In this document: positions 1 through 64,000 of the stretch, one piece after another | Numbering within the stretch: position 1 is the first letter of the stretch | How the letters are laid out: each line of letters opens with the position of its first letter | DNA from: Basidiobolus meristosporus CBS 931.73 | Lineage: Eukaryota > Fungi > Basidiobolomycota | Assembly: GCA_002104905.1 (NCBI GenBank) | Contig: MCFE01000462.1 | Location: forward strand, 1-64,000 | Direction of reading: 5' to 3' | Length of the DNA: 64,000 bases | The notes under the pieces: generated by a model | Databases searched by the model: none | Told to the model about the DNA's origin: nothing | What the model saw: the letters and a program-made list of their open reading frames with translations, nothing else | Program-made: the position numbers and the translations under genes

Positions 1-305
1 ACATGATAAGAAGGGTGGTACTGCCATTTCAAACAAATCGTTTTAGTGGTATTTGAAGTTGCCTGGATGTAAATATCCCAATATTCTTACGAAATAATCG
101 CGGTACAAGAGGTATACAGGGTTTGCTCTACAAGATCTGCTCAAACACCAACCTATTAGGCAAATCAATCACATTTAGTGGCACAATCATGGCAACAATT
201 GTATGGCAAGTACGTCAGATTTGCTAATCGTCAATCCTTGCGGGAAGGTCACCCGTTGCTATAAACAGCATCATCCCCATTACTTGCAAGGTCAGTGTCG
301 CATGC

Positions 306-353
306 AAATCCCGCCTTCAGAACACATATAAATCCCGCCTTTAGAATACATAT
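306..353. repeat. 24-bp tandem duplication (2 copies) just upstream of the small secreted protein gene
   Basis: aaatcccgccttcagaacacatat (306-329) and aaatcccgcctttagaatacatat (330-353), 22/24 identical. Confidence 0.9.
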
Positions 354-369
354 GCCATCATCTTTCGAA

Positions 370-759
370 ATGAGAACTTTCATCATTACCGCTCTGCTGT
401 CTACGGCCTTGGGTGTAACGGCACTCAAAAAGCACACCGGCACCGTCAGTGGAGAATTATACATGAGCGGAGCTTTCTATGATACCGTGCAAGGAAGCGT
501 CAACATTGACGGGATCAACCACAAGATCAAGTGGCAAGGTACTGCCACCTCCGGACAAAGATACTGCGATCCTTCGGAGGATGCCTGTATTGATTTCAAG
601 AATGGAGGAAATCCTGTCATCTCATACTGCCAAGGATCCATCACTCTACCCACCAAGTGTAAAATCACCCAAAGAAAAGCCTGTGATGATGGTAGGTGTC
701 CCCTCCAGGTTAGGTGGACCATTGAGAAGCAAGAATTCAGCATAAACTGCTCCACTTGA
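370..759 (+). CDS. Small secreted cysteine-rich protein, 129 aa, unknown family
   Basis: ATG at 370 gives MRTFIITALLSTALGVTA, a signal-peptide-like start. The mature part has 7 Cys, is intronless and ends at TGA 757-759. TATA-like elements lie at about 260 and 327. Confidence 0.7.
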   Translation: MRTFIITALLSTALGVTALKKHTGTVSGELYMSGAFYDTVQGSVNIDGINHKIKWQGTATSGQRYCDPSEDACIDFKNGGNPVISYCQGSITLPTKCKITQRKACDDGRCPLQVRWTIEKQEFSINCST

Positions 760-900
760 AAAGCCAGTAAAGCTGTTTATTTTGATCAACTCATGTGGCA
801 ATCAATGTCTTTGGAATAAATCGGCATAAACTGCACCTCTTAAAAGCAGTTAAGCTGTTTATATTAATCGACTCATGTGGTAATCAATGTCTCTGGAATA
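739..900. repeat. Imperfect tandem duplication (about 80-bp unit, 2 copies) covering the last codons, stop and 3'UTR of the small secreted gene
   Basis: 739-818 versus 823-900. Both start gcataaactgc and end aagctgtttat...ctcatgtgg.aatcaatgtct.tggaata. Copy 1 encodes SINCST*, copy 2 GINCTS*. Confidence 0.85.
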
Positions 901-1287
901 TGCCACCTGCAAGATCCATTTGTTTGTTTAGCATGGCAATACTTACAAAGCAAGTTATAATGGTCATCTATTAGTTGTGGCTTGAGCCCCCTTGTATATG
1001 TTGATATTGTTACTCATCGAAGTGGCTATACATCACTGTCTCCACCCACTATAAACTACTTACTCATTGAGATTATTACAGTCGCCAACCATGTGATCTT
1101 CGACAAATGTCCGCTGTAGGTATACGTATTCCCAGTAACCGTAGCATCCTTGACTCACTAACTCTTTCATATTGTTGAGTTACGAGGCGCAAATTACTTG
1201 CTATTTATATGTAAGTGCATTGGGTAACAGTTTACTGCCCTGCTGATGAATGATTCCAGATATACTCACAAAACCATTAGGTGGATA

Positions 1288-1341
1288 CAAATCAGAATAT
1301 CTCACTCCACAACTCAAATCAGAATATCTTACTCCACAACT
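1288..1341. repeat. 27-bp tandem duplication (2 copies)
   Basis: caaatcagaatatctcactccacaact and caaatcagaatatcttactccacaact, 26/27 identical. Confidence 0.9.
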
Positions 1342-1677
1342 GGGCCTATTGAATACGAATATTTGATTGAGTGGGAGTGTTGTAAACTTTACAATCATTC
1401 CTAAATACTCCATGAGCTTAGTCACGTAGATTGCATGATTCTACCCCTCAAGGCGTATATCCTACTTTCTCGGATAGACATTACCGGCCAGCATATCAAG
1501 TAAACCGTACATTGTGCTGATAAGTGCACTAAACAGAGACAAGTGCGATGGTGGGCTTGTTTATATATAAAGAACTTCAAGATTACAAGTAGCATCTATA
1601 GAATATGAAGATATAAAATTACAAAATGCAGGGCAAGAATACCACAACTTGCCTGGTATCTATATTCATCAAGTGAT

Positions 1678-2681
1678 TTAACACGTCTTCGGTTTTTCAG
1701 CTTCATGATGTGGAGGTGCGACCCAGTACATGACACCTTGAACAATACTAGCACAGAGGGGGGCAATCCAAGGGATCCAGTGTTCCTGGTAGTTTCCAGA
1801 GGCAACGGCTACGCCCAAAAACTTGGCAGGGTTGGCTCCAACACCACCAAATCCATCAGTAATACCACCACTGACATAAATATTCACACCAAGGGCCAAA
1901 GCGACGCAGATAGGGCCAACAACGGGGCCAAACACCTTCTGTTGCTTAGGGTCAATACCAGTACCCCAGGTGATCCATACATATGACCAACTAAACAAGA
2001 ACTCCAGGCAGAAAGCTTGTCCAACAGTTACGACATCAGGCTTGAAGCCCCAGGAGCCAAGTTTAGTAGCCTCAGTGACCACTTCACCACAAGCAGCGCG
2101 AAGAAGGGCACCTCCAAGGATGGCACCAACGCAGTGCATAAACAAATAGATGATGGCACGGGGAACAGAGCAGAGACGAGTCCATACAGCAGTCCAGGTA
2201 ATAAGAGGATTGAAATGGGCACCGGAGACAGAGGCAGAACCCATTATAAAAAGAGCAAGGGTTACGAAGACACCCAAACCAACATCGAGGGATACAACAG
2301 GGCCTCCAACTTGGACGGCCCACACGGTCACACCACAGGAAACCAAAACGTATAATGCCATCAGGAACATTTCATGAACACCTGAGCGCCAGATTTTTGG
2401 ATTGCGAAATTCAGACCAGTCTAACATTTGAGCCATTGTCAAATGATCTTCATCAGCGACGATATCAGGATGGAACTCAGGTGTTGCAAGACCAGAGAGG
2501 GACTTCCTGTGAGGAATAGCGTTGAGAGAGCCTGCCGACTACGAGTGATGTGTTGCTCCAGTGAAGCGAGATGTTCAGCAGATAGAGGGATACCAAGGTT
2601 AAGAGTAGCTTCGTGAGGTCTAAGCTCGGTGGCTCCTTGACTAACAAAGCCATTGGGAGGGCTGAGTCTTGAAGATTCCAT
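1678..2681 (-). CDS. Major intrinsic protein (aquaporin), XIP-like, about 313 aa, 2 exons
   Basis: SGAHFNPL and GANPAKF motifs, several hydrophobic helices, GIDPKQ and EHWIPWIAP. The 62-nt intron 2532-2593 (GTATCC...GCAG) joins ATG 2681 in frame to the 1678-2442 ORF. Confidence 0.9.
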
Positions 2682-3409
2682 TATAAGGTATTAGGTATAG
2701 TATGATATTGCGGGGTGGTCGACCAATTTATATACCTTATTGATGGTCTCATCGATTGTTCTTTTCAATATCGGTGAACCAGAAACCAATCCGAATTTTC
2801 AAAATGCCTAAACAACGCAATTGGATTGCTATTTTCTGATGATGTAATTCAGAGCTTTTCCTAATTAGCCCGACATGGTTAGTGTATCAATCTCCCAAAG
2901 AAGAGAATTTCGATACTATAGCCGGATAGTGAGTGACTTTTTCTCCATATTTGGCATTTTCGAATTGCCAAATCGATTTAACTTTGTTTCAGCCTCCAGG
3001 TCGAGAGCTGGCACGTTGTAGACACAGAATTTTCGAATATGAGAACCATTTGCTGTGCACATTCAGTGATCTGATGGATTTCCATAATCGAATTCTGAGA
3101 TAAGATTACATGGCTTAGTTATGTTTCCAAGTACCTGTGCATTCACTCGATGAGTTATCGACGCGAATCTACGATGTGTAGGGTATCACCAACTTCTATG
3201 ATACGATTGTCTATGCACATGACACTGCGTAATATGAGCTAGGATATCACATAGTATCACATAGTGACTGTATAAAAGCATGAAAGGATATCACGTCTAT
3301 ATGCTTGCTTATATTCCAGTAAGCTCTGCAGGATACAGTCTCGTTCGTATTCTTACAGATCTGCATATATACACCGTGTGATCTAATTCCGCTTTCATGA
3401 TACTAATGA

Positions 3410-4284
3410 GCAATAGATGCTGCATCCAGATCATCACGTATATGACAGTCTCACCTCTTCTAAAAGCTGGAACCCTAATACAAGATCACTGACGACATGC
3501 CAACATTTGAACGGCAGTCTTCAAAAAGATGTGTTTGCACGAATAAGGTGCTGCTTAAATCATAATGCATGATGCGAAGTTTCGGGATCTACCTGTAGTA
3601 TTCCATAAGTATCCATTTCATGACTAGAACGAAGGCATATGCACCCACATCTACAGCACTATTCACTAGTACAGATACTGGTTGAAAAGTGCTACCTTGA
3701 GACAAGCTGGTGAGAAGGCCATTTGTTAACAGCCCCGATTCTCAGAGGGTCCGGGGATACATACGAAATAGTAGAAACCTCAGAGGCTTTTCTGATTTTG
3801 ACTCCTAGCGCTCGAAGCCAGTGAGGTGCATAAAGGGATTCATAAGTTGAGTTGATCATTTCGAGTGAGCTTTGCATCAAAATGTCTAGGCACCTAAAGT
3901 ATCAAAAGGATGAGAAGATGAGAGAGGCGGGGAAAGTACCAAAAGGATGAGGGTAAGTAAAAAGGTCACCCCAGCCCATACTCTCCAGGAGATATCATCA
4001 ACTTCAGCAGTAAGATGGGAATAGCTTCCAATACCGCAATCCCTATTCAAAGCTTCATGAAACATGGCATACCGAACCAATATCAGAAGTCGCGTACTTG
4101 CAAGCGACGCTAATAACCAAAAACAATGTTTAGAAACAAGGCGACAATGAAATGTAGTAAACAAAATATCCAGACAACCATCTGCGAGGTAGAGTCTGCT
4201 TTGTCCCTTGCATCTATGTGTTCTAGTAACCTTGCCGGTAACCCCGCCCATCTTTGGTGGTAACAGCGTAATTAACGTTATCAT
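3410..4284 (-). pseudogene. Decayed fragment of an epsilon-poly-L-lysine synthetase (Pls)-like NRPS C-terminal membrane/beta-helix region
   Basis: Collinear motifs in shifting frames: WAGLPARL (4227-4250), LMQSSLE...SLYAPHWLRALGVKIRKASEVST (3767-3880), KWILMEYYR (3592-3618), VQTHLFED (about 3517-3540), VGMSSVILY (3479-3505), RRGETV (about 3445-3462). These are interrupted by stops, frameshifts and large deletions. Putative introns at 3894-3939 and 3707-3764. Confidence 0.65.
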
Positions 4285-4608
4285 GAATTTCGAGTTAAAT
4301 CGGATGAAACGTGCAGTCGAGTACTGGATTCAATTAAACTATTTTGGGTGAACGATGTGCACCGTGCATACTCCACCCATATCTAGAGAGTTGGATAATG
4401 TGATTGTCATCGTATACATAGAACAAGCGCTCAAATGGACCGTTTTGTGGATTTCCGGTAAATGGGACATGTGTTCACATAGAGCATTTGGTGGATTTCC
4501 AGTATATAACAACAGCAATCAGGTTATAAAAATCAAATTGATTCATCATTTACTCATTCAAAACACTGACCAAATGGCAGTGAAATGGTTGCACACACAG
4601 TCAATTCA

Positions 4609-5852
4609 TTACTGATTGGAGTTATAGACCAAGAGGTTAGGAGTGTCACTGTCCAGACCACTGATGACATTCTGGGTGGCGCCAGCTGAGAGTGCATCGT
4701 ACACTGATTGTGGCGAGCTCAGGCTCCCCTGGGAAAGGTAGAGCGCCGCGACTCCTGCAACGTGAGGACTGGCCATACTAGTGCCCGAGATTCGGTTGGT
4801 CGCAGTGGTGCCTCCGATCCATGCCGAAGTGATGTCTTGTCCAGGTGCGGCAATGTTGACACATTGGCCGTAGTTGGTGAAGCTGGCTGCAGTATCTGAG
4901 ATGGTGGTGGCTGCCACGGTGAATGCTCCGGCGGCATTCGCTGGTGAGACATTGCAAGCATCTTGGCTCTCATTTCCTGCCGCCACAATGAAGCTCACTC
5001 CTGCCTGCACGGCAGAGTTAACTGCCGCCTTGAGGGCTTCACTATTCCCTCCACCAAGTGACATATTCGCCACGCTTCTTCTCCCAGAGCTTCTGGCTCT
5101 TTGCGCCACCCAGTTGATCCCAGCAATGATCCCTGAAGTGCTCCCGCTGCCTGCCCCACTCAGTACCTTGACTCCGATCAGGCTCGCCTTCTTTGCCACA
5201 CCATAGGTGCTTCCTCCAACTGTACCAGCAACATGGGTTCCATGTCCGTTCAGGTCATCCACCGCTTCACCGTTGATGAAGCTGACGGGAAGACTCGCTC
5301 TTCCTCCAAAATCAGAGTGTCTCACATTGATACCGGTATCGATGATATACACATCCACTCCGGCTCCGGCGGTGTCAGGGTAGACGTATGGAGCATTGGG
5401 GTTTCTTGACCTCTGCGAGACTCTGGGCAGTCCCCAGCTGGGCGGATTGTTCTGAGTGCCAGAGATGCTGAAGATCTGCTCAGCCTCCACGTACTCAACA
5501 TCCCCTTGGGCCTTGAGGTCGCTCACCAGTGACTCACTGAACACCCCCGCGTAGGCACTGAAGTCCGCAAATGAGAGCTTGCTCTTGATCTCATTCTTCA
5601 GCGTGTTGTTTCCGCTGCGACCGCGGTTGTACTGATCCAGCTTCGTCTTCAACAGTTGATCCACTAGAGAAATGTTAGCCAGGGACATCGACGTCCAGAG
5701 AGAACTTGAGCATTACCTTTGTTGGGGTCGGCAGCATTCTTGAACTTCACCACGTATCTGTTGGCAATTTCTGGAGCCTGCGCATCTAGGACTGGTGCAC
5801 CAAGGACGACAGCGATCAAGGAGAGTAGAGCAACACCACGAATAGCAACCAT
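4609..5852 (-). CDS. Secreted subtilisin-like serine protease (S8A, proteinase K type) with I9 prodomain, 396 aa, 2 exons
   Basis: Signal peptide MVAIRGVALLSLIAVVLG, intron 5664-5716 (GTAATG...CTAG), catalytic triad motifs IDTGI, HGTHVAG and GTSMASPHVAG. Confidence 0.97.
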
Positions 5853-6505
5853 TGTTTCTGTATAGACATGTTGATGCTGAACGCTTTTATAGAGCTTGTC
5901 TCTTCCTCCGGGCACTTTTCGTTACGTGGGAATCATATCCGAGAAACCGGCTGGGCAAAAATTAATTTTGACAAATGCGGCGGCTCCTGACCTGGTCTTC
6001 CTAATGGTTGTACCCCGAGTATTGGCTCTGTCATAGATATAGGAAATGATCGACCAGCGGAATATAATGCAAGCTCCAGAACTTTACCCAAGCATGATTC
6101 GTAAAATAAGCGGTTGGGGAAGGGATAGCTATGTGAGATCTTTCTCACAAGCATCAAGCAACCTGCAATAAGTGAGGCCGTGGGAAACGTAAATAACCTC
6201 TGAAAGTGACCAACTCAAAATGACGTGCGTCAGATTGGTTAATTTGACTATCGAATGTTGGATCGCCAAGTGTCACATATTTCCCACATTTTCAGTTATT
6301 TGGTGGCGCCTCGCTAGTCTGGATTGAGAATAATATCTCACCACCCGCTGTGATTTTGTTCATGCAGTGGGATCCGACCTAGGGTCGATAAATTTGGGCT
6401 ATGCTCTCACATGCCGACACGTGCGTGACTTCTCATAAACTGGTCATTTTATTAGAACAAAACGAGTTGGTGGCCAGCGCGAAACCTCACCGACTATTCC
6501 GGTAT

Positions 6506-9500
6506 TTACTTGAACCTGAAGCACATGAACTGAGTCTGAGTAGCCACTCTGGTGGCCTCCAGGATCCCTTTCACATTCTCCACCTGCTCTCGCGCCAGGT
6601 CCCGCTTGCCGTTCCCCCCAGCATTTCGGTTGGCCTCCTCCAGAGTGGCGTAGATCAGTTTGAACGTTTCGGATGCGGTGGTGGTGAAATAGGTGGCGAG
6701 GACCTGGTTGAAGAATTCCACCTCCAGAGTGGCCTGTAAGAAACCCCCGGAACCCACCTTGTCGAGCTCCCGGAACGCCCTCAGCAGACATTGCCCGAGG
6801 TTGACCAACAGCTTGGACAGCGCGCGGGAGATGAGTTTCTTGGAGATGGAGCAGATCTCCGAGTGGGCCAACACGATCTGAAGCAACGCTTCGAAAACGT
6901 AGGATCGAATGTACGTCGGCTCGTTGGAAGTGCACCAGTCGAACCCACTGAAGAGGATGCCTTTCTTGATGATTTCGTTGACTGGGGTGCCGATCCGTTT
7001 CAGATACTCTTCGAACAGGGATGAATCCAGGCTATCCACCAGATCGACCAGTTTCTACATGTCAAAGGCAGCTTGAATTAGTCCCCAATGCTGGTCCCCA
7101 CACAAATGCCCCCCACTCACCTGTACGATATCGGAAGTGTTCCCCTTGAAGGAAAGCTCAAACACTCTGGTCAGCTCCAAGATGATCATGGCCCGGAATT
7201 CACCCAAGGTCTCCAGCGTATGAAGTATGACTAGGTTCTGCAATGCTGTTAGTGCAAGCCTTGACGGCTTCCCCGAATGGCTGCTTACCATGGAAACCTC
7301 TTCTGAGCCCGGAAGGGTCACCGGAGCCGAAGCATCTTGACTGGCCTGGCCGAACACCGCATAGTTCAAGGCATCCAGGAAGGAGCACATCGTTTCGAAG
7401 AACGTCTGCTTGATATGGTCGTAGACCTTGGTAGACATCTGTCATCAAAGAAACTGGTTAGGCCAATTGGATAAGCAAGTCAAGAAGGATGCCTTACGTT
7501 GGTGCCTCCACCTTCATCAATACTCTCGGTGTCGACGATGGAGCTGAGCGTGTGGATGGCATACTTCTGGAACTGCGTGAAGTCCTTCAACGAGGCTTTG
7601 CGCGAGGAATAGCGATGGACTTCCGCCAAAAAGAATTGCTTGCAGTCTAACAAATTCGGATCAGAACACCGTAGACAAGGGTTTGGAAACGCCAGTGATA
7701 CTCACCGCTCTTCCAGCATTGACAGAAGCTGGTCACAAAGTTCCATTTCACCGCCTTGAGCAGGTCGGTCAGCTCAGTGGCGACGTGGCCTGCCATGGCC
7801 ATCGAATTCAACTCATTGGAGAATGTGGTGAGGTGAGTGATGATTTGCGTGAGGAAGTAGCCGGTCAGATAGGTGTGGGTAGTGGGCAATTTCACTGCCA
7901 CACTGGCTTCCGAAGGTACCACACGGAATGGACTGTCGGGTGATTGGTCAACGAAAAACTCACCCTCGATGGCGAAAACCTTGGACACCAGACAGGCGTA
8001 GAGAGTGAGGATCTGCTTTGCCATTTCGTGGCATTGCTCAACTTTCTGGATGTTAACACCGTTGCGACGTCTGCGCAGTTGATTCCATATGGATCCATTC
8101 TACAATCGAGATTCCGGGTTAGCGGGGTGTGGGTGGTCGGGGCAAACCAGGGCTACCTTCTTGAATTTGTCATCGATGAATGATCGGGCGATCTTCCAGT
8201 AGTCAGGTAATGACTTGAGCACCACATCCGACAACGCTTTCACAATATTGACGATACTCTGCCATATGTGAACGCCGTTGTCTACACCTAGAGAGGAGTA
8301 CTTTAGTCCGGGGCCAGCCAGCGCGTACGCACAACCACTAACCAGACACGCTTTCCCCGCCCTTGGACTCGATGGCCTTTCGCAACAGGGCTATTCTCTG
8401 AGCAGGCGTGATCTCGGCTTCGGAAAGGTCTACAAAGGCGACGTGTTACCTCCGGAAGCTGCGCGAATCTCTGGCGAAGGGATACAAACCGGCCAGCTTT
8501 CGACACTCCTCTTCGAAGGTGCTGTTCAAGCTTTGTACGATGTATTTGAATTGGCTTTCCAGATAGAACCAGACCGGGTCTATTTTCGAGTCTAGTTCGA
8601 GTAAGTAGCTATCGGAGAGCAGAGCATTGGTTAGCAGCGCGTCAAAAACGACCAGGGAACGTCTTACATGATATTCTTCTCCTGAGCCTCCATGGGAACA
8701 CTGGTATCCCCGAGCTGCTTAAACAGGTTGGTCCTCAAGTGCATGACGATCTCCTCGACCTCCTTCCACACTTTGTCCAGCAGTCTTTTGATGGAGGCAT
8801 TCTCGAATTCGGCCGAGGAGTCCTCTTGCTTCTCCGGATTGAATACGGCATTGGTGAACGACTGCATGGCCACCTTTCCTCTCTTGTAGTCGTGCACTGC
8901 AACCTCGAATTTTTTCTAGAAATCGGTGAGACTCGGGCTCCACTGAGTGACACTACGAAACTGACGAACCTCCTCAATCGACTCTAGCAAGCTGCAGGGG
9001 AGGTTGAAGAGCAGGCGATAGCGGTCAATGGCCGTCAAGGTGCTTCGGATTGTAAGGCCTTTCTGAATACGCGACATGATAGGGCCGAATGCCTCATGGG
9101 CCTTTGCCGTCGTGTCTGTCATCGTGTCAATAAGGGATCCGGCGATTTATTGATGAGGCGGATTACCTTCTAGGCATTGCCGGGTGACTTTGGTTCCGTA
9201 CTCTTCTTTTTCGTCCAGGTTTTTGGTCTTCATCTCCGTGTAGACAACTGCTTCCGTTAACACCTTCCCTTGAGCAGAGGTGGAGGTTTGGTCAGGTCTT
9301 ACCTTCTACGGTGTTCTTGGCACACACGAACCGATCGAAATTATCCTTGACCAAGGTTTTCAACGCCTCGGAGCGCTGCTCAATTGCCGCTCGCAAATGG
9401 TACTTCCCGTGGACGAGCGCCTCGTAGGATGTATCCATGTGAAATTGCTTCATAAACAATGCGGGGTCGAAGGATTTGTCTGTGATGAAGACAGACGCTT

Positions 9501-9998
9501 TGCCTAAGGGGGAATTGATAAGCACGAGTCATAAGGTGTTCGAGGCCATCAAGACGCTGGGTGGACCTTTGCTATAGGTTTCTCGGAGTAAGGACTCGCT
9601 TCTTGACAGCCGACGCTCTCCGAGGAGGCTTCTACAGGATAGGCGACGTTACGTTAGAAAGTCGGGCAAGGAAGGTACATGGTAAACTAACCTGAGATCC
9701 CCTTCTTTAAGCCCCAAAGGATCACCCTCATTCTCCAGTAATTCCTCTTCCTCAACCTCAGGTTTGTCAGCTCTGGCATATGCAAAGTTCGGAACAGCCG
9801 ACCAGGCAAACTCTTCAATATCCAACTCCGGGGTGTCTGTTTCAACCCACGTGTTTGGCTCCAAGGAGTCCAAACTGTAGTGACGTAACACTGGAAATGG
9901 AGAGTCAAAAGAGGAACTGTAAGTTATCGAAAAATGACACAAGGGATGCACCACAAGTACACACGCTCTGCTTCGTCGAACCGTTTGAAAAAGCTCAT
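6506..9998 (-). CDS. SEC5: Exocyst complex component Sec5/EXOC2, multi-exon
   Basis: The spliced model starts MSFFKRFDEAELLRHYSLDSLEPNTW and contains FDPALFMKQFHMDTSYEALVHG...LVKDNFDRFVCAKNTVE, RYRLLFNLP, DPVWFYLESQ, LPDYWKIA and a C-terminal GGFLQATLEVEFFNQVL. The exon phases I checked were consistent. Confidence 0.9.
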
Positions 9999-10482
9999 CA
10001 GGCTGTACTCGAGGGATTTCTTGGCGATATATCAAAGGAATTGGTCGGTTTCTCCCGTTCTTTATGGGTCGTGTTCAGAAGAAAGTCAAGAGGGTTTCGG
10101 TATTTTACGCCTCGAAGGCAACTGGGTACTCTTGCTTGTGGCGGATTAGGAAGTGGGAGCGAAACTAAGAAGAAATGCTGAAGGATGATAACCACCAAGC
10201 GTCGTTAAGGCAGTCGAGTTGTTAATATTGCCTAGTAACTTGCGTTTGAACTTCGATTTTATACAAATGTTCAACAAATGCTGGGAAAACAATCCATGAT
10301 TCGGCCCAATTTACTTAATTATCTACCTCAACTAAGCCAACTTCACATGGCTATCACACAATTAGAATCCGTGAAAATGATTGTATCATACAAGATCGAA
10401 CAGGTTGCAATTGATAGTATATTGCTAGACAACATGTATTCTTCAGGTTATATATATGTCAATGGTGGTAGTGCTGCTTATA

Positions 10483-11085
10483 TCAAAAGGGCAAAGGTGG
10501 GTTCAGCTTCAAGGATTTCTTGAGCTCCTTCCTCCGGCTCAGTGCTAGCTGTTTGCGTGATTGCAATTCCCTCAGGACCTCTATGTATTTATGGAGCTGC
10601 TCGTTAGAAACCTGCCAAGTTTGTGGCTAGTGATAGAAGAGGACCTTGTTTGTTTTCTGACGAGCGGTAACGTTTCAGAAGCTCAAGGAAACCATGACCC
10701 TCTTTTTTTTCCGGAGTCAAAGAATTCTCTGCCTCCTGGAAAGGTTGATTGTTAAGAAGAGTTCCCAGGGAAATGAAGCAAAACTAAACAGCCACCTCTT
10801 GTAAGATCTTTTTCGTCGTTTGTCGGGCTATGAGTAGGCTCTCTAAATCGCGTATGGAGGTTTCAAGACTCAGTGCGTGGTCAAAACGGTTCTTCGTATG
10901 CATGGAAAGCAATTCAAGCCTATGATATAGATGCACCCTAACACAGGCAAATCTTAATATTGGCACAAAAACAAAGCACACGGGCGTACTAACAATTCGT
11001 CCCTACTCACTGAATACTCTGGATCTGTGGAAAAGGCGGTGTGTAGACCAGCCAAAGTGTCTTCCAGGTATTTCACGTCTTCCAT
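10483..11085 (-). CDS. Hypothetical small multi-exon coiled-coil protein; gene model uncertain
   Basis: Exon-like blocks MEDVKYLEDTLAGLHTAF..., LETSIRDLESLLIARQTTKKILQE|EAENSLTPEKK and (PQTW)QVSNEQLHKYIEVLRELQSRKQLALSRRKELKK* are flanked by GT/AG sites. The last junction only phases cleanly if one base of the T8 run at 10703-10710 is removed. Confidence 0.45.
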
Positions 11086-11345
11086 AGCAGGATGATAGAA
11101 TCGACATGTATATAATGGGAAGGTTTATTAAGTAGAATGAAATTATCTGATATAGGCAATCGATGAATGATTGATTCTACCAAGAAATAATGTCCAAGTG
11201 CATCGATGACAATTCAACCATATTTACAGAAAAAGATGCCTAAAACTGAAACAAGCACAGGAATAAATAAAATCAGTCCGAAATACTATTTACACAAGTC
11301 TTTCAGAGGGCAGGGCAAACATGCTACATTCACAGTCAATCCGCC

Positions 11346-14300
11346 TTATTTTTTGGATGGAGGAGGGGTTTGCTGAGGATACACTCCGCTTGGATGCTGG
11401 AACATTCCCGGCATGTTCATGGGATTCATTGGGCCAGATGTCGCGGGGTGGAATCCATGAGGTGCCGGAGACGATGTTGGCATCGGCATGTGTGGATGCC
11501 GGGGGTATCCAGAGCCTATAGGGACCACAGGAGATTGTGGTCTACGGCCATACTGGCTCATATCCATAACCGAGGGAGAGGTTGTTCGTCGATAGTGGTT
11601 TGAATCTATCGTAGCAGGCGAAGCTGTACGACGAATCTGAGCACTATCTATAGTGGTGGGTGAACCACTGCTATAGCCAACATGATCTAGAATGGTAGGC
11701 GTTCCAGTTCTAAAGGGTGTATTATCAAACATGGATGCAGAATCTCGGTGCAGAGTCCTAGGCTGGTGCATTTGAGTTTGCTGATCCTTCTGCATAGAAG
11801 CTGACGGGTAAGGGAAAGAAGAGCTACCGCTAGCCGTTTGGCTGAGCGGTGTTGATGAGCGGTGTGGTGGCTGGATGATTTCAGGATAGCGCTGTCCGAC
11901 GCTTTCTCGATTGTCATACGTATGTTGATTAGGAAGAATCGGTGGAGATTGTCGATACACACTTGGCCCAACATTTGAGTTTGGCGCTGAATCAACCGAA
12001 AGACTTGGGGATGGTGCAGATGAATGATACCCTTCTAGTGGTTGAGGTACCCGGCGAGATTGTTGGAAATTCGCTGCTCCCTCAGGGGCTCCAGGCGCAG
12101 GATAAGGCTGCTGCGGACTGTTCCTGGTTTGTGCAAAGCTAAGATGTTCTGGAGGGAAGTGAGTTGGTTGGGGGCTCATAGATACTGCCTCTCTCGAATT
12201 TTGGTGGAATACAGGCTGGTGCGTATCTCGAGAACGCGATGCTGGTACCGGGGTGGAATGCCGTGAGGGCTGACTAGGTAGTTGACTTGCATGTGGGGGA
12301 TATTGAATCGGCTGAGAGTGTAATAATGAAGGGTTTGACGGCTTGCGGGAATGGCCGACCGGCAAAGGTTGATGAGGGCTTGATGTTCGGGGCGGTTGTG
12401 CTTGTGGAGCTACAGCAGGATGCGCTGAAGGGAGAGTCATCGCGGGTGACTGGGGACGCGAATAAACGCTGGTCTGTTGAGGTAACCTGGGTGAGGGTTG
12501 GATTAAAGGATGGCTTTGACGATGATGAGGAATTGGTGCATGATAGCTGGATTGGAGTGAAGGTTGTTGATGTAAAGGAGAAGGTGTGTATTGTGATTGG
12601 AGTGCTGAGTGATCTACAGGCTGAGCGTTTCCGGGAGATGGTTGTTGAATTGGAGAATGGGATAAAATCCGAGGGTGGGATCCCTGAGGCTGTATCTGAG
12701 ATTGTACACGTGGTTTTGTTGGTCGAGATTTGGCGGGCATTCGAGAGGGCTGTTGCTGAGTTGGGCTTTGACTTATGAGCTGAGTGATAGAAACTTGGGA
12801 ATGTGGCGAGGTGTGCGGAGGCAGACTACTGGCTGAGGGTTGCCTAGAATGCCGTTCATAAATATGTGTTGGGGCTGCTGATTGGCCTTGACTACCAGAC
12901 CGATGCCTAGAGGTGGTGGTTGTTTGTAGCTGGCTTAGAGCAGTGGCAGCAGCAGCCATGGTAGTAGATGGGGCCGTACTTGAGGCTGCTGACTGCGATT
13001 GGATTTGGAGAAGTTGAACCTGCGGTTGTGTTGGTTGGCTAATTTGAGATTGTGCGGATGGAGTTAAACTGAGGCGGTGGTGTGACATATGCAAAGGGTC
13101 CGCGCTGGACATGTCGGCTGATCCACGATTTGAAACTAACCCGGTGTTTACCTCACTTGCGGGCGTTGAATAAGGTGGCTGACTCTTGTATACAGCGGAA
13201 TAAGGTCCTTGCACATATGGAGAGCTCTTAGTGCTGACAGATTGATTCTGGCCTGAGCCTATAGAACTTGCTTCACGTTGTGACTGATACCGGTCAAATT
13301 TGATCTCACTTGCGCTAGAAGAATTGAATTGCTCCGCTGGCGGAGCTGAACCAACATCTTCTCCGAACCAATCAACTAGCGCATTCTTTCCTACCTTGAC
13401 AGACTGATCTTCCTCTGAAGGCGCATTCAGTAACGAAAAGATATCTGTGACACCTCTAGCTCGTTGAGGAGCTGGCTTCGGTGCGGGCCGAGTGTCCTGG
13501 CGATCATTATCGAAAAATCCAGACTCCATCCTAGAGCTTTTGGATGAGGTTGAGTATTCTGATCTAGTCGGGGAAACCATTGGTGCCTCTAACGGAGCAG
13601 GGTGATTAAGGATTCTAGTGACAGATGATTGCCTTCTAGATTCCCGTGACAGATCGTTTTGATGATACTCTAACCGGGCATGCGAGCGTATTTGATTTAC
13701 CGACGAGACTGGCTGTGAATCGGGTCTATGAACTGGCAATTGTGCGCTGGGGTGAGAAGAAATTGGCAATGTTCGATCATACACAGCACCCTGTAGCATG
13801 GTTTCCTGTTTGGTGTAATCGAACTTTTCGTTATCGTTACTAGCAATGCGAGAAGCCGATGGCCCAGTAGGTACAAGCATGTTTGGAGAACTCTTTGGCT
13901 TCATCTCCAGCTTAGGTAGTGCCTTTGGAACGTCTCCTGGTGCCGGATTTTCGTAAGGTTGATAAGATATAGATTTCCCGACAATTTGATCCGGAGTTCT
14001 AATCCCAGAATACTGAGCAGGTGAATAACTACTGGGCACAGAAGGTGCACTGGAAGCCTCTACTGGTTGTGAGCTAGTATTAATGTTCGGCTTGTAATCA
14101 GAGGTAGTTGCTGGATAAGTGAAGTTTGAACGGCTCGAAACCCCGTATTGATGTTGTGATTGATAAACATCGGAAGAGGTGGGAGTTTCACTTAGTGACC
14201 TCATGTTGAATGCCCCCACGGAATTCGCAGAGGATGAAGGTACACTCTTCGACTCGGAAGTGCTATAGTTATCCTGCGAATTCGGTTGTGCAGGTCTGAG

Positions 14301-17300
14301 ATCTTGAATATTAGATGATGAATGCTCAGGAGCGGAGGGTTTGCCACTGCGATGGGTTGTCGACGAAATGGCCTCAATATTTTTGAAAGCTGGAGGGTTC
14401 ACCATCTGATTTACAGAGTATATCATGGGTGATTCTGTAACACCGGATGATGGTAGGGCATTATTCATAGAATAACGAGAATTCGACCCAGATGGCCCAA
14501 CAGCTTGCTCATATTTCGAGGGCGCTTTGTTTGATCCAAAATTAGTGGCAACCATTTCCGAAACGGCGAGTTTGCTTTGAGGGTAAGGAGGATTAAGTGA
14601 AGCGGCTTGTGTCTGCTCGACAGATTTGATTTCAGAAGTAAACAAGTGCGTTGGCATTCCCGGAGTGTTGACACTTGTTTTGGCCTGACGTAAAAGATCA
14701 TCTGTGCTCTGTGTATCTGATTCAGAGCAAATGTGTCCACTCTGGTTGATATGTGATTCTTGTTTGTCCAACTTAGATCCAGCAACCGAAGGGGCGTTAT
14801 GTATTCAGAGCCGCAACAGATGCCTTTTGCTGAGAACTTGTTGAGATTTCTCCAAGTCCCGACGAGCCAAGTAGTACATTCGACACAGTTGATGCTGGGG
14901 AATAGGCTGGTGTCACCATTCGCTCACTTGATGTCATGCTATTGCCAGTTGCTACTGACTGTTCTTTAGGATTCGAAAGCTCAGATAGAAGACTTGAGAT
15001 TGTATTGAGTCCAGCAGGCGACGTTGCCGGTGCCTTGACAGGCTCCACCAATACGTTTTTACGATATGACTCAGATAGTGTCGAGTTCTTGGGTTCAAGT
15101 TGGACAGGTGTATTCGAGCTTGTTTCCACTATACTCGAAGTCTTTTCGGCACTTGGTTCCGTTGGTTCTGTAGGCACATAAAGTTTGTCCTTAGCCATGG
15201 CTACAGATGATAAAGATTCCAAGAAGCTTCGACCCTCATGGTCATTCTCGTTAATATGACCCTTCTCAGATTTGTTGGTTGTGCCCAACGTATTATCTGA
15301 AGAAGCTGTCTTGATCATATCAACATTTTCAGCGATGCTAGGATGTGTCATACTGGTGTTTGAAGCAGATGATGTAATCTTAGAATCTTCAGGTAGACTT
15401 TCGTCAACAGTTGAATCTTTGCAGGACGCCACGTATGAAGTAGGCTGCACTGCATGCTCACTTGAGATTTGAGAATTTGCTGTTGAATCGATCGCAGGAG
15501 CAACAACGGATGCAGAAGCCTCTCCACTATCCTCTGATAGAGCAGTTGAATCTTCATGTTGTTTAACTATCTTCTCCAATCCAAGTCGTTCCGTGTTGAT
15601 GTTGTAATAACTTTCAACTTCAGACGCGCTTCTAGACTTGACATGCTCAGCAATTTTGACCCAATCTTTTCCATGCATTCGAAGAGATTCAGCAAATTCT
15701 GTTTGCTCAAACGCTGACCAGTCATCGGAGCTTACTCCTGTCGTTTCTTCAGAGACACTTCCACCTTCTTGAACTACGTCTCCTTCATCCTCGTCGTCCG
15801 AGGACAAAGTTGATAATAGTGCTTGGTTGATTTCTTCTTCCAGCAATGCGTCATCGATTACCTCCGAAACTTCGTCTCTTTGTTCTGGTAATTCTTCGTC
15901 ATCGGAGCTCGGAATGTCAAGTGAAAGATCAAAGTCCTCTACCACGGGTGGCTTGGTAATGCCTGTAGGTTTTACCGACTCTTCCAATTTTTGAGGCTTT
16001 GTTTTTGATGCAGAATGTGATAAATTGCTGGAGACCTGACCAGGTTTGCCTTCATTTCTATCAGAGTGTGAAGGTGTAGGCCCAGAAATATCAGATACTG
16101 GTGCTACATATGCTGTGCCCTGCTCCTCAACAATTGTTTCCTCTTCATCAGAACTGTCCTTATCTAGAATATCCTCAATAGCAGCGTTTACTTCATCTAT
16201 GATATCCATCTCGTCCTGGGAAATTGGCTCTTCCTTTTCGGCAGGGGATGGCTCTATTTGTTCCTTCTTGCTGTCCCGAGAAAGTGGCTCATTTTTTCTT
16301 TAGGGTGGGCTCTTTGTCCCTTTGGTCAGCGATTTTCTGCTTCTCTTCGTCGGCAGGGCCTTGCCTCTCGAAAGACGATGCCTCTTTCCTCTTTGCTTGA
16401 TACGACTCCTTTCTATCTGAAGCAATGCCCCGTTTGTCATGCGAATGCAGCACTCTCCTTTCCTGCATAGAAGCCTTTCTGAGTTGAGTGGGAAGCCCTT
16501 TCTTTTCTTGAGAGGGTACGTCTCGTCGAATTTGAGATGATGCACCCCTTTTTTCTTGGAAAATCGAGGCCTTCTTGGGAGTTGAGGATCCTTTCTTGTC
16601 CTCTGCAAGATTTGATTTGTGACTTGTCTCAGTCTCGCCAGGAACAAATTTTCCGCCTGCAGGCCTCAAAGGAATAGGCTTCGGTGGTATGTTTCGATTG
16701 AAACTGGATTTGGCAACGCTAGTAGGCTTTCCAACAATGGGCTTATTAGGCTTAATGAATAACTTTCCGCTAGCACTCTCATTGTGAGAATCCCTATGGG
16801 ACTTCATACCAAATGGCTTGTGAGGGGTGGGTCTCATGAACAGACTCTCGGAGCCGCCTGGCTTTACCACGGATGGTTTAACCATAGAGGTCTCCCCCTT
16901 GCCAACAATCGGCCTAATACTCGGGAATTTTCCAGGCCCATGTCTAACACTCCCGTCATTAGCCAATAGCTTTTCGTTAGGTTGCTTGGCATGAGCAGCT
17001 GCGCCGAGTGAATCTTTCTTGTCATCAATGCCTTGCTCATTGATAACCGAGTCATTCATAACTACATCCCCAGATTTAATCCTGCTTTCCGTTTTGGGTT
17101 CATCAGCACTCTTATTTAGGGCAAAAGGCTTCTCCGTTGGCAAGCTGGGTATATTTTGGGGTACCGGCAGGTCACTTTCTTGCACCATGGCAGTGTATTC
17201 GGGCATAGATTTCCCTGAGGCGACAGTATTAGTTGGACTGTAGGCGCCGGCCTCCCGAACTTTAGGTAGGATGGTAGCATCAGAATGTTTGTTGAATGAG

Positions 17301-20300
17301 TCAATATTGGCAATTCCTGGCTTATTAGAGCTCTGTATCGTTTGAATAAGAGCACTATCACTTCGCTCCAATATGGTGCTTGATATCTCAGGAATCTCCT
17401 TTCCTTTCATTACATCACTGGATTTGCTATGCTTCTGAGAATCATTTTCAGTGCCGTTCAATGTGGGACTAGCACGGTTGGAGTCCATCGCTACAGCATT
17501 GTTGCTGCTTTGATTTATCTCCGCTTCAAATGAATCACTTGTTATCTCAGGTTGGGGACTATCTTGACTAGAAGCATCCAGAGTAGGAACTTGAGTATCC
17601 AATTTCTGAGCTGATACGTCGACACTATCCTCGCGTATCTGAGGCTTCTCCGAACGGTCCTTCAGTGTCGACTCTTCACTAGCAGGAATAGCATGTGGTT
17701 TGGTATCCAAAGAAGAATCCTGGCGGTAGCTTGTTCGAGCCTTCTTTTTGAAAGTAGGCAGGGTTTCAGGAAGGTCACCCCGTTCGTCAAAATCTAGGGA
17801 TCTAGATGCTGCATCAATATCCTGAAGCAAAGCGTTGCCTTTGCTCTTATTATTCCCGGGATTGGAAGTCTTGCTAGAATCTTTGCGAGCCACCGGTCTT
17901 CGTTTTTTACCCCGACCCGTAATCAACCCTTTGAAATCTATGGATTTCTTCTCTCGATAATAGAACAGCACGCACTGACGAGCATTCTTGTGTTTGAGAA
18001 AAGAAGCGATTTTGCCGAACTGCTTAGGATACAACAGATACTTCTTGATGAAAATATCGCGTTCTTCTTTGGACCATTCATCTACTGAGCCTGCGCAATG
18101 ATAGTATTTGTATGGATTTTCCACAAGATTGTTGCGATTATCATACTTTGTAAGCTCCCTTTTGTATGGATCCAATACCATCGATGGGATGGTCGCTACA
18201 GTTCGAAGGCACCGAATGTTAGGATTACGAAGCTCCTCATTCTCAAGAGATTGGATAATCTCAAGCAGCTCTGCCTCACTACGGACCGTATCACTATTAT
18301 AAGGTCCTCCATGGCGTTGTGTTCGAGAAATTGGGAGATTACTAGGACCAGAAGCGGACAATAGCTCATCTTTGAGATACCTTCTTCCTTTTTTCTTCTC
18401 TTTATGTTTCTCCAGCTTGACGATCCGAACTCTCCATGCCTCAAGGTACTGCTTATACTTTTGTCGGAGTTCGTTTTCTTTTTGCTCAAGCGAGTCATAC
18501 TTGTGGCGCATGTGATTAAACATTAAGCTTCGGATTCTCTTATGCGACTCGATGTTTTGACAATAAAATGGATAGTCTTCAAACTTTCGAAATATAGGCC
18601 CCAGAGAAGGCTTAACATTGGTTTGAACTAGCATTTGATTTTCAGCATATATCTTTTTGTGAAGCGATAACTTCTTAGTCTTCTGGGATTTCCCATTAGT
18701 CGCTTGGACACTGCTGTTCCCGTTTAATCCGCCATCCACTGCGTGAGAAGGCAAGACATCAGCTGGATCCGCTTCTTGGTTTACGTTCTGGTCTATTGCC
18801 AAATTCTCGATTGTGTTGTCTTTTTGCGCCTCTGAGGAATTCTCGGAATTGTCCATACATGATTGCTTGTTCTTTCGAATCTCAACCAAGAGTTCCTCGT
18901 AGCGCCCAATCTCGGAGTCGATCTTATCAATCATCGCAAATATTTTTTCCTGCGTCAAGGAATCATCAATGTTTAACAGAGCTGATGCTCCTTCGGGTTC
19001 ATCTTGTATTTCACCAGGCTCAATACCAGCACTTTCGTTAAACGTTACCGCTTTTTCTGTGTCCATATCAGTAGCCTCGTCTGCAATAGCTGATTGAACT
19101 TCATTTGTTTCAAAAGAAACGCTCTCATTCACACTATGGCTCTCTGATTCAACATTCGCCTGCTTTTGCTCCTTGCAACCGTCTTGTGTTGTTGGTTGAG
19201 CGCTATGTTCAGATTTCTCGCGGGAAGAACTTTCTACAGTCAGGTCATCACTAATTGCCGCTTTGACCTTTATGCACTTGGGATACTTTGCCTGTTCACA
19301 CTGAACTGATTCATCGTTTGCTGTATCCGCCTCGCATATAGGCATTGCTGCAGTAGTAACGTTAATTTCTGGCGCAGCGAGACTTCCGAGTTCAGCGGTT
19401 GGTGGCTTGATAGGTTCGTAATTTTGAGGGTCCGGTGATTTGTCAACTGGAGGGCGATCCAACTCATGGGAACTGGTAACTTTGCAATCGTCCCTCTCGA
19501 GTGATACTGAGTCAGAAAATTTCGCCACACTATTACTGGAGCTATCCACAGTCTCCCTGGAAATACTTGGCATAGAATCAATCTCAACTAACGACTTCTC
19601 GTCATTCTGAACTTCAGAATCTATAGGATTTTCTGGTTGAAGGCCCGGTACTTGTGAAATGCTTTCCTTTAAGTATGGCTTGGTTTCTACTTCAGATGAC
19701 ATCATACCCGCCTGTTGTATAACTTCTTCAGCAACTTCTGAAGAAGGTACTGGCACTTGGTTGACGGCAGCTGCTGCATCATCACTGTGGAGCTCGTGGG
19801 ATACAGAATCTATCTCTCCAGGCTCAGGAGATTCTACTGACTCCGTGACAGTCAATTCGATATTATCATTGATACATGTAGATTTCCCGGGCTTAAGATC
19901 TACATCAGCTGTCCGTTCTGTATGATCTGGCTTTATCGACTCCTCCTCCTGGTTATTAATGTTGCTGCTTTCGTCCGGTTGGTCAACTTTGGGGATTTGT
20001 GGTGGCTCTATTTTTGAACTCTGCTTCAGCTCGGCTATCTCATCTCGAATTGGATACGATTTGGCATTGCAATGAACGTTCTTTCCACGTCTGTGCCATC
20101 TTTCATTTTCCTGTATATTTTCGACAGAATCCGAGAGCTCGGAGCCACCTATCTCCCCCTCTTCGAGTTGATCCGAGTGCTCTTCCTCGCTCTGCCCCAT
20201 TATTTGAGGGCTCAAATACTGGTTATCATTAGAGGGTGGCTTGATGGTGGAGTGAGCAGTGAGGTTCGGCTCATCTTTTGGCTTGGCTAGATTAGTGTCT

Positions 20301-22150
20301 CCTTTCTTAATATACCTATTTACATTGGTTTGATCAGAACTAGCTCCGGCATATTCATGTTTTTCCAGCGTATTCTCCAATTCATGAGATGCGGCTCCCA
20401 TCACTCTACCATCTCGACTCGCTGAACGACTAGATTCTTGCTCATCGTCAGGCAGTGGATCGAGGATACTATCTTTTAAATTCTCGCTGGGATCGCCGCC
20501 ATCACGATCATCACCAGGGCTCGAATATACTTTCCGTCTCTTTTCATCCCGTGGGTCAACATCATTGCCACGCTGTGTATCGTGAGGCTCCTCAGGCATA
20601 ATGGATGATGATGAAAAGTCACTAGATATTGAGTTTTCACGAATACGCTTCCCACAGGGGCCAGGAGTTGTCGATGACTGGGCATCATTATGGCCATTAT
20701 CGTCTAAGGACTGTGCAGTGCTATCGATAGAGTTGGTTCTAGTCTCCCTACCACTCGCGATCTTACGTTTTTCAGTAGATTTTGTGGAGTCCACGCTGCT
20801 GCTTCGGCGGTCAGGAGTGATTGATCCATGTGAGCCTTGATGAAAATCATTCCCATCCTTTTTTCCTGGGATAGAATTAGAGTCTCTACGATAATCACGG
20901 TATCCTTCTCCAGGCCGATACATGTCACTTTGGTCGTATCTTCCACCAGACATTTCTGCTCTCTCTCGCTCACGAAGCCGGTCAGAATCCCATCTTTCGC
21001 GGCCTCGGTTACGTTCGCGGTTTCGTTCACGCTCCCACCTTTCACGATCTCTGTTATTTCGATCTCTTTCACGTTCCCGAATTCCAGGAAAAGGGTTTGG
21101 TCCGCGAGCAAGATGATCTCTATTGTCCATGTGACGAGTAAAATAACTAAAATCACCGCTCCTAAAGTCCCTGTATGGCATATTTCTACCAGCATTTTCT
21201 CGAACTGAGGAACTTGAAGAAGGTCTAGCCATTTTTTCAAATGCTGCAGTAGGAAACATAGAAGGTCTTCCTCTAGAATCTCGGGATCCCCCGAATCCTT
21301 CGCCATGTTTTGGCCTTCCCTATATTTTGAAAACTCGGTTGGTACACATGCTACATAAGAAGGATCATGAAGACATTCTCGCAAATAATAACGAACCTCT
21401 CTGTCCACCATACCAGGGAATACAATGTCCATCGGAGCAATATCTGCACCACCACTGCGCATAAGTACATTTCCACTAGTAGGGTCACGACTAATGACAA
21501 TTGGTGGAGGCCCATTGGTATTATTCCCACGACGACTAGCAAAAGCTGACATTGAGGTATTACTCCCTACTCCGCCTAACCGCTTGTTTTCCTCGAAGTC
21601 AGCGCCAGCGCGACGATTATGTGGATAATATGAAGGGACAAATGGATGACTGGGCCCATGTGGTGGTAATGGGCGATCTTCACGATGAAGCTCTCTAACG
21701 GAAGTGATAAGAATAAGATTCAGGCACTACCAATAAAGACAATGGATAAAACTGACCTATCGTTTCTTCGACGAAAACGGTCTTCTCTCTCTCGTTCTCT
21801 CCTATCATCACGCTCTCTTGGTGCTCTGTAGGAGTAGAAAATGTTCAGAATTATCCAAATTAACATATTTTGGACTTCCCGCGCTGGTATCAGAGGCGTC
21901 CAGGTTGGATATGAGATAGACATTACCTTGAAAAATAGGGATCAAATCTGGAATTTCTAGAGTTGGTATAAGGCGGAGCCTCAGTGTGGATAGGGGTTTT
22001 AAGATGAGAAGTAGGTATGGGGGAACTCGAGCGAGAGTGCGTCGGCTTTGAATGGTTATCGGTTGTGGCTTGAGAGACAGTTTCAGTGGAGGAGAGTTTG
22101 GGATCTAAGGGCTTGGAAGCATGTGTTGGGGGTGATCGTCCGTGATCCAT
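11346..22150 (-). CDS. SNT1: Snt1/N-CoR-like corepressor (Set3C/HDAC scaffold), long copy A; reading frame broken at about 16290 and about 14800
   Basis: N-CoR GPS2-interacting-like region (LTQEKIFAMIDKIDSEIGRYEELL...YPFYCQNIESH...VRSEAELLEII), SANT1 (WSKEERDIFIKKYLLYPKQFGKIASFL) and SANT2 (WSAFEQTEFAESLRMHGKDWVKIAEHV) in the next ORF, then a long S/P/Q-rich tail. Three 5' introns, start ATG 22150. Confidence 0.85.
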
Positions 22151-23188
22151 TTTTGATTACTAAGTAAACTCTCCAAGCGAATGTGTACCTAGATTTTTAG
22201 CAAAGTCGGGGTCCGATCCCTGTGTACTGTGATAGAAAATGTCTGTGTATCAGTAGAATAGAAAGGGACGCAATATTTTCTAGGGCTAGGATTGGTAAGT
22301 CTGCCAATTAGGAAAAGTCGATTTTGCTTGACAGAATAGGCTTCTACTTTCTTTTATGAACACTTCTCAACTGTCGCTGGGGAAAAGTAGAAGACACCTG
22401 CTGTATTGACTAGGGATCGCTGAGTTGGTACTTTGACGATTCAAAGCTAAGGATGTGTTGTGTTTCAGCGTATTTATAATATTATGGGATTGAAGGTATA
22501 AGTCGAAGAGAAAGGTAATGGGCTATTGAAAAGTTCAGATTGATGAATATCTCGATAGTAAACATTCAAGGTGGCGAATGCATATAGTCAGGGATAAATT
22601 TTCGGTAGAATCCCCCAAAACATACAATGGTCTTCTAAATTGGCACGTCAACCAAACCTAATACGCAATACCTATAAAATCAAATAGAGCTCAATTTTAT
22701 CCGAATCCTGTGTTTTCCTTAGAAACAATGACTTAATGACGATATAGCCGTAACACATTCTAGCCAATCACCAGCACCAAAGAGCTGCCCTGCGTACTAG
22801 GAGACAGGTTGGTATTTGATTTCACACGTTGTATGTGCAACATGGTTCCTTCTAATGTGGAATACACAAACACCTTTCTGGACATTATGGCTTGGGTGCA
22901 AGCGCTAGGCAAATATATAACCCCTCCTCTCCCAACCGGCCTCCTGGAGGCTGCTGGATACGGGCATCACGTGGCTTATGCTAAATCCACCACCGCTTTT
23001 TGTTTAAGAAAGGGTTTAGCTTCCACCAGAGGTTGCTTCAAATAAATTGAGAAAATCAACCGGGGTCGTACTGCCAATTGATAAAAAATTTTTGCTCATT
23101 ACAATTTTAACTTTCCGATTGTTGCTTGAAATCATCTCAAGGTTCACTTTAGACAACAGTGGTTAGAGACAATATTGCTTGCCGAAGG

Positions 23189-23845
23189 ATGAATTTCTCA
23201 CTTCTCAAGACATCAGTAAGAGCTACTAGCACAACCGCTAGAGTGTCAGCAGCCGCTCTTAGACTACGTCAACCAACCACCCGTTGCTTCGCTACCGAGT
23301 CCCAAGGGAGTAAAACTACCGAGAAAAAGCCTGAGGGTGGTGAAGGGAACGATTCCAAGAACCATACGGATTTTATTTTAGAGACATTGCGTGGTATTGG
23401 AAGCAACCCAAACAAAGGTGCTCGTGCAGGCGCTATGGGTACTTTGCCCTTTGATTTGTCTACGCCTAACATCGCTTCACAGAAGGACCAAGGTTTTACC
23501 CACTGCCTGTCCGTTCATGCTAGTTACAACAACACAATTGTATCCTTGACCAACGCAGACGGTAGAGTTTTGGTTAACGCCTCTGGGGGTACTTGCGGTT
23601 TCAAGAAAGCCAACCGTGGTGGTTACGAACCTGCTTATCAAGCAACCACAAAAGTCATCGAAAAGGTCAAGGAACTTGGCTTGAACATCGGTGGCTTGCA
23701 TGTCAAATTAAGAGGATTCGGCCCCGGTCGTGACGCTGCTTTCAAGGCTGTTCGCTCATTGTCCGCTTGGAACATCACTAGAATTACTGATGCCACCCCG
23801 GTTCCATTCAACGGGTGCAGACCTCGTAAACCACGTCGTTTGTGA
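23189..23845 (+). CDS. MRPS11: Mitochondrial ribosomal protein uS11m (yeast Mrps18), 218 aa
   Basis: R/S/T-rich presequence, then HCLSVHASYNNTIVSLT...ASGGTCGFKKANRGGYEPAYQA...LRGFGPGRDAAF...DATPVPFNGCRPRKPRRL. Confidence 0.95.
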   Translation: MNFSLLKTSVRATSTTARVSAAALRLRQPTTRCFATESQGSKTTEKKPEGGEGNDSKNHTDFILETLRGIGSNPNKGARAGAMGTLPFDLSTPNIASQKDQGFTHCLSVHASYNNTIVSLTNADGRVLVNASGGTCGFKKANRGGYEPAYQATTKVIEKVKELGLNIGGLHVKLRGFGPGRDAAFKAVRSLSAWNITRITDATPVPFNGCRPRKPRRL

Positions 23846-24177
23846 GTCATCGAATATGTTCTTTTATACACCGCATTGTTTCATCCTTCATCTCACTCCT
23901 CAAGCGCTAAATAAACTTGCACGATTTTCAAACAAACAAATACAATGTGGATGGCTGTGCCATTTATATCAAAAGGCCTCCTGACGATTGACCGGGTGGC
24001 GGAGTGCTTGGCATCATTTCTTACAAAAAATACAGATTGAGAGGTGCTTTGCTAGATGCCTGGGTAGGAAAGAGCTAATGCATAGACCAAATAAATACAC
24101 GAACAAATTAAGGCGGAAAACACACATTCTAGTCTTTCAAAAACAATAAAAAAGCAAGAGGTGCTACGATTGCCATA

Positions 24178-27100
24178 TTAGTAATATAGAGAGGGGTGCA
24201 TGGACTGTGAGTAATTCGAGGTAAAGGCTGCTGGTTTTCCGAGGGTTGGTTGTGAGGTGTCGGGCAAGGGATATTTTGGTTGCGGGGTTAAGGTACCGCC
24301 AGTGGTTGATTGTGGCAGGGCTCGATGGATTTCGAGAGAACGGCCTGGTCTGTCAAAGATCGGTGGAGGGGACCCAGCGGGGTGGTGCAGTAACGGGTTG
24401 GTTCTGGAAGAATGCTGGTTATGCGAATCTTGCAGAGCAGTTTGCGAGAAAGTGCGTGGTGCGCTAGAGGGAGGTGATTGGATTTGAAGTAGTTGTAACT
24501 GCCTGATCGGTTGGGCTTCTCGCTGCTCTACAGCCCTACGCTCCAAATGGTGAGGTTCAGCCACATTCTCCTGCGAAGGGTGTCTGGAAGGAATCGGAGT
24601 CTCGAGCAAATGCATGTGGTGAATATCATGTGTACGAATCTGGTCCCTACCATCTGCACAAGTATTGTGATTCCAATTCTTCACAGGGCCCGACTCTGAG
24701 TGCGAATGGCTTGTATCTTCGTTAAAGTAATGCCTTGGTGCAATTGTGTGGACATCTACCGCCATATTGAGGAGGGACAGAGCATCAACAGCACCACTGA
24801 TCTGCTTTTTGGGATTTATCGGTTCAAATCCAGCTGCTTTACGCAATGACTGGTTGTCATCCATCGGCATTTTGGCTGCATCAACGGCGGGGTTTGAAAG
24901 AGTGGTTTGGACCAATTCAGGGGAGGTAGAAGGTGGTAATGGTTGCTTTGAGGTAGAGACACCGACAGTAGACGTGTTCAGGGCAGTGTTCCTAGATAAT
25001 TCAGCATCTTGACCGCATGCTGCTTGGACTAATAGCTCTAAAAAACTTTCGGAGGGCGGATTGGGTGGGGCTGGAGGGTGGAGGGTGGATTCGCTGCTTG
25101 GGGCAACAGCCTCATGAGAGCGGGGCTGGGGCATGGAATCAAGCTGAACTTTACTACGGTGGTTCGTCTGGTATTCCACGTATTGTGCAGAAATCAATTG
25201 CTCAGATTTGTTACAATCGATCGGTGAGGATACTCTAGACTTCTTCACAGTAGGCTCGGGCGCAACAGAGGCTTCTATAACTGATCCGTTGTGACCCAAG
25301 TCATCCGCGATCGACGGATTTCCTGTGGGCAACACTTCCGAGCTTCGTCGCTTGATTTTCTGCTGCCTGCTGTCCGCCTTCAATGATTCCGTAGAGGTTT
25401 TGTGCCTACGATCGAGCTTGCTCGCCGAGTGGTCGTTGAGGAGCGACGACGATTGAGAATACTCAGTTGTCATTTCTAAGGGCGCTTCCAAAGCGCTCAT
25501 TCCGTGCTTTCTACGGAAATTGTAATAAAAATTACGGCACTGTTCCTCGGTTTTGCTCCCAACCACTTTGGAAACGGAGTAAAAGTCCTGGCCATATTTT
25601 TTATAAGCCTGGAGTGCAACGTGGCGATCCTCCTCGCTCCATCGTGCAGTAGCAGGTGAAGATTGGGGTGGCGAGGGCTTCCTTCGCCTTTCTTCATCGT
25701 TGTCAGGTAATGGGTGTTGACGCTGTTTGGTTCTTGGCTTCCTACGGGGTTTCTGAGACTCGGGGAAAATTGATTCGTCGTCAAACCCTTTTGATCTCCG
25801 TTTTTCGGGAGGTGGAAGGGAGTCAGGCTGATCTTCGGAGATGTGGATCGATCTTTCCGCTTCATCAATGTCTTGAAGCAGTGCGTTCCCTTTGCTCTTC
25901 TTACTTCTCTCAGTTCGTTTGCCAGTCCCTTTGCGCACCAATTGGCGCCGTTTCTTTCCACGTCCTGAGATTAATCCCTTGAAGTCGATGGACTTTTTCT
26001 CGCGGTAGTAAAAGAGAACACACTGCTGTGGATTCTTGTGTTTCAAGAAAGAAGCGATTTTGCCAAATTGCTTGGGATAGAGTAGGTACTTCTTGATGAA
26101 TATCTCTCTCTCCTCATTAGTCCAATGATCGACTGACGTATCGCAATGGTAGTAGTTGTAAGGATCCTCAACCAGGTTGTTTCGATTATCGTACTTGGCC
26201 AGCTCTCTTTTATTTGGATCCAGTATCATTGGCGGGATCGTTGCTGCGGTTCTGACCGACCTAACATCTGGATTTCGCAGATCTTCATGCTCAAGGTATT
26301 GAATGATCTCCATTAGCTCTGCTTCGCTTCTAACAGCGTCCGCGTTGTAAAAGCCTCCGCGTCGTTGCGAGCGAGCCGAAATTCCGTTGGCATTGGAGGT
26401 GAGTAGTTCGTCTTCCATGAATCTTTTACCCCTCTTTCTCTCTCTCTTTTTGTCCAGCTTGATGATGCGAATTCTCCAATCTTCTAAATGCTCCTTATAC
26501 TCTTGCCTGAGCCTTGATTCTTTCTTCTCCAACGTGCTGGCTTTAAGCCTCAAATGGGTGAATATTAGTTTGCGGATTCTCTGATGAGTCTCTATGTTCT
26601 CCGTATAGAAAGGATAGTCTTCTACATTCTTATATACAGGCCCGAGGGATGGCTTCACGTTCGATTTGACCAGAGTCCGATTTTCAGCATATATTTGTTG
26701 GTATAGTGATGGCTTTCTTCCATGCTGCAGTTCGTCAGTTGACGAGGTAGAGACTGCACTGGTCGGATGAGAGATGTCGGGAACCCCAACGACAAGTTCC
26801 CCTTCATTAGGTTCCGCTGGGTCTGTATACTCTTTTTCCCTGAGTTCGGGGGTTTCCTTCACATATGACTTACTAGCGGCATGGGATTGCTTGTTCTTTC
26901 GAATCTTATCCAGTAGAGCTTCATAATGTCCAATTTCCGAATCGATGCGATCGATCATTGCGAAAATCTTTTCTGTTGTCAACGGGTTACCGACCGGTTC
27001 ATCTGATCGAGTCTCAGTGGGTAACACTTCCTGCTTCATTACTTTCGCAATAACGCGGTTCTCTACTTGAACCTCATCTAATGTTGCAGTCTCTTGCGAT

Positions 27101-29224
27101 ATTTCAGGTGGACTTGACGCTGGAGAATCACACTTGTCTCGCCTTGTCGTTTCTTGCCACAAAATCTCACTTCCAGTCGGCTTTACGTATGGTTGATCGC
27201 ATAGAGGTTCCTCCGAATCCACCGACACTATATCAACTATTGTCGAGCTTTCACTTCCTCCTTGGTGCTCATCTGCTATTGAATTTTCGCTTTTCGTTTG
27301 TTCATGAAAAGCACCTTTATACAAGATCGAGCTGTCCGTAGAGGATTTGGTTATTGGAGGCGATACTTCGGCTTTTAGTGCATTACCCTCGGTAACCAGA
27401 GTGTCTGTTAGCAAGTTGTCAACCGGAGCCTCAGAGGCTTGAAGCTGGCAAGGTTCGTTGATTTTGGTATGCTCAGGATCCACAGACGTATCGTTCTTGC
27501 GGGGTGCAGATGCTGTACGCATTGCCTGATCGCACAAAGCCTCAATATTGTCATTCTTTCTCTGGTTACTTCTGTTTTCACCGACAATCTCGTGCTGTAT
27601 GGGTGTCTTATGCGTTTCTTTACCAACAGCCGGTTGGGCCTTGAAAGGGTCGTGATAGGGGAGCGACTTCTCATGTGAAGAGTGCTCGGTAGAGGTAGAG
27701 CTCTGCCTCGTACGCGATGGTTGTCTACTGCTATCGAAGTCCCCACGCGATCGGCTATGGCTTTGCTGCGTAGATCTCTGTCTACCGGGGTATCTCGTAG
27801 ACTCCACACTGCTGCTACGTCTTTCCGGTGTGAGCGAGACGCAAGTAATAATCACGGCCATCATTGTTGGATGGCTCTCGGCGCAGATCTCTGTAAAACT
27901 CACGTCGATATAGATCCTCCTCATAGTATTCTCGATCTCTACCTCCGGGTCGGTAGGAATCTGCTTGCTCAAATCTGTAATGCAAGCCAAGCCATGAGTA
28001 TTAGAGCATTCTCACCTACAAGACTGAGCATACAAACCGATTGGATGGCTCTCGATGCCGTTCGCGTATTCTCTCCGAGCCCCATCGCTGGTGTCCTTTG
28101 TACCTGTTCCAATCTCGACTTCTTTCACGTTCTCTTTCCCACCTGTGTCGATCTCGATCACGGCTCCGATCCCTGTCCCATTCTCGTTCTCGATAAGTGC
28201 CGAATGAGCCCATGCCTCGCGAGGGATAATCTCTTGAGTCCATACTCCTTGAGAAATAGCTAAACTCGCCGCTTCTGTAATCTCGATAATTGTAGTCTCT
28301 TTCGCGGGAAGATCCGGTGAGGTCGTTTGGCGGATAGCCGTGCCCCCGTAAGCTCCGTGGATTCACAAAACTGCCGCTGTGCCTTGGTCTCTCCTGAGGT
28401 AGAAATACATTAAACACTAGCCGGAGCAACAGTCTATCTGCATAATGTACCTCTCTATCGCCAGCATGCGAAAACATCGCATCCATAGGTGCAAAGCCCG
28501 TACCTCCACTCCGCATAAGTACACTCCCGCTATCCGGGTCACGACTAATTACAATAGGAGGTGGACCTTTACCATCGCTTTGTTTAGTATTCTCAAACGA
28601 TGCGGATGAGACGGGGGCTGGATTGTTTCCAAAATTGTGTTCTTCCGTATCGGCGCCGGCGCGACGGTTGTGGCTATGGTAAGAAGTATTGTAGGAATAG
28701 CTCTCATTAAAAGCGGTCCGTTTTTCTTGGTGGAGACCCCTGGCATTCGTAAAAACGGAAGAAATTGGTAATCTTGAGTATGCGTTTCCGAGAGTCGTTA
28801 GTAAAGTGAAGGGTAATAGTCACCTATCCAATCGGTAGCGATGTTGTTCTTCGCGCTCTCTTCTATCTTCTCGATCTCTGGAATCGCGACTAAATTCAGA
28901 AAGAGTAGACTAGATTGAGTATAGAGTACGGCTATATTGAAGTATACAGAAAGTAGTCACTTGCTATGCGAACTACGAAAGAAAATGAAAAGCATACCTT
29001 GAGTATCCATATGGCTCATAACGCTCTCTAGTCGACTGATAAGATATTGTGTCTTGCTTCGCTAACTGAGAATTGAACCGCTCGGTTGGATATATTCTTT
29101 CAAGATTTACTCGAGCATTGTTGTCTTCTCCTGCTAAACGATTTACATGTGAAAGGGTGCATTCCCTACTTTTCTCATCCACAGGGAGAATAGAGCGAGC
29201 TTGAACCGATGGTCGAGTCTCCAT
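24178..29224 (-). CDS. SNT1: Snt1/N-CoR-like corepressor, shorter copy B (both SANT domains in one ORF); one frameshift near 27840
   Basis: Shares GPPPIVISRDP.SG.VLMRSGG, HNRRAGAD, the GPS2-interacting-like region and SANT1 (KYLLYPKQFGKIASFLKHKN) with copy A. SANT2 reads WSEEDRHVALQAYKKYGQDFYSVSKVVGSKTEEQCRNFY. Four 5' introns. Confidence 0.85.
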
Positions 29225-29892
29225 GGTGGATGCTATGTTTGCTCGTATATTTGTTTGCCCTTACTCAAACTCTTCTACTAGAGTAACGAAGAATAGGAAA
29301 ACAGCCCAGGGCTATTCCAATAGGAATGTTGGTTAGGTAATGTGCCTATTCCACTCGTATTATTGGATGGTGCTATGTACTTCTACAACTGTCCTATGCT
29401 GTCCTATCAATGCAACCTCAGACGTATCGAGCAAATGCTGAAGTAAGGTCGAAGCGCACTTGTCTTGAGAGCTCTAGAAGAGAAGTCAAGGTGGACAGTA
29501 GAAAGCTAGAGGTGATGGTAAAAAGGCCCGCGCACGTTCTCTAGAATGGATAAAAAGTGGGTCACTTGTTTAAGTTCGAAACGAAGATAAGAATGGGGAA
29601 AGGGGTCTTGAATAACTAAGCAGAATTCTGAACTGGGAAAAGCAAATTAACGAATTGATCCTATCTCTTAAAATACATTCCAGTATTGCCCTCCATATAA
29701 TTCTACAGACCAATAGACTAGTAGAACCCATCAATATGGTAGTCATGAATAACTCGAATGGGAGGGAGCAATGACTATACTTATACACGAATGATTATTT
29801 ATTCCAACTGATATATATATATATATGTAAGCTTCAAATGGTCAATTACTGATAATAGAAAATCGCTTGCCTAGATAAACGAGGTGGAGAAA

Positions 29893-30655
29893 CTATACGG
29901 GAAGCTTGAACTTTTGACCGCGTAAGACTTTGGTGAAGTAGATATAGAAGAAATCCAGGTAAAGCCCTGTTTGAACAACACCGGTAAGGATTACAATATG
30001 GAGGATGTACCCCTCGTAGTAGTAGCGGTAGATCCAATTCAAAAGATAAAATGCACGATAAGCGCCAAGCGCACCCAGATAATGGGTTGTGATGGTCTCT
30101 GCTTCACCTGTGGTAGAGAGCATATACAGTTGGGGCAGAATGGCTACGGATTCTAAGAATAAGGAGAAGGTCCACAATATCTGGGATAGGTTAGCATCAA
30201 AGCATGTCATAGAGTGGGCCAAAGCCAGCAGTTACCTCCATGACGCTATATTCTGTGGTGAAAAGCAAGGCGCAGACAGCAGAGGGCCCAATCAGATATT
30301 CTAAACGGAAGGTATCCTTGCTGGCAGTATAAGTGGCAAAGAACTTGGTGCGCATCAAGTAGAGGATATATGAGGAGGTGGCCAGAAAGAAGATTTTCAT
30401 GATGGAATTATATATGGAGTAAGTGAAGCTGGTGAAGAGATCCAAATAGCGGGTGGCAAACACCACAAGGTAGAGCACTTGCGACTTGAACGAAATCCCT
30501 GTTGGAACGGAGCGCGAGTTGGTACTGTGCAATGGAAAACTGCTTCAAAAACTAAGCGAAATACCTGAAACCGAGTTGCTAGTTTGTATTTTTAGAAGAA
30601 GGATAATGATAGATGCCAAATGCATCAGGTCTCCAAGTAGCCTAAATATGTTCAT
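29893..30655 (-). CDS. ERD2: ER lumen protein-retaining (KDEL/HDEL) receptor, 3 exons
   Basis: [74 protein letters not shown], ending GQKFKLPV*. Confidence 0.97.
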
Positions 30656-31071
30656 TATGCTGAGGTTCAAGTTATAGCAGGAGCAGCTGTTAAATGTTCC
30701 GCCTTGTGAAATGAAGGGAGCTTTAAAAGAGTAAGCAGGCGAAACTAAGAACAACGGCTCAGAGGAGTTTGACGTCGCATCAAAGGGTGACATCAATTGT
30801 GGGGTTGATGTAATATGCGATAGATGGATATTAGTCAATCGCAAATAATCGTCGAGTTCTCGATACTTTTGAAGGTCTAAACGGTTTTTGGAATTTTGGA
30901 AAAAGAAGTCAATGCGTGTCACATTCCAGCTGCTGATGAAAATGGGTCAGACGCTCGATTCATGATGAAAATAGGCCAGATTTTAACCATTTGAGATTTT
31001 CATGAGTTCAAAACAAACAAATGCACTAGTAGATACTCCGAAAAAGTGGATTCCAAACCTTGCATACTAGT

Positions 31072-34000
31072 ATGAGTTCTGACGGCTGGGTTGGATCACC
31101 TTCTGCTAAATTACGCATTCCGCCCCACGTAGTGTTCCTTATCGATTTCTCCTTTCTAAAGCAGCCGTTTCACACCGCCTCCACTCCTGAAATTGCGTTT
31201 GAACGATTGGTGATCCTATTGGAGAAAGTGTTGGTTTACTTCCATCAATATGTCGATTCCCGATTTAGGTGGGGAGTACAGTGTTTCGATGCTTTGGACA
31301 ATCCTGATATATCGGCTGTTTCTCGAGGCCATTTCCATGAACTTAGCGGGGATGGTTTCGAGCGGATTCTTGTCCAATTAAAGAACGAGTTCAATCGCAT
31401 TATGGCTTTAAAGGAATCAAAGCCGACCAAACCACTTATAGAGAATATTTCTATTCGATTGGCGCAGGTTCTCTCCGACTTTGCTTGGCATGAGAATCCA
31501 CTGTTGAATACATCAAGATTCGAGGCTACTTCACGAGAGAACGAGCTCATACCAGTCAAAAACTATCTGTTCGTGTTGTCACTACTTCCGCAAAACTACC
31601 TAGAAATGCTGAGTTGGCTGGATGGAAAGGTGTTCGATATCTGGAACGATCAAATACGATACTATATTGCCGGACGTAAGCCGGACTTCAACGCACTTGC
31701 GAGTCGCATACAAAGCCATCTAGTAACACGCGGATTATGCGAGGGCTATTCGAAGTCAGGGATATCGCTAAACTGGATCAACATACGAAACCTCACCTCT
31801 TTGGTAATAATCCGCCTTTCAATCAGCGCTGCAATTCATTCTCAATGTCTGTATGTACTATTGTAGAATGAGGAGCCAGATGTATTTGGCGACTTGGTGA
31901 AGAGCTACTTGGGAAATGCATTGGAGGCCTTCGGTGGGGTTGTCATCCCACTGGAGCCATTCTTATCAACATCGATGCATGTTCCTTTCTCTGCATTCTT
32001 CAAGCATTTCCGGAGAAAATATATCGATCCTGTTGCTGGACGAAGATTGCTAGAGCCTAATGGCCTCGCAACAAGGCCGAAATACGCGGATAACTCCGGC
32101 GCAACTACTTTACTCTTTCCCACAGGTAATCTCAACACCATCGTAGGTACTGGATGTTGCCTGACACTTCTTACCTAGGCCACCGTTGTTTGTTGACTAT
32201 TGCACCTCTGACTTCGTAAGATCGACATTGAAGATTGTCGCTTGAATTGCCTGTGTAGTTAACTGGATTATTAGGGATACGCAAACGACCAGACGTAAAC
32301 CCTCTGCCGATCTTGAGAAGGTGTATCATTTCAAAACTGGCGAAATCCTCTATAGATTTCGTCCGTCCTGCTCGTCTTTTGACTGGCTCCTAGGCTCGAT
32401 TGAGCAGACATATCGTTGCTGTTCCAGTCACTCTAATCTAGAAGATGCGACTTCCTTTGTTGATATACTCCAGTTCTTACTGCAGAGCCAACAGGCCCTC
32501 ATCCTTAACCTCATGCCACTGGCTGATATAGATGCGACCAATGAGCCAAGCGGGCCCTCTTCTACAAAAGCTCGATACGCCGTCTTGGAGGCGTTGACTG
32601 AAACCTCTGGTGTGCTCACATTGCTCAAGGAATGCGTAGACGAGCAGCAAATCCTTGCCTTTGGAAATCACATGCCAAAGGTAGCCAACTTCTTTACCCT
32701 TTGCACTGACTTCGGAACCACTCACACAACTTCACGTTCTCTTAGGGTGAAGAGGCAACATTTGGTAAGGCAATAGTATTGCACCCCAATTGGAGCAGCC
32801 GGGACTAAATTCATTGATTGTTAGCTGCTTCATTCTCTCCTCTCTACCTAGAGAATTGGTGGACCGATGCTAACGTGAACGATTTGGCCTATGGTGAAAG
32901 CAGTGAACAATCTGACCTTGTCATTGATTGTGAAGCGCCTACCATACCAGACATCAAATCACGCGAGAGCAGGTTCGTGCTTAAATGGTACAATCCAAAT
33001 CTGCACTTCACTTAGACCCTCCACATCTTTAGCCTAGTTGCTGTACCCCCCATGCCTCAAAGGAAGGACGATAACCAGGAAAACAACCCGCCCAGCAATC
33101 ATGCGGCTGATCAGGATCACACTCTAGATGGCCGAGAGGCGCTTCGAGACGCATACCTGAAAACACTCTACGATAGCAAGGTCAACCCTGATTGTAGTTG
33201 ACCTGCCAATTTTCGTGCTCACAATCTATTTAATTATAGACGCCGTTGCATGAATTTGTGGAGGCAGCAATGGACAACTCCTCCTTGGCCGAAAAATCAC
33301 ATCTCTTCGTACGTACCTCGACCCTCGCATATCCTCATAACTCTTGTATTAACTTCTCCACAGGAGTATCTGGAGTTCCTTTGCACAAACTTGATACTAG
33401 ATCTGCCGACTCTCGAGGAGAAATACAAAGCCAGCATACCGAGCCTGATCAACCGGCGCGAAGTTACCAATTCAACAGAGCTATCCCCACAAGAGCTAGA
33501 CTATATTAAGGCCTGGGCGCGATGCAATGCTGAACCTGATCATAAATCCAACTCCGTTCACGAACTGAAAATACGAGAGTATGTTGATTTATGTAGTTGG
33601 GGTGAATTTTTTGACTCTATACACCCATCTAAAGTTGCACCATTCCAGAGCCTATCTTCAAATTCTCCTGCTGCTGGAATTCATGAGAGTAAGAAGGATG
33701 TTCAAGGACCATATGAAACAGGGAGCTCCAGTCCCTGTGAATGTCGACGAGACCAGGGTCCTTTCCAAAAGCGAAGTCCTAACCAGGCTAGACACATTTT
33801 GGGACCGATTGTTTATCTGGGTTTCCATTGGGTCAGGAAGTCTGTTTTCTGTGGAGGAAAAAGAAGACCCCGGCTACGAGGCGATGAGAAGGTTTTATAA
33901 TCATGTGTGCTACAAGTAGTATCCTTCTAGTGGCGCTCCTTTGTAACCATAACCTTGCCTTTTTGAAATCCTTAACACGCTAACTAGCTATCGAACCAGC

Positions 34001-34773
34001 ATTCCAGAGATCATCAAGGTCATAGTGAAGAAAATCAAGTCAGATATGATGCCATCCACCCCGAATATACCGAAGATCGAGCCAAAATCACGTAGGAGAA
34101 CCAGGGTAATGAAGGATAAGATTCCTAATGAAAGCCCCAGTAAAATCAAGGGAAATCGGCGGACCATCATGGAGATCAATTCGAAACGCAACGAAATCAT
34201 CTTCAACAACCCGCTCTTCAAGAACAGAGAAGTTGCTATTCAGAAGCGGACGATATATGAAGAGAACAGATCCCCAGAAAACAGACAGTCCTCGAAGCGT
34301 GAGTAATCCAAAGCGCAACCGTATTTTAGTGTGCTACTTGTAACATTGAATTGCTATAGGGAAACGTAAACCATACACCTCAGAGCTAGTAGATGCATAT
34401 CCAATGAAGCGCGTTGCAAAGGTATTCACCATATGATGCATATCCATCAATTTAACCTAATCCCTCGCCCAAGGTACCACTCCTCGAAGACTCCCACAGC
34501 TCCACAGCTCCAACACCCATTAGGAGTCGCTCCTTGTTTGGCTTCGATGAACCCAACCTTACAGTAGCACAGTCACCGGAGCACTTCGATGAACCCAACC
34601 TTACAGTAGCACAGTCACCGGAGCACTTCGATAAACCCAACCTTATAGTAGCACAGTCACCGGAGCACAGTCCATCAAAGGTAGGGAGCGCAGACGACGA
34701 TTTCATCCCAGGAACCCCAGAACGTATTACCTCTGATAACGAGGAGGTATTTGTTGCAGAGTCGCCAACCTAG
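31072..34773 (+). CDS. SLD3: Treslin/TICRR-Sld3 family replication origin firing factor, multi-exon
   Basis: The N-terminus HVVFLID...RFRWGVQCFDA...FHEL...LAQVLSDFAWHENP...NYLFVLSLLPQ parallels the Treslin N-terminal domain. The Sld3 core reads AYLKTLYDSK|TPL, LEEKYKASIP, LKIREAYLQILLLLE, LDTFWDRLFIW, NNPLFKNREV. The C-terminal tail is rich in S/T-P sites. Confidence 0.75.
34542..34667 (+). repeat. In-frame 42-bp coding tandem repeat x3 (FDEPNLTVAQSPEH) in the Treslin/Sld3 tail
   Basis: Copies at 34542-34583, 34584-34625 (identical) and 34626-34667 (2 substitutions). Confidence 0.97.
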
Positions 34774-34872
34774 AACAGAAGCCATCATCCAATACCCACA
34801 CCCGAAACTGTAATCTATGCCTTTGTGTAATTCGATCTCATGTATTTATGGGAAACCATCCAAAGCCCACCC

Positions 34873-34882
34873 GTCACGTGAC
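34873..34882. promoter_or_regulatory. Palindromic E-box (Cbf1/USF-type bHLH site) upstream of RhoGDI
   Basis: Perfect palindrome GTCACGTGAC in the intergenic region; function inferred only. Confidence 0.35.
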
Positions 34883-35425
34883 CACCCATGATGGGCGCTG
34901 ATAATGCCAAGATAGCAATTTGTAAATGAATTGAATAAAAGTCGGAGGCAGTTGCCAAGAAGCTATTTATAGGAAGCGCTACAGGTTACGTAGGCTGGCG
35001 AGAGAGAGCATAGAATTCCTTGCGTATGCTGGCAGCACTATTCAGGGTGTCAGGTGGACTTCAAATCTTTGATCAATGCGTATCAACGTCAGCAGTTCAT
35101 GGCAAATAGTGTTACACATTCATTTAGATCAATTACCCATTGCTATCCATTGGCTTTCAAACTGCTCATTAAACATGGGTATGTGTAATGGATCAGTGAA
35201 ACATATTAATGATTGATATTGTAGATGTAATTTGTGCTTATAAGCCTCAATGCATATCATCTCAATTGCGAATATATATGGCCAATCCCTTGACCAACCA
35301 GCTCCCGCCAGTTTGAACCAACCCTCGTCCCTAACCTCCCACTCCCTTAATATTGGTCTGTTGTTCCTTTCTTCTTCTTGAGACCTTTCACCTCGCCTTT
35401 CCTGTGAATTTTATCTATTTTCCCA

Positions 35426-36449
35426 ATGTCTGAGTCATTTGATAACGAAGAGTTGATGCCCACCACCACTGCCGGCTACAAGCCTGGTGAGAAGAAGACC
35501 ATCCAGGAGTTGACTGCCTTGGATGCTGAGGATGAATCTCTTCGCAAATGGAAGGAAAATCTCGGCTTAGGAAAAGCTCCTGGTATTTACCTTTCTCCAT
35601 CTCTACGTAAATCTCCTGTCGCTGTACCAGATACCTAACCACTCCTCAACACCTCTAGTTTCTGCCACAGATGACCCACGAAAGGTAACTTTCCCTTTTG
35701 AAAGCATTCCTGTCACCTATCATGGATTTACTAACGACAACCTTGTTCCCAGGTGATTGTCTTGCAACTTGCCCTGGAGGTTGAGGGTAGACCTGATGTT
35801 GTGTTGGATTTGTCCACCCCTGGTAAGCATCTAGCGGCTTAGTGTTGGTGGAGGCTCTACTAACGCGTTTGAGCAGATGCCATTACCAAAGCCAAAAACG
35901 AAGTGATCACTATCAAGGAGGGTATTGAATACCGACTCAAAGTCAAGTTCCGGTAAGTTGGTTGGTAGTTTCCCAGCCACAACCCGTTTACTAAGTAAGG
36001 TGGTCAGCGTCCAACACGAGGTCATCTCGGGGCTCAAGTTCCTTCAAGTAGTAAAGAGAAAGGGAATCACCGGTAAGCTCCTCAATCTGATCAAATCCAC
36101 TCGCAACACCCCTCCTGACATGTCTGTTCAGTTGACAAAACCGAGGAAATGATCGGAAGTTACGGACCATCCACAGAAGTCTATGAGAAGAAGGTAGGTT
36201 GCTCTTTTCCTCGGAGCATCACGAATATTGGCACTTACCAGGGTTTGTACAGTTCTTGGCCGAGCAAGCGCCCAGCGGTCTTCTTACCAGAGGCCGTTAC
36301 AACGCCAAGGTAAATGGGAAATATCATTGGTTGGCCTAACGCATCTTGCTAAGCCATTCATTTCACAGAGTAAATTCATCGACGACGACAAGCTCACTCA
36401 CATGGAATGGGCCTGGTCATTTGAAATCAAGAAGGAATGGGACAATTAA
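35426..36449 (+). CDS. RDI1: Rho GDP-dissociation inhibitor, 8 exons
   Basis: GYKPGEKKTIQELTALDAEDESLRKWKENL, TIKEGIEYRL, MIGSYGP, APSGLLTRGRYNAKSKFIDDD, WSFEIKKEW. All 7 introns phase correctly. Confidence 0.97.
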
Positions 36450-36991
36450 ATAGTGTATTTAGTCAATGACCTTTTACGAAGAGATGCCCAACCATTTATA
36501 CAATACCCGAATTTCTAATTTCTCTCTTCACGTACTTGCAACAACCCTCAATAAAGCCATTGTTGAAGATTCCACTATAAGTTGCCCAGCCAATGGCCTC
36601 AGGATGGCCCTTCTATTGGCCAATCCTGCTCACTCATACATTGTTGTGGATGGTGTTGCCATGATGTCACGAATCAAAGTGGCTTTTGGGGGAGGGGTAA
36701 GGGGGAGGTGGAGAGCAGCTTGAATGGTAGTGGTCGGTGTGATGAATTGGGCGATGGTGATGGATTGAGCACTGATTTAGGAAGATCATTAGGGTTAGGT
36801 TAGATTCTATTAAATGGTAAACCATCCTTAGTAGCCTGAGTGACTGACGCTTACCTGTCCTCTTTTCTTTCCCTCGCTTTCACCTAATACCACTCCATTC
36901 CCCCTTGACCCTCACCCGCTTACCTCTTTAGTGACCTGACTTGTGTGCGAATCCCTTTCTTTATACCTTTTCCCCTTTCACTCTCACATAC

Positions 36992-38627
36992 ATGGAGCGA
37001 ACACTTTTATCTACACCCACCGGGTTTGCTGAAATTATCGAAGAGCTGCATCGAAAAGTAACCGAAGCACAACCCAAAGACCTTTACCAGTTTTGCGCCG
37101 AATATTTCCAAGAGAGGCTTCGGGAGCAGCGGGAGCACTTGTTGAATCTGGGTAAGTCTCCTCGGAGGGGTCGAGATGAAGTTGGTGGCTTCGCTCACTT
37201 GCCACCTATGTCTTGCGTTGCATTCAATCGAACGCTGGACCTTGCAACACTCCTTGACCCACATGCTCTACCACTGGCTGATGTGTTGATTTCTTTGTAG
37301 GTACACAGCACACCCCGGGGGTTTCTTATGCCAGAAGCATATACGTGCAGAACCAGTTCAGAAACAACTTCCATCCAAATGGGATTACCAATGGTCACGT
37401 GGGATACAACTACGAAGCAGCTATATACGAGGACACTGATGACGAAGATGCCGTATACCTTTCAGGTCAAGAAGAGATTGCAGATGAAGCCCCAGAAGAA
37501 AATACCTTGGAGATTCAGCAACCAGAGCTCGAAGAGTCGCTGGCGGACGATGAACAGGAAGAAACAAAGGATACTTTGGTAAACCCAGAAGTAGCAGCAG
37601 AGGAGGAGAAGGAAGACGACGACGACGACGACGACTCCGATATCATCATTTGTGATGACCCCCCAATGCCAATAGCATACAACCGCGGACGCCGTACTAG
37701 TGTCAGTGCTGAATCCATGACTCCCACCAATGACGGGACCTACGAAAAGATTACCATCCCAAAGTCTCCTGAGCAACGGCAACGGATCGAGGTTTCGTTG
37801 GCAAACAACTTCCTCTACAAAAACCTGGACGAGGAGCAGTACCGGGATGTCATAGATGCCATGTCGGAAAAAAAGGTCCAGAATGGTGAGTCCATCATCA
37901 GACAGGGGGATGTTGGGGACTACTTCTACGTCGTGGAGACTGGTACTTTTGACGTGTTTGTTGCGAAGAATCTCGAGGAGCCCGTGAAGGTGACCGAGTA
38001 CGGACCGGGCGGAAGCTTCGGTGAGCTGGCATTGATGTACAATGCCCCACGTGCCGCCACGGTCACCGCTACCTCGGACGCGGTTCTGTGGGCGTTGGAC
38101 CGGGTTACTTTCCGTCGTATCCTAATGGAGCGCACCAACACCAAGAGAAGAATGTACGAGGCCTTCCTCGAAGAAGTGCCACTGCTCGTTTCTCTTGAGC
38201 ACTACGAACGCCACAAAATCGCCGACGCCCTCGAATCCATGGTCTTTTGTGATGGCGACGTGGTTCTTCGACAAGGGGATGTGGGCGACAGCTTTTACAT
38301 CATTGAATCTGGCGAGGCCAGGGTTACGGTGATCGATGACGATGGTGTTGAGCATGAGCTTCCCAGCCTGAAGAAGGGATATTATTTTGGAGGTGAGAAT
38401 GGATTCGCTGCATCTCCATGACTTGCATGTACTAACCGGGATTTCTCCCTTGATTAGAACTGGCGCTGTTGAACGATAGACCTCGTGCTGCCACCATATC
38501 CGCCAAAGGCCGGTTGAAGGTAGCCACCCTGGGTAAGAAGGCGTTTGTTCGACTCCTAGGCCCCGTAGTAGATATTATTAGACGGAATACAGCGGACTAC
38601 AAGGTGATATCTCACCATATCGAATAG
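36992..38627 (+). CDS. BCY1: cAMP-dependent protein kinase regulatory subunit (type II-like), 3 exons
   Basis: Dimerisation/docking domain ([13 protein letters not shown]), inhibitor site [10 protein letters not shown], and two cNMP-binding domains ([32 protein letters not shown]). Introns at about 37152-37300 and 38393-38457. Confidence 0.97.
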
Positions 38628-39070
38628 ACTCATGGAGGTCAGCATAGATGTGGATCGACCCCGCACCCCCTTCCTCACCCCATGGAACCAGATCTAGCCT
38701 CTTCAATGCGGGACCAATCGGTAGCCCTTTCCAGGTTGAGTCAACTCTTTTGTCATCGAAGCATCCCGCCAATCTTTCTCTCGAACTATCTATGATTAGA
38801 GCATAAACTTACTCCCCAATAAACACGGACTCCACTTCAACCCGAGAATCTCTTCGTAGAATCAGTTATGTTTATTCAGGTCACGTCGTTCTAGAAAGAA
38901 AGTAACACAAAGGATGGGGGGTTTGAGGTGAACATGAATGTTGCTTTGCTATGCATGAGAGGGAGGGGGGGAGGGAAAGGGCGGTTCAGTAAACAAGATG
39001 AGCGATGCTGACCGGGGAAGTGGGTGGGTAGAAGTATGAAGCATGGGGATGTTTGGCAAGAGGCAGGTCA

Positions 39071-40057
39071 TCAGTTACCCTTCTTCTTGGATGCGATGGA
39101 GGAGAACACGCTGAGTAGATTCTCGGCGATTTTGTCTTCCTCGGTCTTCTTGGGTGCCACCTTGGGAGGGTTGGCGGAGGTGGCGAATGATGGGAACTTC
39201 TTCTTGTCGGACTGGCTGGAGCCGGACTCTTGGCCGGATTGGTTGGGCTTGGATTTGATCATACTGCGCACCTTGGCAAGAAGCTGGTCGGTGGAAAGGG
39301 CGTCCTTCTTGTCCCCGGCAAAGATGTTGGGCATTCTGCGGTAGTTCAACCCGGCCGAGGCGGTCTCTGGTTGGGTGACCGACAAGACGACGTCAGGCTT
39401 GCCTTCGCTATCGATCTCGGCCTTTACGACGTAGAAGGTCTTGAGGTCGCGAAGGTTGGCTCCGAGGGATTGTGCTGCGAAGCGGGAAGGAAGGAAAGCG
39501 ACGATACCGGCGATACCGACAGCGTAACCACCGGTGATGCGGTTAAGAATACGTCCCTGCACCTTGACCACCGAGGGGTTGTTCAAATGGTATGAAGGGT
39601 AGGCTGGCTGGGAGCCGGTGGTACGGGAGCTCACGGCATTCATGAAACTCAAGTGCTCGTCTTCTCTGAGCTTCTTGGCCTCGACCGCGTCTCTCCATTC
39701 CTGCTTGCGGTTGGCTGCCTTCTTGATGAATTTCTTCCACTCCTGCTCGGAGAGCTTGGTGACGTTGGTGGGAATGTTCATGGGAAGGGCCTCGGGGGAT
39801 TTCGAGGTGGGGAAGTTCTCCTTGAAGCGCTTCAGGGTAAGGATAGAGCCCTGGGCACTGGTGATAGGTGTCTGGTGCTCCAAGGTGTCAAGCGCTTGCA
39901 CGTCGATGAACTTGGTTCTAAGGGTTACTGGCAAGTTTCTCTTCAAGCCCCAGTCCCCAATGTCCCGGAAGCCGCCGAAGGTGGTGTACACCTGGTTAAT
40001 CTTCGGGTCGTAGCTGGCGAGCTTCGAGGTACGAAACAATCTGGCGAAGGAAGACAT
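39071..40057 (-). CDS. MRP51: Mitochondrial ribosomal protein bS1m (Mrp51), 328 aa
   Basis: FARLFRTSKLAS...GDWGLKRNLP and an S1-like VQGRILNRITGGYAVGIAGIVAFLP segment. Confidence 0.85.
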   Translation of the reverse strand: MSSFARLFRTSKLASYDPKINQVYTTFGGFRDIGDWGLKRNLPVTLRTKFIDVQALDTLEHQTPITSAQGSILTLKRFKENFPTSKSPEALPMNIPTNVTKLSEQEWKKFIKKAANRKQEWRDAVEAKKLREDEHLSFMNAVSSRTTGSQPAYPSYHLNNPSVVKVQGRILNRITGGYAVGIAGIVAFLPSRFAAQSLGANLRDLKTFYVVKAEIDSEGKPDVVLSVTQPETASAGLNYRRMPNIFAGDKKDALSTDQLLAKVRSMIKSKPNQSGQESGSSQSDKKKFPSFATSANPPKVAPKKTEEDKIAENLLSVFSSIASKKKGN

Positions 40058-40443
40058 GGTGGTCGAGAAAGCAAGAGTGGTGGTTTCTCTCTAGATATTG
40101 CTACGAGTCTGGGTGAAAAGGGTCCCTGTCACCTTGGCGGAGTATCGATCCGAATCACATTGCTTTCCCTCATCCATCAATACTACAAGTAAAATTTTCT
40201 CTCCCCCAGTCCCACTCTGACCCCCTTTCCCCCTCTCCCCCCTCCCCATGCAATTCATCTCCCCCGGGATCACCCTACGATAAACAGACTGCTCGTGGAG
40301 AATGGAGATTTATTCAACGAATCAACCAAAAATGCTCGAATCCACACGGATTCCGGGGTAAAATACAAGCTAATATACAGATGAGTCTGTCCCAGGGGAA
40401 TGCTGATAAATGAACATGAATCCAACAATGTAGGCACCGACGC

Positions 40444-43400
40444 TCAGCCACGGTACTTGGATCGGTTCGGTGTCCAGGAGCAGTACTGCTTGAGGGTCGA
40501 TCCGATCTTTTCCTTGGTCACGATCTTGCTCAAGATGTCGTCGAAAAGGCTGGCCTGAGGCACGTTACGCTCATACGCGGTGACCGCTATGATCGGCGTC
40601 TCCTGGTTGAGGTTCTTCGTGGATTTGATCATCCGCGCGGCCGTAAAACCGTCGACTAAAACGTAGGCGAGTTAGAAATCATCGGGGAAGGGCGGGTCGA
40701 ACATGGAATCTAGTTCACTTACTGATCGGCATCTTGATGTCCATGAAGATGATATCGAACTTCACTTTGCCCATGCAGCACCTGATCGCCTCAGCGCCGT
40801 TGTAGCACACCACCGAGCTGCAATGGAGCTTCTCCAGGATCCTCTCTAATAGCTTCGCGCTGATCGCGTTGTCATCCACAATAAGGCACTTCAGCCTGCT
40901 GTGGCTGGGTTTTCTGGATAACGGGCCCAGCCCGCTAGGACTAGATTTGCTGGACGAGGCCCGAGACCTGGGCTGGTTGGTTGACCGCTTTGGCGATTCT
41001 GCAGCATTGTCGGGGAGCGACGATGTTCTTCCGCACCAAGACATCCGGGAGCTTGGGAGGGAGGAGGACATCGTTTGCTCAAATGACTTCAAGGCAGATG
41101 TGCTTAGGGCAGATGGGACGGAGACGTTTCTTGGTCTTGGCGTGGGGATGGCGAGGTTTCGGTCCTCCGAATTGGACCGGATATGGATCATGCTATGCCG
41201 TTTGGTGGAGTCTGTGATGGACGGGTCCGACTTCAGCCTCCTAATCACATCATCATTGGCTTTGGCCAGAACCTCTAGATTCTTGTACGAAAAGTTGCCG
41301 AAGTCTGCCGTGGTAGGCTCGGTTGTGCCGCTGGTAGACTGTGACTCGGGTGTGCCCGCTGTCGCAGGTTGGGTGGTGGGCTGACTGGTGTCTTGTTCCG
41401 TCTCTGCACGGAGCTCAGGATGTTCATCCGCATCAAAGTTGGCCATGGATGCTCCTCTACCATCAAAATAATCGGTGTCCTCAATGCTTTCGGGTTGCGG
41501 AATGAATGCCGGCCGCTCGGTCAACAAGGTGTCCCAGTGTATGCCGGCGAAGAACGGATGGTTCTTGACTTCCTCGATGCCGTTCAGACCCAGTCGTTTC
41601 TCGACGTCGGTGCACATCAGCCTCTCCATAAGGTCACGTGCCTCGGGCGAGACATCAAACTGGTCTTCGTGCCAGTCGATATTGCGAGAGAGAATGTTCT
41701 CAAATACCTTCTCCGGCGTGTCGGCATTGAAAGGTGGAACGCCGTATATAAATTCATACAAGATCACCCCTAATGCCCACTAATAAACAATCTCAATTAA
41801 TAGGACGTTATGCCGTGGTGCACTTTCCATTCTGCTTACCCAGTCTACCATTGCATCTTGCTGCGTGCCCAAGATGCTCTCTGGGGCCAGATAGTCCGGC
41901 GTGCCCACGCACTTCTTGGGGCTTTCCTCCTCCTTGAAGTTCTGGAACGCTTCGTCGGTCAGAAATAGGCTCCCAAGTGGCGTTCCTGGGACGCTGTTTC
42001 CTCCAGGCGTGCTGTCCGAGAAATTACTGGCAACGGAATTTCTCGGGCTATCCAAGAAGTTCGGTACGTTTGGAGTGTGCAATATATTGCTAGGAGAGTC
42101 GGTGCTAGAGAGGTGATCAAGGTACGGAGAAGGTGGCCCAAAAGAGTCGCTCCTTGCTCCGGTGATGTTTACCTTTAGGGAAGTGGACTGGTTGCGCGCC
42201 CGTCTGTTGAGAAATCCTATTCTCGATAACCCAAAGTCGGTAAGTTTGAGGTGGCCGTTCTGGTCGATGAGCAAGTTATCAGGTTTAAGATCACTGGAGC
42301 GTTGTAGGAGGTTAGTAGTGAATAAACCAAGAGTGAAAGTGGCAGCTTCTCTTACCGATGAATAATCCCTTTTCCGTGTAGATACTCTAGGCCCAGAACA
42401 ACCTCTGCCAGGTAATTTCGGGCCCATTCCTCCGGTAGCTCGCCCATCCCTTTGATCAAGGCAGCGCAGTCGCCACCATTCAAATACTCCATGACCAGAT
42501 ACAAATAATCTTTGCTTTGAAACGTAAAGTAGAGCTTCACTACGAACGGCGAGTCAGTCTGCATGATCAGTGCCTTGCGTTCGGCCTTGACGTTCATCAC
42601 CTGATTCTTGGTGATCATATCAGATTTTTTCAACACCTTGATGGCAAAATATTCGCCGGTGGTTCGCTTCTTGGCGAGATACACCGATCCAAACGCCCCT
42701 TTGCTAATCGGCTTGATGATCTCGAAATCTTTGATGCTAATTTGCGCTGAGCGTGGCCCGGGCGTGGCGGGGCTGAGGGTTGGGGAATAAGGTGTGGTGC
42801 CTGACGAGAGATCCTGCCAGAGCCGAGATGACTTTGGTGACCCAAAAGGCGATGCAGAAGTATCTATCTCCTTGAGAGTCAGTCTGGGTCTTCTTAATCT
42901 TACGGAGCCGCGAGTCGGCAGTGCTTCCTTGAACTGCTTTGTAGCAGGCTGATCCAAATTCAACTCCTCGATGTACCTCTCGTCTATCAAACTTCCGCCA
43001 CACTCCAGCTTGATTTTCGCTTCCCACTGAGCTTCTGCTTTTTCCCCTCCTCGAGCTGCGGAAAGCATTTCTTTCGTCGCCTCGAGTTTCTCTCTAACGC
43101 ATGTTTGGACGTTCTGCAACAGATGCTGAATCCCTGGGTCGACAGAAGTAAGCGCCCAGGCGGAGATCTCTTGCCAGTGTGGCAGGCTCTCCAAAGGCTG
43201 ATCATCATGATTATCGGGAATCTTGATCGCCATGGCAAGGTCGAGAATCTGCTTGGCTGAGCAGAGTATATCCAGTATGCTATTGCGCCTGTTGAAGTCG
43301 TCGAGCGATCCAATGATGGTGTTGCAAATTTCACATATCTCAGCCCGGGTTTCCTGAAGAGAGTCGTCGCAGCTCTGGAGTTTCCGCTCGGCTTGGTGGA

Positions 43401-46400
43401 TTTTGGTACAATGCTCGGAGTGGGTTTCGAAGAATAAGGGGGACACCATCTGTTCACAGATATGGCAGAGAACGTGAGGAGGAAGAGGTTGAAGTGGCAT
43501 TGGGGAACCGCTCTGCGACCCACTTTCTGAGCAATTCTCTGAGCCTTTTATCTTACCGTCCCTGAACGACGGAGTTCTCTCCACATTTACTGGTTCCTCA
43601 ACATCGATCGCATCACCATCGTCAAAGTCCTCACCACCGAAGAGGACGGAACTCGAGTCTGCCCAGGTGTCTTCCTCACCCTCATTGATCGGCTGGATAA
43701 CCCAGAGAGTGTGTGAAGGCTCTCCATTCAAGTGGTCAGAATAGCCAAGAATCCCTTTGGCTTCCATCTTCGCCCAATTATGCAATCCCTCAGAGCTCTC
43801 CTCATTCCTCTGCAGTAAAGAGAACCGAACCTCGATCGTCTGTGTGTCGTCATACAATAGTTGCGAAGTTGCGATGGAGAAAATATCCGCATCACTATCT
43901 GGTAGGAATTCGGCTATGGAATGACCAAGAAGCACTTGCGGATCAGATCTAGGAACAGCAAGCACCGTGAGAGATTTGTCAATGCAATGATTCGAGTCGA
44001 AAGGCTTACCCCATTAACTCCCTCCAAGCTGGGCTTAAATAACGCAACCGGACATCCTGGAGAGTCAACTCCATTACGATGCTTACCCCTTGGCCTTCTT
44101 CGACAACCTTCCGTAGCTCATTGATATCCTTCTTGATTTTGTTGGGATCCGAGCGAGACTTTCTAGCTCGTCGGCGTTTTTGCGGCTTCGATTCCTTCGT
44201 GGAGCCGGATTGTGGGCGTACCCTCTCCTCTGTGGCGCCATGCTTCTTGCCGATATGGCGTTCGTGCTGCGAGTACTCCCGCTCCAACTTCTCCGCCTCA
44301 CGAAGCTGAATGCTGATGTTCAAGTAACCCATAAGCGTCAACAATCGAGAGAACATCTCTTTGTGTGGCCAGTCATTCTGGAACCATTGATTTTGGATCT
44401 TGGTCATGGTATTGACATAGCTTTCGATTTTTCCTTTCGACAACCTGGAATGATCAACGTCGAGGATATCCTGGCCGATGGATATAAAGTCCATTGCTTT
44501 TTGCAGGAACGGGGTTGGGCAGAACGAATCCTCAGAGATGGGAATTACAGCTGACCCATGTCGCTCCAATAGGTTGAGTGTTGAACGGTCTACGCTAGAG
44601 TGGCTCGCGGAGCTTGATGGGTGGCGGGGTGCTATCGGTACAAGCTCATCTTAATAAACGCGCAGGTAGCATTGATTGAAAACATACTTACTGCTATTGT
44701 TGTTGTCTGCTGGCTGAAGGTAGGCTTCCACATCGGAGCTTCGTGATTGTGAGGAAGGGTGGCTCTCGTAGTCCATGGAGGTACACTGCGCTGGGGAAGT
44801 AGACATTCGCATGACCAAAGGCTCATTGTTATCAGGATGGATAGAGATGGTTGGGGTTGAAGTGTGGGAGCGGCTTCTGTACATGTTCGTGTCCCTACCA
44901 CCCTCATCTCTATCCTGGCCAAACATGGGCTCGCTCAGGTCATGAATCAGATTCATGGATTGATCGTCCAAGCTACTGTCTGAAATACCGTCGGCATCCT
45001 CCTCCTCCTCAACGTAGTTCAACGTCCCCTCAACAAATTGATTCAGAATCTCAATAAGCTCGCGAATCAATCGGTCACACTCTCGTTTACGATAACGGAT
45101 ATCCTTTTCCAGGCTGCGCTTGCTCAATTCCGAGGAAAGCGTGGGGAGTTTGAACACTTTACCATTCCCAGTGGACGTGGAGCCGGAGTACGAGACTGCA
45201 CGTGACATAGGCACACTCTCTATTGAGGGGTCGAAGGCGGTGTGCCTTGCCGGGGCCGCAGACTTGTCTTTGTCGGCGAAGGTGGAGGCGAGTAGCCGGA
45301 GCTGCAGGTGCTTGGTACGTAAGAATTCCTCGTAAGTTGAAGGAAGATCGAAATTCATGGGGGTCTCCAGAAGTTCATAGCACATATCTACCACCTGGTT
45401 CCACCATAGCAAGTACTCTCGATTCTTTTTAAAAGTGACAAATGGACGATCACGTCCGTCAGCCAACGGAGGATCGTAAATCCAGTTGAACCAATGTGTT
45501 TCCGCCGATGGCTTGTTTCCTGGCCAATTCTTCACTTTGGCGACTCTCGACTGATACAATTTGCACGCATACGTATACACCGATGCTTGGAATAGCGACG
45601 AATTCTTGTGATGATTTTCTCTGGCTCGGGAGCGATCTAGGGCTTCATTCGGAGTGGCGGTCGGTAAAGAAGTCGAGTACGAATACACAGACGAGGGATG
45701 TATCGGCTGCATAGGCAATGCTGTTCCCTGACTAGGACCAGGTCCCGACGGGCTATTCAGGTCTGCGTTGATTGTATGGTCCGCATTCTCTATTCCCAGG
45801 GCGTTCTTCTCTCGTGGTTTCATAGAGCTCTCTGCGATGCTTCGTGCCGGTTGGAAACGATTGAACTTGACATTGCTCACTGAGAGTACCCGACGATGCC
45901 GCGTCTTGGGGATGTCAGATGGTAACATCTTGGCAATAGGAAGTGCCATGCCACCATCATCGGCCAAATTGGTACCAATGAAGGAGGCACGTTTGGATTT
46001 AACCAAAAACTTTCCACTGAGGGAGGGCGAGTTTACCTGGTTTGTTGACTCAATGGCCATGGGAGATGACGGGCCTGTGCTCCATTCTGCAGATGGCCCT
46101 TCCCCGTTGTAGGATGTTGTTCGGCCTTTTCGCCAGGAAAGTGAGTCAAGCTCGCTGGGGCTGATCTCTTGCGGTTTCCGCACATTCTCGGCGAGCTTGT
46201 TGACATTCATAACGGTATCTATTAAAGAGGATCTTCGAGACCTGTACCATCCCTTGCCGTTGGTTAATGGGCTGGCCACTTTGGGAGAAGAGCGATTCGA
46301 CTTGCTCTCATCGTCAAGATAGGTTTCATCCTTGGCAACTAATGAATCTCGAGATGTGAAAGTGGGCTGACTGGGAGTAGCCAATGGTGATCCATACGAT

Positions 46401-47480
46401 CTGGGAGAATGAGCCCTTTCAATGAAACTAAATTCCCCAGAGCCGGCCGACGATGATGAACGGCTGAAAGGACGGGCTAGTAAGGGCTCCGGGATTGGAA
46501 TGCACCTGATCTTTGCGCTATTTGGCACTGGGGACAGCGACAGTTTAGGTGATGATGATAATGAGCCATAAACCCGTTCTACTTCGGTCGGCCTGCCTCT
46601 TTGCTGGTGGTTTCCAGCCGACCTTCCGGCGGAATATGCAATGTTTACTGGCGTGGCTGGCCTCGAGGAGCTGGATTTCCAAGACAACTCCTCAGGCTGA
46701 TGTCCCTGTTCAGCCCCGAGGAAGGAGTGCACACCGGGTTCGGAGTGGATAGACGAAGGGTACGTTGTATGACCCACTCTCTTTTCAGAAGTGTACTGCT
46801 CTTCCGCATGAGACGTATGGATGTTCGTGCTCCGAAGAGGCGTTAGAGGAAGGTCTATCATGCCTGCTACCTCCTGCCAAATGAGAAAGTGAATCTACAA
46901 TACGTCTTGCATCACCAGCATGCAGGTTGGGCACCGAGGTAGTTGTCATGGAAGTTGTGGGCTGCAGTAGCACCGCGTCCCTTTGCTTGTCCATGAGTTT
47001 TGGCATTTTGAAATCTTCGTGAATGTTCGAGGTAAAGAATCTGGTTGAACTCTTATCAGTCATTTCGCTTCCAGCTTCCTGGGTCACTGGTGAATTCTGT
47101 TTGTCGTCTGATAATTGGGTTTCGACGCCTGAAGCATGGGTTGCATCTGGAAGAGAATAAACAGCTGGTGTAGGGGTGATTTCAGGTTCCTCAGCTTGCT
47201 TTGTGCTGTCAATGGCCGTGTTTTTGCTAGATAAAGAGCTTGCTTTGAAAAGGTGTTGTAAGCCAGAAACCAAACCACCTTTCTTATGACTAGGTCCCTT
47301 TTTTGGCTCCGGTTCTTTATCTGATTTGCTAAATGGCTTTGAGCTTAGCATTCCAAGAAACCCACTTGATTTGTTTTTATGAGTTGCATTTGGTAGGGGC
47401 GAATTAACGGAGCCAGACTCTTCATGAGTGTCAGCAGCCGGTACAAAATTTGAACCAGAAGGAGGTTCAGGTGAAGACAT
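40444..47480 (-). CDS. RIM15: Rim15/Cek1 (Greatwall-related) AGC kinase with PAS, C2HC zinc finger, split kinase domain and C-terminal REC domain
   Basis: ELTLQDVRLRYLSPAWRELMG (PAS), LCHICEQ...HSEHC, IKDFEIIKPISKGAFGSVYLAKK, HRDLKPDNLL, LTDFGLS, VGTPDYLAPE, CLIVDDN...FMDIKMP. The join near 46785-46900 needs a 40-nt intron or a +1 frameshift. Confidence 0.92.
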
Positions 47481-48296
47481 GGTGAGTAATAGTACGAGTC
47501 GCCCCTATCACTACTGTTTTGGGTGTTAAGTGCCTCTGATAAAGATGGGATAGCCGATGTTAGTAAATTTCGAGAAGCAAATAAGAAATGTCAGGCATGT
47601 GGCCTCTTCTGTTGTCTTGGTCACTCGCAGTATCTTAGAGCCTTTGAGGGAGACGCGTCAAAGGGAATCTAGGATCACAAGATTAAGGAATCGGACAGAT
47701 TTCAGGCTCACAGATAAGAAAATATATGTACTCAGCAGGATACAGGGAGTGTTGTAGGCGCTGAAGGGCCAGAATACAGCAAGTATATGAATCGGAATTT
47801 TTCTTGAACTCTGGTCGCTGGATAAAGTTCTTTACAAGTAATATCGAGGATGACCAAGCATGTCAGCAGGCATTTAACTAGCGAAGCATTGATGGATTTC
47901 CAAATTCGGCCGAATAAGAGGAACTGGAATATCTAGATTTCGCAATTTCTTGACTAGATTTTACCAGCAGCCAACAACCAACAGCTAACGATCAACCACC
48001 AACCACCAGCCCCAGCTATTTCTATCGAACCCCACCTGTTCCCGTAGAAGGCTTGCTGCAGCGGAGATGCTTTGATTCCGTGGATGGTCTACCAGATATC
48101 AACTCCCAAATACCGGCCACTACTGGGCTAGATTTGTTGATCAAATTATTGTTTACCACAATTAACCACTACTAGTAGGCGGGAAATCAAAACATGTGTC
48201 ATATCATAACAATTTCCTATTTATCAAGGTTACCACGTCGCTCCCTCTCCTTGCCGTTTCCTCATTTTTCTACTTTCTTTTTCATTGTATACGACT

Positions 48297-50507
48297 ATGC
48301 ACCAAGCCCTAAGTCATTACCACGCTGATACAAGGGAGTCCGCTGCTGAGCAGCAGGTAAATCCTTAAGCTGCGCAAACCAAGTGCCGTGGTTTCCTCTA
48401 ACCTCTTCTATATAGCTCAGGAGAGGTCTTGATCTGGTCCAGGAGGCCTTTGATAACAAAGTATTTCATATGACTGAGGAGGTTAATCACTGGAAACAAT
48501 CCTCCAACACCCAAAAGCAGCAGGTACTCCTATTTGAACGAATCTCTCGAAAATACTAGGGCTCAACCGCTGTTTTTAGATAACTTTGCTTCAAAATGAA
48601 ATCGAAGAGCTCAAGCTTAAGTTGGAGGAGTTGACGAAATCCTCCACCAGTGTGCTTGCTGAGAGGCGGGCCCTTATGGTATCCAGGAACGCTCTATTAG
48701 ATAAATACAATACACTTCGCAAATGGGTGTGTGTGTTATGTTTATTCGTTGCACTCGAGGTTGAACTAACCGATAGTACGCACAACAGGCCCTTCAACTC
48801 GACTCTTTCAAGAAGGTATGTCTGTCTAGCGTTTTAGAGACGTCATTGGATTCTGACTGATTATGGTTATTTAGACTATATTCCAAATGCTGCAAGACGG
48901 TCCACAGGCTCCAATGTCTGTATCCGAGCTTGAGAAGACTTATTTTAGCGAGTTTGAGGGTGGATTAAGTAGTCACCTCGATGAAGAGATCGCACCAGTG
49001 GCCATTACCAATGCGCAGAAGGAAGAACAAGAGGCAGAGCCAGATAGCATGTTCTTGGCTGAGTATATGGTAAGATGGAAAAATGGCAGACATGTCTGAA
49101 TGCGCGCTAACCTTGCAATCAGGTCCCACATCACGAAGACGAACGACGCTACGAGGAGGATGCTTATCAGGAGTCAGCTCACCAGATGAGCTCGTTTTTG
49201 GGACATGACTCGGAAGTCGCAGAATATGAAACCCATGGCCAGTCACGTGGCTTGGTGGATAAGGAGCAGATAGAGCATGATGGCTTAGCTCGTAATGCAA
49301 TTCATGTCAGTCTATCCCAACCCGAGCATTCTAGTTTCATGCCAGATATCTCTGCCCAGCCCGAGAATGGATTCAAACCTTCCGTTCTAGGAGGCGAGTA
49401 TGTTGCCAACTCAACCCCCCTCCATCATGACACAAGGGATGAGGCCGAATCGTTTCTGGGCAACTTTTCCCTCCATTCCAATGCCAACTCTCGGGCCGAG
49501 TTGTCCAAATTAAGCTCCGGAAGAAATCCCCCAATCTACGACGACGAGGACAGCTCCAACGAGTCAGGAATTGCGATAAACTCCGACACCAACGACCAGG
49601 CCTCCGAGCCAGAAAACAACGATGCATCGACTGTGGAGAATTCCCAAGAGATCCCCGCCTTCGAGTCCTCACATCTATCAATGGAACGTAAGCCCACCAG
49701 CGAATCCAACAACGATGTGGACCAGCCCCTAGAACGCTCCATCAATCAGCACAGTTTTTCCGAACAAGCGAAATTGGAGAATGATCAGTCCTATCGCAAC
49801 AACACTCCCCGTCGCCACCCAGGCTCACCCCATCAAGGGTCGATGCTAAATACCTCGGCCTCGAGCCATCGTAGTCAATCAAGGACCTCTCCTAGCCAGA
49901 ACAACATGAATGGTACGCAGGGTTTGCGAACGCAATGCCGAATTAGATCCACGAATACTAATTGATATGAACACAGGCTCTACATCTATGCCACACCAGC
50001 AATCACCTCGCTCCGCACAATCGCCCAACATTGGCCGAAGTAGCCAACAGTAAGTTCATGAGTCTTCCGTCTGCATGGCTCCAACCCCAACCCTAACCCT
50101 AACCCCGCACAGTTTCATCCCAACAGTCGAACGAACACCAAACAACCCCTGTCAGATCCTATGTCAAAGCTGGCTCTCCGGATAGCGCCAGATTCTCGGA
50201 TGTCTCCATCGGATCCATTCGGTCAACCACCTCCAGTGGAAGAAAAATCACAAAGAAGGAAATCTACGCCGAGATCAAGAAAACGTTGGACCATCAACAG
50301 TTCTCGGAATTTGCCAAAAGTAAGCGGGGACTCTTTCCTTCCAAGCCACCACCCAGTACTAACACTTTCCCTGTAGCCGTGGACGATCTGTACAGCCAGC
50401 GGATATCCCTTGCTCAAGCAGAGGACTGCATGAGGGAGCTCATCCAGGAGCCCTCCTTGCTAAGACTCATCCTAAAGATGTTACAAAAGCAGAAAACCAC
50501 CGTGTAA
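48297..50507 (+). CDS. At4g15545 (NAIP)-like coiled-coil protein, multi-exon
   Basis: The spliced N-terminal coiled coil ends LQLDSFKKTIFQMLQD. An acidic/Ser-rich linker follows, then a C-terminal helical domain KEIYAEIKKTLDHQQFSEFAK.VDDLYSQRISLAQAEDCMRELI. Both ends resemble the plant At4g15545 family by recalled motifs. Confidence 0.55.
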
Positions 50508-50859
50508 ACGGCTCCTCACCCTCACATCCTCACATCCACACATCCACACATCCACACGCGCACTCACCTCATTGTTTGCACATCGGCTGATGGCTATTGG
50601 TATATACTCTCCTATAAATAAATGTACGTTTTGTTTCCAGCGACAAATGCGTGATCCTCTATGCATGTATATATATGTAGTGATCGTCAGTCTAGTGGAA
50701 AGCCAGTGCCTAAAATGGAACTGATGCGTAGTACTTGTCCTTATGATGAACAATCCGACTCATGAGTCACTAGATGTCCACAACGTCCGTTCCACCTACA
50801 CACCAACCCCATGCACATGACAATTGATCTTATCAATCAAATGCGAGCATGCTGTCGGA

Positions 50860-52343
50860 ATGGCCATGAAGTATAAATTAGCGTTGTGGTTCGTCAGCAG
50901 GAACATCCCGGTATCTGGGCATCCCCAAGAGTTGATTTAAGGTGTACTCATCTCCAACTTGGTCAATCTAATTATTGGGCTGAATGCTTCGATTTCCCTT
51001 CCTAACCCCGTCCAACAGGGCAACCATAAGCCAGGTTGCGTTGACCATGAAGCACTCTCGGACACTAGTAGGTTATCCGGCAACTCCCCACCAGCCACAC
51101 CCCTCCCAACTAATAGACTGCTTTTGATAGACCACGTTTGCCACCCATCAGGCCCATTTCTACAACAACCGTGTTCTAGATAAATATATCTTACAACCTA
51201 GCAGAAAGTTAACCTTACGTCAATTGCTCTTCTATGGCCGGAATACTAACCGAAGAACGAGTCGTAAACAGCGGTAATTATGTTAGAACCGAGCTTCCTG
51301 TGAGGTTGGCCCACAGAATCCGGGACATGCAGAATCTCCCCTTCATCACAGCGACGAATCCTCACCTGGAAACAGTGTACAACCTCTACTGGCACGCGTT
51401 TGAAGCGTTTCGAAAGGTTCCCATGATCACGAACATGGCTGAGAACCAAGAATTCTGTGAACTCCTCAGAAGTGTGCAGGAGGAGCACCTGTATGTCATT
51501 CCGAAGCTGGCTATCTTCTGTTCGGAAAGCACCCCTTACCTGGGACGGACAAAGATCGACCAGTTCATGAATGAAACTCTTCGTTCCCGGATTTCTCGTC
51601 GAGTACTAGCCGAACAGCACATCGCTATCTCTGAAGCCTTGAAGAATCCCAGTTTCGAACCCCAAGAGGATCACATAGGCATCGTCCGCCCGCGCTGTAT
51701 TGCCCATGAGATTGTTCGGAAGTGTGCAGATCTGGCTAAGATGGAATTCAAACAAGCCTATGGGATTGCACCCGAAGTCCACATCAACGGACATCTAAAT
51801 ACTATCTTCCCATACATCCCAGATCATGTGGAATATATCATTCACGAGCTGCTAAAGAACTCCATTAGCGCGGTTCTTGATGAGCATGGCCACCGGGAGA
51901 ATCTACCGGATATTGTTGTGACTATTTGCGAAGGAGAGAAGGACGTAACCTTTCGGGTATCTGACCAGGGCGGAGGCATCCACCAAGAAGAGTTGGACAC
52001 CATTTGGTCCTATGGATGTAACAAGCTCAAATCGGCCAATTTCCAGAAAGTCCCCAAGATGGCTGCCAAGATGGTTGAGAGTAGCAGGGCGGTATCGCCT
52101 CTGTTAAAGCTTGGAATCGGCCTACCGATGTCGAGGGTATTTGCCAATTATTGGGGAGGGCGCCTTGATATGAGTACCATGGAAGGGTTTGGCACGGATG
52201 CCTACCTGCATCTCTGTAAATTGGGCAACTTGCCTGAGAACATCGATTTTGACGAACCCACGGGATATACAGGCCTGGAGGCCGCGGACAAGCTCGGGCT
52301 TGGTCAATCCACCGCTGTCTACAAAGGACGTTCCTACTCGTAA
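50860..52343 (+). CDS. Mitochondrial alpha-ketoacid dehydrogenase kinase (BCKDK/PDK family); +1 frameshift at about 51243; 5' exons tentative
   Basis: FYNNRVLDKY...LTLRQLLFYGR / LTEERVVNSGNYVRTELPVRLAHRIRDMQNLPF, ELLKNS, FRVSDQGGGI, GIGLPMSRVFANYWGG, MEGFGTDAYL. Confidence 0.85.
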
Positions 52344-52523
52344 TCGAAGTGTATAGTAAATAAGCGGAACTGCCGGCATCTCTAACCCATCATTGAAGCT
52401 TTTTATGATCCCAGCTTAATGTATTGTACAGGATCAGCATCCCAACATAATCTAAGGTGCTAATTGGGGATAAGTTGAATTAAACTATTTATTAAATATT
52501 AAGGGCGATGTTCAAGTCTATAT

Positions 52524-52856
52524 TTAGGCGTGCATACAAGCCCACCATCCACAGTAGTAACGCATATTCCAGAGGCGCTTGAGTAAACTTGGTTTTGCGT
52601 TGGTCTTGACGCAATCCCCCTGGACGCACGCACAGTTGACTTGAGAGAGAGACTGCGTTTCGGGTTGGTTGGGCACCTGCCAATTGCAACAGGTCAACTC
52701 TCCGCACTGTTTCATCGGCAGGTCGAGGGTGTTTGGATGGGTAGGGACAAGGTGTCCATGCTCATTGGAGCTCATTTCGTATGTAGGTAAAGCCACACCA
52801 GTGTGGGTCAAAGTACAAAAAAGAATGGCTAAGAAGATAGCAGCGGTAGATCTCAT
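52524..52856 (-). CDS. Small secreted cysteine-rich protein, 110 aa, with a KR site before a C-terminal aromatic peptide
   Basis: Signal peptide MRSTAAIFLAILFCTLTHTGVA, 8 Cys in the mature region, ends LLKR|LWNMRYYCGWWACMHA*. Confidence 0.65.
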   Translation of the reverse strand: MRSTAAIFLAILFCTLTHTGVALPTYEMSSNEHGHLVPTHPNTLDLPMKQCGELTCCNWQVPNQPETQSLSQVNCACVQGDCVKTNAKPSLLKRLWNMRYYCGWWACMHA

Positions 52857-53214
52857 GACTCGGAAAATGGGGAAAATGGGGAATACTGGTGATGGGAGTG
52901 AAGGGCCCTGATTTTATATGTTCTCCCTTTCATTCTAAGAATCTACTTGAAGGTGGTGAATTGCGCTTGAAAGAGCGCTCAAAGCAATTCGTTGTCAATC
53001 CTCTACCAGTTTCAACAAACTGCTTGTTGACTACAATAGGTGATTCCTAGAATCCATGGCATTTATCACTTGACACCAGTCTGGTTCCAAGATCTACGCA
53101 CAATATGTTTCATCATTTTGGGTTGTTCCGCATCCGTGACGATCAGGTACTCAATGGGAATAAATCCCGTCTACCGGTTGGACTCAGACAGAGCTCCTCT
53201 TACTTCAGGTGAAC

Positions 53215-54417
53215 ATGGTGGTTAACGCAACGATAGGTGCTCTGGTGTCCTCCGTAGGAAGAAACCTGGCTGATTCGCTTACACACAGCGTCAGCCCCAC
53301 CGCGAATGTGCTGTTCTCCCCATTGTCCATATTTGCCGCGCTCTTCATGCTCCTGTTTGGCACTGCCGAGAGAAGCCAGAGCCAGTCAGAGCTTCTACGC
53401 TTCTTCGGCTCCCCGGATACCCACAGCAGCTCGCTCCCTAACCTGGCTGAGTCCTTCCATAACTTCTTCCAGCCGTTGATGGGTGACCACGAGGGTGTCG
53501 GGCCATCCGAGGACCACAACGCCACCTTCCTGCTGGCCAACTCGCTGTGGGGAGAAGCATTCAAGCAAAGCTACGTTGACCTGAACAGGGAGAAACTCTT
53601 TGCCTCTGTATTCTCACAGACTCCCACCGCGACGAAGGTGAATCAATGGGTGGCGAAGAACACCAAGAACCATATCACCGGGATCCTTCCACCAGGATTT
53701 CGTCTGGATCCACAAAGCCTGTTGCTTGTGAACACAGTCTTCTTCCATGGGATGTGGAAGAATGAGTTCAAGGCCAGTCGAACCACCTCGGAGGAGTTCC
53801 AGGTGCTGTCGGGAGCACCGATCAAGGTGAAGATGATGAACTCATTCCGGGAGAGGTGGGCCTATTCGGAGAGCGAGAAGTACCAGGTGCTGGATATGCC
53901 GTACACCGACGACCGGTTCGTGGCAACCGTAGTGCTACCAAGGGAGGTGCAATCCTTCGCCAGTTTCACCCACAGTCTCAGCGAAGAGGATTGGACCGAT
54001 ATTCTGGAAGGAGATAGGTATACACAGAAAGTGAACCTTCACCTACCGAAGTTCGACCTTGAGCAGGAGCTGAATCTCAACCAGGCGCTGCAGAAGGGAG
54101 GGGTCAGAGAGATATTCGGAAGCAGCGCCAGGCTTGACAATCTTTCGAAGTTCCGATGTATGTCAGCGATGTGCTGCACAAGTGTCGCATCGAGGTTAAT
54201 GAAAAAGGTAACGGGAAAGTGAAGCAAGTATATCAGCATCCACTAACCTCTTTTTACAGGCTCCAAAGCGAGCGCAGCAACCGCGGTGGTCATTCAGGTG
54301 CTATCCTCGGCTAGACCAAAGCCAACACCGGAAATGCGATGTAATCGGCCTTTTTTGTTTGTTATTCGAACCAAAACCGGGGTTCCTATGTTCATTGCTT
54401 ACATCGCCAAACCTTGA
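53215..54417 (+). CDS. Serpin, copy 1 (no signal peptide, 2 exons); 1-nt deletion frameshift at about 54146-54153
   Basis: NVLFSPLSIFAAL, VNQWVAKNT, LLLVNTVFFHGMWKNEF, QVLDMPY, LHLPKFDLE. After the frameshift: PMYVSDVLHKCRIEVNEK, intron 54208-54259, then GSKASAATAVVIQVL-SS and CNRPFLFVIR...KP*. Confidence 0.93.
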
Positions 54418-54572
54418 TTCTTTCTGAATAAATCCCTCCGATCCCTCCTTATAACAGACTGAGGGATATTCCAGAATATCTTAACAAGGAATCTCCGATT
54501 TTTTTTTCATTGATCCACTTGCTAAAAGTCATTCAGAAGAGCTTGGAAACCTATTAACTACTCTTGCACACC

Positions 54573-54761
54573 ATGTCCCAACAAGCTCATCCCATGCGCA
54601 TTGAGATCGTCTCAACCAAATCCCTTTCGACACACAGTGCTTCCAAGCGTATGAAGAACTTTCTCGCCGAAAACACAGCGGTCCATTCCCTCCCCAACTC
54701 AGTAGTGTACCAATTGAATGAGATCAATCGTGCCATCAAGAAACCCTCAAAGAAGGAGTAG
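54573..54761 (+). CDS. 62-aa protein, possibly an RNA polymerase I subunit A14 (Rpa14/Ker1)-like protein
   Basis: PMRIEIVSTKSLS...SKRMKNFLAEN...NSVVYQLNEINRAIK follows the recalled A14 pattern (P..I....S..A...L..FI ... S..L.QLKRIQR.L). Similarity is weak. Confidence 0.4.
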   Translation: MSQQAHPMRIEIVSTKSLSTHSASKRMKNFLAENTAVHSLPNSVVYQLNEINRAIKKPSKKE

Positions 54762-55105
54762 CTCAGTGTCCTTAGCATATGTATATATAGCCAGTTAGAC
54801 CAAATAGATTCTGATAGTTGCTTTCCACTGTTACCTGCCTGTTTCACCTGACAATAGAAACTTACATAAATATTCCACTTTCCGCAATTTAGTCATTAGA
54901 ATTATTCCACTCTGCCAATATAATATTCACTGGTGATCGTACCCAATGATTAGCATTTTGGGACCAATTTTTTTCTGGTTTCATTAATCTAAATGACCGG
55001 CTGGACGTGGAAGAATTTTTGAATAAAACCCTAGAGACTTGGGAAATTTGTTTGTACCGAAGGACGGCACTGGAAGCACTATATCCCTTGCCTTAGACTA
55101 TTCCC

Positions 55106-58100
55106 ATGATGCAGTATTTAAGGCAGACGGCCCGACGTTCTCTCGTGAGCAATGTCTACTCTCACCTGGGTAGACGTGGAACAATGATTACCCGGCCTTT
55201 CAGTATACATAGACTTCAACAAGTGCAAAAGAGCTCTACTGTGGATTCAGACAGTCACAAATTACCGCAACCGGCAAACATAAAGCTCAAGAATGATTTC
55301 AAGCTGTCCGTGAACTTCCTGGCCAAATACAAAAACGCCATTCCTCCATTTGGTTTCAATGGTCTTGGCGAGCTTGTTTATCGTAGAACATATTCGCGTT
55401 TAAAGACAAATGGCGAACGGGAGCAATGGTACCGTGGCATGCTTCGGGCTTTCAGGGACGCGCCTCTAACCATTTTGTTGTGCTGAAGGTGGGAGACAGT
55501 CGAGCGAGTGGTCAACGGAACCTACAATATTCAAAAGAAGTGGATTGAGCAGAACGACCTGGGTTGGGATGCTTACAAGGTATGACTCTCAAGTGTGTGG
55601 TCTGTGGGATGCATTTGCTGAAACCGCTATCACTTCACAAGGCCCAAATGTCTGCGCAGCGAATGTACGATCGGATTTTCAATATGAAGTTCCTGCCTCC
55701 TGGCAGAGGTCAGTTTCGAGAGAGCTCTTCAGTTTCCCACAGCCCGTATTGATAGTTTGTTACAGGATTGTGGGCCATGGGATCTCCCTTGACCGAGGAG
55801 CGAGGAATATTCGCTGCTTTAAACAATTGCGCTTTTGTCAGCACGGAGAGTATGTGGGATGGCAGGAATGCCCCCAGTCGTCCATTTACGTTTTTGATGG
55901 ACGCCACCATGCTTGGGTAGGTTATCAAAAGCACAAGCCCCAGGGACAACCACTCATTTCATCACAGTGTAGGAGTCGGCTTCGACACAAAAGGGGCCAC
56001 TATAGCCGAAGAGCGCGGCAAAGTGGTTACCGAGCCCAATGTCTCCAAAGGCTCATTGGTCTACACCATCCCTGATTCCCGTGAAGGTAACGTTGATACG
56101 CTTGGGCACGTCTCAGTAGATTCTAATTCTGCGCAATGAAAGGTTGGGTCAGGTCGGTCGAGCTTCTTATAGACTCCTACTTCGATCCCAAGATGAGTTC
56201 CCCGGTAAGAATATGGTGATTTTCCGATAGCTCCCGTTCGTGCAACTCAACATCTGTCTTCTCAGGAGTTCAACTACGATCAAATCCGACCAGCCGGACT
56301 CCCAATCAAAGTAAGTTCCTACAACCCTCCTCGGCCCTCACGCAGGTGATTTACTATTCCAACAACCGCAGGGATTTGGTGGCGTCTCTTCTGGACCAGG
56401 CCCATTGAAAGACCTTCACGATCATATTCGCGCGACTCTGAACAAAAACGTCGGGGCTCCGTTGACCGTGACTTCCATCGTGGACTTGATGAACCTGATA
56501 GGGAAATGCATCGTGAGCGGCAACGTTAGAAGAACAGCAGAGATTGCTTTCGGCGACCCGATGGATGACGAATACATCGATCTGAAGAACTACGAAGTGA
56601 ATCCGCACCGTAGCGAGTACGGCTGGACTAGCAACAATTCCGTAAGCGAGCATAGCCAAGCGTTCGTTGCTGCGTTGAGCTAACCCGTCGTGATGTAGGT
56701 CTTTGCTCAGCTTGGAATGGACTACACGAAGGTGTGCAGCCGTGTGATCAAGAATGGAGAGCCAGGATTTGCGTGGCTGGAGAATGCTCGGAGCTATGGC
56801 CGAATGAGCGAGCCTATGGTACAGCACCTACTTCGATAGAGAACAAATTCACAGCTTTGCTGACTTTATGCGTAGAACATGAAGGATGCTCGCGCTATGG
56901 GAGGAAACCCTTGCCTGGAGCAGACGTTGGAGTCCTTCGAATTGTGCTGCTTGGTCGAGGTGTTTCCATCCAACCACAATTCTCTAGAGGATTTCTTGGA
57001 AACGCTGGAGTCGGCATTTCTGTATGCAAAGACAGTCACCCTAGGCAACACCCATTGGAAGGAAAGCAATCAGGTTATGCTCCGAAACCGACGCATCGGC
57101 ACAGGGCTCAGCGGGATCGCTCAGTTCATCAGCAAGAGAGGTATTGTTTGTGGATCTTGTGGATGCATGGGGCAGTCGGAATAACCATATATGGTGTGCA
57201 GGCTTACATGAGTTCAAAAACTGGTGCGAGGAGGGATACAAGGCTGTGCAGCAAATCGACAAACAGTAAGTTCCAAGCCCCGCTGACTCCATCGCCCCAG
57301 GCTAATCGATCTCTCAGGGTTTCCGAGTGGTTCTGCATCCCACGCTCCATCAAAACCACCACAGTGAAGCCAAGTGGCACCGTCTCTCTGTTGGCCGGCG
57401 GTTAGTCCAGACGTTAGTTGGAATGATGTGACAGGCGACTAAACCAGATTCGTTGTGTAGCCACGCCTGGTATGCACTACCCTGAAAGCCGGTATTGCAT
57501 TCGTCGTGTGAGGATAGCCAAGGGCTCGGAGATGATCAGTGCTCTGAATAAGGCCGGGTACAAGATCGAGCAGGATGTTGGTATGTGGATGTGGGAACCT
57601 TCTTTGTCCAGCAGTTACCGACCTAACATGGATGTAGTTGAGCCGAACTCTGTTGTGGTGGAGATCCCGATCGACCACGGGGACGGGCTTCGCGGTCTGA
57701 AGGAGGTCAGCATGTGGGAGCAGCTGAGCCTGGCCGCTTTCATGCAGAAGTACTGGTCCGATAACCAGGTCAGCTGCACCGTAACCCTCGACCCCACCCT
57801 CGAGGGACCCCATCTGAAGCACGCATTGGATTATTTCCAATACCAACTCAAAGGTACGTTTTCTTCTGGGCCACCGAACCTCCGCCGCTCTAACCCCGAG
57901 TGTAGGTGTCTCCTTCCTGCCGCGTCTGCCCCTGGGCGCCTATCCTCAGATGCCATATGAGGCCATAGATGAGGAGACTTACTATGAACTGACTTCGCGC
58001 ATCTCCAACCCCACCCCACACTCCCCCAAGCCTCCACGCACCCACCAGAAGCTCTTGAAGCGCCTCGTGGCTGACGGTGGGGTTCAAATACCCAAGCCCG

Positions 58101-58213
58101 ACTTCCGGCACGTCAAAGAGGAGGCCACGGACCCCGAGATGGAGCGCTACTGCGACTCCAGTAGCTGTGTTATCGAATCAAGCCCACGCATCACCTCCAA
58201 GCCGGAACAATAG
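55106..58213 (+). CDS. nrdJ: Class II (adenosylcobalamin-dependent) ribonucleotide reductase, monomeric RTPR type, 15 exons
   Basis: PPFGFNGLGELVYRRTYSR, FLPPGRGLWAMG, ALNNCAF, MLGVGVGFDTKG, GNVRRTAEI, GWTSNNS, NGEPG, GGNPCLEQTLESFELCCLVE, NRRIGTGLSG, TVKPSGTVSLLAG, YWSDNQVSCTV, C-terminal YCDSSSC. Fourteen GT-AG introns all phase in frame. Confidence 0.95.
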
Positions 58214-58392
58214 CCCCGTTATATCTGATATCTCGTTGTACCAATAGAAGTGATTTCAAGTATCTCAATAAAGCCAACTGCCCCGCCACGCTCACAACGG
58301 TCCGAATGGTGTGTAGATGATTATATTGTACGGTTTATTACTACTCAAAGATATACACTCTGTTTCATGATACATACGATGCTGGTTATGCT

Positions 58393-60945
58393 TTACTTTC
58401 TAAGATCTTTCACTCTGACGGCGACTGCGTTTCGGTGGGCCTCTAAGCCTTCGATTTCGGCCAATCTCATGACCGAGTCGGCAAGACGGTCCAGGCCATC
58501 ACTGGTCAGCTGTTGGCTGGTGATGTACTTCAGGAAAGTGTCGGTGTTGACGCCCGAATACATTCTGGAGTATCCGTATGTGGGAAGAGTGTGGTTTGTT
58601 CCGGAGGCGTAATCACCACAGCTCTCTGGTGACCATGGGCCGACGAAGACGGAGCCAGCATTGTCGACCTGGTCGACGTACTTCTCGGCCTCCTCAAGGT
58701 GAAGAATAAGATGCTCAGGTGCGTAATCGTTGGAGAAGCTCATGGCCTCCTCCATGGTGTTCACATGGAGGGCATAGCTCTTGGGGATGGACTGGCGGAC
58801 GATGTCCACTCTGGGCAATCTGCTGGCTTGGCTATGGACCTCATCCTCAATCGCCTTGAACTTCTCTTCAGTGAGGTTCACCGCGACCAGCACAACCTGA
58901 CTGTCAACTCCATGCTCCGCTTGGGACAGCAGATCGGAGGCGACATAGCTGGGTGTGCATGTGGAATCAGCGATCACCAAGAGCTCAGATGGCCCGGCGG
59001 GCATATCGATGGATGTCATTGCTGAGCTGTCGTTCTGAACAATCATCTTGGCCGCGGTGACGTATTGGTTGCCAGGTCCACAGATCTTGTCAACCTTGGG
59101 GACTGATTCGGTACCGTAGGCCATAGCAGCGACTGCCTGAGCTCCACCAGCACAGACCACCATGGATGCACCAACCTTGTCAGCAACGTACAATACCTCG
59201 GGTACGACGGTGCCATCCTTTCTAGGAGGACTGGCGATAACGATCTCCTTGCACCCGGCGACCTTGGCTGGGATGCCTAACATGAGAGTGGTGGAGGGCA
59301 ACACAGCGGTGCCACCGGGAACGTACAAGCCCACCCGTTCAATGGGTCTGCTGAATCGGGAGCAGGTGACTCCGGGCATGGTCTCCACCACCAGGGTGCT
59401 ACGATCGTATTGCGCATCGTGGAATTTGTAGATGTTCTCGTAAGCTTGGTCGATGGCTGCCTTGGTTTGCTCGTCGATCTGCATCAACTCCTTGGGGAAT
59501 GGCGCTTTGACAACAGGGTTGCTCAACTTGACTCCATCGAACTTCTCGGTGAAGTGGAGGATGCCTTGGTCGCCCTTGGCCCGGACCTCTTGCAAGATGG
59601 GCTGGACGCGAGCGATGATCTCCTCGGATTTGATGATGGGTCTGAGCAACAAAGACTTGCGTGTTTCTTCGTCGATTTCCGCGTTGGAGTGGACCCGCAT
59701 CTGAATTCTGTCCCCGGGTTGTGGGGCTGCGGGGCTGGAGGCTGCTTCCTCTGACTTCTTGGTCTCGGGCTCGGCCTTCTTCACCTCGTATTGGGGCTTG
59801 GCGTTTCCGGGTCTTCTGGTGATCTTCTTGGATCTCTTGTTCAGATGTCTTTCTACGTCGGACAAGGTGACTCCGTTGGCCACGCACTTGGTAAGTGCGA
59901 AGTAGATCAGATCAGCAGCCTCCCAGGCGATCTCCTCGCGGTCGGTGGCGTCGCACAATTCGTGGGCCTCCTCGATGATCTTGGAGTGCAGGAGGTTGGA
60001 CTCATTGAAAAGGCGCGCGGTGTACGAGCCTTGAGGAGCGGACTCCTTGCGTTGGGTCAAGGTGGAGTACAACGCGGTGATGCCGTCGTCTACGCCGAAG
60101 CAGGTGCGGGTGTTCAGGTGGCAGAATCCGGATCCGTTTTGACGGACGGTGAAGCGTAAGGCGTCGCGATCGCAGTCGGTATCGATCTTCACCAACTCCT
60201 GGGTTGCTCCAGAGCTGGCTCCCTTGTACCAGAGGCCACGCTTTCTCGACTGGTAGACACCGGTGCCAGTCTTGATGGATTCGTTAAGACTCTCGACTGA
60301 GGAGTATACCAAACCCAGGCACACGCCTTGTTCGTCGACCACAATGGTGGTGAATAGACCATCCGGGCGATCGGATACCAGGGTGGCGCTCAGGGCCTTT
60401 CCAACCTTGTCCGAGTCGAAGGTGAGTTGGCTGACTGGGACGCTGACGTCCATGTTTTTGGCGCTCAACTTTTCGAGCACTGCTTGGACTGGCTCCACAC
60501 CGTCAACCACGATGCGTACCGCACCGCCATCGCGTAACAGAGTAGCCTCGGTCGAGAGCGACTCCAGGGCAGCGAGGGCTTGCTCAGTTGGGTTCTCTAG
60601 CTCCAGTACGATGACTGATACTTGGCTGGCATACTTCTCTACCCTAGCCACCAGATCGGTGGCCTCGTTGACAGATAATACGACGCCAAGTCGGCTTTGA
60701 GGGAACTCGAATAGCTCGGGAACAAGGCTCGCCTCCTCGAACAGGACTTTGGACGCACCAGCATCTAGAAGCTTCAAGGTAGCCTCCACAACATCGTCTA
60801 TTCCGTCCAGCTTCACCCAGCTGGCACCTTCGGGCAAAGCGGAGTCTGCTGACTTCACGCCGGTCAGGTACTTCTCGGGGAAGACCGAGAGACGGGAGTA
60901 GGTCTCAGAGTTGATGTCTGAGGAGATATATTTGGGTATCAACAT
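58393..60945 (-). CDS. HIS4: Trifunctional histidine biosynthesis protein (PR-AMP cyclohydrolase / PR-ATP pyrophosphohydrolase / histidinol dehydrogenase), 850 aa, intronless
   Basis: YQSRKRGLWYKGASSGATQEL, DCDRDAL, SYTARLF, KIIEEAHEL, GLYVPGGTAVLPST, ICGPGNQYV, IDMPAGPSE, SQAEHG, YAPEHL, GDYASGTNHTLPT. Confidence 0.98.
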   Translation of the reverse strand: MLIPKYISSDINSETYSRLSVFPEKYLTGVKSADSALPEGASWVKLDGIDDVVEATLKLLDAGASKVLFEEASLVPELFEFPQSRLGVVLSVNEATDLVARVEKYASQVSVIVLELENPTEQALAALESLSTEATLLRDGGAVRIVVDGVEPVQAVLEKLSAKNMDVSVPVSQLTFDSDKVGKALSATLVSDRPDGLFTTIVVDEQGVCLGLVYSSVESLNESIKTGTGVYQSRKRGLWYKGASSGATQELVKIDTDCDRDALRFTVRQNGSGFCHLNTRTCFGVDDGITALYSTLTQRKESAPQGSYTARLFNESNLLHSKIIEEAHELCDATDREEIAWEAADLIYFALTKCVANGVTLSDVERHLNKRSKKITRRPGNAKPQYEVKKAEPETKKSEEAASSPAAPQPGDRIQMRVHSNAEIDEETRKSLLLRPIIKSEEIIARVQPILQEVRAKGDQGILHFTEKFDGVKLSNPVVKAPFPKELMQIDEQTKAAIDQAYENIYKFHDAQYDRSTLVVETMPGVTCSRFSRPIERVGLYVPGGTAVLPSTTLMLGIPAKVAGCKEIVIASPPRKDGTVVPEVLYVADKVGASMVVCAGGAQAVAAMAYGTESVPKVDKICGPGNQYVTAAKMIVQNDSSAMTSIDMPAGPSELLVIADSTCTPSYVASDLLSQAEHGVDSQVVLVAVNLTEEKFKAIEDEVHSQASRLPRVDIVRQSIPKSYALHVNTMEEAMSFSNDYAPEHLILHLEEAEKYVDQVDNAGSVFVGPWSPESCGDYASGTNHTLPTYGYSRMYSGVNTDTFLKYITSQQLTSDGLDRLADSVMRLAEIEGLEAHRNAVAVRVKDLRK

Positions 60946-61452
60946 TCTCTACAGAGAAGTGGGTAGTCGGAGGGAAGGGAGTTGGGTGTAGTCAGGGATG
61001 AAGGCGGCTGAAGAGCTTCGAAAAAATCGATGGATCTTGTGTTCACTTGAAAATATATATCCCGCATTCATTCGTCTCATTCGCACCCATTCGCACCCAT
61101 TCGCACTCCTGGCTGATATCTCCTCAATATGGATCCTTCGAAATTTGATAAGATTCATGGTCAAGGTGGACCGTATTGGGGAATGTTTCGTTGGTGCTAC
61201 TGCCTAATCAGGCTTGGGGATGAGTTGGGATGAGCAATCATGAGACACCCCCGATTCGGGACATCTCGGGGTATTCCATACAGATCTCATTGGGCTCAAC
61301 TCCATTCGACTACCACATCCCGATCCAGGGAATTTCTACCGGGAAACAAGGTTTGCTTTCGTGCACATCCTGGTTGGCGTGCCATGGTGAATGAACTCCA
61401 ATTGCTGCTTAGATCACAGTTTATTCGTAGAGATTGATTAAATATTGTACAT

Positions 61453-62817
61453 CTAATTAGTGGTTTGCTTGCGGAATTTGCCTCGCGATTGCTTGAAGGG
61501 TTGCCTGCGGCCCTCCTGCTGGGAAGCTGGGTGGTTCCCCGGTTTTCTTTTCTTGAATGGTTGGCCGGCGTGGGGCTCGTTGGGATTCCGAGGGCGCTTC
61601 TGAAATTTCTTGCCTGGTGCTTTGTGGCCAAAGGCTTTTTTGGGGTTGGCTCCGGTCTGCGATTCCTGGCCTTGCTCCTGGTCCTTGTTCTGGTCCTCAT
61701 CCTCATCCTGGCCCTGTTCCTGCTCCTTCTTCAGTTGCTCCTCACGGAGTTTCTTCTTCTCCTTGCGCTCGATGAACTTAGCGTCGAAGCGCTCTCCGTC
61801 AAGGATACGCAGCGTGGGTATCATCTTCAAGATCTAGTAACATACCACGAGATTACTTCTATGCTATCAAACCCTCCTGGGAGCACGGACCACTCACCTT
61901 CTCGCGATACCCATCCTTGCTGCACAGCGAATTGCCCTTGAGGTTGAGGTTTGTAAGATGCAGGAGAGAGCCGAGAATAGTAACATCGCTGTGAACGCAG
62001 GACGTTAGTTATGCGGGGATTAGTAGAATCCGATAGAGGCGGCCGTACCTCCACTCCTTGATAAGGTTGCTCCCCAAGTCCAAAATGGTCAACGAGCTGC
62101 AGCCGCGTAGCGATTCGGGGATGGCGGTGATTTTGTTATCGTTCAGACGAAGCTCCTTCAGCTCCGGATTCAGGGAGAAATCCGGCACCGAACGGAGTTC
62201 GTTATGGGCCGCCGAGAATTTGGTCAGTTTCGCCAGGGTGGGGAAGCTTGGCAACTCCTCCAACTTGTTGTGCGACAAAACTAGCGACATAAGGTTGGTC
62301 AGCTCTGGGGGGGGTGGGGTTCGTTCTTGTGGTGATGAAGGGTACCTATGGTGTTCAATTCGTGCAGTCCTCCGATGTTCTCCACACGTTTGATGGAGTT
62401 GTGGTTTAGAATCAACGCTTTCAAGGATACCAAGCTGGTAACGTGTTGTGAGATGCGATTGATCTTGTTGTGACTGAGATTAAGCACTAGCAAAAAAAAC
62501 GCTTGAGTCCCTCAGAACCAAAAAAACCTCCCCTCCACTGCCCACTTACCCGAAAGCTTCTTCAGTCTCTCCAAACCCTCGAAACTCTCCAACTGATTCC
62601 CGGAGAGATTCAGCCAGGTAAGCTCCGAATTGTACTGGATTCCGGAGAGGGCGTTCGCCGCTTTGATGGTGTTTTGGGAGAGGTTCAGCTTTCTTAAACC
62701 GACGCAACACGAGATATCCTCGATGTGGTTGACCTCCTTCTTGGAGAAATCCAATACCTGAACCTCGGGGAGTGGTGTGTTCACTACGTCCGAAATGACC
62801 AGAGGAGTTAACTTCAT
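61453..62817 (-). CDS. Leucine-rich repeat protein (SDS22-like repeats, LRRcap) with a K/Q-rich basic tail, 5 exons
   Basis: Repeated LxxLxLxxNxI units (LRKLNLSQNTI, LTWLNLSGNQL, LKELRLNDNKI), cap GYREK|ILKMIPTLRILDG, basic tail, stop at 61453. Confidence 0.8.
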
Positions 62818-62941
62818 GGTTGCGATACGTCTAGATTACGCCAACGGTGATGGTAACGTGGTTGTAACGATTGTGACATCCACCTTTTGATCCCAAAAAA
62901 AAAAAGAAATATTCCGTTTTTTGCTGTCCCTCATCCCTCCC

Positions 62942-62950
62942 GTCACGTGA
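62942..62950. promoter_or_regulatory. E-box (GTCACGTGA) in the divergent promoter between the LRR gene and serpin copy 2
   Basis: Matches the Cbf1/USF consensus; function inferred only. Confidence 0.3.
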
Positions 62951-63112
62951 TGTCCGGGCGCGAATCATCACAATGTTAGAAGCTTTCATATTGATCAGGC
63001 CAGCTGAAATTCGGCCGTTTCAGAGCAAGATATATCATTCTAAACATGTGTTTCATTCCCCCGGGTATTAAAAGAGACCCAGCGAGCCAAGCCCCCCTTG
63101 CATCCGGCGAAC

Positions 63113-64000
63113 ATGGTGGTTAACGCAACGATAGGTGCTCTGGTGTCCTCCGTAGGAAGAAACCTGGCTGATTCGCTTACACACGGCGTCAGCCCCACCG
63201 CGAATGTGCTGTTCTCCCCGTTGTCCATATTTGCCGCGCTCTTCATGCTCCTGTTTGGCACTGCCGAGAGAAGCCAGAGCCAGTCAGAGCTTCTAAGCTT
63301 CTTCGGCTCCCCGGATACCCACAGCAGCTCGCTCCCTAACCTGGCTGAGTCCTTCCATAACTTCTTCCAGCCGTTGATGGGTGACCACGAGGGTGTCGGG
63401 CCATCCGAGGACCACAACGCCACCTTCCTGCTGGCCAACTCGCTGTGGGGAGAAGCATTCAAGCAAAGCTACGTTGACCTGAACAGGGAGAAACTCTTTG
63501 CCTCTGTATTCTCACAGACTCCCACCGCGACGAAGGTGAATCAATGGGTGGCGAAGAACACTAAGAACCATATCACTGGGATCCTTCCACCAGGATTTCG
63601 TCTGGATCCACAAAGCCTGTTGCTTGTGAACACAGTCTTCTTCCATGGGATGTGGAAGAATGAGTTCAAGGCCAGTCGAACCACCTCGGAGGAGTTCCAG
63701 GTGCTGTCGGGAGCACCGATCAAGGTGAAGATGATGAACTCATTCCGGGAGAGGTGGGCCTATTCGGAGAGCGAGAAGTACCAGGTGCTGGATATGCCGT
63801 ACACCGACGACCGGTTCGTGGCAACCGTAGTGCTACCAAGGGAGGTGCAATCCTTCGCCAGTTTCATCCACGGTCTCAGCGAGGAGGATTGGGCCGATAT
63901 TCTCAATGGGAACAGATACAAACAGCAGGTGAACCTCCACCTACCGAAGTTCGACCTTGAGCAGGAGCTGAATCTCAACCAGGCGCTGCAGAAGGGAGGG
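63113..64000 (+). CDS. Serpin, copy 2 (5' part; runs off the window end)
   Basis: Open frame from ATG 63113 to the window edge, near-identical to copy 1. Confidence 0.93.
   Translation, partial: MVVNATIGALVSSVGRNLADSLTHGVSPTANVLFSPLSIFAALFMLLFGTAERSQSQSELLSFFGSPDTHSSSLPNLAESFHNFFQPLMGDHEGVGPSEDHNATFLLANSLWGEAFKQSYVDLNREKLFASVFSQTPTATKVNQWVAKNTKNHITGILPPGFRLDPQSLLLVNTVFFHGMWKNEFKASRTTSEEFQVLSGAPIKVKMMNSFRERWAYSESEKYQVLDMPYTDDRFVATVVLPREVQSFASFIHGLSEEDWADILNGNRYKQQVNLHLPKFDLEQELNLNQALQKGG

What the first reader, a model, noticed from the sequence alone, without database searches (positions are those of the whole stretch)
53215..64000. A pair of serpins with an inhibitory Leu-Ser reactive loop in a fungus
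Serpins are rare and patchy in fungi. The copy 1 hinge EKGSKASAATA fits the inhibitory consensus, and counting from P17 Glu gives P1-P1' = Leu-Ser, which suits chymotrypsin-, elastase- or subtilisin-like targets. There is no signal peptide. The two copies lie 9.9 kb apart, homology starts essentially at the ATG, and the four genes between them are not duplicated. Possible roles are protection against host or gut proteases, as for serpins of gut bacteria, or control of the fungus's own proteinase-K-type enzymes such as the one at 4609-5852. The role and any HGT origin are inference.
Basis: partly seen in the sequence, partly recalled or inferred. Interest (0 to 1): 0.75.

Follow-up and report, generated by a model that had tools for sequence, protein, structure and literature searches.

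The report
Paired Basidiobolus serpins, one frameshifted

Summary
The window is Basidiobolus meristosporus CBS 931.73, scaffold MCFE01000462. Two serpin genes lie 9,898 bp apart, and their similarity starts 4 nt before the ATG.

Copy 2 (63113 to 64326, which runs past the window end) is intact and encodes 385 aa. Copy 1 (53215-54417) is one base shorter than copy 2 at about 54146/7. As assembled, its hinge and reactive loop are therefore out of frame. This is either a very recent pseudogene or an assembly error.

The pair and its flanking genes are also present in B. ranarum, so the duplication is old. Gene conversion keeps about 970 nt of the gene body nearly identical within each species. 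The intron and the reactive-loop exon escape conversion.

By the canonical count, Leu-Ser holds for copy 1 only. Copy 2 reads ...IMLR-S-A. Across the family, 8 of 11 members have Arg or Lys at the 16th residue from the hinge Glu, so copy 1's hydrophobic loop is the derived form.

There is no signal peptide and the hinge fits the inhibitory consensus. The AlphaFold model of copy 2 (pLDDT 89) is a native serpin fold. No close donor was found: the nearest outside relative is an amoebozoan transcript at 38% identity.

A 2022 in-silico survey already lists eight I04 serpins in this genome, including copy 1 and, by my inference from accession numbering, copy 2.

Verdict: new member of a known kind, moderate interest.

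The parts
53215..54146 (+). Serpin copy 1 (ORX89266 locus), exon 1 up to the frame change. Covers helix A through strand s6A region.
   Evidence: Pfam Serpin E 9e-57 over residues 14-311. PDB serpins match down to E 2.5e-28. Identical core to JGI model P0001.
54140..54150 (+). Site where copy 1 is one base shorter than copy 2. The reading frame changes here.
   Evidence: Alignment A2 shows a single gap inside a 145-nt tract that is otherwise 100% identical. Frame A ends in a non-serpin tail and a stop at 54222. Frame B has a stop at 54135-54137 and is open from 54138 (my reading of the sequence).
54147..54207 (+). Rest of copy 1 exon 1 in the shifted frame. Encodes ...YVSDVLHKCRIEVNEK, that is strand s5A and the start of the hinge (P17 Glu, P16 Lys).
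   Evidence: Reading of the sequence compared with copy 2 and the B. ranarum orthologues.
54208..54259 (+). 52-nt GT-AG intron with a CTAAC branch site, phase 1, inside the P15 Gly codon.
   Evidence: The intron sits at the same position in copy 2 and in both B. ranarum genes, where splicing reproduces the deposited proteins exactly. The intron sequences themselves are unrelated.
54260..54417 (+). Copy 1 exon 2. Covers the rest of the hinge, the reactive loop (...ATAVVIQVL/SSARPKP...), strands s1C, s4B and s5B, and the stop.
   Evidence: Translation. Pfam Serpin positions 323-370, E 1e-6. Against copy 2, the 29 codons after the loop show 20 synonymous and 5 non-synonymous differences.
53211..53968 (+). 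Gene-conversion tract 1. 99.3% identical to copy 2, with 5 substitutions in 758 nt.
   Evidence: The same codons are only about 67% identical between species, although the two loci are syntenic orthologues.
54040..54184 (+). Gene-conversion tract 2. No substitutions against copy 2 and one single-base length difference. It is preceded by a divergent patch (53969-54039, 77% identity) and followed by diverged sequence.
54573..54761 (+). Conserved 62-aa gene downstream of copy 1. It is not part of the serpin, but the JGI model P0001 splices serpin exon 1 onto it.
   Evidence: P0001 ends in this ORF's sequence. B. ranarum has a separately called, near-identical 62-aa gene at the same place.
55184..58213 (+). 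Intervening gene: class II ribonucleotide reductase-like, 741 aa. Not duplicated.
   Evidence: Called gene with PF17975 and PF21995. Also next to the locus-1 serpin in B. ranarum.
58393..60945 (-). Intervening gene: trifunctional histidine biosynthesis protein (HIS4-type), 850 aa.
   Evidence: ORF. PF01502, PF01503 and PF00815. Syntenic in B. ranarum.
61453..61824 (-). Intervening gene: 123-aa Lys/Glu-rich protein with no Pfam match.
61859..62817 (-). Intervening gene: leucine-rich-repeat protein, 256 aa.
   Evidence: Syntenic in B. ranarum.
63113..64000 (+). Serpin copy 2 (P0005, 385 aa), first 296 codons. The gene continues beyond the window: exon 1 to 64106, intron 64107-64162, exon 2 to 64326. 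It is intact.
   Evidence: Pfam Serpin E 1e-77 over residues 16-383. AlphaFold2 model pLDDT 89.

Best explanation
The locus holds two old paralogues from a Basidiobolus-restricted family of cytosolic, inhibitory-type serpins.

Shown:
- Both copies are full serpin genes without a signal peptide.
- Each has one intron, placed exactly at the hinge. Exon 2 is therefore a self-contained reactive-loop cassette.
- The pair and its flanking genes are conserved in B. ranarum.
- Within each species the two gene bodies are much more alike than orthologues are between species. This is concerted evolution by gene conversion. Conversion stops about 20 nt before the intron, so the loop exons have diverged.
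- Copy 2 keeps the family's usual basic residue (...IMLR-S-A...). Copy 1 has a derived hydrophobic loop (...IQVL-S-S...).
- Copy 1 as assembled carries a one-base length change 60 nt upstream of the hinge.

Inferred:
- The intact protein works as a suicide-substrate inhibitor. A target protease cleaves the exposed loop, the loop inserts into sheet A, and the enzyme is trapped.
- It acts inside the cell on the fungus's own proteases. Arg/Lys-specific enzymes such as metacaspases are the likely targets for copy 2. Chymotrypsin- or subtilisin-like enzymes are the likely targets for the copy 1 type.
- Copy 1's frame change is either very recent or an assembly artefact. I put these at roughly even odds.
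For: - Identity: P0001 is ORX89266 of B. meristosporus CBS 931.73, and its locus has the same coordinates as the window.
- Serpin domain.
- Fold: AlphaFold2 pLDDT 89 and pTM 0.89, with only the loop (337-349) of low confidence. Foldseek matches native serpins at TM about 0.8.
- Hinge: E-K-G-S-K-A-S-A-A-T-A fits the P17 Glu, P15 Gly, P14 Ser/Thr, P12-P9 small-residue rule.
- No N-terminal extension: the query aligns from residue 23-28 to residue 19-23 of serpin B3/B4 and leukocyte elastase inhibitor.
- Synteny: P0003 lies between the BCDHK-type kinase and RNR-II, and P0002 lies after HIS4 and the LRR gene.
- Concerted evolution: codons 1-326 are 97.5-100% identical between c1 and c2 and 87% between r3 and r2, but 67% between species. 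The two B. ranarum copies pair in the tree.
- Constraint on copy 1: 20 synonymous against 5 non-synonymous differences after the loop. Splice sites and the exon 2 frame are intact.
- Frame change.
- Loop table.
- Family clade supported 100/100.
Against: - No expression, protein or inhibition data exist for any Basidiobolus serpin.
- The P1 register is uncertain. The canonical count puts Ser, not Arg, at P1 of copy 2.
- The cytosolic location rests only on the missing N-terminal extension. No signal-peptide predictor was available, and some clade-B serpins are secreted without a cleaved signal.
- Other fungal serpins (Conidiobolus, Gonapodya, Neocallimastigomycota, Metarhizium/Trichophyton) could not be fetched. 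'Basidiobolus-restricted' therefore means only that none of them appeared among the top hits of three searches.
- Whether the frame change is real cannot be decided from one assembly.
Confidence: 0.8

Rival explanations
1. Both copies are intact inhibitors with a Leu-Ser reactive centre. They were possibly acquired by HGT, and they protect the fungus against host or gut chymotrypsin/elastase or control the nearby proteinase-K-type enzyme.
For: - Copy 1's loop does read Leu-Ser by the canonical count.
- Basidiobolus is a gut-associated fungus.
- An S8 subtilase lies in the window.
Against: - Copy 1 is out of frame as assembled.
- Copy 2's loop is different.
- There is no secretion signal.
- No donor is closer than about 33% identity among bacteria or animals. 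The genes have an intron and conserved synteny.
- The subtilase is 48 kb away and is one of 63 reported in the genome.
Confidence: 0.1
2. Copy 1 is a genuine pseudogene, so the locus has only one working serpin. Copy 1's unusual loop reflects relaxed constraint rather than a new specificity.
For: - The one-base length change truncates the protein before s5A and the hinge.
- The loop of copy 1 and that of its syntenic orthologue P0003 are unrelated: 51% nt identity and dN 0.62 over 21 codons.
Against: - It is the only lesion.
- It lies inside a tract with no substitutions against copy 2, so it postdates the last conversion event.
- The post-loop codons show 20 synonymous against 5 non-synonymous changes.
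- The splice signals, hinge and stop are all intact.
- From my recollection, which I did not check, this is a long-read assembly in which single-base indel errors occur.
Confidence: 0.45
3. The serpins are non-inhibitory fold members, such as chaperone, storage or carrier proteins like ovalbumin, HSP47 or maspin.
For: - No biochemical data exist.
- One paralogue, P0025, has a non-canonical hinge (...EIIERGMATN) and a truncated model.
Against: - Copy 1, copy 2, both B. ranarum orthologues and five further relatives keep the inhibitory hinge consensus exactly.
- The loop is exposed in the model.
Confidence: 0.08
4. The family entered Basidiobolus by eukaryote-to-eukaryote transfer, for instance to or from amoebae, rather than by vertical descent from an early eukaryotic serpin.
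For: - A Dermamoeba algensis transcript (P0014, 38% identity, same hinge HKCR-EVDE-GSKASAATA) nests inside the Basidiobolus family with 98/93 support.
- No other named fungus appears among the top hits.
Against: - The amoeba sequence comes from a transcriptome and could be a fungal contaminant or prey.
- The backbone of the serpin tree is unresolved.
- Other fungal serpins were not sampled.
Confidence: 0.25

Closest known systems
Intracellular (clade B, ov-serpin-like) inhibitory serpins, e.g. serpin B3/B4, B6 and leukocyte elastase inhibitor
   Same: - No signal peptide and no N- or C-terminal extensions, about 380 aa.
- Inhibitory hinge.
- Among the best PDB sequence matches.
- A presumed cytoprotective role against the cell's own proteases.
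   Different: - Only 24-29% identical.
- Does not group with the vertebrate B6-like sequence in the tree.
- The basic residue sits one position closer to the hinge than Arg-P1 of the B6-like serpin.
Plant 'LR' serpins (AtSerpin1), which inhibit metacaspase 9 and the papain-like protease RD21
   Same: - Cytosolic serpin of a non-animal eukaryote.
- A Leu-Arg pair in the loop of copy 2 (...IMLR...).
- AtSerpin1's fold is among the structural matches (3le2).
- The host genome has metacaspases (C14 = 5).
- AtSerpin1's activity on metacaspase 9 and RD21 is summarised in PMC3534287.
   Different: - In AtSerpin1, Arg is the 17th residue from the hinge Glu (my recollection of its sequence). Here it is the 16th.
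- No phylogenetic link was shown.
- The target is untested.
Celpin, the cellulosomal serpin of Piromyces sp. E2 (Neocallimastigomycota)
   Same: A serpin in an early-diverging, gut-associated fungus. It belongs to the only fungal serpin group with a published functional proposal (PMC8778642, citing Steenbakkers 2008).
   Different: Celpins are secreted and carry a CBM_10/dockerin module. The Basidiobolus genes have the serpin domain only and no signal. Celpin sequences did not appear among the top hits.
Serpin paralogue clusters with a conserved scaffold and hypervariable reactive loops (rodent Serpina1/Serpina3; SERPINA tandem arrays, PMC12646145), and insect serpins with alternative loop exons (Manduca serpin-1)
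   Same: The body of the gene is kept alike while the loop diverges. The intron at the hinge makes the loop a separate exon, as in the insect cassette genes (the insect case is from my own knowledge).
   Different: There are two separate genes 9.9 kb apart with unrelated promoters, not tandem arrays or alternative splicing. No extra loop exon was found by tblastn. Positive selection could not be shown because dS is saturated.
Metarhizium brunneum serpin ('mycoserpin', PMC13236867, 2026)
   Same: A fungal single-domain serpin of about 365 aa. That paper studied it with a gene knockout.
   Different: It comes from an ascomycete lineage and is reported as similar to Drosophila Spn42Dd. It was not among the relatives found here, and its relationship was not tested.

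Membership tests
Serpin superfamily (Pfam PF00079, MEROPS I04) | Full-length match to the serpin domain profile | tested here: met
   Copy 2 (P0005): 262 bits, profile positions 8-370 of 370. Copy 1 in pieces: 193 bits (positions 6-299) and 28.8 bits (positions 323-370).
Serpin superfamily (Pfam PF00079, MEROPS I04) | Serpin three-dimensional fold with an exposed reactive loop | tested here: met
   AlphaFold2 model of P0005: pLDDT 89, pTM 0.89, with only residues 337-349 below 50. Foldseek top hits are native serpins at TM 0.77-0.85. This is a prediction only.
Inhibitory serpins | Hinge consensus: P17 Glu, P15 Gly, P14 Thr/Ser, P12-P9 small residues (Ala/Gly/Ser) | tested here: met
   E-K-G-S-K-A-S-A-A-T-A in both copies and in both B. 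ranarum orthologues.
Inhibitory serpins | 17 residues from P17 Glu to the scissile P1 | tested here: inconclusive
   The canonical count gives Leu for copy 1 and Ser for copy 2. The residue conserved across the family is Arg/Lys at position 16, in 8 of 11 members. PMC3534287 notes that some serpins have 16. The cleavage site needs to be mapped.
Inhibitory serpins | Uninterrupted coding sequence from the start through the loop to strand s5B | tested here: not met
   Not met for copy 1 as assembled, which has a one-base length change at about 54146/7. Met for copy 2, where the spliced CDS equals the deposited 385-aa protein.
Inhibitory serpins | Forms an SDS-stable covalent complex with a target protease | not testable with these tools
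   This is a biochemical assay.
Clade B / ov-serpins | Groups phylogenetically with animal clade B serpins | tested here: not met
   The Basidiobolus family forms its own 100/100 clade, apart from the Bufo serpin B6-like sequence. The likeness is in architecture only.
Celpins (cellulosomal fungal serpins) | Signal peptide plus a CBM_10/dockerin module | tested here: not met
   Pfam finds the Serpin domain only, starting at residue 14-16.
Recently horizontally acquired gene | A close relative in a donor lineage, no introns, no conserved synteny among relatives | tested here: not met
   - The best bacterial and animal hits are 25-33% identical.
- A phase-1 intron is conserved in four genes.
- Synteny is conserved with B. 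ranarum.
- GC of 0.50-0.52 lies within the window's range.

The most novel reading that the evidence does not exclude
The Basidiobolus serpins, together with an amoebozoan and a few unnamed environmental sequences, would form a previously undescribed clade of cytosolic serpins of microbial eukaryotes. Their reactive loop would be one residue shorter than canonical, as I recall for CrmA (not checked), with P1 = Arg/Lys at position 16. Their ancestral job would be cross-class inhibition of Arg/Lys-specific metacaspases, that is, a cell-death brake in a fungus. The locus-1 copy would have been retargeted to hydrophobic-P1 proteases, while gene conversion kept its scaffold identical to that of its neighbour.
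Probability: 0.15. Interest if true: 0.65.

Novelty: new member of a known kind. Interest (0 to 1): 0.38.

Why it matters
Fungal serpins are few and almost unstudied. Basidiobolus is an occasional human pathogen and a gut associate of amphibians and reptiles, and it is reported to hold eight of them.

This locus gives a clean natural experiment. Two neighbouring genes have scaffolds that are homogenised and reactive loops that are free to diverge. One lineage keeps an Arg-type loop conserved across species, and the other lineage changes its loop completely.

If the Arg sits at P1 in a shortened loop, the family could be a fungal counterpart of the plant serpin-metacaspase pairing. That idea can be tested directly with recombinant proteins.

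On the practical side, the report corrects two public gene models. ORX89266 is a chimera of a frameshifted serpin and a downstream 62-aa gene. K493DRAFT_333861 is a serpin fused to a membrane protein.

Tried and rejected
- **Extra loop exons.** I looked for alternative, mutually exclusive loop exons near either copy by running tblastn with exon-2 peptides against the window and L001. None was found.
- **Positive selection on the loop.** Nei-Gojobori counts give dN/dS of 0.27-0.34 with saturated dS, so no claim is possible.
- **Independent evidence on the frame change.** The 90% cluster of copy 1 holds only the two NCBI models and no transcript-derived sequence. The question stays open.
- **Identity of the nearest environmental relatives.** P0077 and P0086 sit on short unnamed metagenome or SRA contigs of 1.4-1.7 kb with no informative neighbours.
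- **Profile A4.** It included a bacterial-type sequence (P0057), which pulled in mostly bacterial hits. I repeated the search without it.
- **Other fungal serpins.** Conidiobolus, Gonapodya, Neocallimastigomycota and Metarhizium sequences could not be fetched with these tools, so fungal monophyly was not tested.
- **Loop-length paper.** A search for the CrmA loop-length paper found nothing in the held library. That point rests on PMC3534287 and on my own recollection.
- **Joined copy-1 model.** The spliced, read-through model of copy 1 was not sent to any search or folding tool. Its pieces were searched by reference. It was joined only inside a local codon alignment, with N at the break.
Full report
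**Origin of the window**

The protein search with copy 1 exon 1 returned hypothetical protein K493DRAFT_410538 (ORX89266.1) of Basidiobolus meristosporus CBS 931.73 with an identical core. The encoding contig, MCFE01000462.1 of GCA_002104905.1, has the same coordinates as the window.

**The observation**

- A direct repeat with start-to-start spacing of 9,898 bp joins 53192-53491 to 63090-63389.
- A full alignment shows that similarity starts at 53211, 4 nt before the ATG at 53215 (copy 2 ATG at 63113). The 300 nt upstream are unrelated.
- Both copies match Pfam Serpin strongly (E 9e-57 and 4e-52 for the parts inside the window). They also match solved serpin structures (E down to 2.5e-28).

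**Copy 1 is interrupted**

- The long ORF 53209-54222 ends in a non-serpin tail (...KFRCMSAMCCTSVASRLMKK).
- The serpin sequence (...YVSDVLHKCRIEVNEK) continues in another frame, which is open only from 54138.
- Fetching the rest of the scaffold (L001; window coordinate = L001 + 43104) showed that copy 2 is intact. Exon 1 runs 63113-64106, a 56-nt intron runs 64107-64162, and exon 2 runs to 64326. The spliced product equals the deposited 385-aa protein P0005.
- Aligned with copy 2, copy 1 is exactly one base shorter at about 54146/7. The site lies inside a 145-nt tract (54040-54184) with no substitutions at all.
- The rest of copy 1 is in order. It has a 52-nt GT-AG intron with a CTAAC branch site (54208-54259), which splits the P15 Gly codon. 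Exon 2 (54260-54417) is open and matches the C-terminal end of the Pfam profile.
- The JGI model avoids the problem by splicing from about 54014 onto a downstream ORF. That ORF (54573-54761) is a separate 62-aa gene, conserved almost residue for residue in B. ranarum. ORX89266 is therefore a chimeric model.

**The two loops differ**

| Gene | Sequence from the hinge Glu |
|---|---|
| Copy 1 | EKGSKASAATAVVIQVL/SSARPKP |
| Copy 2 | EKGSKASAATAVIMLRS/APMVVPP |

In copy 2 it is Ser-Ala, with Arg at P2.
- Across the family, the 16th residue is Arg or Lys in 8 of 11 members, followed by Ser, Ala or Cys. These members are copy 2, B. ranarum P0002 and P0157, B. meristosporus P0158 and P0279, the Dermamoeba sequence, and two environmental sequences.
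- The exceptions are copy 1 (Val, Leu), its B. ranarum counterpart P0003 (Tyr, Ala) and P0007 (Ala, Phe).
- A vertebrate serpin B6-like sequence in the same alignment has its Arg at position 17.
- PMC3534287 warns that the canonical assignment is tentative because some serpins have 16 residues.
- The conserved basic residue is therefore a strong candidate for the true P1 in a loop one residue shorter than usual. This is an inference, not a result.
- In either register, copy 1 carries the derived, hydrophobic loop.

**Age of the pair and concerted evolution**

- In B. ranarum (GCA_040143965.1), P0003 lies between a BCDHK-type kinase gene and the class II RNR gene. That is copy 1's position. P0002 lies after HIS4 and the LRR gene, which is copy 2's position. 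The duplication therefore predates the split of the two species.
- Identity over codons 1-326:

| Comparison | Identity |
|---|---|
| The two B. meristosporus copies | 97.5-100% |
| The two B. ranarum copies | about 87% |
| Between species | about 67% |

- The two B. ranarum proteins also pair with each other in the tree. This is the signature of gene conversion.
- In B. meristosporus the pattern is a mosaic:

| Region | Identity to copy 2 |
|---|---|
| 53211-53968 | 99.3% |
| 53969-54039 | 77% |
| 54040-54184 | 100% |
| From 54185 onward | 50-70% |

- The diverged final region covers the end of exon 1, the intron, the loop and the C-terminal strands.
- All four genes share the intron position, but their intron sequences are unrelated.
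- After the loop, copy 1 and copy 2 differ by 20 synonymous and only 5 non-synonymous changes over 29 codons. Both have been under purifying selection for most of their history.
- The single lesion lies inside a tract without substitutions. The frame change is therefore either very recent or an assembly error. I put the odds near even. My recollection that this is a long-read assembly was not checked.

**What kind of serpin**

- The domain starts at residue 14-16, and the proteins are 383-386 aa long.
- PDB alignments start at the same residue numbers as in intracellular serpins B3/B4 and leukocyte elastase inhibitor.
- The AlphaFold2 model of copy 2 (pLDDT 89, pTM 0.89) makes residues 2-22 helix A. 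It leaves only the loop (337-349) at low confidence.
- Foldseek returns native serpins at TM about 0.8.
- The hinge fits the inhibitory consensus.
- These are therefore predicted cytosolic, inhibitory serpins. Pfam finds no dockerin/CBM_10 module, so they are not celpins.

**Family and origin**

- An exhaustive profile search found 38,635 serpins. After the B. ranarum pair (847 bits) the score drops sharply to B. meristosporus paralogues and generic serpins (below about 300 bits).
- Named members found here:
  - B. meristosporus: copy 1, copy 2, P0007 (ORY04632), P0279, P0158 (a serpin fused to a membrane protein, probably a merged model) and P0025 (ORX88876, a truncated model with a non-canonical hinge).
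  - B. ranarum: P0002, P0003 and P0157.
- In a careful maximum-likelihood tree of 40 sequences, these form a 100/100 clade. Inside it, with 98/93 support, sits a transcript attributed to the amoebozoan Dermamoeba algensis. It is 38% identical and has the same hinge.
- The next sequences out are unnamed environmental ones and a Symbiodinium serpin. The backbone is unresolved.
- Bacterial and animal serpins are 25-33% identical. No other named fungus appeared among the top hits.
- There is thus no sign of recent transfer from gut bacteria or a vertebrate host. An older eukaryote-to-eukaryote transfer, or contamination of the amoeba transcriptome, cannot be excluded.

**What was already known**

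- Orłowska et al. 2022 (PMC8778642) state that I04 serpins occur mostly in Neocallimastigomycota and Entomophthoromycotina.
- Their Table S1 gives 8 for B. meristosporus, 1 for Conidiobolus coronatus, 2 for Gonapodya and 12-13 for anaerobic gut fungi.
- Their Table S3 lists ORX89266, ORX89271, ORY04632 and ORX88876 under I04. ORX89271 is copy 2 by my inference from the accession numbering.
- The serpin superfamily phylogeny left fungal serpins as unclassified orphans (PMC8233489).
- A 2026 paper studied a Metarhizium serpin with a gene knockout (PMC13236867).
- The presence of these genes is therefore known. Their anatomy, the conversion pattern, the loop divergence and the frame change are not described in what I could read.
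My analysis agrees with that note and tests it.

**Mechanism (inferred)**

- Copy 2 and its orthologue most likely act as cytosolic suicide-substrate inhibitors of Arg/Lys-specific proteases.
- Metacaspases are attractive targets. They cleave after Arg/Lys and are cytosolic. The genome is reported to hold five C14 genes. A plant cytosolic serpin inhibits metacaspase 9 (PMC3534287).
- The locus-1 lineage has switched to hydrophobic or aromatic residues. That would suit chymotrypsin-like or subtilisin-like enzymes, such as vacuolar subtilases leaking into the cytosol. The genome is reported to hold 63 S8 genes.
- The S8 gene at 4609-5852 is real, but nothing ties it to the serpins.

**Limits**

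- There are no expression or biochemical data.
- No signal-peptide predictor was available.
- Other fungal serpins were not available for the tree.
- Searches with copy 1 were done on its pieces by reference (53215-54150, 54138-54206, 54262-54414). The joined model was not searched or folded. It was used only in a local codon alignment with N at the break.

Noticed in passing
window 55184-58213 (+): A class II (adenosylcobalamin-type) ribonucleotide reductase-like gene of 741 aa (PF17975 RNR_Alpha, PF21995 RNR-II_ins_dom) lies next to serpin copy 1. It is conserved at the same place in B. ranarum. This RNR class is unusual for a fungus and is a possible transfer candidate.
   Followed up: no
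window 54573-54761 (+): A 62-aa ORF is conserved almost residue for residue in B. ranarum (L002 11506-11694). It has only a sub-threshold Pfam hit to ApbA. The public model ORX89266 splices serpin exon 1 onto it, so that model is a chimera.
   Followed up: partly
protein P0014 (EukProt, Dermamoeba algensis transcriptome): A serpin attributed to an amoebozoan nests inside the Basidiobolus serpin family (98/93 support) and shares the hinge HKCR-EVDE-GSKASAATA. The explanation could be transfer, a fungal contaminant in the transcriptome, or old paralogy.
   Followed up: partly
protein P0158 (K493DRAFT_333861, another scaffold of the same genome): This 725-aa model has serpin residues 1 to about 366 fused to a multi-pass membrane protein after the reactive loop. 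Its B. ranarum orthologue P0157 is a plain 400-aa serpin, so the fusion is probably a merged gene model.
   Followed up: partly
It lies 48 kb from the serpins and nothing links it to them.
   Followed up: partly
L001 1-3106 (window about 43105-46210, -): A very large gene (1,818 aa product) combines protein kinase domains with a response-regulator receiver domain. It is conserved upstream of the locus in B. ranarum, where the product is 2,306 aa.
   Followed up: no

What the first reader, a model, noticed from the sequence alone, without database searches (positions are those of the whole stretch)
55106..55245. Class II B12-dependent RNR with an apparent mitochondrial targeting presequence
The 46 residues before the first acidic residue (MMQYLRQTARRSLVSNVYSHLGRRGTMITRPFSIHRLQQVQKSSTV) contain 7 Arg, 1 Lys, many Ser/Thr and an R-x-F|S processing-like motif. 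They precede the conserved NrdJ start (PPFGFNGLG). Eukaryotic dNTP synthesis is normally cytosolic or nuclear via the oxygen-dependent class Ia enzyme, whereas adenosylcobalamin is made and used in mitochondria (MMAB, methylmalonyl-CoA mutase). This suggests an intramitochondrial, oxygen-independent dNTP supply. Class II RNRs in non-Dikarya fungi are known; mitochondrial targeting is my inference and I know of no description of it.
Basis: partly seen in the sequence, partly recalled or inferred. Interest (0 to 1): 0.82.

Follow-up and report, generated by a model that had tools for sequence, protein, structure and literature searches.

The report
B12 ribonucleotide reductase with mitochondrial-type leader
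A gut fungus (Basidiobolus meristosporus) encodes a vitamin-B12-dependent enzyme that makes DNA building blocks, and its conserved front end looks like a mitochondrial import signal, which suggests, without proving, that these fungi and several amoebae make DNA precursors inside mitochondria.

Summary
A 15-exon gene at 55106-58213 (+) on Basidiobolus meristosporus contig MCFE01000462.1 encodes a 767-aa monomeric adenosylcobalamin ribonucleoside-triphosphate reductase (RTPR, TIGR02505). The first 46 residues have no acidic residue, 7 Arg and 1 Lys, and an R30-P-F-S33 motif.

The public model (ORX89267.1, 741 aa) starts at Met27 and is probably truncated:
- The B. ranarum orthologue (772 aa) starts at the ATG matching 55109 and has ATA where our Met27 lies.
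- It keeps the reading frame through 9-nt and 3-nt indels.
- It keeps T-R-P-F-S-I with only synonymous changes.

Bacterial relatives lack any extension. Glomeromycotina, Endogone, Umbelopsis, Coemansia, Blastocladiomycota, Gonapodya, three amoebozoans and Rigifila carry unalignable but acid-poor, Arg/Ser-rich leaders, enriched for R-x-[FYL]-[SA].

Both Basidiobolus species also hold two other paralogue types, one with a BED-zinc-finger/NLS-like front and one with a short front. This suggests sorting to different compartments.

Mitochondrial import is inferred, not shown. No trained predictor, RNA or proteomic data were available, and amphipathicity was not above shuffles. Nine literature searches found no description of it.

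The scan noted this same stretch in an overlapping window (s1-218901) and the paralogues on other contigs.

The parts
55094..55096 (+). In-frame TAG four codons upstream of the first ATG; it sets the upstream limit of the ORF
   Evidence: Sequence read. B. ranarum likewise has an in-frame TAG five codons before its ATG.
55106..55111 (+). Two tandem ATG codons. The second (55109) is the conserved start and has a purine at -3
   Evidence: In DNA alignment A1, 55109 aligns with the B. ranarum start ATG, and 55106 aligns with GTG.
55106..55201 (+). Predicted mitochondrial matrix presequence, aa 1-32: no D/E, 6 Arg, Ser/Thr-rich
   Evidence: AF2 models it as coil with pLDDT 53-60. No Pfam family matches.
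55184..55186 (+). Met27, the start codon of the deposited model ORX89267.1 (P0102, 741 aa); probably not the main start
   Evidence: maps the annotated gene to 55184-58213. The aligned codon in B. ranarum is ATA.
55193..55204 (+). R30-P31-F32-S33, a candidate MPP (R-2) and Icp55 processing site. The predicted mature N-terminus is F32 or S33
   Evidence: T-R-P-F-S-I is identical in B. ranarum, with three synonymous differences only. R-x-[FYL]-[SA] is enriched in orthologue leaders.
55202..55303 (+). Linker, aa 33-66, between the leader and the catalytic body
55106..58213 (+). Whole gene. 15 exons: 55106-55428, 55489-55579, 55642-55708, 55766-55916, 55968-56086, 56143-56204, 56266-56310, 56372-56641, 56699-56818, 56876-57140, 57202-57265, 57318-57400, 57461-57580, 57638-57853, 57906-58213. 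It has 14 GT-AG introns of 51-62 nt and encodes 767 aa
   Evidence: Hand-built model. Downstream of Met27 it is identical to the deposited protein P0102.
55304..55785 (+). RNR_Alpha domain (PF17975), aa 67-167, spliced over exons 1-4
56906..56959 (+). Active-site stretch N-P-C-L-E-Q ... E-L-C-C. It aligns with the N-P-C-G-E and E-P-C-N stretches of the L. leichmannii enzyme, whose cysteines I take from memory to be the thiyl and redox cysteines
   Evidence: Alignment to 1L1L; coordinates.
58151..58168 (+). C-terminal C-D-S-S-S-C pair, the tail that accepts electrons from thioredoxin in this family
   Evidence: The tail is kept in fungal orthologues. The role is assigned from my knowledge of L. 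leichmannii RTPR.

Best explanation
The gene encodes an intact monomeric adenosylcobalamin-dependent ribonucleoside-triphosphate reductase. Translation starts at the conserved ATG 55109 (or at 55106), not at the annotated Met27. The first 31-32 residues are a cleavable mitochondrial matrix presequence. It would be imported through TOM/TIM23, cut by the matrix processing peptidase after R30-P31, and perhaps trimmed of F32 by an Icp55-type aminopeptidase.

The mature enzyme would then reduce NTPs to dNTPs inside mitochondria, independently of oxygen. It would use adenosylcobalamin made there and mitochondrial thioredoxin acting through its C-terminal Cys pair.

Shown here: the gene, the family, catalytic residues conserved against the solved L. 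leichmannii enzyme (1L1L), the true start, conservation of the leader and its motif, and recurrence of the same kind of leader in many eukaryotic lineages. Inferred: import, cleavage site, cofactor and reductant source, and physiological role.
For: Family:
- P0102 scores 367 bits against the TIGR02505 cut-off of 340.
- It matches 1L1L at E = 5e-101, with the N-P-C-x-E stretch, the aligned cysteines and the C-terminal Cys pair kept.
- Pfam finds RNR_Alpha, RNR-II_ins_dom and the barrel domain.

Start codon:
- The B. ranarum orthologue P0382 begins MQY... at the aligned ATG and has ATA at our Met27.
- Its indels of 9 and 3 nt keep the reading frame.
- The TRPFSI codons differ only synonymously.
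- Orthologues P0001, P0106, P0108, P0116, P0162, P0120 and P0121 have no internal Met before the catalytic domain, so their leaders must be translated.

Leader character:
- An acid-free first 25 aa with at least 3 K/R occurs in 53 of 123 extension-bearing sequences. It occurs in 2 of 182 extension-less (bacterial-type) sequences and in 37 of 1734 windows taken from the enzyme bodies.
- In the first 30 aa of 23 lineage representatives, D+E is 2.8% against 12.1% in the body, and Arg is 10.7% against 6.0%.
- R-x-[FYL]-[SA] occurs in 14 of 30 named leaders against 5.2 expected from shuffles; none of 2000 shuffles reached 14.
- [RK]-x-[FYL]-[SA]-[ST] occurs in 7 of 23 lineage representatives against 1.6 expected, p = 0.0005.
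- Complete ORFs derived from transcripts of Rigifila and Thecamoeba, and transcript-derived N-terminal ORFs of Clastostelium and Amoeba proteus, show such leaders.

Context:
- The genome has methylmalonyl-CoA mutase, MeaB and three cobalamin adenosyltransferases (PMC8085122, Table S1).
- The three paralogue types have different N-termini. This one has the shortest branch, which fits retention of the ancestral state.
Against: - No trained predictor (TargetP, MitoFates) could be run.
- The helical hydrophobic moment of the leader is not above shuffles of the same composition, and AF2 gives coil.
- No RNA run was listed, so the transcription start is unknown.
- Taken alone, the composition has a chance rate of 1-5% among open frames in this window.
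- Pro at the residue before the proposed cut may be unfavourable for MPP; this is from my memory and is uncertain.
- Some orthologue models lack such a leader: Calcarisporiella, Martensiomyces, Amoeboaphelidium and the annotated Umbelopsis PMI_123 and U. isabellina models.
- There is no proteomic or microscopy evidence in any species.
Confidence: 0.6

Rival explanations
1. The extension is translated but is not a mitochondrial signal. It would be a disordered, basic, Ser/Thr-rich N-terminal tail with some other role, such as regulation, turnover, interaction or another destination.
For: - AF2 gives coil at low confidence for aa 1-60.
- Amphipathicity is not above shuffles.
- The sequence is not conserved between lineages.
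- The other paralogues show that this enzyme tolerates varied N-terminal additions.
Against: - Independent lineages keep the composition (acid-free, Arg-rich) rather than the sequence. They also end the leader with R-x-[FYL]-[SA] more often than shuffles do. That pattern is characteristic of matrix presequences.
- There is no hydrophobic core for a signal peptide, and by eye no PTS2 or classical NLS.
Confidence: 0.2
2. The deposited model is right. Translation starts at Met27 (55184), the upstream 78 nt are 5' UTR, and the enzyme is cytosolic.
For: - The JGI/NCBI model ORX89267.1 starts there.
- Met27 has A at -3 (AACAATGA).
- No RNA data place the transcription start.
Against: - B. ranarum has ATA at that codon and no other in-frame ATG before the catalytic domain.
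- The frame stays open in both species, with indels in multiples of three.
- The conserved RPFS motif would sit 4 residues from such a start.
- A scanning ribosome meets 55106 and 55109 first, if they are in the mRNA.
Confidence: 0.08
3. Dual products: leaky scanning past 55106/55109 gives a long mitochondrial form and a short Met27 form that stays in the cytosol.
For: - The first ATG has a poor context (C at -3), while Met27 has a good one.
- An Umbelopsis-like fragment (P0006) likewise has a Met directly after its leader.
Against: - Met27 is not conserved in B. ranarum.
- Basidiobolus already has separate paralogues without a leader (P0114, P0385).
- The second ATG has A at -3.
Confidence: 0.1

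Closest known systems
Lactobacillus leichmannii ribonucleoside-triphosphate reductase (PDB 1L1L; TIGR02505 RTPR)
   Same: Same family and architecture: RNR_Alpha, insertion domain and barrel. The catalytic Cys/Asn/Glu residues and the C-terminal Cys pair are kept.
   Different: The bacterial enzyme starts at our residue ~61. It has no leader and none of the ~40-residue Pro/Lys-rich segment that precedes the C-terminal Cys pair here.
Class II RNR of non-Dikarya fungi, oomycetes, Dictyostelium and Euglena (PMC8085122, PMC3605638, PMC3019208)
   Same: This gene is one of the five B. meristosporus class II RNRs already catalogued; ORX89267.1 is in that paper's supplement.
   Different: Those papers do not discuss where the protein is located. 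The Dictyostelium paper calls the role of class II 'enigmatic'. The leader and its recurrence are not mentioned.
Mitochondrial adenosylcobalamin enzymes of animals: methylmalonyl-CoA mutase, with MMAB and MMAA
   Same: Nuclear-encoded, AdoCbl-dependent, carrying cleavable N-terminal matrix presequences; this is from my own knowledge. B. meristosporus has homologues of the mutase, MeaB and three adenosyltransferases.
   Different: A different fold and reaction. Their localisation is shown experimentally; this one is only predicted.
BED-zinc-finger-tagged and short-N-terminus NrdJ paralogues of Basidiobolus (P0112/P0386; P0114/P0385/P0384)
   Same: Same enzyme and the same lineage-specific clade (SH-aLRT 96). 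All types are present in both B. meristosporus and B. ranarum.
   Different: Their N-termini are different. One is ~170 aa long, with a CxxC...HxxxC finger and a KKRK (B. meristosporus) or KKRK-like (B. ranarum) motif. The other is a short Ser-rich stretch. Neither resembles a presequence.

Membership tests
Monomeric AdoCbl ribonucleoside-triphosphate reductase (RTPR, TIGR02505) | Scores above the curated equivalog cut-off | tested here: met
   P0102 scores 367.4 bits against a cut-off of 340.05. The exon pieces also hit RTPR.
Monomeric AdoCbl ribonucleoside-triphosphate reductase (RTPR, TIGR02505) | Thiyl-radical Cys in N-P-C-x-E, the redox Cys pair, and the C-terminal Cys pair | tested here: met
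   Alignment to 1L1L shows LNNC, NPCLEQ and ELCC conserved. CDSSSC is at aa 748-753.
Monomeric AdoCbl ribonucleoside-triphosphate reductase (RTPR, TIGR02505) | Insertion domain that mimics the dimer interface (monomeric subtype) | tested here: met
   PF21995 RNR-II_ins_dom, E = 4e-13.
Monomeric AdoCbl ribonucleoside-triphosphate reductase (RTPR, TIGR02505) | AdoCbl-dependent reduction of NTPs | not testable with these tools
   Needs an enzyme assay.
MPP-cleaved mitochondrial matrix presequence | N-terminal, 15-60 aa, outside the folded domain, absent from bacterial homologues | tested here: met
   About 60 extra residues relative to 1L1L and the Bacteroidota-type relatives. Modelled as coil with low pLDDT.
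MPP-cleaved mitochondrial matrix presequence | No acidic residues, net positive charge, rich in Arg and Ser/Thr | tested here: met
   aa 1-46 have 0 D/E, 7 R and 1 K. The same holds in B. ranarum up to aa 48 and in most orthologue leaders.
MPP-cleaved mitochondrial matrix presequence | Amphipathic helix potential | tested here: inconclusive
   Maximum helical hydrophobic moment is 0.53-0.70. Shuffles of the same composition reach it 16-43% of the time (B. meristosporus) or 22-79% (B. ranarum). AF2 predicts no helix.
MPP-cleaved mitochondrial matrix presequence | Arg at -2 or -3 of a processing site, R-x-(F/Y/L)-(S/A) | tested here: met
   R30-P-F-S33 is conserved in B. ranarum with synonymous changes only. 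The motif is enriched across lineages.
MPP-cleaved mitochondrial matrix presequence | Positive score from a trained predictor (TargetP, MitoFates) | not testable with these tools
   No such predictor is on hand; only my own heuristics were used.
MPP-cleaved mitochondrial matrix presequence | Import into mitochondria and cleavage | not testable with these tools
   Needs a GFP fusion, in vitro import or N-terminomics.

The most novel reading that the evidence does not exclude
[quoted passage not shown] It would hold in early-diverging fungi, Amoebozoa and CRuMs. Many B12-using eukaryotes would then have an oxygen-independent de novo dNTP synthesis pathway inside mitochondria, fed by matrix NTPs, AdoCbl and thioredoxin, that animals and Dikarya lack. 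In Basidiobolus, duplication then produced additional nuclear (BED finger plus NLS-like) and leaderless forms. This would explain the 'enigmatic' role of class II RNR in organisms that also have class I.
Probability: 0.45. Interest if true: 0.85.

Novelty: new variant of a known kind. Interest (0 to 1): 0.72.

Why it matters
In the systems studied so far, mitochondrial DNA replication is thought to depend on dNTPs imported from the cytosol or salvaged; no ribonucleotide reductase is established inside mitochondria. A B12-dependent, oxygen-independent NTP reductase carrying a conserved matrix-type leader in many fungi and amoebae would have three consequences:
- It would add a new route for organellar dNTP supply.
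- It would give a reason why these organisms keep a class II enzyme beside class I.
- It would link it to the compartment where adenosylcobalamin is made.

The idea is directly testable with a leader-GFP fusion or mitochondrial proteomics. On the practical side, the deposited gene model for this protein, and probably several orthologue models, appear to be N-terminally truncated.

Tried and rejected
- A first automatic minimal-intron path gave wrong introns. One acceptor chosen by hand was wrong and was corrected to 55967.
- The word search with exon 1 could only see fragments of 59-187 aa. Full-length relatives were reached only after a stop-free 651-aa exon of an orthologue (L003:5449-7401) was found.
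- The big search was run with P0017 rather than our own exon, to separate relatives better. It returned representatives without names, and only some could be named.
- Amphipathicity was tested and found uninformative.
- A signal peptide, PTS2 and a classical NLS were considered by eye and rejected for lack of a hydrophobic core or motif.
- Pfam finds nothing in the first 65 aa, and nothing in the BED-like N-terminus of P0112.
- I did not retrieve the Dictyostelium discoideum NrdJ N-terminus. It would rank below hundreds of bacterial hits in the one search that remained, so that search was not spent.
- Literature: nine searches found no paper on mitochondrial targeting of a class II RNR. Subscription journals are not covered.

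Full report
**What is there**

The window is contig MCFE01000462.1 of assembly GCA_002104905.1. Proteins on it are named Basidiobolus meristosporus CBS 931.73.

Reading 54400-58400 and removing 14 GT-AG introns of 51-62 nt gives a 15-exon gene at 55106-58213 (+) that encodes 767 aa. From Met27 onward, the product is identical to the deposited protein ORX89267.1 (P0102, 741 aa).

The protein belongs to a well-defined family:
- It scores 367 bits against the TIGR02505 RTPR equivalog cut-off of 340.
- It has the Pfam domains RNR_Alpha, RNR-II_ins_dom and the barrel.
- It matches the Lactobacillus leichmannii enzyme 1L1L at E = 5e-101, with the LNNC, NPC-x-E and second-Cys positions conserved.
- It keeps the C-terminal CDSSSC pair.

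So it is an intact monomeric adenosylcobalamin ribonucleoside-triphosphate reductase. Class II RNR in non-Dikarya fungi is already known. This very accession is among five B. meristosporus class II RNRs listed in PMC8085122.

**The observation**

An in-frame TAG lies four codons upstream of 55106. The bacterial enzyme begins at our residue ~61, and RNR_Alpha at residue 67, so about 60 residues are additional. An AF2 model of exon 1 gives coil with pLDDT 53-60 for residues 1-60, and the first helix at 69-76.

By itself the composition is only modestly unusual. In this window, 4.9% of ATG-started 46-codon open stretches lack D/E, and 1.3% also have at least 8 K/R.

**Which start codon**

The deposited model starts at Met27, at 55184. 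The B. ranarum orthologue settles the question. P0382 (KAK9709202.1, 772 aa) sits in the same 90% cluster, and its locus L006 has a syntenic upstream 62-aa gene.
- Its protein begins MQYMLLSSQHILRRPVGYAFAYLRRSRAITTRPFSILG... and is acid-free to residue 48.
- In the DNA alignment, its ATG aligns with our second ATG (55109), and our first ATG aligns with GTG.
- Both species have a purine at -3 of the shared ATG.
- Our Met27 codon aligns with ATA, and B. ranarum has no other in-frame ATG before the catalytic domain.
- The two indels inside the leader are 9 and 3 nt, so the frame is kept.
- The T-R-P-F-S-I codons differ only at synonymous sites (ACC/ACT, CGG/CGA, TTC/TTT).

The leader is therefore coding and under constraint, and the JGI model is most likely N-truncated. 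No RNA run was listed for this stretch, so the transcription start itself is not observed.

**Relatives**

A word search with exon 1 returned 99 N-terminal fragments. Bacterial-type sequences start 17-23 residues before the FGFNG motif. The ones most like ours carry extensions of 40-130 aa with net charge +4 to +12.

A two-exon orthologue on Logan contigs (L003) supplied a stop-free 651-aa reference. This retrieved named full-length relatives.

Leaders that cannot be aligned with ours, but are acid-poor and Arg/Ser/Thr-rich, occur in:
- Rhizophagus, Funneliformis and Ambispora
- Endogone, Bifiguratus and Umbelopsis vinacea
- Coemansia
- Allomyces and Blastocladiella
- Gonapodya

They also occur in transcript-derived ORFs of Rigifila (CRuMs) and the amoebozoans Thecamoeba, Clastostelium and Amoeba proteus. 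Several of these have no internal Met before the catalytic domain, so the leader must be translated.

The numbers:
- An acid-free first 25 aa with at least 3 K/R is found in 53 of 123 extension-bearing sequences. It is found in 2 of 182 extension-less sequences and in 37 of 1734 windows from the enzyme bodies.
- In 23 lineage representatives, the first 30 aa hold 2.8% D+E against 12.1% in the body, and 10.7% Arg against 6.0%.
- R-x-[FYL]-[SA] occurs in 14 of 30 named leaders against 5.2 expected from shuffles; none of 2000 shuffles reached that.
- [RK]-x-[FYL]-[SA]-[ST] occurs in 7 of 23 lineage representatives against 1.6 expected, p = 0.0005.

From my own knowledge, this motif is the signature of cleavage by the matrix processing peptidase at R-2 followed by Icp55 trimming (Vogtle et al. 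2009, cited from memory).

Exceptions exist. The Calcarisporiella, Martensiomyces and Amoeboaphelidium models have acidic or neutral N-termini. Two annotated Umbelopsis models start at what looks like an internal Met.

**Paralogues**

B. meristosporus and B. ranarum both hold three types:
- this leader-bearing one (P0102 / P0382);
- a form of 879/880 aa whose ~170-aa N-terminus has a CxxC...HxxxC finger and a KKRK (B. meristosporus) or KKRK-like (B. ranarum) motif (P0112 / P0386). Earlier notes of this scan flagged it as a BED finger plus NLS;
- a form with a short Ser-rich N-terminus (P0114, P0385 / P0384).

In a quick IQ-TREE tree of 43 sequences the three types form one clade (SH-aLRT 96), and ours has the shortest branch, 0.19. 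This fits duplication within the Basidiobolus lineage, with this copy keeping the ancestral leader-bearing state and the others gaining new N-termini. That reading is inference from one quick tree.

**Mechanism proposed**

The precursor starts at 55109 (or 55106). The basic, acid-free leader directs import into the matrix. MPP cuts after R30-P31 and F32 may be trimmed. The mature enzyme reduces NTPs to dNTPs using AdoCbl, and thioredoxin through the C-terminal Cys pair.

The genome encodes methylmalonyl-CoA mutase, MeaB and three cobalamin adenosyltransferases. In animals these act in mitochondria (my own knowledge). All steps after translation are inferred.

**Weak points**

- The hydrophobic moment of the leader is not above shuffles of the same composition.
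- No trained predictor was available.
- There is no RNA, proteomic or imaging evidence.
- Pro before the proposed cut may be unfavourable.

**What is known**

None of the three RNR papers I read discusses localisation of class II RNR: PMC8085122, PMC3605638 (which calls the Dictyostelium class II role enigmatic) and PMC3019208. Nine full-text searches found nothing on a mitochondrial class II RNR. The library lacks most subscription journals, so a prior description cannot be excluded.

**Verdict**

- Localisation remains to be shown.

I class it as a new variant of a known kind, with interest 0.72.

Noticed in passing
window 53105-54761 and 54573-54761; L006 2219-2407: The deposited serpin model (324 aa) ends at 54761, the stop of a small 62-aa ORF (MSQQAHPMRIEIV...). 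In B. ranarum that ORF is conserved and annotated as a separate gene just upstream of the RNR. The B. meristosporus serpin model may wrongly fuse two genes.
   Followed up: partly
P0134, P0135, P0148, P0178, P0186, P0207, P0217; tree: RTPRs that I take to be bacterial from their length (~660 aa) and lack of an extension (only P0217 is named, Cytophagales) are 64-66% identical to the L003 fungal orthologue used as query. In the quick tree they sit among eukaryotic lineages (Rigifila, Thecamoeba, fungi). The direction and number of transfers between bacteria and eukaryotes look open.
   Followed up: partly
P0128 (Amoeboaphelidium), P0288, P0292, P0311, P0327: Several RTPRs are interrupted by large insertions at conserved active-site stretches (after GNVRR, or after NNC or NPC). 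In P0128 this carries a Pfam intein hit (PF14890). They look like intein-containing RNRs.
   Followed up: no
P0260 and P0306: Two unnamed eukaryote-like RTPR fragments carry an extra small conserved N-terminal module (W-x-V-x-R-x-D-D-x-G-x-x-F ... G-H-K-Q-x-Y-F-V-[RK]-Q). It lies between a basic leader and an R-R-A-F-S-T motif, upstream of the catalytic domain.
   Followed up: no
P0103, P0105 versus P0388, P0006, P0004: The annotated Umbelopsis sp. PMI_123 and U. isabellina proteins start about 12-14 residues before the conserved domain. U. vinacea and Logan fragments of close relatives have an upstream basic leader ending in C-R-S-[FL]-S-S. The shorter models may be N-truncated, as in Basidiobolus.
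   Followed up: partly
window 58213-58393: The RNR gene and the single-exon trifunctional HIS4-like gene (58393-60945, minus strand, 850 aa) converge. Only about 180 nt separate their stop codons.
   Followed up: no
PMC8085122 Table S1: B. meristosporus has the highest class II RNR count of the fungi on the first page of that table that I read (5), and three cobalamin adenosyltransferases. I saw four RNR proteins here (P0102, P0112, P0114, P0385) and did not identify the fifth.
   Followed up: partly
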